Assembly (NCBI GenBank): GCA_014905635.1
Contig: JABVCE010000015.1
Span: 62,001-126,000 of the forward strand
Reading direction: 5' to 3'
DNA: 64,000 nucleotides
Source: Scenedesmus sp. PABB004
Taxonomy: Eukaryota
Below are positions 1 through 64,000 of this stretch, in pieces (position 1 is the first letter of the stretch; each line of letters opens with the position of its first letter). A program made the translations under genes and the position numbers. The notes beneath the pieces are model-generated. The model saw only the letters and a program-made list of their open reading frames with translations, did not search any database and was not told the DNA's origin.

Positions 1-78
1 CCGCATCCCCCGGGCGGCGCCGGCGCCTCGCGTCGCGCGCGTCGCAGAGCTAGGCCGCCAGAGCGGGCAGCGCTGCCG

Positions 79-2000
79 CTAGACCTGCAGCGCGCGCAGG
101 CGCCCGCACGCGCGCAGCGCGGCGCGCCCCGCGTCTGTGAGCCCAGTGTAACGCAGGTCGAGGGCGGTCAGCGCCGACAGCGCCGCCGCGATCGCCGGCA
201 GGCTCTCGTCAGTGACCGCCCTGCGCGGCGCAGCAGCGGCGGCGCGGTCGGTGGCGGCACACGGCGGCGCGGCGGCGGCCGGCCCTGCAAGCCCGCGCCG
301 CACGCTGACGCCGCGTCGCGCTGTCAGCGCCGCCTCCTAAACCCTCACCGATTGTACTCGGCGGCCACGCTGCGCAGGGCGGTCAGGCGCGCGGCGAGGC
401 AGGCGAGCGAGGCGTCGTCCAGGCCGCACGCGCGCAGCTTCAGGCCGGTCAGCCGCGTCGCGGCGCACAGCTCGCGCGCCGCGGCGGGGCCGAGGCCGTG
501 CAGCGACAGCGAGAGCGACTCAAGCGCGGGCAACCCCGCGATGGCCCGCGCGACCGCGACGGCGCCGCGCTCGCCGGCGCCGCCGGGCTCGCCGGCGCCG
601 CCCGGCTCGCCGCCGCCGCCGGGCTCGCCGCCACCGCCGCGCTCGGGCGCGGCGCCGCGCAGCAGCGGCCAGGGGCCCGACGCCCAGAGCTGCAGCGAGC
701 GCAGGCGCGTGAGCGAGGCGAGCGCCGCGGCGAGCGCGTCCGGCGTGGCGTTGAGGAGATCGACGCGGGTGATGGTGAGGCCGGTCAGGCGCGTCAGGGC
801 TGACAGCGCGGCGAGCGTCGCCGGCGCGACGACCTCCCGCGACAGCGCGCCCGGCGCGAGGTCGAGCCGCCGCAGCGGCAGCTCCGGCCACGCTGCGCGC
901 GCGCAGGCGCGCGGGCGAGCGCGTGGGCGGGGCGTCAGCGCGGGGGCGAGTCGGCGCGAGCGGGCGGCGCCGGCCGCGCCGCGCGCCGGGGCGGCGCGGC
1001 GCCGCGCACCCGCCGCGGCCTCATTGAAGCCAGATTCGTAGCGCAGCGCCACGCTGGTCAGCTGCGTGAGCGCGCGCGCGAGGCGCTGCAGCCGGCGCGA
1101 GGGCACCGCCGACGCGGCGACGTCGAGCGAGCGCAGGCACGACAGCTCCACCAGGCGCTGCACCGACTGCACCTCCGCGACAGCGAGCGCCGCGAGCGCC
1201 GGCGGCAGCGCGTCGCCCGGCTGCAGCGGCACGCCGCGCGCCTCGAGGCGGGTGAGGCGCGGGAGGTGTGTGAGCTGCAGCCCGGGCGGGCAGCAGCCGA
1301 GCTCGAGATGGAGCAGCCCCGGCGGCAGGTGGCGCAGCCGCGCCGCGCTCACGACCGGCGACGCGGCGAGCGAGGTCAGCGCAGGCAGGCGCGCGACCGC
1401 GGGCAGCAGGTGCCCGCAGCACTCCGCGGGCAGGCTGCGCAGGCGCAGCTCCCGCAGCGCCGTCAGGCCGGCGAGCCCTGCCGCGGCGCCCGGCTGTGCC
1501 GCGAGCGAGGCAAGGCCCTCGTCTGCCAGCTCCAGCACAAGCGCCGTCAGGTGCACCGGCAGGGCGGCGAGCACCGCGCCCGCGTGGCTGGGCGGTGGCG
1601 GCGCGAGGCGCGCGCGCTGCTGCGACGGCGGCCTGGCCGGCGCGCCGCCGCTGCTCGCTCGCCCGCCCGCCCCGCCGGCGCCCTCGCCCGCCGTGCCCTG
1701 CTCCTCCGCCTCCTCCTCGCTGCCCTCCTCCAGGACCAGCTGCGGTGGCGCGGCCAGCGCAAGCTCGAGCCGTCGGCTCAGCAGGCCGCCGTGGGCGTGC
1801 AGCCACGCTGCCAGCGCCGCGGCGCGCGGCCCGTTGCTGCCGAGCCCCGTCACGCGCAGCGGCACCAGGCCGGCCGCCTTGGCCGCAACGAGGCCGCGCA
1901 GCTCCCGCGACGTGCAGAGCAGGCGGCACACGCCGCCCACGTCGCTGCACAGCGCGGGGTGCGCCACCACGACCGCCCACGCGGGGTGGGCATAGTCCAT
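79..2000 (-). CDS. Leucine-rich repeat protein (RNI/F-box-LRR-like), spliced
   Basis: ATG at 2000 (MDYAHPAW...). Many LxxLxL repeats: LTALRELRL, LPALTSLA, LTRLRSLQL, LTGLKLRACGLDD, LTALDLRYTGLTD. Introns near 890-1010 and 210-350. TAG at 79-81. Confidence 0.8.
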
Positions 2001-2124
2001 GGCGCGGCGCGGGGCTGCTGCCGCCGCCGCCGCTGCCGTTGCCGTTGCTGCTGCTGCTGCTGCCGCCGCCAGTCGCACGCCCCGCGCTGCGGCCACAGCG
2101 TCCAACCTGTGGTGCAAGGTGTGA

Positions 2125-2645
2125 CAGCAGCAGGCGGCGGGCAGGGGCGTCAGCAGCAACGACGCCTGCCGCAGGGCGGCGAGCGCGGCGCCGCGGCCGC
2201 GCGGAGCAAAGCAGCGCGCCCGCCTGCAGCCCCCCTGCCGCCCGCCGCCCGCCGCCCGCCCCACCGGCGCCAGGGGCGCTGCGTCGCCGCACCACGCACC
2301 GGATCAGGCGGGGGTTGAGGCACGCCGGCCAGCGCGCGGGGCGGCGCAGGCAGCGGCGGCGCTCGGCGCTGCGCGGCGCGCCCCGGCCGCAGGCGGTCGC
2401 TGGGCGTGGCGCCGACGACTCCCGGCGGTCAGGCCCGCTCAAAGGCAGCGTTGGCGCAAGGTGCAGGGCGCGCGGGCGCGGGGCCGGGCCGGGGCGGGGC
2501 CGCGGGGCGGCGGCGGTGCGCGCAGGCGGCGGCGGCTGCGGCGCGGGCGCCGGCCGGCGGCGCGGTGTGCGTGGACGGGCCACACGGGCGAGCTCACCAC
2601 CACCGGCGGTGCGGCGGCGGCGCAGGGGCGCCCGGAACCGCCGCG
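2125..2645 (-). repeat. Dispersed ~520 bp upstream element B (inverted copy of 12047-12572)
   Basis: Reverse-complement match to 12047-12572, e.g. GTGGACGGGCCACACGGGCGAGCTCACCACCACCGGCGGTGCGGCGG. A more diverged copy lies at ~29650-30056. Confidence 0.9.
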
Positions 2646-2802
2646 GCGCCAGCTCCTCGCGGCGAAGCGCGCACCCGCGGCGCCCTGTGACCAGGTGGCC
2701 GGCCCCGCTCCGCAGCCACCGTGTTGCTTGCCAGCGCATCTGCTCGACCTGCGGCCCCAGCGCGGCCCCCATCGCGCCGCCGCCGCCGCCCGCCCGCCCG
2801 GG

Positions 2803-4666
2803 TCACGCGCCGCGCCGCGCCGCCAGCAGCGCGCCGAGGTCGGCGAGGCTGAAGCGCTCCTCGCCGGCGTCGCCGATGCAGTCGTGCACGGCGTCGGCGC
2901 CCGAAAAGTCCTCGCCCGCCGTGTAGCTCGACTGCGTCACCACGCACGCCATGCCCGCGGCCTTGGCGGCCGCGAGGCCGATGCGCGAGTCCTCGACCAC
3001 CACGCACCTGCGCGCGGCGGTGCGGGCACGGCGGCGCGGGTGCGGCGGCAGGGCGGCACAGTGTGCCCCCGGCGCTGCAACGGCGCCCCCGCGCCAGGGC
3101 GGCGAGGCCCCAGCCCTCAGCAGCTGTCGCCATCCGCCCTGAACCCGGGAGCATTCCAAACACCCAGAACCCTGAACCCCGCGCCCGCACCGCGCGGGGT
3201 CGAGCCCGAGCTCCCGCGCAGCCAGCAGGTAGATGGCGGGGTCTGGCTTCTTGCGCGGCACGACGTCGCCCGCAAACACCCGCATCACGCCCGCGACGTC
3301 CTGCCCCAGCAGCACGCGCACAATCGTGGACACCGCGCGCTCGTTGGAGGTGGAGCACACCGCGACCGGCACGCCTGGCCCGCGGCGGCGCGCGCGCGCG
3401 GACGGCATGGCGGCGGTGAGGCCGAGGCGGCGAGGCGGCGCGGGCAGGCGGTGAGGCGACACGCACGCACATGCAGAGGACATGGGCACACGCGCACGCG
3501 CGCGCACACACAAGGCACACGCGCACGCGCGTGCACACACAACGCACACACGCACGCGCGCGCAAACACAACGCACACGCGCACGCGTGCGCAACCAAAG
3601 CGCACCCGCGTCGATCGCCTCGCGCACGAGCCGCGCCACGCCCGGGCGCAGCGGCATCGCGCCGCTCTCCACGCGGGCCATGAAGAGATCTGTCTTGAGC
3701 TTGTGCAGCTCCGCGACGAGCGCGGCGCGCGCGGCGGGGTCCTGCGGCGCGGCGCGCGGCGTGGGCGTCGGGGCGGGTGCAGCCGGGCCGGGCCGGGACG
3801 GCGGGGGCGAGGGACGGCGCCGCGGCGCAGGGCGGCGCGGCGGGCTGAACCCGGCACGGTGCGCGCCTTGGTGGACTTGAACGGCTCGCGGTCCTCCACG
3901 TCCTGCGCGGCGGCGGCGGCGGCGGCCCGCGCCGCCGCAGCGCTCCGCTCAACGCAGCCCAGCGCTCCAATGCAGGCCCTAGCGCTCCGTTCAGCCTGCG
4001 GCTCCCTCGCCGCGCACCGTGAAGTACTTGGTCATGCGCTCCTTGCCGCCCCCGATCTCCAGCAGCTCGCCGTACAGCTCCACACCCCACTCGTGGTCCA
4101 GGCCTGGCGGCGGGCGGCGCGGCGGGGCCCCGGCGGCGCGGCTGGGCGGCCCTGGGCCCGGCGAGCACGCGGGCCGACTGCGGCGCGGCTGAGCGGCCCC
4201 GCGCACCCTTCTGCTTGAAAGCGTCGTTGAATGAGACGCGGTGGCCGTCGCGCTCGGTGTCGCAGAGCACCTGCGGGCGCGCCGGCGGCGGCGGCAGCAG
4301 CGCCGGGTGCCGCGCTCGGCGCGCGAGCCCAGGCAGCGCACATTGAAGGCCCTGCGCTCTGGGGGCGTGCTACGTAGGCTGAGCGAGCCTCCCGACGCCG
4401 ACGTGCGCCGAGCTGGGCCGCCCTCGCGCGCTGGCAGGCCGGGCAACGCCGACCGCTGCTTCAACCTGCTGCTGCGCGGAGCTGGGCGGCCTACGCGCGT
4501 CCGGTCACAGAACGCGACCCACCCCATCGCAGTCGAAGAGCAGGCCCTCCGGCAGCGCCCGCGGCGGGGCGTGCGCGCGCCGGCGCTGCTGCGTGCGCGG
4601 TCGCGCCGCTGCCGCTGCGGGCGTCGCAGGCCCGAAGGCGCGCTGCCGCAGCGCCGCCCGCTGCAT
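2803..4666 (-). CDS. CBBY: CbbY-like HAD-superfamily phosphatase, probably chloroplast-targeted; multi-exon
   Basis: Exon fragments LLFDCDGV / LCDTERDGHRVSFNDAF / YGELLEIGGGKERMTKYF / KTDLFMARVESGAMPLRPGV / VAVCSTSNERAV..KKPDPAIY / CVVVEDSRIGLAAAKAAGM. N-terminus is Arg/Ala-rich and transit-peptide-like. Confidence 0.93.
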
Positions 4667-4795
4667 GCTGCCGGACTCGCGCGGCGGAAGGGAGTGGCAC
4701 CGGCCAGGACCGTCGTCGGCGCGACATCGAAATGCGCTCACGGCGCTCGGGGCGCAAGGGCTCAGCGGCGCGTCGGCGGCACGCGCGGCGCTGGT

Positions 4796-4800
4796 TTACA
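4796..4800 (-). promoter_or_regulatory. TGTAA polyadenylation signal
   Basis: TTACA on + strand ~200 nt downstream of the stop at 5000; TGTAA is the established chlorophyte signal. Confidence 0.5.
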
Positions 4801-4999
4801 ACAGTGCTTGCTTTCATTGTGCTGGCTGGTGGTACACTCGCGCGCTCGCTCCCCGCTCGCAAGTGCAGCGGCTCGCGTTCGCACGCCGCTCGCCCCCGAG
4901 CCGCGCGCGCCGGCCGCGGCGGCGCGGCGTTGATTGGCCCGCACCCGGGCGGCGCTCAGGGCTGTTGGTACACCGTTGGTACACCACGCGCGGCGAGGC

Positions 5000-6232
5000 T
5001 CAGCACTGCGAGCTGCGGTGGGGCGCAAACACGTGCCACTGCCGCTCCACGCGGTCCACGATGCCGCCGCCGCCCACGATCGCGCCCCACAGCGCCTCCT
5101 CGGCGGGCGGGACGCCCCAGAGCAGCGGCAGGACGACCGTGAGCGTCAGCTGCTCGCACAGGCCGCTCGCGAGGCGACGCTGCGGGCGGCGCGCGGCGCG
5201 CGGCGGGCGCGGGGTCGCGCGGGCCCTGCGCCGCGCGCGGGCCCTGCGGCGCGGCAGGCCGGGCGCGCGCGCGCTGTGCGCGCTGCTCGCCCCCCGCGCG
5301 CACCTCCTGCTCCAGCACCTCGCCGCCGCGCGCGGTGACCGTCTCCTCAACTGCCTCGTGCAGCAGGTCGACGGACTGGCAGAAACCCACATAGCGGATG
5401 CGGCGACTCGGATCGCGCGCGTTCCACGCCGCGACCTGGCGGCGGCGCGCGGCGCAGCGCGGGCGGGCGGGGCGTGGTGCGAGGGCGGCGCACGCGAGCG
5501 TGCGAGGGCGGCGCGCGCGCGCGTGCGAGGGCGGAGCCCGCGGCGCGGGGGAGCGCGCGCGTGCGCGCACGCGTGCAGCGGCTGCACGCGGCCCGGCGGC
5601 GCGGCGCACTCGGAAGATCTGGCCGATGCACCTGCGGCGCCGCCGAGCCCGGGCGGCAGCGGCGGCAGCGTCAGGGCGCGGCGGGAGGCGCCTGCCGGCG
5701 GGGCAGCGGCGGCGGCGGCGCCACCGCCCCCCCCCCCCCCCCCCCCCCCCCCCTTGAGCTGCCAAACTCACAGCGCCTGCTCGTCCCAGCTCGGCATCGG
5801 GGCCGACCGCGCGCCGCGCCGGCGGCGGGGCGGCGCGGCGAGCTCGCGCCCCGGGAACGTGACGACGCCCTCGGAGGTGATGAAGGTGATGGTCTCCTGC
5901 ACACTGCTGCGCGCCGGCGGCGCGTCGTCGTCGCCGGCGCGCAGCAGCGCCTGGCGGGGCAGAGCGCGGCGGCGGGGCGTGCACGGCGGGCGTGGGCGAG
6001 CCGCCGCGTGCCCAGCGTGGCCGGGCGGAGCTTCACCCCCGGCTGCTGCGGCCCCCAGGTGCACCTGGGCGTGAGAGCAGCGCCAGGCAGCAGCAGCAGC
6101 AGCAGCGCAAACCTTGCAGCCTGCTCCTCGCCGGCTGCCCGCTGAACGACCCCCAGCTCGCGGCAACGGCAGCACGCCGGAGCTGCTGGCGCAGCGGTGC
6201 TGCAGGCGCGAGCTGCGCTGCGCCAGCGCCAT
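5000..6232 (-). CDS. Conserved plant/algal hypothetical protein (resembles the Arabidopsis At3g19900-type family), possibly plastid-targeted
   Basis: Exons RIRYVGFCQSVDLLHEAVEETVTARGGEVLEQE and EQLTLTVVLPLLWGVPPAEEALWGAIVGGGGIVDRVERQW, recognised from memory as a conserved plant family. Start position uncertain. Confidence 0.7.
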
Positions 6233-6732
6233 TCGTTCGTGCGCGCGGGCGGGCTAGCCCGCGCTCAGCAACTGCCGCGGTACCGGCCGTGCGTCGTCGC
6301 GGATCTGCCGGGTGCGGGGGCAGGGCGGGCTGCAGGCGGCGGCGGTCTGGGCAAACCGCCGCGGCGGCGTTTGCGAACAGCGTCGTCGTCCTTGATTCCA
6401 CACCAGCCCGTCCGGAAGAGCTCGCCGCCTGGATCAAACAGCGCTTGCACAGACACCCCCCCCCCCAGCCCGATCGCGCCCGGCGCCCCCCCCCCCCCCT
6501 TCGGTCACGTGCGCACGCCGCGCGGCGCACCGCAGCTGCACGCGCTGCGCGGCGCGCGCCGCCGCAGCAGCAGCGCCGACGGGCGCGGCTGCTGCGCGGC
6601 GCGGCCACGGGCGCGGCGTGGCGCCCACAGTTGGTCAAGTCAGTGCGCGCCAGACACAAGAGCCCGCCCGCCGGTCTCCGCGCGCGCGCGCTCGTCGCAG
6701 CGCCGCGCCCGCCGCCGCCCAGACACGGGCGC

Positions 6733-8405
6733 TCACTCGTCCTCATCGTACTCGGAGGGGCCGTGCAGGGCCGCGGTCAGGCGCGCCACGCCGGCGGCGG
6801 CCGCGCGCCGGCTGCTGCGGCGCGTGGGCTGCACCTCGGGCCGGGAGGGCGGGGCCCACTGCGCGCGGCGCACGCGGGGGCGGCGCGGCGCGCGGGCGTC
6901 AGCACCCGCTCAACGCCCGGCCGTCCGTCCGCGCGCGCGGGGAGCGCAGGCCCGGCGTCGGCGCGCGCGCGCGCGCGCGCGGCCCCGACGCTTGCGCAGC
7001 CCCGCAGCGGCGCCGCACCGTGGTGCCCCGGGGCGCCTCGTCCGGGTACTCGTCGTCGCTGTCGCTGCCCTTCTTGCTGGAGCGGCGCTTCTTCTGCTGC
7101 TGCGCGGCGGCGCCGTAGCCGGCGGCCTCGGCGTTGCGCTTGGCGGCGGCCGCCGCCGCGGCGGCCTGCTGCTGCTGCAGGAACGCGGCCTGCTGCATCT
7201 GCAGCGCAAACGCCTGCTGCTGCTGCATGAGCGCGGCCTGCTGCATCGCCGCCTGCATCGCCGCGGCGGCCTGGGGGTTGGCGCCGGCGGGGACGAGGCC
7301 CGCCATCATGGGCGCGGGCGCGGCCGCCGCCGCGGGCGCGGGGCGGGCGCCGCCACGGGCGCGGGCGCCGGCACGGGCGCGGGCGCCGGCACGGGGGCGG
7401 GCGCCGGCGCGGCGGGCTCCTCGGCCTTTGCCGGCTCCTCGGCCGCGGGCGCGGGCGCCTCCTCAGCGGCGGGCGCCTCCTCGGCGGCGGGCGCCTCCTC
7501 CTCCTCCTCGGCGGCGGGCGCCTCCTCCTCGGCTGGCTCGGCCTCGGCGGCCGGCTCCTCCGCGGCGGGCTCGGGCGCAGCGGGCTCCGCGGGCGCCGCC
7601 TCCTCCGCGGCGGGCGCGGCCTGCGCGCGCGCGCGCGCGCGCGGCGAGCGGCGCGCAGTGAGCGGCGCGGGGGGCGGAAGCCGCGGCGCCGGGGGCCCGC
7701 TGCCTCGCGCCGCGCCGGGCCCGTGGCGCAGCGCTCGTAATCCGCTCACCGCCGGCGCGAGCGCAGCCTTGACCTTCTCCTGGTCCTCCGGCTTCAGCTC
7801 GCCGAGGCCCGACAGCGCGTCGGCGCCGCCGATCGCCGCGAGCGCGTCGGCGGGCGCGGCGTCCCTGCGGCGGCGGCGGCGCCGGGGCAGCGGTCGGCCG
7901 CGCGGCCGCGGCGCGCGTGCCCATGCGCGCGTCGGCGGGCGCCCAAGCGCGGCTCGGCGCGCCCTGGGCCTCACCAGGCCTGCCACTTGGTCTCGCCGGC
8001 CTCCGTGGTGCCGAGCTTGAGCGCGCCTGTGGCGGCAGCGGCGGCGGCGCGCTCAACAACGCGGTGGTTGCGGCCCCCAGGGGCCGCTGGCGGGCGCCCG
8101 CGGCCGTGGGGCGGCGTTCTGGCGGCCCCCGCCGCGTCGGCGCGGGCCGGCGGGCGGGCGCGGCGCGGTGGCGCGCCCGGGCGGCGTGCCCCGCGATGGC
8201 CCGCCCCGGCGCTCACCCTCGGCCACGCCCTCCTCGCCGGCGCTGCGGATTCGGCGCGGGCGCAGCGCGGGCGGGGTATGGGGCAAGGCGGCGGGGCGAG
8301 CCGCGCCCGCCGCGAGCGCGGGGCGCCCGCCACAGCGCGCCGCGCGCGGCGCGCGAGCCAGGCGCCGTGCGCTCACCCAGCGTAGGCAACTGCGTAGGTA
8401 GCCAT
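6733..8405 (-). CDS. Protein with a degenerate PARP-type zinc-finger-like N-terminus, an Ala/Glu/Pro linker, a Gln-rich region and a basic NLS-like motif
   Basis: Spliced N-terminus MATYAVAYAGAGEEGVAEGALKLGTTEAGETKWQAWDA...LSGLGELKPEDQEKVKAAL, followed by APAAEE repeats, QQAALMQQQQ, KKRRSSKK. Ends PSEYDEDE-TGA. Confidence 0.7.
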
Positions 8406-8623
8406 GATTCGCGTGCCCGCGCGCCTCGGGGCGGCCTGGGCGCGGAGTTTGGTCGGGGGCCGCTCTGCAGCAGCAAGCGAGGGAGGGCGGCGTTGGGCCT
8501 CTGCTGACAGGGCAGCACACGGGAGGCCGCGGGGGCGCCGGCGGTGAGACGCGGGCCGGGGCACAGGAGCTGCGCAGGCCACGGTGGCCCGCGCGGCCCT
8601 GATCGCGCTCCTCTGGACGCTCA

Positions 8624-8628
8624 TTACA
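8624..8628 (-). promoter_or_regulatory. TGTAA polyadenylation signal of HCF164
   Basis: TTACA on + strand ~270 nt downstream of the HCF164 stop. Confidence 0.5.
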
Positions 8629-8892
8629 CAACGAAAGTGATCGCTCCCGAACCCAGCGCCGCGGCGCAGGGCGCCAGCCCTCGACGACGCGCATCATCGG
8701 CCCCGCCTGGCGCCGCGCTGGGCCTCCAGCTCGCGCCAGTGGCTGGGGCGCCGGCTGACGGGCAGTGCTCGCGCTGGCGCCGGTCAGCGGAGGCGGAACG
8801 GGCCGTGGATTCAAATCGGCGCGCGCAAGCAAAACGGTCGCCGCTGCCGCTGCCGCTGCCGCCGTGGCCGCCCGCCGCCGGTCCCTCCTCCC

Positions 8893-10185
8893 TCAGCCGT
8901 GCGCCCGCGGCGCCGGCACGCCGGAGGGCGACTGCTGCTGCCCCGCCAGCATGCTGCCGCTCGGCGCCAGCGACGACGTCTGCCCCCGCACCGCCGCAAA
9001 CGGCAGCGACGCCTCGCCCGCCGCGAGCGCCGCGACGTTGCCTGCGGCGCGCCGCGCGCGCGGCGGGTCCGGTCACGCCGCGCGCGCCCCCGCGCGCGTG
9101 CGCACACCCCGCGCGAACACTCCGGCGGCCCGCGCGCGCGCCGCGCGCGCGCCGCCGCGCGCTCACCCTGCAGCACCTCGCGCGGCAGCCGCCCGACCGC
9201 GGCCGCGAGCGGCGCGCCCCGCCCGTCCATAAAGACAAAGTGGGGGATGCCGGCCACGCCGTACTCGGCCAGCTCGGGCGCCCAGCGCCCGTTGTCGACG
9301 TTGAGCATCACAAAGTTGACCTGCGGCGCGGTTGACACGAACGCGTGGTCGCGGTCCAAACCGCGGCGCGGTTTTGGTTGGCCGCCCGCGCGGCCGCGCG
9401 CGCAAGTCAGCTGTGGCACTCGCTGCTTGAGAGAGAGAGTGCTGTTGCGCGAGACTGGCCGCCTCGGTGAGGCAGGCTCTGCCGGCGGCGGGGCTGAGCG
9501 CGGCGCCGCGCAGCCGCGAGGCAGCCGGCACGCGCGCGCGCGCACCTTGTCCTTGTACTGCTGCTCCACCTCGTACTCCGCCGGCACGAGCTCGCGGCAC
9601 ACCTCGCACCTGCGGCGCGGGGCGCAGCGGCGCGGCGGTGGCGCCGGGCCGCCCGCGCCGCGACGCCGGCCGCGCAGTGCGCCCGCCGCCGCCGCGTCCG
9701 GCGTGCGGCGCCCGGCGGTCAGCGGCTGACGCCGTGCCCCCTCCCCCTTCAGCACACACACACCAGTTGGCGTAAAACTCGACCACCGTCGGCCGGCCGT
9801 TGCGCAGCGCAGCGTCGAGCGGCACCGCGCCCTGCTCCAGCGCCGCCATGCTCGGCCCGCCGCCGAGCAGGCGCGTCGCGAGGAAGAGCGCGGCGCCCGC
9901 CGCCGCCGCGCCGCCGGCGAGGCCCGCGTTGCCGCCGCCGGCGCCCGGCGGCGCGGGCTGCGGCTGCTCCGCCGGCGCGGGCTGCCCGCCGCCGCTGGCC
10001 GCTGCCTGCGGCGCTGCTTGCGGCGCCGCCGCCGGCTGCTGCTCGCTGCTGCTGCTGCCCGCCGACCGCGCCCGCACGCCGCGGGCGCAGTCGGCGGCAA
10101 GCGTGCGAGCGCGCGCGGCAGCGGCGGCCGCGCGGGCTCGCTGCGGGCGACCGGGTTGCGCAAGCACGCCGCGTGGCGCGTGCAT
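8893..10185 (-). CDS. HCF164: Thylakoid thioredoxin-like protein HCF164
   Basis: Transit peptide plus TM segment, then [23 protein letters not shown] (WCEVC active site across an intron) and [39 protein letters not shown]. Confidence 0.92.
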
Positions 10186-10699
10186 GGCGTCCACGTGGTC
10201 ACGCGGGGGCCGGCTGCGCGCCGCGGCGTGCGCGCCAGGCGCGGGGGGCCGGGCGGAAAGCATTCTGCTTCAGCGTCTGGCGCCGGACGCGCGCGCTGCA
10301 GCGGACGTGGCGGCGCGTTGTGCGTGTCCGGCAGGGCGGTGCGTCCCCAGCGGCAGGCGCGCACGCCTTCGTGCGCTCAATGCGCGGCAGCTCCTCGGCC
10401 GCGAGACAGCAGGGCCCACGCCGGTGTTCTGCGCGGGTGTCGCTCTGCAACACTCGTCAGCTGCCGCACGTCGTCACCCGCGCCCAGCCGCGGCCGCTGG
10501 CCCAGTGCACGCCTCTGCGGCAGCCGCGCGCCGCTGCAACCACTTCGTCTGCTGCCGCCCGCCCGGCGGCGCAGCCCGCAGCCCGCAGCCCTCAGCCCCA
10601 GCGCGCCCCCTCGCCCAGGGGGCTCCTCCGGCGCCGCCCCCGCCGCCGCCCGTGTGCCGCCGCGCCGCCCGACGGGCGCTGCAGCGCGTGCCCGCCGCG

Positions 10700-11572
10700 A
10701 TGGTGCGCTCCATCCTGCTGCGCCCCTGGGACTTCCTGTGCGTGCTGTGGTTCGCGACGCACATCCCCATCACCATCCTGCTGGACTCGCAGTCGGGTGC
10801 GCGCGCGGCCGCCGCCGCGCCGGCGGCGCGCGGCCGGCGCGCAGGCGGGCCTTGCGCGGCGCGTCCTCACACCGCGCGCGCACGTGCACACCCCGCTGCG
10901 CCTGCCGCGCAGTCCTGCCGCCACACCTGCTGGCCCTGGTGCCGCACCAGCTGCGCGACCTGCTGCAGTGGCACATCCGGACCAACGGCGACCACCTGGT
11001 CCGGCGCTCCCCGCCGCGCTCGCGCGCGGCCGCCGCGGCGCCGCGCCGCGCCCACGCACCCGCGCCCAAGCGCCCGCCCGCCTGCCGCCGACGCGCCGCG
11101 CAGGTGCGGGACAACCCGGTGTGGTTTGTCGCGTTTGTGTGGTGCGAGCTGGCGCTGCAGCTGCCCTTTTTCTTCGTCGCGATCTACGCCTACGTCACAG
11201 GCGCGCCGCGGCCGCCGCCGCAGCGAAGCCGCCGCGGCCGCGACCGCCTTGCCGCGCCGCCCCAGAGGCCGCCGCGCCGGCCGCGGCCGTGTGACCGCGC
11301 CGCGCACGCCGCGCCGCCGCGCCGCCGCGCCGCGCCGGGCCGCAGGCGCCAACTGGGTGCGCGTGCCCGCGATCGCGTACGGCGTGCACGCGGCGACGAC
11401 GGTCGTGCCGATGCTGGCCGACATCTGGGCCGGCGCGGGGGCGGGCAACCCGCAGCGCGAGGCGCTCGGCCTCATCTACGCTGCATACCTCGCCTTTCCG
11501 CTGCTCATTGCCGCAAGCATGGCCGCGAGCCGCGTGCCCTTCCCGGCCGACCGCAAGAAGAAGGCCGCGTGA
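10700..11572 (+). CDS. TMEM97: EXPERA-domain ER membrane protein (TMEM97/sigma-2 receptor-like), 4 exons
   Basis: DFLCVLWFATHIPITILLDSQ / LRDLLQWHIRTNGDHL / PVWFVAFVWCELALQLPFF / YGVHAATTVVP..YLAFPLL. C-terminal KKKAA ER-retrieval-like motif. Confidence 0.88.
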   Translation: MVRSILLRPWDFLCVLWFATHIPITILLDSQSGARAAAAAPAARGRRAGGPCAARPHTARARAHPAAPAAQSCRHTCWPWCRTSCATCCSGTSGPTATTWSGAPRRARARPPRRRAAPTHPRPSARPPAADAPRRCGTTRCGLSRLCGASWRCSCPFSSSRSTPTSQARRGRRRSEAAAAATALPRRPRGRRAGRGRVTAPRTPRRRAAAPRRAAGANWVRVPAIAYGVHAATTVVPMLADIWAGAGAGNPQREALGLIYAAYLAFPLLIAASMAASRVPFPADRKKKAA

Positions 11573-11851
11573 GCGAAGAAGGTGGTGGAGCGAGCCGCGG
11601 CGGTGGCGGGTGCGCGCGCGCCGCGACCACGCCCGCGCGCTGAGCAGGGGGGACCTCCCCGCCGCGCCCGAGGCGGCGGGGGGCGCGCGGCGCGGCGGCG
11701 CCGGGAGCGCGGCGGCGGCGACGCTGGGGCGCGGGCGCGCGCCGGCGGGCGGGGCGGCCGCGGCGAGCTGGCGGGGCCCGGCGCCGCGCCACCTCGCCCT
11801 GGCGCCGCCTCCCCACCCGCTGGCCGGGGCTGGTGTGACCGCGTGCAGCGT

Positions 11852-12000
11852 GCGCCGCAGACGCGGCCTCGGCGCCGCCCGGCCGCCAGCGCGCACCGCC
11901 GCCCGGAGCGGGCAGGGCGCCTCTTGCGCGCCCCTGACATCAGGCTGGCTGGAGCAGCAGCTGCCAGCAGCGCCGGCCCGCCCGGCAGGCCGCGCGCTGG
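11852..12000 (+). repeat. Dispersed ~150 bp element A (other copies inverted at 19756-19903 and 21746-21880)
   Basis: Core CTCTTGCGCGCCCCTGACATCAGGCTGGCTGGAGCAGCAGC. Reverse-complement variants lie at 19793-19835 and 21785-21815. Confidence 0.8.
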
Positions 12001-12046
12001 TGACAGAGCACGCAGAGCACGCAGCGCGGCGCGCCTGGGCGTCAGA

Positions 12047-12572
12047 CGCGGCGGTTCCGAGCGCCCCTGCGCCACCGCCGCACCGCCGGTGGTGGTGAGC
12101 TCGCCCGTGTGGCCCGTCCACGCGCACCACGCCGCCGGCCGGCGCCCGCGCCGCAGCCGACGCCGCCTGCGCGCACCGCCGCCGCCCCGCGGCCCCGCCC
12201 CGGCCCGGCCCCGCGCCCGCGCGCCCTGCACCTTGCGCCAACGCTGCCTCTGAGCGGCCCTGACCGCCGGGCTGCGCCAGAGCCGCGCCCAGCGGCCGCC
12301 TGCGGCCGGGGCGCGCCGCGCAGCGCCGAGCGCCGCCGCTGCCTGCGCCGCCCCGCGCGCTGGCCGGCGTGCCTCAACCCCCGCCTGATCCGGTGCGTGG
12401 TGTGGCGACGCAGCGCCCCTGGCGCCGCTGGGCCGGGTCGAGCGGGCGGCGAGTGGGCAGGCGCCAGGCGGCGGGCGCTGCTGCTCCGCCCCGCGCGCGG
12501 CCGCGGCGCCGCGCTCGCCGCCCTGCGGCAGGCCTCGTTGCTGCTGACGCCCCTGCCCGCCGCCTGCTGCTG
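12047..12572 (+). repeat. Upstream element B preceding MYND copy 1
   Basis: Near-identical inverted copy at 2125-2645. Confidence 0.9.
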
Positions 12573-12604
12573 GCGTCGCCCTGCCCCGCAGCCTGGCGCG
12601 CAGC

Positions 12605-15299
12605 ATGCCGCGCCCCAACGCCGCTGACCGGCGCTGGACGGCGGAGTCTTCGGCGGCGCTGGAGCGCGCGGCGGCGGCGCCCGACCTGGCCGCGTACGGG
12701 GCGCAGGGGCCTGCCGTGAAACTGATGTATGACCGCGCGGTGGTAGCGTGGGATCAGTGGCGGACAGCCGCAGCGCCCGACCCCGCCGGCTTTGCGCCCG
12801 ACCCGGCCGTCCTACGACTGGTGCCGCTGCTGGGCCGCGCGGTGTCACGAGGCCTGGCGCTGGTGGCGGCGGCGGGCAGCTGGAAGGCTGCCTTAAGGCT
12901 TAAGGCTGCGCTTTTGGTGACGGCGCTGCTGGAGGCGCTGGCTGTGCACATCGAGCTCGCGGCCATGCCGGATCCGGACAAGGCGGCGCTGCTGCAGCAG
13001 CTGCGTGAGCAGGGTGGGTGGCGCGCCTGGGCGCGGTCGGGCCAGCAGCACACTCAGCTGGCGCTGCCTGACCGGCGGCTCACCCGCTTGCTGCCGCCCC
13101 GCGCCACGCAGGCCTGCTGTCTGCGCTGGCGGCCGCCTCTGTGCCGCTCGCGGCGGAGCTGGAGCAGGCGACGCGCGGGCTGGAGGAGCAGCAGCAGCAG
13201 CTGGAGGACCGCAGCGGCCTGCAGCTCCGAGAAGACACCTCAGCAGCCATGCTGCAAACCTGGGTCGCTCTGGCGCAGGCAGAGCTGACGATGCCCAGCG
13301 CCGTGCTGGTGGCTCAGCTGGCGCCACTCGCGCGACTCGCTGCTGCGTCGCTGCACGGGCAGGCGGCGCGTGCCGCTGCCCGCGCCTCCTTCAACAGAAC
13401 CAGTGGCGGCCAGGCCCTTTATGCTGTGCGGCTGATCACTGGAATCATCAGCGCAGCGTCCCGTGTCGCTGCAGCACAACACGGGGGCGGCGGCGCTGGC
13501 AGCGAGCTCTTCGCCGTGCTGGACGCTGCCGTCGCCGACCGGCGCGTGCAGTTTTGTCTGTGCACAGCATTCGCCGCGTCTGCCAGCAAGGTGCAGCAGC
13601 AGGGCGGCGACCAGGCGGACGGCGCCAGCGGTGGCAGCAGGCGGCAGCGGCCGGAGGCGCTGGCGGCGGCCGTGGGTCGGCTGCTGGCGGCGCTGGGGCT
13701 CGAGGGGCTTGAGGGACTGCATGAGGAGCCGGCAGTGATCAGGCTTCGTCGAGATTCTGCATCAGCTTCCCTATCTGTCATGCTCGCGGACGCTGCCAAC
13801 GCTCTGGACAGGGGAGAGCGGAGCCTGAGCCGCTCCCTCAAGCTCCCTGCCTGGTCGGCGGCGGCGGTCGGCGTGCTCGTGCAGCTGTGTGTGCTCGCAC
13901 CTGGCCTGTCGGAGCTCGACGTTTACTTGCACGCCCTGGTGGCTGCCGTGCGCGTTGCAGGACGGGAGGCTGGGGTCGCCTGCCTCGGCGACGCGCAGGC
14001 ACCGCGCCTGCTGCCAGGCGCGCTGCTGAGCAGGCTGCAGCGCGCAACCGCTGAGGAGCGGGCGCAGGGCTGGGACCAGGGCTGCGCAGCGGGCCTGCTG
14101 GGGCTGCTGATGGAGATGTGCTGCGCAGGTGGGCGCATGTGCAGAGCATGGTGGCAGCTGCGGCGGGGCTCATGCGTGCTCACACCGCCACCGCCGCCTC
14201 CACTGACGCCGGTGCTGCCGCCGCCGCTGCCGCCCCGCCCAGGCCCCACCAAGGCTGCGCTGCTTGCGGAGCTGGCGGAGCAGCAGCCGAGCACGGCCGC
14301 CGCAGGGGCGGAGGCGGCGCTGCGCACAGCTGCAAACCACCCTCACGCTCAGGTGGCACCGGCTGTGCTGTCAGCACTGTGCACGGAGCCATGCGGGCTG
14401 CAGCCCGCGCCAGCGCTGGCGGCGTTGCTCACCACGGCCCTCAAGGTCGCGGCGGCGCGGGCCGGCGGCGACAGCAAGGCGCAGTTCTGCGCACTTGCTG
14501 CGGCCGTCCATTGCGCGGCCGCGTCGCCCTGCGTGCTGCTGAGGGACCGGCAGGCGGCCGGCCCCAGCAGCGGCAGCAGCGCCAGCGGCAGCAGCGGCAG
14601 GTACGACGAGCTGGCGCCCTGGCTGGCGCTGGCGGCGCGCGCCCTGTCGCTGGCAGGGCTGGTGCTGGCGCCGCCAGCAGCTGGGTCGGGCGCTGGTGCT
14701 GGCCTGGATGCCATCTCCACGAGGCTGACCGTCGCTCTCAGCGACCTGCAGGCGGGCGTGGACTAGCTGGCGGCATCCCTGCCCCGCCTCGCGGAGGGCG
14801 GTGCCGCAGCAGCGGCCAACGGCCAGGCGGGCAGCCGCGCCAGCGGCCTCGGCGCGCGCCTGCTGCCGCCAGCGGTGCTGGCGCCCCTGGTGGAGCAGGC
14901 GGCGGCATCGAGCGAGGCGCTGGCGGCCGCGCGGGAGCGCCTGCAGGCCGCTGGGCCGGGCAGCGGCGACGCGGCAGCGCAGCTGGCTGTGCTGCGCGCG
15001 GCTGTCGGCCCGGCGCTGGCTGCGCAGCTGGCCGCGCTGGGCGGCGCGGTGTCCGGCGCGGTGCCGCTGCGCAGCGCGTGCTCCAACCCTGGCTGCGCCG
15101 ACCTGGCGCGCCTGAGCGAGGCGGCGCTGGTCAAGGGCACCCACCACCTGTGCGCGGGGTGCCGCGTGGCGCGCGTGCGCGGGCCCGCTTGCCAGGCCGC
15201 GTACTGGCCGGCGGGGCACAATTGTGCCTTAAGGCCGTGTGCAAGCGCCTGCAGGCCGAGGCAGAGGCGGCGGCGGCGGCGGGCGCGGGGCCCGGCTGA
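12605..15299 (+). pseudogene. Ala/Leu-rich protein with C-terminal MYND-type zinc finger, copy 1; probably disrupted
   Basis: Motif CSNPGC..CAGCRVAR..ACQAAYW..GH. In-frame TAG at 14764-14766 (TGG in paralogs), Cys>Arg in the finger, and an 11-nt frameshifting insertion at 15221-15231. Confidence 0.78.
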
Positions 15300-15518
15300 G
15301 GCGGCTGGCGGCTCGCTTGCGGCTGCGCGGGCGACCAGAAGGACACTCTTTAGTGCATGAGTTGAGCGTTGGCGGTGCGTGGCGGTTGGTGTGACCGCGC
15401 GCAGCACGCGCGCCGCCGACGCTGCCGCGTGAGGGCCAGCGCCAGTCGGCTTAACACCTAGGCCCAGGCGCTGCCAGGAGGCCTCTTGGCGGCACCGCGT
15501 GCGCGCGGTGGACGGCCG

Positions 15519-16077
15519 TCAGTTACGCCGCCAGCACGCAGCGCAACGTGCTGCGGCTGTGCCGCCCGCCTGCTGCGCCGCCGCGGCTGCGGCGGCGTCG
15601 CTGCCGGGCAGGCGCGGGAGCAGCCCCTCCAGCGCAGCAAGCAGCTCGTCGTACCCTTGTCTCAGCTGCTCCAGCAAGAATTGGAAGCTGTGCCAGCGGA
15701 GCTGCGGTGTGCGGTGTGCGGTGGTGAGAGCCAGCGGCAGGGCAGGGCCGCGCGGGGCAGGGCAGCGGCGGGCGTCGCGCGCAGGCGCGCGGCGGCGCAG
15801 CGGCGACGCCTCCGCCAGCCGCCGGGCGCCGGGCGCTGCGCGGCCCACCTTGCAGGAGAAGCCCTCTTGGGTGTCTGGGAAGAACAGGCGCGGCGTGTCC
15901 ACGCGGGGCACCCCCGCCGCCAGCCGGGCCTGCCGCGCGCGCTCCGCCTCCGCGTCGGGCTCGCCGCACGGCGGCGGCGGCGGCGCCGCCACCGCGAGGC
16001 GCGGAAGCTGCAGCAGCCCCGGCAGCGACGGCGCGCGCTCGCCGCCGCCCGCGGCTGCGGCCGCCCCGGGCTGCTGA

Positions 16078-16170
<93 letters not shown>

Positions 16171-17870
16171 GCCTGCTGCGGCTGCTGCCGGCCCTGCTGT
16201 GCGGCCGCCGCCTGCACGGTCGCGTCGCCAGCGGCGCCCCATGGGGCCTCGCCCGCCTCGTCGACCGCCGGGTCGTCAAAGCTGAAGCGGGAGGCGCTGC
16301 GCGGCGCGCCACGGCGCACGCAAGCGCGCTGAGTGTCAGGGGGCGGGGCGGGGCGCTGGCAGCGCAAACGGCGGGGGCGCAAAGGGGCAGGGGGGAGGGG
16401 GCCTTGTGCCGCGCGGGCGCACCGCGAGCTGCCGGCGCCAGAGGGCGTGGGGCTCGGGCGGTGGGGCTCAAACACGTGGTGCAGGATCTGCAGCCGCTGA
16501 ACCTCCGAGATCTGCGGCGGGCGCGCGGGCGCGGACCTTGGGCTCGGGCGGCCGCGGCTGGCCGCGCGCGCGCCCGCCTGTGCGCCGGCGCGCCGCCGCG
16601 CCTTGGCCAGCGTCGCCATCGTGCGCCGCAGCGCGTCGAGCCGCGCCGCGTCGACGTACCGCCCGCCCGCGGCGCCGCCGCCGCTCAGCGGGCGCGGCAG
16701 CACGGTCCCGAGCGGCAGCGCGGCGAGCGCGTCGGCCATAAACCCCGCCGCCGCGACGGCGAGCTGGGATAGCAGGTCGGCGGGGAAGCGCTTGGCGAGC
16801 ACCGCCATCATCGCCGGCTCAAAGCCTGTGCAGGGTTGAGAGCGGCGCGTGGTCGGCGGTGGCCGCGCTGGGCAGAGCGGTGCGCGCGGCCGGCGCGCCG
16901 CCGCCGCGCGCGCAGCGCGGCGGCTCCGCGAGCGCCGGGCCCGGCCTGTCACGCACCCTCCTGCACGGTGAGGTGCAGCGTCCACAGCAGCCGCGCCAGC
17001 CGGCGCAGCACGTTGCGCAGCGCTTCAATCTGCACGCGCAGCGGCCGGCATTTGTAAATGCGGCCGCAGGTCGGGCGGCGCGCGGCGCGGCGCGGGCGTG
17101 CGCCGCGTGGCGCCCTGCGCCTCTCCGCCCACCTCCTCCGCCGGCATGTGCTGCCGGGCACGCCCGCGCTTGCCCGGCGGCAGCAGCAGCGGCAGGAACA
17201 CCCTGCGCGGCGCGGCGCGGCGCGGCGCGGCGCCTCGGCGGCGTGCCGCGTGCGCCGGCGGCGCGCCGCCGGCACGCCGCCGCGTGCGCGCGGGCGCGCC
17301 TGGTGCCGCGCCAGACGCCGACAAAGAGCTCTGACTCGGCGTGCCCCAGCGCCTCCTCGACTGCGCGGACCTCCCTGGCCACAGTGAACAGCTCCTCCTC
17401 ACACGCGGCGTTGATGCGCCTGCGGCGGCGCCGGCGCGCTCGGCACCCGCGGCCGCGCCCGCGGTGCGCGGCCCGCGGCGCGCGCGCGCGCTCCGCACCG
17501 CCGCAGCTCCACGCGCTGCGCCGCGCTCAGGCCGGCGGCCGCCTGCGCCGCCGCCGAGAGGGGGACCAGGGCGCCGGAATTGAGCACCGTGCCGAGCACC
17601 GTCCCCACCTCGTCCCGCGCGCCCGCTAGCACCGCCCGCTGCTGCCGCGGCCAGGCGGGCGGCGGCGGCGGCGGCGCGGCGGTGCCGGCCGCCGCGTCGC
17701 CAGCCGAGCGGCGCAGCCACGCCGCGACGCTGTCCGGGGGCGCCGGCGCGGCGCCGTCGAGCGCGTCAGAGGCGCTCAGCACCCGCTCCGGCTGCTGCCC
17801 CATCGCCTGCAGGTCGGCGAGGCTGACCACCCTCACCGCACCCCTGCCGGGCACCGCCGCCGCCGCTGTG

Positions 17871-17901
<31 letters not shown>

Positions 17902-17908
17902 CGCAGCC

Positions 17909-17939
<31 letters not shown>

Positions 17940-19395
17940 CGGCCACAGCCGCTCTTGTCGACATCGCTAGAGGCGGCGCCGGCGCTCCTGGAGCCGCCGC
18001 TCTTGGCGCGCTGCAGGGCGCCGACGTCGACGGCGAGCGCGCCGCTGCCGGCGGGCTGCAGCGGCGGCGCGCCCTCTGCCGCCGCCGCCGCCGCGAGCGC
18101 CGCCGCCGCCGCCGCCGCAGGGCCCTGCTGCTGCGGCGAGGCCGCCGCCGCGGGCTCGCCGCCGTCGCCGCCGTCGCCGCGCGGGACGGCGGGCAGCAGG
18201 CCACTCCAGGTGAGCAGCGAGAGCCGGTGCAACGCCGCGACTGCGTTGTGCAGGCCGTCGATCGCCTGCGGCGCGCGCCGTCGCGGCGGCTCGGCGCACC
18301 GCCGCCGCCGCGCACCGCCGCCGCGCGCCGCCGTGCGCCGCCGCGCGCCGCGCCTGCTCGCTCGCGCTGCGCGGGAAGAACGTGACGCTCAGCACGAAAG
18401 TGACTGCGATACCGGACACGATGCCGCCCGTGCGGGAGAGCGCGACCCACAGGGCGCCCGCCGCGCCGCCGCCGCGCGCCATTGCGGCCGGGGCGACGAC
18501 GAGGAACGTGACGGGCGCGAGCTTGCCCGCGTAGGGCAGACCGAGCGGCGCGCCGACGGCGGCGCCGCCCGCGGCGAGCAGCGCGGCGAGCGCGGTGTAG
18601 AGCCCCGGCGCGTTGGCGAGCGCGGCGAGGAACCCGGCGCCGCCGCCTGGCCGGCGGGCGCGTGGGGCTCGGGGGCGCACGCCGGCGCCGGCAGCCGCGC
18701 GTGGCGCGCGGCGCGGCGCGGCGCGGCGCGGCGCGGCGCGGCGCACCGAGCAGCGTGCCCAGCATGCGCTCGAGCCCGGTCCGCGCGACGCGGCCGACCA
18801 CGGGCGCCGACACGATCAGCACGGTGATGCCGCCCCACTGCGCGGGGCCCGGGGGGGGGGGGGGGGGGGGGAGGGAACGAGGGACGGCGGGGGAGGAGCG
18901 AAGCGCCGCGCGTCAGAGGGGCGCACGTGCGCGGGCGCGTGCGCGGGCGCCGGCCGCTGGCCGCGCCACGGCCCGGGCCCCGCGCGGCGCGGCGCGGCGC
19001 GCGCCTGGAAGAGCTCCGGCGCATACTCCCGCAGCGCCGCGTTGTCGCTCAGGACGCCCATCAGGTGCGCGTGGAAGCCTGGCGGCGGCGGCGGCGGCGG
19101 CGGCGCGCGCGAGCTCGGCGCGGCGCGGCGCGGCGCGCCGTGGCAGCTGAGCCGGCAACCCACCCAGCGCGGCCATGATGAGCACACCAAGCCCCACGCG
19201 GCAGGCGTCCTGCACCTGCACCAGCGTCAGCCAGTGCCGGCGGCGCGCTGCCGCCGGCCTGCCGCCGCCGCGACTGCGACCGCAACAGAGGCAGGAGGAC
19301 TCCACCCACCGGGACGCCGGCGCGAGCCAGGGCGGCTGCGGCAGCGGCTGGGGCGGCTCGGGCGCCTGAGTTGGCGGCACCACTGTGCCGTTCAT
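15519..19395 (-). CDS. ALMT: Aluminium-activated malate transporter (ALMT/ArAE/FUSC-like) family membrane protein
   Basis: DACRVGLGVLIM / WGGITVLIVSAPVVGRVARTGLERMLGTLLG / ALSRTGGIVSGIAVTFVLSVTFFPRSASEQ match the ALMT TM-domain pattern. A long soluble C-terminus follows and includes LRWHSFQFLLEQL. Confidence 0.82.
16080..16169 (-). repeat. (CAG)~30 polyglutamine microsatellite in ALMT
   Basis: Uninterrupted CTG run on + strand. Confidence 0.95.
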
Positions 19396-20023
19396 GGCTC
19401 CTCACTGCCGCCCTGCCCGGGCGTGGAGGTTGCGCGGAGGGGGGCGGCGGCAGCGGTGTGTGACGCAGCAGCAGCAGCGCCGCGCCGGTGCCACCGCCCT
19501 TGACACCGATCCAACGCGCTCAGAAGTTTCACAGCAACCTGCACACGCACGCGTGGCAGCAGGGCCAGCCGGCGGTGAGCGGCGGGTGGTGCGAGCGGGT
19601 GCCGCCGCTGCTGCCAGCTCCCTCCAGCGGTGACTGGCTGGCCGCGGGGCTGACGACCAGTGAGGCGCTGCGTCAGAAGCGGGCCGCTACGGCGCAAGGG
19701 GGGCGGAAGAACCGCCGCCTTTGACGCGCCCGTCTGCCGGCGCGCCCGTCGCGGCCCAGCGCGCGGCCCGGCGGGCGGGCCGGCTGCTGCCCGCTGCTGC
19801 TCCAGCCAGCCTAATGCCAGGAGCGCGCAAGAGGTCCCTGCCGCTCTGGGCGGCGGTGCGCGCTGGCGGCCGGGCGGCGGCACCGAGGCGGCGTCTGCGG
19901 CGCGATCTGCGCGAGGTCAACACAACAGCCTCGACCAACTCACTGCCCACCGGCAGCGCTCAACTCATGCACCAGACCCTTGCGTCGCTGCCCCCGCAGC
20001 CGCAGCGCGAGCCGCCAGCCGCC

Positions 20024-21570
20024 TCAGCCGGGCCCCGCACCGCCCGCCGCCGCCTCTGCCTCGGCCTGCAGGCGCTTGCACGCGGCCTTGTGCCCCGCCC
20101 GCCAATACGCAGCCTGGCACGCGGGCCCGCACACGCGCGCCACGCGGCAGCCCGCGCACAGGTGGTGGGTGCCCTTGACCAGCGACTCCTCGCTCAGGCC
20201 CGCCAGGTTGGCGCAGCCGGGGTTGGAGCACGCGCTCCGCAGCGGCACCGCGCCGGACACCGCGCCGCCCAGCGCGGCGAGCTGCGCTGCCAGCGCAGGG
20301 CCGACAGCCGCGCGCAGCACAGTCAGCCACTCTGCTGTGTCGCCGCTGCCCGGCGCAGCGGCCTGCAGGCGCTCCCGCGCGGCCGCCAGCGCCTCGCTCA
20401 TCGCCGCCGCCTGCTCCACCAGGGGCGCCAGCACCGCCGGCGGCAGCAGGCGCGCGCCGAGGCCGCTGGCGCTGCTGCCCGCCTGGCCGGCCGCCGCTGC
20501 TGCGGCGCCCTCCGCGAGGCGGGGCAGGGACGCCGCCAGCCAGTCCACACAGCCCTGCAGGTTGTTGAGAGTGTTGGTCAGGCTGGTGAAGATGAACTCA
20601 GCGCTCCCAGCATGTGAGCCGTTGTCAGGGCCGGCCTCCGCGCCAGCCAGCGGCGCCAGCAGCTGCCCCGCCAACGCCATGGAGCGAGCCACCAGCGCCA
20701 CCCAGGGCGCCAGCTCGCCGTACCTGCTGCTGCTGCTGCCGCTGCCGCTGCTGGGGCCGGCCGCCTGCCGATCCCTCAGCAGGCAGGGCACCGCGGCCGT
20801 GCACTGGGTGGCGGCCGCAAGTGCGTACAGCTGCGCGTTGCTGTCGCCGCCGGCCTGCGCGGCTGCCACCTTGAGGGCCGTGGTGAGCAGCGCCGCCAGC
20901 GCCGGTGTGGGCCGCGGCCCGCATGGCTCCGTGCACAGCGCCGACAGCCAAAAAGCTGCTCTCAGCTGCGTCGCCGGGTCGACCACAGCAGTGCGCAGCG
21001 CCGCCTCCGCCCCTGCGGCGGCCGTGCCCGGCTGCTGCTCCGCCAGCTCCGCCAGCAGCGCAGCCCTGGTGGGGCCTGGGTGGGGTGGCAGTGGCGGCAG
21101 CACCGCCGTCAGTGGAGGCGGCGGTGGCGGTGAGCACGCATGAGCCCCAGCGCAGCTGCCACAATGCTCAAGTGCACGCGCCCACCTGCGCAGCGCCGGC
21201 CGCGGCCGGCGCTGCGGCCGGCGGGCCCGCCGCCCCGCACCGCGCTGCCTGCCACCGGCGCCGCAGCGGCCGGGCCAGCCGCTGCCGCGCCGCTGCGGCC
21301 GCGCCGCTGCGGCTGCGGCCGCGCCGCTGCGGCGCCGGCCGGCGCGCCCGCCGCCCCGCACCGCGCTGCCTGCCGCCGGCCGGGCGCCGCGGCCGCAGCG
21401 GCACGCCCGCACCGCTGCGGCCGCGCCGGCGGGCGTGGGGCGCCCCGCACCGCGCTGCCTGCCGCCGACGCCGCAGCGGCCGTGCCCGCGGCCTGGTCCA
21501 CGCCCTGCGCCCACTCCTCGGCGGTGGCGCGCTGCAGCCTGCTCAGCAGCGCGCCGGGCAGCAGGCGCGG
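20024..21570 (-). pseudogene. MYND-finger gene copy 2, 5'-truncated
   Basis: Intact finger CSNPGCANL..LCAGCRVARVCGPACQAAYWRAGHKAAC. Homology to copy 1 ends near 21570, and a GC-rich repeat insert occupies ~21195-21485. Confidence 0.75.
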
Positions 21571-22287
21571 TGCTCGGGGCTGCAGGCGGCAGTGGCGCGC
21601 GCGCAGGCGGCGGCAGCTGTGGCGTGGGCGCCGGCCGGCGGCGCTGTGTGTGTACAGGCCACAAGGGCGAGGCGCGGCCTCGCACCGCGGCAGAGCGGCG
21701 GCGGCGCAATGGGCGCCTGGAACCCGGGCCGCGCCCTGTGTCGCCCGGCGCGCGGCCTGCCGGGCGGGCCGCCGCCGCAGCCAGCTGCTGCCCCAGCCAG
21801 CCTGATGTCGGGCGTGCTCGAGAGGCCTGCCCGCCCCCGGCGGCGGTGAGCGCTGGTGGCCAGACGGCGCCGACGCGGCGCTCTACACGGCCGACACAGC
21901 AGCAGGGCGTCAGCAGCAGCGGAGGCGCGCGAGCAGCCGCGCGTGGCAGAGCAGCGGTGCTCCGCCGCCGCCGCTCCGCGCACGGGGCGTGCTGACGCTG
22001 CTCGTCAGCGGCGGCGTGGAGGCCGGCTGACGCGCGGGCGAGCGCGCACCGTGGCTGGACACAGCAGTCGCGCGCGCGACCACTTTTTTGTCATCATTTT
22101 TTGTGTCATTTTTTTGCCGTACGACCAGACGCGGGGAGGCGCATCTTCGCCGTCACGCGCGCCTGCTCGCCGGGCGGGCTGGGCGGCGCGGCCGGCCACA
22201 ATAAAGGGCTGCGTGAGAGCCCGCCCCTGGAGACCGCGGCAGTCGCCGCGCCTGCTGCCACCGCGAGCTGCCCCGAAACAGCTCCCC

Positions 22288-34095: not shown

Positions 34096-37000
34096 TCACG
34101 CCGCGCCGGCGTCGCCTGCGCCGCGCGCGCCGGCGCCGCCTGGCGCGACGACGTACGCCCCGGGCGGCGCGCCGCCGCCGCCGCCGCCGCCGCCGCTGCT
34201 GCCCGCGGGCGCCGCGCGGCGCACGCGCCAGTCAATGTTGAGCGGCGCGCCGGCGTCGAGCGCCAGGCCGGTGATGCGCAGCGCCTCGGCGCTCGCGTCA
34301 TACACGGCCGTCGGCGGCGCGCCGCCGGCGGCGCCGCCATACACGGTGACGACTGCCTCGTCGGCGGGCGTCCCCGGGACGCCCAGGACGGTCACGCCCG
34401 CGAGCGTGAGCCGCCCCGCCAGGCCCGGCGCCGCCGCGGCGACCACGTTCTCCAGCGACCCGCTGCGCCCGCCCGGCGCGGCGGTCACCGCGTACCAGAC
34501 CTGCGGCGGGGTTTAGGGTTGAGGGGTTGATGCGGGTGCGCGTGAGCGCGCCGTGCGCTGTGTGCGCGCCTGTGTGCGCGAGAGGAGGAGGGCGCGGGAG
34601 CGGGGACGAGGGGGCCGCGCCGGCGCGGCGCTGCGCGGCGCGCGCGCGCGCCTGCAGGGTGTTGTCCGGCCCCGTCGCCGCGGTGTCGTTGTCGGCGTAC
34701 AGCAGCCCGCAGGCCACGAGCTTGCCGGCGCCGCGCGCGAGCACGTCGGAGCAGGGCGCGTCGAGCGCGTACGGCGGCAGCGGCCCCGGCGGCGCGACGC
34801 CCGCGCGCGGACCGCCCGCGGCGGCCTGCCGCCGCGTCGCGGGCGCGCGCGGGAGCGCGACGAGCAGCGTGACGGGCGCAAAGCGCACGTCGCGCGTCAC
34901 GGCCGCGCCCGCGCCCGCGGCCTGCCAGGGCACGATCGCGCCACCGCGGATGTGGACGGGGACGTCGCCGTAGGGCACGTCCAGCCGCACCCCGCGGCCC
35001 TGCTCGACAGTGAGACGCTTGAGGTCCCACGCCGAGTACCTGCCGGGGGTTCAGGGGCGGGGGGGCGGGAGGGTTCAGGAGTGCGGGACGGGAGGGCGGC
35101 GGCGCGGCGGGCGCACGCGGGAGCAGGCGCTGGCGGCTGATGGCCAGGGCCGCCCCCGGAGCGCGGCGCGGCTGCGGCCGGCCGCCCCGGGGCGCAGCGC
35201 GCAACGCCCCGCCGCGCGGCGCACCAGTTGCCGGCGGTGAAGTGGGGGTGGATGGTCGTGGTGTTGGGCGTGATCACGGGGCTCACCAGCACCGCCTCGC
35301 CGAGCATCCACTGCGACGTCGCGTTGCTGCGCGGCGGGGCGCGGCGGCGGCGGGGCGGCGGCGGCGTCGGGGCGCCGCGCTCGGCAGGTGGTGCCCGCCG
35401 CGCGCCAGCGGCTCGCCGGGCGCCGCCGGCGCGCAAAAGCAAAAAACAGCAGCGCGCGGACCCCCGCGCGCCGCGCGGCGCCGCACCGCGCGCGGACGTC
35501 ACTCGGGTCGGCAAACAGCAGCGGGCGCGCGAGCGTGCCGCCGACGGCGTGCGCGCGCGCGAGGGAGCCGTAGATGTAGGTCAGCAGGCTGTAGCGCAGC
35601 CCGTACGCCTTCTTGGCCGCCGCCGCGACGTCGGGCCACCTGCGCGCGGCGCGCGCGCGCGCGGGTGGGGCGGGGCGGTCGGCGGCGCGCCCGAGGGGGG
35701 GACGGCCCCGCGGCGCGCGGCCCCTGGCCGCCCCACCCCCTGGGGCCCCGCGCGCGCCGCCCGTCAAGCCCGTTTCAGGGTTGAGGGTTTAAGGGTTTTG
35801 GGGCGCCTGTAAAACCGCGCGCGCCTGTAAAACTCGTGTGGCCGGGAGTAGATGATCATGTGGTTGCGGCTGAAGGGGTAGAACGCGCCCACGCTCGCCC
35901 ACCTGCGCGGCGCGGGTTTCAGGCGGCCGCGCGGCGGGCAGGGTTTTGGCAGGGTTGGGGTTTTGCGGCGGGGCCGGCCGGCCGGCCGGGCGCAGGGTTT
36001 GGGGTCTCATCAACGGACGGGCGGGCTCAGGGGTTGAGGCGGCGTGCGTGGCGCCCGCGGCGTGCGGCGCTCGCGCCTGAGGCAGAGTTGGCGGAAGTCG
36101 GCGTCGCTGAGGCGCCTGTCCGCGGGGTCGGCGGTGTTGTCCTGGGTCATATCGATATAGCCGCAGATGTCAGACCCCGTCATGGCCATGCCCCACATGT
36201 TGCTGTTCAGGATGCCTGCGTCGGCACGCCGCCGCAGCGGGGTTTTGGGTGTGGGCGGGCGGGGTTGTTCAGGGTTCAGGGTTGGGGCGCAAGGCTCAGG
36301 GCGTGCGTGACCAGGAGGGGGGAGAGAGTGTGCATGTGCGCTGGTGGCGGGGGGAAGGAGGGGGGGGAGGCTGGGGCGGATGCATGCGGCTGCGGGGCAG
36401 GCTGCTCAATCGCCGGCAGCACAGCGCACCGGCGATGCTGTAATACAGGTTCTCCCAGTTGGCCGCGTTGTCGCCCGTCCTGCGCGCGTTTGTGGTGCGC
36501 GCGCGGCGGCGGCGGGGCGTGAGAGCACGGGCAGGCGGCGGCGGCGCGGGGCCGCCGGCGGCGCGGGGAGGCACGGCGCGGCGGCGCGGGCGCGGCGCGG
36601 CGGCGCGGCGCGCGCGCACCAGTGGCCGGCGAAGCGCCCGGCGCCGGGCGAGGTCGACCTGCGCGCCGCGGCGCGGCGGTCAGCAGCTGGCCGCGACCCG
36701 CGCGGCCTCACCCCCGCCCGCGGGGCTGCGCCGCGCAGCCTCAACGACCCCGCACGCGGCCCCTCCCCCAACCCTCCTCAACCCCGGGCCGCTCACCCCC
36801 CCCCCCCCCCAACACAAACACACACACGCACCGCGTGAGGATAAAGGGCCGGCGCCCCGGGTTGACCGCGAGCGCCGCGGCGTGGTGCCGCATTGCCATG
36901 GCCGTGCCGTACAGGTTGTGGGCGTCGTACTCGGTCGCGCCGTCGGCGTGGACTGCGTTGCGTGTTATGACGCGGTTTTGTCAGTTTGTTTGTTATCATG

Positions 37001-37626
37001 AGTTTTGTCAGTTCTGTTGCTCATTGCTCGAGCGCTCGCGGGATTGGAGTGTCGCCCAAGCTCTGGCGGCCGGCCGGCGGGCCGAGCCGAGCCCGCCCCC
37101 CCCCCCCCCCAGCGCGCGCAGCGGCCGGCCACTCACGTGCGGTGGGGTGCACGATGTTACGGCTGAGCACGTGCGTGCGGGCGAGGTTGTGGATCGCGTA
37201 CGGCGGCGTCGCGAGCGCGTTGGTCGCCGCCGCGGGCTCGCAGACCATCTGGCAGGTCGTGCGGTTCTTGACCAGCATGTTCCCTGCGGGGTTTAGCAGG
37301 CGAGCGCCGCCGGGGTTTGCGGGGCGTGCGGGGCTCGACAGGGTGAGCGTGTGCGCGTGTGGAGGGGGGGTCGGGCGGGGCTCGGGCACGGCGGGCGAGT
37401 CGCGCCCGGCCGCGCCCGCGCTCTGCTGTGCCCGCGCTCTGCTGCGCTTCCCCCGCGCGCTCCTGGCCCCCTGACTCCCTGGCCGCCTGAGCCCCGCCTA
37501 AACCCTGAGCCCCGCCCGAGCCCTCCCGGGCGCTCACGCGTGATGCCGTAGTCCTTGGGCGTGTCCAGGTTTAGCCAGTAGGTCGCGGTCTTGTTGGCGG
37601 GGTCGGGGCGACACCTCATGCCTGGC

Positions 37627-37698
<72 letters not shown>

Positions 37699-40600
37699 TG
37701 GGTGTGCGTGTGTGTGTGTTGTGAGGTGGGGGGCGGCGGCGGCCGCCGCCGTGTGGGCCCAAGGGCGGGTCTGGGGCCTGGCCGCGCGCATGCGGAGGCG
37801 GGGAGGGAGGGCTGCGGCGCGGCAAGGGTTCAGGGCTAGGCCTAAACCCTGCGCGGCGGGCCGCACCTGTGCAGAAGTTTGACGGCTCGTTCATGTCCAG
37901 CCACAGGCCGTCAAAGGGCACCTGCGCGTGGCGTTCCCACGTGGGGTTTAGCAGCAGTAGGCGCGGCCGCGGCATGTGACATGTGACACACAGTGCAGCG
38001 CCGGCAGCGGCAGGCGGCAGAGCGCGCGAGCGCGCGCGCGGCGCGACGCGGCAGGCAGGCAGGCAGGCAGCGTGGCGCGGCAAGCAGCGCGGCGCAGCAG
38101 GCAGGCAGCGCGGCGCGGCAGCGCGGCGCGCCTCTGCGTTGAACGTGGCGAGCTGGTCTGTGAGCCAGGCGGTGATGTTGGGGGCTGAGAGGTAGTCGGG
38201 GTACACGCTCGCACCTGGTGTTGTAAGGGAGGGGTTCAGGGAGGGTTTTAGGGGTTGAGAGAGGGGTTAAGAGGGCGCGGGGTCCAGCGGACGGCCACAC
38301 GGAGGGGCGGCGCGGCCGCGCGCGCGCGGCGGACAACGGTCAGGCGCGCGCACCTGGCCAGACCTGCGCGGCGCGGCGCAGCGGGCGGGCGCGGGCGGGG
38401 GTCGTGAGCGGGGGCGGCGTCGGCGCCGCGGCGGCGCGTCGGCCGCGCCGCCCCCCTGGCAAGGCCCCCCCCCCACACACACACACACACGCACCTGGCC
38501 CACGTACGGCGCGCCCGCGGCGTCGCGCAGCCACACGCCGGCCGCGCTGCCAGAGGTGTAGGCGCGATAACGGGCGTCCATCGAGACCGCGGGGTCCAGG
38601 ATGGGCACCCAGGACCGCCCCGCCGCGTGGAGGCGCGCCACGAGGGCCCGCATCTTGGCGATCGGGAAGCGGTCTGGGTTAGAAGGTGAGGAGGAGGGTT
38701 TAGGGTTTGAGGGGGGAGGGGAGGGTTTTGCGGGCGGGCGGGCGGGCGTGGGCGGTGAGGAGGGGAGGGGAAAGGGGGGGGGGGGGGGCGCGGCGGCGGC
38801 GGCGGCGGCGGCGGGCCAGGTGCAGCGCGGGGCCCCGTGGTGCACCGGGCGCTCACCCTCGTCAAAGGTCATGCTGCGGAAGCGGCTGGCCATGTACTCT
38901 GATGGGGGGGGGGGGGGTTCAGCGGACGAGGCCGTGATGTGGGCGTGGGCGTGGGCCTGGCGCGGCGCGCCGCGCCGGCGGGATGCCGCCGCAGCGCCAC
39001 CGCGGCTGCTGGCCCCGCAGGCCGCCCAGAGCCCCCCCCCCCCGGTGGTGAGCCCCGCCGGCGGCGCACCGATGTCCACCCAGAGGCTCTCCAGGGGCAG
39101 CCCGGCAGCGCTGTAGTTGGCGACCACCGCCTCCAGCACAGACACGTTCTGGTAGCCCCACCTGGCGCGCGGGGGGTTTCGTTTGGCGGGGTTTTGGTTG
39201 GCGTGGGTTTTTGGCGCGAGGTGGGGGTTTGGGGCGCGAGGTGGCGCGCGCAGCAGCGGGGCGCGGCGGCGGCGGCGCGGCAGCGCCTGCGCGCGCGCGC
39301 GCGCGGCTGCCCCCACGCCCCACCCAGCCCCCCCCCCCCCCCCCGGCGCTCACTTGGACTGGTGCAGCCCCAGCGCCCAGTACGGTGCCATCACGGGCCG
39401 CCCGATCACCTGCGCACGCGCATGCACGCGCGCACGCGCACGCGGCGGCGGCGGCGGCGCGTGAGCTGCGGCGGGGCCGCCGCGCCCCGAGGCGGCCCGC
39501 CGCCTCGCAGAGCCCCAGCCCCCCCCCCCCCCCCCCCCGCTCCGGCGGCCGCAGGGCCCCCACGGCGGCCGCACAAACAAGCCGCCCCCGCAAAGCCCGG
39601 CCCCGGCGGCCGCAAAACCCCGCCCCCGCAAAGCCCCGCCGCCGCGCCTCGTGGTACTGCCGAATGACCGCCTCTGGCGTGGGGCCCATGAAGAAGTACA
39701 GGTCCACCAGCCCGCCGATGACCCTGGCGGGGTTTAGGGAGGAGGGTTTAGGGGAAGGGTTTTAGGAGTCGGGGTTCAGTGCGCACGCGGCTGGCGGCGG
39801 CGCGCGAGGGCTGTTGGAGGCGCGCGGGGTGCGCGGGCTGTGTGCTCCCGACCCTCCCGACCCCTTGCAAGCCGCCGCCCGCCCGAGCCCTGAGCCCTGG
39901 GCCCCGCCGCCGCCGAGCGCGCCCGCTAAACCCCGGCTCACTTGTAGGTGACGCTGTCGGGGTTTAGGATGACGTCCATGCCGTTGCTGTTGAGGAAGAA
40001 CACGCCGTGGCTCGACCCGTCTGGGCACGGGGTTTAGGGGTGAGTGTGTGGTGGTGTGTGTGTGTGTGTGTGGGTGGTGTGGGTGTTGGTGGGTGTGTGT
40101 GGTGGTGGTGGTGGTGGTGGTGGTGGTGGGGGGGGGGGGGGGTGAGCGGGCGGGCGCGGTGACACGCGGAGCGGACCGCCGGCCACCCACACCCGGCCCC
40201 GCTGACGCCCCGGCAAGCGTCGGGCCCTCCAGCCCCCCTCCGACCCGCCCCGGGCCCCCCAAGCTCATCCACCAATGACCCCCCCCCCTGCCCCAGCCCC
40301 CCCCCCCTTGGTCCCCCGCGTCTGCCTGGCTCACCCCTGTTGACCTGCAGCAGGAAGGGGTGGCTGCCGTAGAGGTTGAAGTCGGTGTATGCCGACGCAA
40401 TGTCGCGGTTCCACAGCGTCACCACCTGGCGGCAGGGTCGTAGGGTTTAGGGTTTAGGGGTTTGAGTACCAGGGGGCGGGAGGGGTTAGAGAATGGGCAG
40501 TCAGGGTTTTAGGCATGCGTTGCGACCGGGGCCGTTCGGGGCCACGGGCGGCTGGCCGCGCGCGGCGGCGGCGCCCGGGCGGTGCATGGCTGCCGCCGCC

Positions 40601-42594
40601 GCCGGCGCGCGCGACCCGGCCCCGCGTGCGGGCGCAGCAGCAGCCAACCCCGCGCCGCGCCGCGCGCCGCGCCGCACCTTGCCGTCGCGCGGGAGCAGCA
40701 GCCCGGTGGTGAGCGTGGTCTCGCCGAGGCCGTAGAGGTGGGCGGAGCGCGGCACGCGCGTGGTGAGCTCGATGTACTGCCCCTTGAACAGGAAGCTGGG
40801 GGTTTAGGGGGGGGGTGGGCAGTGAGGGGCAGTGAGGTGAGTGAGAGGCAGTGAGGTGAGTGAGAGGCAGTGAGGTGAGTGGGGCAGTGGGGCAGTGAGG
40901 TGAGTGAGGTGAGGCAGTGAGTGTGGGTGAGGCAGTGAGGTGAGTGGGGCAGTGAGGTGAGGCAGTGAGTGTGGGTGAGGCAGTGAGTGTGGGTGAGTGA
41001 GTGGGGCAGTGAGGTGAGTGGGGCAGTGAGGTGAGTGAGTGGGTGGGAGGCCACCAGACGCAGGGGCCTGGATGTGCGCCGGGGAGCGCACAGCGGGCGG
41101 CGTGCCGTCGCGGCGGCGCCCCGGCGGCCCTCCCCATCAGCGGCCCGCTCACGCGCGCGCGCCGCCCCCTAATCCCTGCCCCGCGCGCGGCCCCGCGCGC
41201 ACGTGAAGCCGCGCGTGTCAAAGACCGGCTCGAGCGTCGCCTTGCGCGCGACGGTGAGCGCAAAGGGCCGCCCCGGGCGCCCGCCGGGCTGCAGCACGGT
41301 GTACAGCAGCTCCTCGCGGCCCAGCCCCGGCGACGCCCCCGGCCTGGGGTGGGTTTGGGGCGGCACAGCGGCGGGCAGGGGGGTTGAGGCGCGCGGGCGC
41401 GGCGGGGTTGGACGCGCGAGGGAGAGCGCGGCCGCCCCAGGCACACCGGGCGCGGCCCCGCCGCCAGAACCGCCGCCGCCGCCCCCCCCCCCCCCCGCCC
41501 GCCCAAACCCCGCCTGGGTTCTAACCCCGGCGCACCGCGGGACGATGCTCTCGGGCACCTCCCAGCGCCGCTCGCCCCGCGGCGCGATCTTCACGTGCAG
41601 CCGCGCCGCCGTTTCGGGCGTGATGGTCACGTCCAGGTCCTTGAAGCTGGCTCCGAGCTCGGGCAGCCGCTCCGGCGCGGTCAGCGCGAGAGAGAGCCGG
41701 GTGGCCAGGCCGGCGGGCGCCGCGGGCGCGTCGGGGTGCGCGGGCGGTGCCGTCGCGCCTGGTCGCAAGCGGCGGCGCGCGGGGGCGGCGTGGGGCGGCG
41801 CCGGGGCTGCGCCGCGCCGGGCCCGGCCGCTGCTGCGCGCGCGGGCACGCACGCGCGCGCACACCGTCCACGGCGCCGGCGTCGGGGCTGCTCGCGCCGC
41901 CGACGCTGCCCGCCACGGCGCGCGTCGCGTTGGCCGCGGCGGCCGGCGGTGCCGCCGGCGCGCTCGCGTTGACGGGCGCGGCGCCCGCGGCCGGCAGGGC
42001 CGGCGCGGCGCCGCCGCTCGCGTTGCCGGCTGGTGCCGACGGCAGCGCCGCCGCCGGGACCTCTGGCAGTGCCGGCGCGGGGCCGGCAATGCTGTACATG
42101 TCCCATGTGCCGGACGGGCCGGCCGGCTCCGCCGCGACCGCCGTCGTGGGGATGAGCGGCGCGGCCGTCGCGTCGGCGGGCTTGGCCGGCGCCGCCGCCG
42201 CGGGCTGGCTGCTGCTGCCGGCCGCCGGCGCGCCGCTGCCGGGCGCCGCCGGCTGGGACGCAGGCGGTGTCACCGCGGCGGCCTTGGCGCCGGACGGCTC
42301 GGGCGACGCTGCGGGCGGGCCGGCGGGCGGCGGCGCGTGCGTACCGCCGCTGCGCGCAGCGGTTGCGCGGCGCGGCGCGGCGCGCGTGCGCCGGCGGGCG
42401 CTGCCCAGGCTGAGCGGCACGCGGGCACAGTCTTTTGAACTTTGCGGCCGGCGCTGGGGCCGGCGCCGCTGCGCTGACGCCGCGGCGGCGCTGCGAGCGC
42501 GCGCGCCATCCTCCGCACCCTGCTGCTGCGCCCGCGCGCCGCCAGCGAGCAGCGCCAGCGCGACCAGCAGTGCAAAAGATCGCCGAAGCATCAT
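34096..42594 (-). CDS. Secreted glycoside hydrolase family 31 alpha-glucosidase (~20 exons)
   Basis: Signal peptide MMLRRSFALLVALALLAGGARA. Exons RLHVKI..RRWEVP, LYGLGET, TLWNRD..NLYGSHPF, GGLVDLYFFMGPTP, PYWALGLHQ, WVPILDP, FDGLWLDMNEPSNF (nucleophile), HW-TGDN (acid/base), GSDICG, GAFYPFSRNH, QWMLGEAVLVSPV, VPVHIRGG. Confidence 0.95.
37629..37693. repeat. (GT)n intronic microsatellite
   Basis: Pure GT run in a GH31 intron. Confidence 0.95.
40818..41042. repeat. Intronic minisatellite of GGCAGTGAGGTGAGT-type units
   Basis: Repeated GGCAGTGAG/GTGAG modules. Confidence 0.9.
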
Positions 42595-43345
42595 CACGTC
42601 GGGCTCGTGGGCCGCGGCAGCGCCCCTGCGCGCCGAAGGGAGCTGCGGGCGCGGGCCCAGGGCTGGCGTCGCGTGCGCGGCGCGGGGGCGCCCGAGGGTG
42701 CTCGTTGAGGTCTGACGTGAGCCTGGCAGTGCGCGCGGCGCGGCGTCGCGGCAGCTGCGCGCGGCGTTTGGGTGCGCAAGAGCAACCGCCGCTCGGCGCG
42801 CCAGATTACCTGATATCGTTTTCGGCTATCGGTCAGCCGGGTCCCGCACGACCGCGAACTTCCAGCTGGCGTGGATGCCGTGGCCTGCTCGCGTTGCCTG
42901 CTCACTCGTTTCGACGCGAGCCGCCGGGACCGGCCGACCGCCCCGCCTTCTGCGCGCAGCAGGGCTGACATAATCTTTGACGACGCCGAGATCCAGCGCA
43001 TCCGGTGCCGACGTGCACGCTGCTAGTGGAGCACGGCGCCTGGGAGTGAGGTGGCAGCGCCCTCGCGCGCCGCCAGCGGTCTGCCGGCGGTCACTCACCC
43101 GCTACCCCCTTGGCCACCCACCCCCCGCCCGCCCTCCCCCAAGTCCACGCACAAAAAATGCACACGCGGCGGGCATCGCTGCCCGGCGCAAACACGGCGG
43201 CGGCGTTGGTTTGTACACGGCGCGCGCGCACGCGACTGCCCGGCCGACTGCCTGATGGTGATACAACAACTGCCGCTGCCGCCCAGCGAGCGGCCGGCCG
43301 CTCTGGAGCGCGGCGGCGCGGCGGCGGGGGCCGCCGCCGCGGCGC

Positions 43346-44859
43346 CTAGCGCACGCGCGCGAGCAGGCCGGCGAGGCCGCGCAGCGCGCGCGCGAGCGCG
43401 CACGCCGCCGCCGTCGCCGCGCGGGCGCCCGCGCCGCTGAGCAGCCGCACGCTGCCCTTGACGGCGCCAACGTAGCCGGTGCAGAAGCCTGCAGAGGGCG
43501 GCGGCGGCGCCCGGCGGCGCCCGGCGCGTCAGCACGCGCGCGTGGCGGCGCCGGCGGGCGCGCTTCTCGCGCGCGCCGCCGCCGCGCTCCCGTCCGCCGC
43601 CCCTCCCGCCGCCCCGCCCGCCGCACCGTACGCGGCGCCGCCGAGGAGGCCGAGTATGGAGGTGTAGACCAGCTCGCTGAGCATGCCCACAAACAGCGCG
43701 CCGACGGCCTGGCACCAGATGAGCTCAGCGTAGGGCGAACCCAGGAAGCTGCGCGCGGCGGGGTGCAGCGGCGCGGCGCGGCGCGGGCGTTGATGTGGTG
43801 TGCACACAGCGCGGCGCCGCGGGGCGGCGACGGCGCGGGGGTGGGGTGCGGGGAGCGCCGGCGCGGCGCACGCGCGGCGCGGCGCACTCGCGGCGCGGAG
43901 GCGCGGGGCCCCCCCTCCCCTCTCCCCTGCCCCTGCCCCCGCGACTGCTGCTGCCCCCGCGCTGCCCGCGCTGTCTCGCAGGAGGGGCGCGCGCGCCTGC
44001 TGGTGTAGGCGAGCATGGTGTGCAGCAGCGAGGCCTGCTCCTCGATCAGCGCGCGGCCGAGCGAGAGGCCCGCGCTGAAGCCGGCGAGGCCGAGCCGCGC
44101 CGCGCCCGCCGCGCCCGCGGCCATGACGTAGGCGCGCCACAGGCGCGCCGCCAGCCTCGGCCACGCGCCGACGCGCGCCGCGTCGGAGAGCGCGCCGCCG
44201 GCGGCGTCCAGCAGGGCCCGCGCCGCGGGGCCCGCGCCGCGCCGCCGCGCCAGGGCGCCCGCCGCGGGCAGGCGGTAGGGCGTCTGCGCGGGGGAGCGCG
44301 CGGGGCGGGCGGGGCGTGGGCGCCGCGGGGGAGCGCGCGGGGTGGGGCGTGGGCGCCGCGCGCGCCGCCGGCGGCGCGGAGAGCAGCGCCGCTGCTCCGC
44401 CGCTCCCGGCCCCGCCGCGCACCTTGCACAGCTCGCAGACGTGCGCGCGGCGGCCCTGGCCCTGGGAGCGCTGCGTGCGCTGCCAGTCCGCGAGGCAGCG
44501 CCGGTGAATCCACTTCAGGGAGCCGGCGCAGGCACACGGGCTGAGCAGCTCCCCGCCGCCGCCGCCGCGGGCTCCCGGCTCCGCCTCGCCCCAGCACAGG
44601 CGGCAGGTGCGCTCATCTGGCGCCTCTGGCCGCACAAAGCCGCCCCGCTGGCCCTCCTCGGCGCCCAGCTTGGGCGCCGCCGGCGGGCGCGCCAGCCGGG
44701 GCATCCCCTCCCTCAGCCCGAGCGCTGTGCACGCATGGCGGAGGGACAGAGGGCCGTGTCGGCCGCGCGTGGGAGTGGCGGCGCGGCCGGCGCGGCGCCG
44801 CACGAGCGCCGGGCGCGGAGCCGCGGCGCCCGGGCCCCGGGCTTTGGCGGCGCCGCCAT
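43346..44859 (-). CDS. RING-CH (RINGv/MARCH-type) E3 ubiquitin ligase with C-terminal hydrophobic segments
   Basis: C4HC3 pattern CRLCW..LLSPCACAGSLKWIHRRCLADWQ..CELCK, then hydrophobic exons (WCQAVGALFVGMLSELVYTSILGLLGG; GFCTGYVGAV). TAG at 43346-43348. Confidence 0.88.
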
Positions 44860-45587
44860 AGCGGCGCTCGACCTGGACGGGCCCAGCGCCGTGCCTGCCA
44901 CTCTTGCTCCGGAGGCCGCCGGCCGGCCGCCGCGCTGCCGCCGAGCGCTGAGCCGCGCGCTGGCGGCGGCGCTGGCAGCAGCAGATGGCCGCGGCGGCAG
45001 CAGGCGACAGGCCACGCTCGCAATCGCGCGCCCGGCACGCCTGTGAAATGTGTGCCTCATCTACAACTTCCCCGGCCACTCGCGGCGCTGTGAGGTGCTC
45101 GTGGCGCGCGCGCCCCGCCGCGGGCCTCTCCAGCTCGGCACCCGGGGTCTTCCCCGCGCGCGCAGGCCGCACGCCCCGCCCCAAGCGCCCGCCCGGTGCG
45201 CTCCCCTGGCCAGAGCCTTGCACACGCGCACATCACAACGCACACCAGCAAGCAGACCACGCAGCAGCACAATCGACGACCGCGCCCGACCCGAGCCCAG
45301 CGCGCAAAGGAGCCCGCGAGCGTCGCGCACCGCCCGCGAGTTGGGAACGCGCTTGGCTTGCTGTTGCACCGACCCACGGGACGACCCAGGTGAGCCCGCT
45401 GCGCGTGCCGGCCAGCACATCCCGCGGCCCCGCCCGCCGCGCCCGGCCGGGGAGCGACCGGCGCCGGCCTCTCGCCCACGACCTGACCTCGCCGCTCTCA
45501 TGCGATCTCGTGCGCCCCGCGCCCGCAGGCGCTGCTGCGCCGCCGCCACGGGCCGGCCAGCGTGACCTGCAGCGGCAGCGGCCCCAC

Positions 45588-46763
45588 ATGAAGCCGCGGA
45601 TCCTGGGCGCCGTGCTGGCGCTGCTGCTGCTCAGCAGCGCCGGAGTCGTGGCCGCCGCGCGGTGAGCGGGGCGCGGCCGCGCGGGCGGCGGCAGCTGCGC
45701 CGCGGGCGGCAGCAGCCAGCACGCGCGCCGGCCGCCGGCCGCCGACGCCGTCCCGCCCCGCGCGCAGGCCGGCGCCTCGCCCGCCCGCGGAGCTGAGCAA
45801 CTCTTTCATCATCACCTCGTTCCAGGTGCGCCCACGCGGCCCCTCTCTCGGCCTCGGCGGCACACCACGGCCAGCCTGGACGGCATGGGCATGGGCAGGC
45901 GCAGCGCGGCGGCCGCCTCACGCCGCGCCCGCGCGGCCCGCGCAGGACCTCGAGCCGCAGCCCATCGGGGGGCGCAGCCAGACGCCGTGCGCGTACGCGG
46001 TGTCGCGCGCGCGCGCGATCGGGGGCAAGCACTTTTCGATCGTCGCGACCGCCTATTGGCGCGGCGGCGCGGGCGGCGTCGCCGGCTATGCGTACAAGGA
46101 CACCTCCGACTCCTACCCCAACGGCCACGTCTTCCTGGACGCCGACGCGGCGACGATCGCGCGCTGGAAGCGCGGCCTCCAGGCGCGCGGCGCGCGGCGC
46201 TGCGGCGCGGCCCCGGGCGTGACCACGGGCGGGGGCTGGCACGCGCGCGCCCGCGCCTGAGCGCCCCCGCCGCCGCCGCCGCCGCCGCGCCGCCGCGCAG
46301 GCGTGCTTCCGCGCCGCCGTGTCGTCGGGGTTTAGCGGCGTGCAGATCCTGAACCACATCGACGACGCCGAGGGCGTGACGTGGCGCAACCTCGTTGACT
46401 TTGACCCGCTGGCGCGCTACGGCGGCGTGACGTATGAGGACGTGGTCGTGCGCCCCGCCGCCGACGCGCTGCGCACCGTCACGCGGCCGTCGACCAAGGT
46501 GGGTGTGCGTCTGTGTGCGGGGTGCGGGGCGCGGGCGGCAGGGGAGGACTTGGGAGGCACGCGGCGGCGTGGAGCGGGGTGGCATCCATCCTTCGCCCAC
46601 CACGCCACACGCCACAAATGCAAAACCCTAAACCCCGCCGCGCCACGACGCATGCCGCTCAGGTGTGGTTCATGGTCGCCGGCGAGATGGGGCGCAGCCT
46701 CTTCAGGCACCCCGGCGCCTACATCACCCTGCTGACCAAGTACAGGTGCGTGGGTGGGTGGGC

Positions 46764-46823
<60 letters not shown>

Positions 46824-47296
46824 AGCTCAGGGCGCGCTGAGGGCGCGCTGCGTTCCGCGCGGCCGCCCCCTGCTGAGCCACCCCCCCCCCCACACACACA
46901 CGCCCGCGCCCGCCCACCCGCAGGGGCGCGCTCGCGCGCGGCAAGGTCGGCGCCAACGTGAAGGTCGGGCTCGCGCTGCACTGGAACAAGGTGACCGCCG
47001 CCTGCGCGCGCCCGCGCCGCGCCCGCGCCGCACGCCTCTGCCCTCCCCAGTCAGTGCGTGACCAACAAGCCCCTCTCCCTCTCCCACCCACCCACCCACA
47101 CACACACACTCCCCAAACAAAACGCCCTTGATACGTCCACGCAGGTGTGCGGCAACTGCTTCCCCATGCCCTTCACCCGCACCGCGCAGCAGTACAACGC
47201 GTCGTACGCCCCGGTGCGCCCCCACCCCCCGCCCCGCCCCGCCCCCTGCCGCCCGCGGCGCCGCGGCCTCTCCCCCGCGCCCGCCCGGCGCTGCCC

Positions 47297-47349
<53 letters not shown>

Positions 47350-48556
47350 TCACGCCCCCCGCCGCCGCGCCGCGCGCTCGCCCGCCAGGCCTTTGCCGCG
47401 GCGCGTGACTACATCAAGTCGAGCTTCGACCTCCCCGCGCTGCGCCGCGTGTTCGAGGTGCGCCCGCGCGCCGCCCGCCCCGTGCGCCGCCCGCCCGGCG
47501 CCGCCGCCGGGCTGGCCGGCGCCGCGCGCGCGCCGAGCGGGCCGGGGCCCGTCCAAACCCTCAACCCCTCTGCGCGCCGCGCCAGGTGTGTGACGTGCTG
47601 GGCGTGTCGCACTACGCGCCCATGCCGACGGGCAGCCTCAACTTTGCGAGCTTCGAGGTGCGCGCTAGGGTTTTGGGTTTAGGCACGCCCCGCCCGCGCC
47701 CCTGCGCCCCGCGCTCCCCGCCGGGGCCGCCCGGCCCACGCCCGCCGCGCCTCACGATCACCTCACCTCACCTCACCCTCGCCCTTCGCCCGACGCGCCG
47801 CCGCCGCCCGCCGCCGCCACGTCATCATCGCGTCATATTGTTGTAACGCCCGCCCAGCTGCCCGTGATGACGACGTCGTACGAGCTGCGCCTCTGGGGCG
47901 TCGACCTGCGGTCGCTGCTGCTCTCCACGCGGCGTGACTTTGTGTTCAGCGAGCTCGGCCTCGGCGGCGCCGCGCCGGACGGACGGTGAGCGCGCGCTCG
48001 CATGTGTTTGTGTGGTGGGGGGTGGGGAGGGGGGTGCTTTGGCGTGCGCCCGCCGGCGTGCTGACGCCCGCGCCGCGTCGCCGCGCCGCCGCCGCAGCTC
48101 GGCCGCGACCGACCTCGCCTCGCTCGCGGAGGAGGCGGCCAACGGCATATGGGCGGTCTACAACACCGCGCAGGCGCGCCGCGCTGCGCACCCCGCCGCG
48201 TGCCCCGCCGCGCGCCCCGCCGCAACCCGCCGCCGCCGCCGCCGCCGCCGCGCCTGAAACCCTCCGCCTCCTAAACCCCGCGCGCTCGCGCCCTTAACCG
48301 TAAATCCTGCCCCCCGCAGGACCCGTGGCGCCGCGCCGACTTTCGTGACTACCGGCGCCGCTGGTTCTACAACCTCCTCGGCTTCCTCCGCTACGGGGGC
48401 AGCCCCAACGTCAAGATCAACGCCGCGTTCGTGTGGAGCGTGGGGTCGTTTGACGTCGCGGGCGTGCACCCGATCAGCAGCAGCCCCGCGGGGAGCTACG
48501 CCGACCCCGAGATCGTGTCGTGGATGAAGCGCCTGTCCAGCTTCAGCGTGTTCTGA
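45588..48556 (+). CDS. Secreted uncharacterised protein, probable glycoside-hydrolase-like TIM barrel
   Basis: Signal peptide MKPRILGAVLALLLLSSAGVVAAA. Exons ILNHIDD..WRN, FMVAGEMG, VGLALHWNK, DVLGVSHYAP, FVFSELGLGG, AAFVWSVGSFDVAGVHP. Confidence 0.75.
46766..46821. repeat. (GT)n intronic microsatellite
   Basis: Pure GT run just after a donor site. Confidence 0.95.
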
Positions 48557-49870
48557 GGCAGGCCCGGCGCAAAAGGGGGGCGGGAGGGGGAGGGGGATTG
48601 CTGCGCGCGGCGCGCGGTTTTGGGGGGCCGCTGCCACGAGCGCGACCCGCCGCGCGCAGCGGCCGCAGCGCTGCCGCCGCAGGGGAGGCGGGGGCGCGCG
48701 GTGCGGTCGCTGCGCTGCCGCCGCGTGCCCAGGTGGGCGCCTGCCGCCTGCGGGCGTCCTTTGACCAGCTTTTGACCAGCTTTGACCAGCGTGTTGTTGC
48801 CTCGCCCAGGCCAGCTCCCCTCGCAGATTGTACGCACCGAGTTATGTTGTTGTGTGCGCGCGCAAATGCCCCATTCATTTCCTCAGCACTGCCATTGACG
48901 ACTGCCAGCGCAGGCCGCGCGCGTGTGCGACAGCTGAATCGCTTGCCAACGCACGCGCCCTGCGATGCGCGGCGGCCGCGCACCAGCGCCCGCGCCAGGG
49001 CCGCTCGCCGCGCCTACCGGGGCCGGCCGGCGCGGCAGGCGGGCCGCTGGCGGCGCATGCCGCGGCGGGGCCGCAATTGCGGCCGCGCCCAGCACATGTA
49101 TATGTATATGTATATCAATGCACCCACCCACCACCTCACAGGAGGGAGGCGGCCGGCCCCTCGTCGCTGAAACAGCGCGACGGCGGCCGGCCACCCGGCG
49201 CGCGCTCCTCACCCCGCCCTCGCCTGCCCACCCAACACGACGACCGCACCCAAGGTTGGGCTGCCTGCCTGCTTGTCGTAGCTCGCCGTCAGTCGGTGCC
49301 GTAGCTCGTTGCTTCCTGGGAGCTCCCAGGGCCCTCCTCGAGGGCGCTGCGCGCGCGCTGCGAGAGAGCGCGCGGCGCAGTGCCCTCGTCGTCGCAGACG
49401 ATTGGATCGCCGGCCTCACTTGACCTTGACTTGACCAGCTAGAGCTGCTCTGTGACGCATGAGCGCAGCGCTGCTGCGGGCGGGTGGGTGCGTGAAACCG
49501 AAACGCACTGGCAGACCGCGCTGCGGGCTGCGTGTGGCGATCGCAGTCGGGCGCTTGTGCATGCGCCGAGCCGCGCGCGTCTGTTGTTGCCCGAGCCGCC
49601 GCCGCACCGATCGCGCCCCCCGAGGCAGGCGCCCCCCGCCCACGCTCCGGCAAAACCGCGCGGCGCGGCCGCGCCGGCGCACGCGGGGCAGCTTCCCCCA
49701 AAACCGCTGCAAAGGCCCCGCGCGCGAGAGTCAAGTGCCGCCGCATCCGCCCCAGTGCAGGCGGCGCCGCGCGCCTCGACCTGCCTATGTGCTGCGCCTA
49801 GCCAGCCAGCGCGAGCCGCCGCCGCCCGGGACAAAAACGCTCCGCCCGTGCCCCTCCCCAACCCGCTGCC

Positions 49871-51274
49871 TCAGCAGCCGGACGACACCTCCATGCTCTC
49901 CGCGCCGCCGCCGCAGCCGCCGCCGCCCAGGCAGGTGCCCTCGGACGCCACCGACATGCGGTCGTCGTCGCTGGCAGCAGAGCCGCCGCCGCCGCACGCG
50001 CGCTTGCGCGCGCGCCCCGCGCCGCCGCCGCCGCCGCCGACGCCGTCCTCGCCCGCCGCCGCCGCCATGCCCACGTCCGCACGGCCGGGGCCCTCCACGC
50101 TCGCCTGGCTGGGCGGGCGGCTGGCCGCGAGGTCCTCAAGCTCCGCCAGGTCGAGGCAGCTGCCCGTGCCCTGCTCCGAGCCCGGGCCGGCCGCGCCAAA
50201 GCCGGCGCCGGCGCCGGGGTCGAGGAAGCACGAGCCGCCGTCGCTCCCGCCAGACAGCGCGGCCGCAGGCGCGCGCCCGCCGCACCCGACGCTCAGCGCC
50301 GCGAGCAGCGCCGCGGGGCAGGGCAGCCCCGCGGCCGGCCCGGCGCGGCTGCGCCGGCCGCCGCCGCCGACGTCGTCGCAGTCGTCGCACTCGCGCTCGC
50401 GCCCGCGCGCGGCCGCCGCCTCGGCCGCCGCCGCCGCGGCCGCGGCAGCCGCGGCCGCCGCGCCGCCGCGCGCGCCGCCGGCCGCCGCGTCCGCCGCGAC
50501 GGCGGCCGCCGCGGCGGCGGCGTCGTAGGCCCCGTACTGCCGCACCGCGGCGTCGCTGTAGATGAAGGCCTTGGCCGGCGCGTTGAAGCGCACGCCGCCG
50601 TAGCCCGAGGCCGCGCAGACCGTGTAGGCGCCGGCAAAGTTGAACTAGCAGGGTGGGGGCCGGGGCAGCGGGCGGCGGCGCGACAGGCGGCGGCGGCGTG
50701 AGGCAGCGCGCCCAGCCGCAGGCCGCGGCGGCCCGCGCCCGGGCGGCAGCGGCGGCAGCGGCGGGCCAGCAAGACCGCGCCCGGGCGGCAGCGGCGGCGG
50801 AAGCGCCACCACGCGCCAGCGGCGGCGGCGCACCTGCAGGAAGTCTCCGTCCCGCAGCGGCGGCAGCAGCGCCGCCTCGTGCACCAGGTCGCCGTCGCGG
50901 TCGCTGCTGCCCCAGAGCCGGGCGCGCGTGAGCCCCGCGCAGCCGTCGGCGCCGCAGCCGTCGGCGCCCGCGCCGCAGCACGCGCCCGCGCCGCCGTCGG
51001 AGCCGTCGGCGAGGCGCGGCAGCAGCGGGCTGCGCAGCACCGTGTAGGTCGGCTCCAGGCCGTCCACCGTGACCTGGCGCCGGGCAGGGACGCGGCGCGT
51101 ATGAGCAGGCGGGCGCTCGCAGGCTCCGCGCCGCCGACCGAGCGCACGGGCACGCAGGGGCACGCAGGCACATGCGCAGGCACGCACACGCACACGCACA
51201 CACGCACACACGCACACACGCACACACACACACACACACTCACACACTCACACACGCTCGCACGCTCGCTCGCT

Positions 51275-51353
<79 letters not shown>

Positions 51354-53894
51354 GCGCCCAAAGCGCCCCACCTGGATGCGGAAGGCGCCGTAGGTGCTGT
51401 CGCTGAGCCAGTAGTCCCGGAACGGCCGCCCGCCCGCGCACGTGCCGACGCGCTGCCCCAGGATCGCCGTGAAGAGCGTCGCCGACGTCTCGGCAAAGTA
51501 CCTGCGGCGCGGCGAGCGGCGGGTTCAGGGTTCAGGGTTCAGGCCGGGCTCAGGGCTCAGGGCTCAGGGCCGGGCGTGGCTCAATGGGTCGGGCGGCGGG
51601 CCGGCGGCGCGGGCGGCGGCGCGCGGCGGCGCGGCGGCCGCGCCTGCCGGGCTCGGCGATGATGCGCACGCCGCGCTCGGGCGGGAAGTGGCGCGCGAGC
51701 GCGGCGTTGATGACGGCGGCCGTCTGCGGGCGCGCGGGCGCGGGCGCGCGCGGGCGCGGCTCGGACCGCCGCGCGCGGCGCGCCGGCCGGCCGCAGCCCC
51801 ACCCGCCCGCACGGCCAGGCGCGCAGCCGGCGCCGGGCCCGCAGCCACACGCGCGGCGCCGCCGCACCTCGTAGAAGAGGCGCGCGCTCTCCTCGCTGTA
51901 CGGCGCGGTGAAGCCGCCGCCGATGTCGAGCAGCTCGAGCGGCGCAAAGCCGGCGGCCTCGGCGGCGTCAAACGCGGCCGCCGCCGCCGCGATCGCGTCG
52001 CCGTAGACCGCCACGTTGGCGCAGCCGCTGCCGACGTGGAAGCTCACGCCCGACACCTGCGTCCCACGGGCCGGGCGCGGCGCCGGGGGCGGCGGCAGCG
52101 CGGGCTGAGCGGCGGGCACGGAGGCCGGCGGGCGGCGGGCGCGCCTCCGCGCGGGGGCTCGCGGCGGCGCAGGGGCGCGCGGGGCTCAGCCCGTGTCGGG
52201 CGCGGCGCCGGGCGGCGCAGGGGCGCGGGGCTCAGCACGTGTCGGGCGCGGCGCCGGGCGGGCGGCGCACCGTGAGGCCGAGCGCCTTGGCCTCGGCGAG
52301 CAGGCCGGGCACGTCGGCGGGGTCGGCGCCGTACTTCAGCCCCAGGTTGATCTTGGCGGTGGCTGCGCGGCGCGGCGCGGCGCGGGGCGGGGCGGGGCAC
52401 GCCGGCGGCGGCCAAGTTGATCTTGGCGGTGGCTGCGCGGCGCGGCGCTTGGCGGGGGGGGGGGGGGGGGCCCGCGCCGCGCGCGCGCTGCGCGTGCGCA
52501 CGGTCGTCGCAGCGGATGCGCAGCACGTTCTTGAACCCCGGGCAGCCCGCCGCAATCTTGTGGAGCTCGCTGGCGGTGTCAAAGGTCGTGTACTCGACGC
52601 CCGCCTCGCGCGCATACCTGCACGGCGGCGGCGCGGCGCGGCGCGGCGCGGCGCGGCGCGGCGCGGGTGGGTGGTGGCCGCACGCGCCGGGGGCGCGCCC
52701 GCCGCGGCGCGGCGCGGACACGGGCGGGCGCCGCGCCCGGGGGCGCGCGCGCGCGCGCACCGGAAGTCGGCGGGGCGCTTGCAGGGGTTTGCGAAGATCA
52801 CGCGCTCGCGCGGCACGCCTGCCGCGGCGGCGCACGCGAGCTCCGCCACGCTCGCGCAGTCCATGCCCGCGCCCAGCGCGGCGAGCATCTCCACGAGTGC
52901 CGGCTCGGGGTTGCACTGCGGCGCGGCGCGGCGCGGCGCGGGGCGGCGTGATGCGCGCGTGCCGAGCCGCAGCAGACGCCGGAGGTGAGGCCTGCCTTAC
53001 AGGGTTGAGGCGCCGCCCGCCCCGAGCGCCCAGCGCGTTAAAACCCCGAGCGCCCCGCGCGGCCTAAAACCCTGCACCCCGTGTGGCCTTAAACCCCGGC
53101 GCACCTTGACCGCGTAGTAGGGCGCCACGCGCGGCAGCGCCTCGCACCACGCCGCGTGAAGGCGCGACACCTGCGCGCCGCGCGGCGGGCGGGTGCGGCG
53201 CGCGTCGGCGCGCGTCGGCGCGCGTCGGCGCGGCGTCTGACCCAAGCGCCGAACCAACGCGCGCGCGCCCTCTCTCGGCCTCACTCAAAGCAACAAGCAA
53301 CAGCGTTCACGCGCAACAGCAGCGTTCACACGCGCGCCGCCGCACCTCGCCGAGGTCATAGACATAGAGCGTGTCGGCGAGGCCGCCCTCGGCGATGAGG
53401 CCCGACGCCGCGGCCGCGACGCCGGCGGGGCAGCCCGCGGGCACGCGCGCGGCGCGGTAGCGCGCGAGCACGGTCGCGACGGCCGCCGCGCGCGCGGCGG
53501 CGGCCTCGGCCTCGGCCGCGGCGGACGCCGCGGCGGCGGCGGCCGCCGCGGCGGCGGACGAGCCCGCGACGTAGCCGGGCTTGCAGGACGCCGCGGCGAG
53601 CAGGGCGTCCAGGTCCATGCCGTCGTCGCACGGCGCAGGCAGGCCCGCGCCGCGGGGCAGCGGCAGCGACCCGGCCGCGCACAGGGGCGCGGGCGCGGCG
53701 CCGGCGCGCCAGCCGCCGGGCGCGCCGCACGTGGCGGCGCGCTGCGCGCTGCCCGCGGCCATGCCGCACAGGCTCGCGGCCGCGGTGGCGACGTCGGGCG
53801 CCACGCCGCCGGCGGCGGCGGCGCCGCGCGGCTCGCGGCCGGCGGCCATGGCCGCAAAGGGTGAGGCCTCAAACTGCATGCTGCTGCCCGGCAT
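49871..53894 (-). CDS. ODC: Ornithine decarboxylase homolog (fold-type III PLP enzyme) with an atypical active site
   Basis: LYVYDLG, PYYAVK|CN (PLP Lys), GMDCAS, IFANPCK, TTFD..EL.K, KYGA, GVSFHVGSG, LLDIGGGF, IIAEPGRYF, GAYT. The canonical GPTCD is replaced by GSSDRD. Confidence 0.9.
51180..51352. repeat. Compound (CA)n/(CGCA)n intronic microsatellite
   Basis: Visible directly in an ODC intron. Confidence 0.9.
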
Positions 53895-53995
53895 GCTGCG
53901 CGGCGGCGGCGCTCGCGGCGCGCGCCGGCGGGCGCAGGGCGGGGGCTGGGATGGCGCTGCTGCTAGTACGGTGCTTGTGCTCGCGTGGCGGGCTG

Positions 53996-54130
53996 CTAGC
54001 CGAAGCGCGGGTGCCCGTGGCGGCGGCCCTTGCACAGCGTCTGCGCGACCACCTGCACGCCGCGGGCGAGCTGCTTCACGCGGCCCTTGCTACACGTACT
54101 GGTGCAGGACCAACTAGAGCTCAGGAACAT
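53996..54130 (-). promoter_or_regulatory. 44-codon uORF in the putative 5' leader of the ODC homolog
   Basis: ATG at 54130 to TAG at 53996 encodes MFLSSSWSCTSTCSKGRVKQLARGVQVVAQTLCKGRRHGHPRFG. GC content is lower than the flanks; it ends ~100 nt before the main ATG. Confidence 0.55.
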
Positions 54131-55010
54131 TCTGCGGGGGCGCGAGCGGCCGGGCGCGCGCGAGCCGCGAGCGCGGGCGCCGCGCGCGCGGGCGCGGGTG
54201 GCGTGAGCGAGTCGTTCAGCGCGCGCGCCGCGGCGGCGGCAGCGGCGGCGCCGCGCGCTGCGCTGGGGATGCCTGGCAATCCAGGGCGTCCGCCGGGCGG
54301 CGGCCGCTGCCGCGCAGCCGCAGGCAGCCCCCGGCTGCCGCGGCTGCCCGGCGAGCGGCGGCCGGCCGCTGCGGCAGCCAGCTGGCGCGCGGCGGTCGCG
54401 GGAGCCTGCTGCGCCGCCAGGGCGAGCCGGCCGCTGCCACGCCGCGGCCCGGCTGCCGCCCAGGCGCTGGCGCGGCCCCGGGGCTGCGCGGGCGCCGCCG
54501 AACTCGCAGCTGCTCCGCGCCCCCCGCGGCCAACGCCCGCCCCTCTGGCCCCCGGCGCCGTGCGGAGGCGGCTCCGCGCACGCCCACCTCAACGTGTCTG
54601 ACGGGAGGGGCGTGGGCACGGCGAGGGCGCCGCGGAGGTGCCAGCGCTGTGGCTGCGCGGCTGCGAGGGGGCGGGCGCGAGCTGCGCTGCCTGGGGGGCA
54701 ACACTGGCGGCTGCGGGCGTCAGTGGCGGTGGCGCGGGAGGCCGGGGAGCTGCGGGCGCGGAGGCAAGGCTTGGCGCGAGAGCGGCTGCGGGGGCAACGG
54801 ACAACGAGCGGCGAGAGGGAGGGCGTCTGGCTGTTGCGTCCTGAGTGCGCGGCCGGGGAGGGCGGCGCCGCGGCGCGCGGCGTGACGACGGCGGTCCGCC
54901 GCCGGTCGAAGCGCTGCGGCCGGGCGCGTCGGTGCGGCTCGGTTGCAATCCCGCCCGGCGCCGCTCCGTCCTCCACGGGCCGCGCGCTTGCCGTCACACG
55001 CCGCGGCGCC

Positions 55011-55124
55011 GCCGGCCGCACAGCGCGCGCGCGGCAGCGACCTCTGGGCGCGGGCGGCGGGGGCGCCCGCCGGCCGTGCGCGCGGCGGCTCACAGCAACT
55101 CTGCAACTCACACAAGCGCACAGC
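55011..55124 (+). repeat. 114-bp direct repeat (partner at 58329-58445)
   Basis: GCGGCAGCGACCTCTGGGCGCGGGCGGCGGGGGCGCCCGC..CTCACAGCAACTCTGCAACTCACACAAGCGCACAGC is present at both sites. Confidence 0.95.
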
Positions 55125-55231
55125 CGTCGTCGCCGCCGCAGCAAGCAGTCCGCGCGCACGCGAGCTGAGGCAACTCAGCGACCTCGCCGCGCCTCGCACC
55201 CCTTGCCCCCCTCACTCCGCCTCGGCGCGCC

Positions 55232-57951
55232 TCACCCCGTCTCACGCGCCGTCGCCACACCCGCGGCCAGCGCGCAGCACACCGGCTTGTGCGCGCGCCA
55301 CGCGGCGGCCTGGCAGGCGCGGCTGCAGAAGAACGCGGGCGCGGCCGACTTGACGCAGCCCGCGCACGCGCACGCCGGCCCGCGCACCGCCGCCAGCTCG
55401 CTGCGCGCGCCGATCAGCGCCACGCAGCGCGGGTTGTTGCAGCACGCGCGCAGCGGCAGCGCGGCGCACACCGCGCTGGCGAGCGCCGCCGCCTGCGCGG
55501 CCAGCAGAGGGCCGCGCTCCTGCAGCGCGGCAGAGCAGGCGGCTGCGCCGCCTGCCAGATGCGCTACCAGCTCAACCAGCTCCGCTGTCGCCGTGCGCAG
55601 TTGCGCGTGCTGCGCCAGCAGGCGCTCCAGGCCCGCGCGCGAGGCGTCCGCCGGCGGCCCCAGCGCGCGCAGGCGCGGGCCCAGCAGTGCCGCCGCTTGC
55701 TGCAGAAATCCCAGCAGTGTGGCGGGAGTTGTGAGCCGCGCTGGCTCGCCAGGCCTACCACCAGCGGTGTACGCGCCAGCCGCCGGCTGCGCCGCCAGCG
55801 CCTCGCTGAGCAGCTGCGCCAGCAGCGCCAGGCCGCGCGCCGCGAGCACCGCCCACAGCGCGGGCGGCTCGTACGCGAGCTGGCCGCCGCCGGCGACCAC
55901 GGCTGCCGGCTGCGCGCGCGCCACGGCGTCGCCGATGGCGCAGCCGGTGCGCACCGCCGCCAGGCTCCCAAACGCAAGCTGCGACAGCTGCTTAAGCGAA
56001 TCAGCCTCGCCTGCTGCGCACGGCGCGCCGGCCGCCGCTACGCACTTGAGCCCCGTGAGTAGGCAGGCAAACACCTCGCGCTGCAGCAGCAGGCCCGCGC
56101 CGCCGCCGGTCGCCGTCAGCGCCGGCCCGGCTGCAAGGCTGGGGCCGAGCCGGTGGATGGTGCCCAACAGCGAGGTGGCTGTGGCGTAGGCGACCTGTGA
56201 CCTCCCGTGGCCTGCCAAGGTCCTGACCGACGCCTCCAGCAGCCGGCAGAAGGTGGAGGGGTCCTGCCGCGCAAACGCCGCCAGCGCCGCGTCGGCTGCG
56301 CGGAAGTGGCAGCAGCGTGTGCAGCGGTGGGGGTGGCGTGAGCAATCGCAGGCTGGGCCAGCGCGCAGCGCCAGCTGACACAGCCAGCAGAAGCCAACCA
56401 GCGCGCCTCGCACCCGCCGGTCCGTTGCTGAGCAGCAGAAGCGCGCCACAGCGCTGCAGGGCGGGCTCGGCGGTTTCTGGTCTGACCTGCGGCGCTTGTG
56501 CGCCGCCCTGCCCCGCCGCCGCCTGGCCGCTGCCCGTGCTGCTGCCAGCGGCTGGCGCCAGCAGCGCGGCGGCGGCGGGCCGGGCGAGCGGCAGGAATGC
56601 GCGCAGCACCGCCGCCGCCGCCGCCTGATCGTCGTCCGGGACCTCCACACCAGGCACTGGCCGCAGGCCGCGCATGACGGCGCCGGCGCACGTCGAGCCA
56701 GCAGCCAGCAGGTGCGGCGTCGGCTGCAGCGCCACCAGCTCCAGCGCCGCCTCCGCCGCAGCGGCCGCCAGCTCAGCGGCGACCGCCGCCGGCAGGCCGC
56801 CCCCGCGCGCGCAGCTGGTCGGCCGCAAAATCTCAAACAGCGTCCCAACCGCGAGGATGCTGCACACGCCCAGCTCCTCATCATCCTCACCCTGTGGCAC
56901 CGCGGAGGCGTCCAGCTGCAGTGCACACAGCAGCGCGGCGTGCGCCGCCGGCACGGCGGGCGCACTGGAGCTAGCATCGCTGCTGCCGCCGCCGCCGCCA
57001 CCTGCGCTGGTCGCCCGGCCGCGCTGCGCCTCGTGCCGGTGCGCCGCGCGCAGGGCGAGGTCGGCCAGCAGCAGCCGCTGCATCGGGGGGTCCGACAGCA
57101 GCGCCCGCAGTGCCTCGTCGCTCACACGGCCGTGCTGCTGCGCCAGCACCAGGCTCTGAGCTGTTGACCAGGCTGTGGTGCGTGCCATATGCAAAGCTGC
57201 GTGCACGAGCTGCACGTTAGCAGCGCTCTGTGCGCGCCAGGCGGCGGCGCGGCGCAGCGCGGCGAGCGCCAGCCGCGCGACCGGCTGCACCAGCGGCAGC
57301 AGCGGGCCCTCCAGCTGGCGCTCCAGCGCCCAGGCGTTGTTGACAGCGCACGCCGCCCGCAATAGAGCAAACGCAGTGAGGCATTTCGAGCTGGAAAGCT
57401 GCAGCTGCTGCGGGGCGCTTGATGCCTCCAGCGCCGCGGCGAGGGCAGTGCACGCCGCGACCAGCAGTGGCAGCATGCCTGCGGGTGCGCAGCGGGTGCC
57501 ACCTGGTCAGTGATGGGCGAGGCAGCGGCTCGCGCGGACCCCCCACCGCCGCCAGCCGCCGCCGCTCACCCGCGCGCTCCACCTCGGCCGCCAGCTCCGC
57601 CTTGGGCGCGCCCAGGTCCTTGCGGATGCGGAAGCTCAGCTGAAGCACGTGGCACAGAGCATACATAGTGGCAGCAAAGCCCTCGCTGCCAGCCGCCCCG
57701 ACCTGCGTCGCCGGCGACGCCAACGGCAGCGCGCGCGCCACGGCCTGCGCCAGCCGCCGCTGCACGCCAGCGGCGAGCAGCGCGCTCAGGTCGGCGCAGG
57801 GCGAGCCCTTGTCATTTGCACTGTCGAACAATCCGGTAAAATAGGCGTGCAGCTGCTGCGCGGCAGCGCGCTCGGCCGCGAGCGCGCCGACGCTGCTCGC
57901 GCGCGCGCAGCGGCCCAGCCAGCCCGCCAGGGCCGCCGTCTCGGGCCGCAT
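55232..57951 (-). CDS. Ala/Leu-rich protein with C-terminal MYND-type zinc finger (divergent copy 4, apparently intact)
   Basis: Starts MRPETAALAGWL; ends PLRACCNNPRC..CAGCVKSAAPAFFCSRACQAAAWRAHKPVC. Same overall architecture as copies 1 and 3. Confidence 0.78.
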
Positions 57952-58328
57952 GCTGCCTGGGGCGCGGCCTCGCAGCGCTGGCAAGGGCAAGGGCAGGCGG
58001 GGGCTGGCAGGGCCGCGGCGGCGCAGCGGCGGAGCGGGCGCCGCTGCTGTCGCCGCTCACGCGCGGCCGCCACTCGGCTTCGCCGCAGGGCAGCGCGCCC
58101 GGGCAGGGCGGGCGCACCACAGCGTCTGCGGGGTGAGGTCTAGCCGGGGTGCGGAGGTGTGGCGGCGGCGGTGCGGCGCAAAGCTGGCGGCCGGCGCGCG
58201 GTTCAGGCGGCCGGCGCAGCCTCACGCGCCCGCAAGCCTGGCTGGTGCGGCCCGGTAGACGAGCTGGACCAGCGGTGGAGGGCCTGGCTGGAGGCGGCGC
58301 GGCGGCGCGCAGCGGCCCGCCAGGCGGC

Positions 58329-58445
58329 GCCGGCCGCACAGCGCGCGCGCGCGGCAGCGACCTCTGGGCGCGGGCGGCGGGGGCGCCCGCCTGGCCGTGC
58401 GCGCGGCGGCTCACAGCAACTCTGCAACTCACACAAGCGCACAGC
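58329..58445 (+). repeat. Direct-repeat partner of 55011-55124, downstream of PSF3
   Basis: Differs only by small indels. Confidence 0.95.

Positions 58446-64000: not shown

Follow-up and report, generated by a model that had tools for sequence, protein, structure and literature searches.

The ODC-like gene and its leader

The stretch of DNA analysed here (the window) comprises 64,000 nucleotides of Scenedesmus sp. PABB004, contig JABVCE010000015.1, positions 62,001 to 126,000. An ornithine decarboxylase (ODC)-like gene was modelled on its minus strand with ten exons, canonical or GC-AG introns, and a protein of 796 amino acids (Table 1). The main AUG of this gene (53894) lies 101 nt downstream of the stop codon of a 44-codon upstream ORF (uORF), which, read on the minus strand from 54130 to 53996, consists of AUG, 43 sense codons, and UAG and encodes the peptide MFLSSSWSCTSTCSKGRVKQLARGVQVVAQTLCKGRRHGHPRFG. 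The initial annotation had described an AUG uORF of this length with a stop, and this was confirmed together with the peptide end given there; the strand is minus. The same bases on the plus strand (53996-54130) form a frame without a start or a stop. The uORF start is the sole minus-strand AUG between 55231 and 53895, that is, between the stop of the previous gene and the main start, and its context is mixed, with A at -3 and U at +4. The peptide ends with His-Pro-Arg-Phe-Gly; the proline at -4 is the only one in the whole peptide, and the C-terminal end is basic. Protein-level and DNA-level searches of the 40-Mb genome indicated that the uORF is single-copy. Duplication of the uORF from another gene was rejected, since no second genomic copy was found.

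Table 1 Features of the ODC-like locus and uORFs of other polyamine genes in the same genome.
Feature	Position	Strand	Details	Basis
Exon 10	49871..50644	minus	Tyr389, low-complexity tail, stop
Exon 9	50834..51073	minus	Asp-Arg replacing Cys360-Asp361
Exon 8	51372..51501	minus	Arg at the Asn327 position
Exon 7	51644..51723	minus	Glu274; followed by a GC-AG intron
Exon 6	51868..52056	minus	His197 and glycine loop
Exon 5	52271..52362	minus
Exon 4	52502..52617	minus
Exon 3	52761..52915	minus
Exon 2	53105..53170	minus	Ends at the PLP lysine (Lys69 equivalent)
Exon 1	53346..53894	minus	AUGs at 53894, 53879, and 53849; N-terminus matches the orthologue start region
Spacer	53895..53995	minus	101 nt, no AUG; 3' end acceptor-like, ending at 53896	AUG scan; by eye
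uORF	53996..54130	minus	44 codons, UAG stop; codons 14-44 with codon usage like the main ORF	Translation, codon scoring
Putative 5' leader intron	54132..54587	minus	About 450-456 nt; acceptor end 54132; branch-like site near 54204; candidate donors 54587 or 54581	By eye against 23 introns
Putative promoter and untranslated first exon	54588..55000	minus	Sense strand C-rich, no AUG	Inferred
Multicopy element	55005..58454	minus	3.3-3.5 kb, terminal direct repeats of about 130 nt, MYND-finger ORF	Repeat, genome, and domain searches
Canonical-ODC uORF	L018 5834-5772 = G000:C1:3388333-3388271	minus	20 codons, AUG, ends Lys-Pro-Pro-Phe-Gly-Arg-stop
AdoMetDC small uORF	L102 2482-2020, G000:C77 about 1166.5-1167 kb	minus	Intron-split, ends Lys-Pro-Ser-stop

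An acceptor-like site ends one base ahead of the uORF AUG, and by eye the 75 nt preceding the uORF look like the 3' ends of the 23 coding-region introns examined in the three ODC genes (89-298 nt, GT or GC donors); GC donors occur in three of the 23. In the canonical ODC gene of this genome, an intron of about 480 nt lies in the leader, after the uORF of that gene. It had been proposed that the 44-codon uORF might continue into an exon further upstream. By eye, an intron ahead of it is indeed plausible, but no AUG was found from 55231 to 54131, so that any upstream extension would require a non-AUG start and the uORF is not the 3' end of a longer frame that opens with an AUG on the same transcript. 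Within the coding region, the exon 5 acceptor and first codons are partly duplicated about 70 nt further upstream (52362-52432, minus strand), and the duplicate is a possible alternative acceptor.

The multicopy element upstream of the putative first exon gave 37 genome matches at E ≤ 1e-30, many of them near full length, mostly clustered on C10 and 70-82% identical. The element has the appearance of a unit that is mobile or has expanded in tandem, inserted between a Psf3-like gene and the ODC-like gene, and its presence there would place the promoter within about 0.9 kb of the uORF or inside the element. The former gene (58543-59818, minus strand) is a probable GINS Psf3 gene with a weak PSF3_N match (E 2.7e-4, below the cut-off); in Chromochloris, a Psf3-domain gene was reported to be bicistronic (PMC7896298 / PMC11291117). 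The predicted RNA fold of the ODC-like leader was no better than that of shuffled sequences (z +0.89; 160 of 200 shuffles as good), and a search of the leader against Rfam gave one match far below the cut-off, which was taken as chance.

To examine the coding signal of the uORF, a codon model was used for which five genes supplied 2,567 training codons; about 100 of these codons were out of frame. The GC content of the uORF is 69% (91/132) against 79.5-85% in the adjoining 200-nt bins, and 40 of its 44 codons carry G or C at the third position (hypergeometric p 5.5e-5), including all 31 in codons 14-44, a split picked post hoc. The synonymous-codon score was 10.6 bits. This score was reached by none of 20,000 dinucleotide shuffles, by 8 of 7,661 overlapping stop-free windows of UTR and intergenic sequence (7,150 bases), and by 5 of 944 intron windows, while 12.6% of 215 CDS windows scored the same or lower. 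The signal is uneven, since codons 1-14 score -8.3 bits and are not coding-like, and the last 30 codons score +16.7; past the stop, A-ending codons are present within a few codons. The antisense frame with the same third positions scored -19.9 bits, indicating that the coding signal belongs to the minus strand, and plus-strand coding of these bases was rejected. Thus, the coding-like composition inside GC-rich flanks noted in the initial annotation was borne out, with codon evidence beyond chance. Two other uORFs of this genome scored -8.8 bits (AdoMetDC) and -5.9 bits (canonical ODC). Because the AdoMetDC uORF scores so low, codon bias is no hallmark of a regulatory peptide uORF; the bias suggests that the 44-codon uORF is translated, without marking it as a regulatory peptide.

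Search for relatives of the peptide, and other polyamine-gene uORFs

A word search yielded no homologue of the peptide, and Pfam gave no match at E ≤ 1. With HMMER against 1.84 billion representatives, one match was obtained (6e-5) to an 821-amino-acid repeat protein, which was rejected as repeat-driven. The ESM Atlas gave no usable match with either the whole peptide or residues 13-44, prokaryote and viral contigs gave no confirmed match, and the peptide was absent from every N-terminal extension in the fetched ODC homologues. As uORFs are seldom gene-called, these blank searches are weak evidence. Orthologous leaders were also sought. Among the best 80 of 563 confirmed metagenome loci, two (L021 and L022) belong to the atypical clade described below, and both begin inside the CDS without a 5' end. 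The viral scan was blank, and the genome-collection scan gave 28 loci, all under bacterial titles. The canonical chlorophyte ODC leaders of L023, L024, and L033, which are partial or unspliced, matched neither the 44-codon peptide nor that of the canonical-ODC uORF, and a second altered paralogue in this genome (L017, on C3) has no upstream AUG by eye.

The canonical-ODC uORF shares Lys-Gly and Pro-x-Phe-Gly with the 44-codon peptide. A common origin was unsupported, since shuffles reached the similarity score in 24-35% of cases (p 0.24-0.35). The small uORF of AdoMetDC lies 93 nt ahead of the main AUG (by eye) and is preceded by a short AUG ORF; a genome search with PF08132 missed it. The presence of this known uORF shows that polyamine-type uORFs exist in this alga. 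As a separate observation, AdoMetDC-like sequence runs in frame into ODC at the green-algal-type loci L025, L055, L058, L059, L063, L073, and L076, and these fusion loci match proteins that carry PF01536, PF02784, and PF00278 (P0093, P0110, P0120, and P0122).

The Cys360-less ODC clade

The genome contains a canonical ODC on C1 and, in addition to the gene in the window, the altered paralogue on C3 (G000:C3, about 357-361 kb). An altered C-terminal site was found in 15 of 120 tabulated database homologues. In all 15, Cys360 is absent (Asp, Gly, Asn, or Pro instead) and Arg occupies the Asn327 position; the Lys69 motif is present in 13, and the remaining two are models without that part. Every other tabulated row in which the motif is present has Thr-Cys-Asp. 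A quick maximum-likelihood tree was built from 52 core sequences (49 fetched proteins and three from this genome, with near-duplicates and most fragments excluded), and 17 altered proteins fell on one branch with SH-aLRT 100. Named members come from Tetradesmus, Scenedesmus, Hariotina, Raphidocelis, and Monoraphidium, and in the databases they are mostly called ornithine or pyridoxal-dependent decarboxylase. Orthologues of the window protein include A0A383WIT1 of Tetradesmus obliquus, GBF87342.1 of Raphidocelis, and KAI8469070.1 of Monoraphidium, and both altered paralogues of the present genome fall in the clade.

Aligned to human ODC, the T. obliquus member keeps Lys69, Asp88, Ala111, Arg154, His197, Gly235-237, Glu274, Arg277, Tyr323, and Tyr389, and the window protein has the same motifs. 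In place of the canonical substrate site (Cys360-Asp361, Asn327-Cys328/Tyr331-Asp332), the window protein has Asp-Arg at 360-361, Arg at 327, and Val near 331. The altered active site, as proposed earlier, is therefore supported, and it is conserved across the chlorophyte clade. The predicted fold of the orthologue P0006 (12 rows) had a pLDDT of 66.8, with the altered loops below 50, and thus gave no information on the pocket.

Like the antizyme inhibitors AZIN1 and AZIN2, the window protein is an ODC paralogue that is unlikely to be a normal ornithine decarboxylase and that exists alongside a canonical ODC. In antizyme inhibitors, five of the sixteen PLP-binding positions are strongly altered, whereas Tyr323, Cys360, and Asp361 are mostly retained (PMC3543441). 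Their signature, the loss of PLP-binding residues such as Ala111 and Arg154 with Cys360/Asp361 mostly kept, was not found in the window protein. The algal clade keeps the PLP side and changes the substrate/Cys360 side, so that it is the mirror image of AZIN; furthermore, it belongs to a lineage without a known antizyme, and a 2007 survey did not detect antizyme in plants (PMC1874602). The suggestion of an AZIN-like circuit is accordingly unsupported, and the protein downstream of the uORF is unlikely to act as an antizyme trap.

The residues would instead fit one of two roles. ODC active sites are common to two subunits, as denoted by primed residues (PMC3543441). This arrangement, together with the intact barrel and the variable residue 360, suggests a half-site heterodimer partner: the ODC-like protein may give its intact PLP/Lys69 barrel to a canonical ODC subunit. 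Otherwise, it may be a substrate-shifted enzyme, and Arg at 327, often also at 361, would suit an acidic substrate. Diaminopimelate decarboxylase provides an analogy for such an arginine and an acidic substrate, and complementation between Lys69-mutant and Cys360-mutant ODC subunits is in keeping with active sites shared in this way.

Proposed leaky scanning and the alternative explanations

We consider it about an even chance (roughly 0.5) that the 44-codon frame is a translated leader uORF that damps the Cys360-less ODC paralogue through leaky scanning. Transcription would start in the stretch that separates the repeat element from about 54590; once an intron of 450 nt had been removed, the second leader exon of the ODC-like mRNA would open with the uORF. 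Scanning ribosomes would meet the uORF AUG first; some would initiate there, translate its 44 codons, and terminate with 101 nt left to the main AUG, while the remaining ribosomes would leak to the main ORF, whose output would thereby be damped. Less certainly, the basic C-terminal end and the proline at -4 might slow elongation or termination in a metabolite-dependent manner, the most plausible metabolite being a polyamine, and the resulting ribosome queue might raise initiation at the uORF. Polyamine-dependent stalling of this kind, dependent on the peptide sequence and added to leaky scanning, is overall unlikely. More doubtful still is the full scheme in which a Sphaeropleales-type half-site paralogue, its partner-side catalytic loop dead, would tune the canonical ODC by heterodimerisation and without antizyme, its synthesis being set by a fifth independently evolved metabolite-sensing stalling peptide that has neither Pro-Pro nor Pro-Ser.

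Several points would also fit a chance or relic ORF that is untranscribed or drifts neutrally, with transcription starting in or after the uORF. The peptide searches gave no sign of conservation, the non-coding score of codons 1-14 and the 8 of 7,661 non-coding windows that reach the uORF score agree with this explanation, the uORF was chosen by eye from 64 kb, and a mobile-looking element lies 0.9 kb upstream. We nevertheless regard it as improbable, as none of 20,000 shuffles reached the score, the GC3 bias is strong (p 5e-5), the genome contains no other copy that could have served as donor, and an AUG and an acceptor-like site mark one edge of the frame and a stop the other. The codon bias, which resembles that of the main ORF and differs from that of the AdoMetDC uORF of this genome, would also suit the first cistron (ORF1) of a bicistronic mRNA, encoding a basic, Cys-containing microprotein of 44 residues with its own function and made alongside the ODC-like protein through leaky scanning. 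The weak start, the absence of an internal AUG, and the short gap between the ORFs are features of algal bicistronic loci. On the other hand, 135 nt is well under the ORF1 medians of 291-357 nt (PMC11291117), no homologue or family was found (Pfam, word search, HMMER, and ESM Atlas), and no ornithine decarboxylase appears by word or gene id among the polycistronic-locus entries listed in the available part of PMC7896298. We regard a microprotein as improbable too, and slightly more so than a chance ORF.

Splice choice, rather than peptide stalling, could set the output if a donor after codon 26 (54052) were joined to the acceptor-like site at 53896. The 157-nt intron would be inside the 89-298 nt range of the examined introns of this genome, and the uORF would then overlap the first two main AUGs in another frame and end at a stop at 53869, an overlapping frame that is present in the ORF list. 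The acceptor-like 3' end of the spacer and the stop-introducing splice choice of Chlamydomonas ODC1 (PMC7534427) favour such a switch. However, codons 27-44 are coding-like rather than intron-like, and the donor hexamer is absent from the 23 examined donors; we therefore consider the switch quite improbable. Least probable is the algal antizyme-inhibitor circuit, in which a dead ODC would trap antizyme and be repressed by polyamines via the uORF. A Cys360-less paralogue with a uORF and a canonical ODC in the same genome would be its components, but the residue pattern is opposite to that of antizyme inhibitors, antizyme is unreported in plants (PMC1874602), a search of the genome with PF02100 (antizyme) gave no match, though the control was uninformative, and the peptide has neither PPW nor Pro-Ser-stop.

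Comparison with known leader-peptide systems

In Chlamydomonas, spermidine lowers ODC activity while the RNA level is unchanged (as cited in PMC7534427), and the splice choice of ODC1 introduces a stop. With ODC activity reported to drop at constant mRNA in a lineage for which no antizyme is known, the 44-codon uORF and the Pro-Pro-containing canonical-ODC uORF are concrete, testable elements in the question of how polyamine feedback operates in chlorophytes. The full-text literature searched, mostly without subscription articles or the primary papers on upstream conserved coding regions (uCCs), contained no chlorophyte ODC uORF and no Cys360-less clade, and the available parts of PMC6356823, PMC7955037, PMC2075485, and PMC9305500 mention no algal ODC uORF. 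If real, the 44-codon frame would thus represent a peptide uORF associated with an ODC homologue, from a lineage with none described in that literature; if it stalls ribosomes without the usual proline motif, it would widen the known rules of eIF5A- and polyamine-sensitive translation. The Cys360-less ODC clade merits biochemistry whatever the uORF proves to be.

A uORF is present in about three-quarters of Chlamydomonas genes (PMC7896298), so that position alone says little. The 101-nt gap agrees with the 93 nt measured by eye for the AdoMetDC uORF of this genome, with the gaps of plant and green-algal AdoMetDC uORFs (66-197 b; PMC2811004, supplement 1), and with the medians of 139-151 nt given for uORFs (PMC7896298). 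In green algae, ribosomes have been shown to leak past weak ORF1 starts (PMC11291117). The locus resembles the green-algal bicistronic loci (PMC7896298, PMC11291117) in its short first ORF, weak start, AUG depletion, short gap, and presumed leaky scanning, and differs from them in that the 44-codon ORF is less than half the median ORF1 length and has no detectable homologue.

The uCCs of ODC and AZIN occur in animals and three fungal groups (Pezizomycotina, Basidiomycota, and Zygomycota), are said to have four independent origins, mostly start with non-AUG codons, and have two adjacent prolines near the C-terminal end; the vertebrate ODC and AZI2 uCCs, a minority, start with AUG (PMC2811004). 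Stalling at PPW with ribosome queuing has been described for uCCs (PMC11550727). Like the uCCs, the 44-codon frame encodes a peptide in the range of 22-100 codons outside the main ORF and upstream of an ODC homologue, on a presumed common mRNA, and its coding signal is concentrated toward the C-terminal end. Unlike most uCCs, which have conserved non-AUG starts in good context, it has an AUG in mixed context; it lacks adjacent prolines, PPW, and Pro-Ser-stop, and chlorophytes are outside the four described groups. By sequence, the canonical-ODC uORF fits the proline signature of uCCs better than the 44-codon uORF does.

The AdoMetDC uORFs, including those of green algae, have a penultimate proline (PMC2811004). 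The 44-codon uORF is similar to this small uORF of plants and algae (CPuORF homology group 3, PF08132; about 35-55 codons) in its length, its AUG start, the nearby putative leader intron, and its position some 100 nt ahead of the main ORF in a gene of the polyamine pathway. It shows no sequence similarity to it, however, lacks the penultimate proline and an overlapping tiny AUG uORF, and has a much stronger codon bias. With its AUG start and single proline at -4, the peptide bears the signature of neither family. Taken together, these comparisons suggest by analogy that the 44-codon uORF may function like the uCC and AdoMetDC elements without being a member of either.
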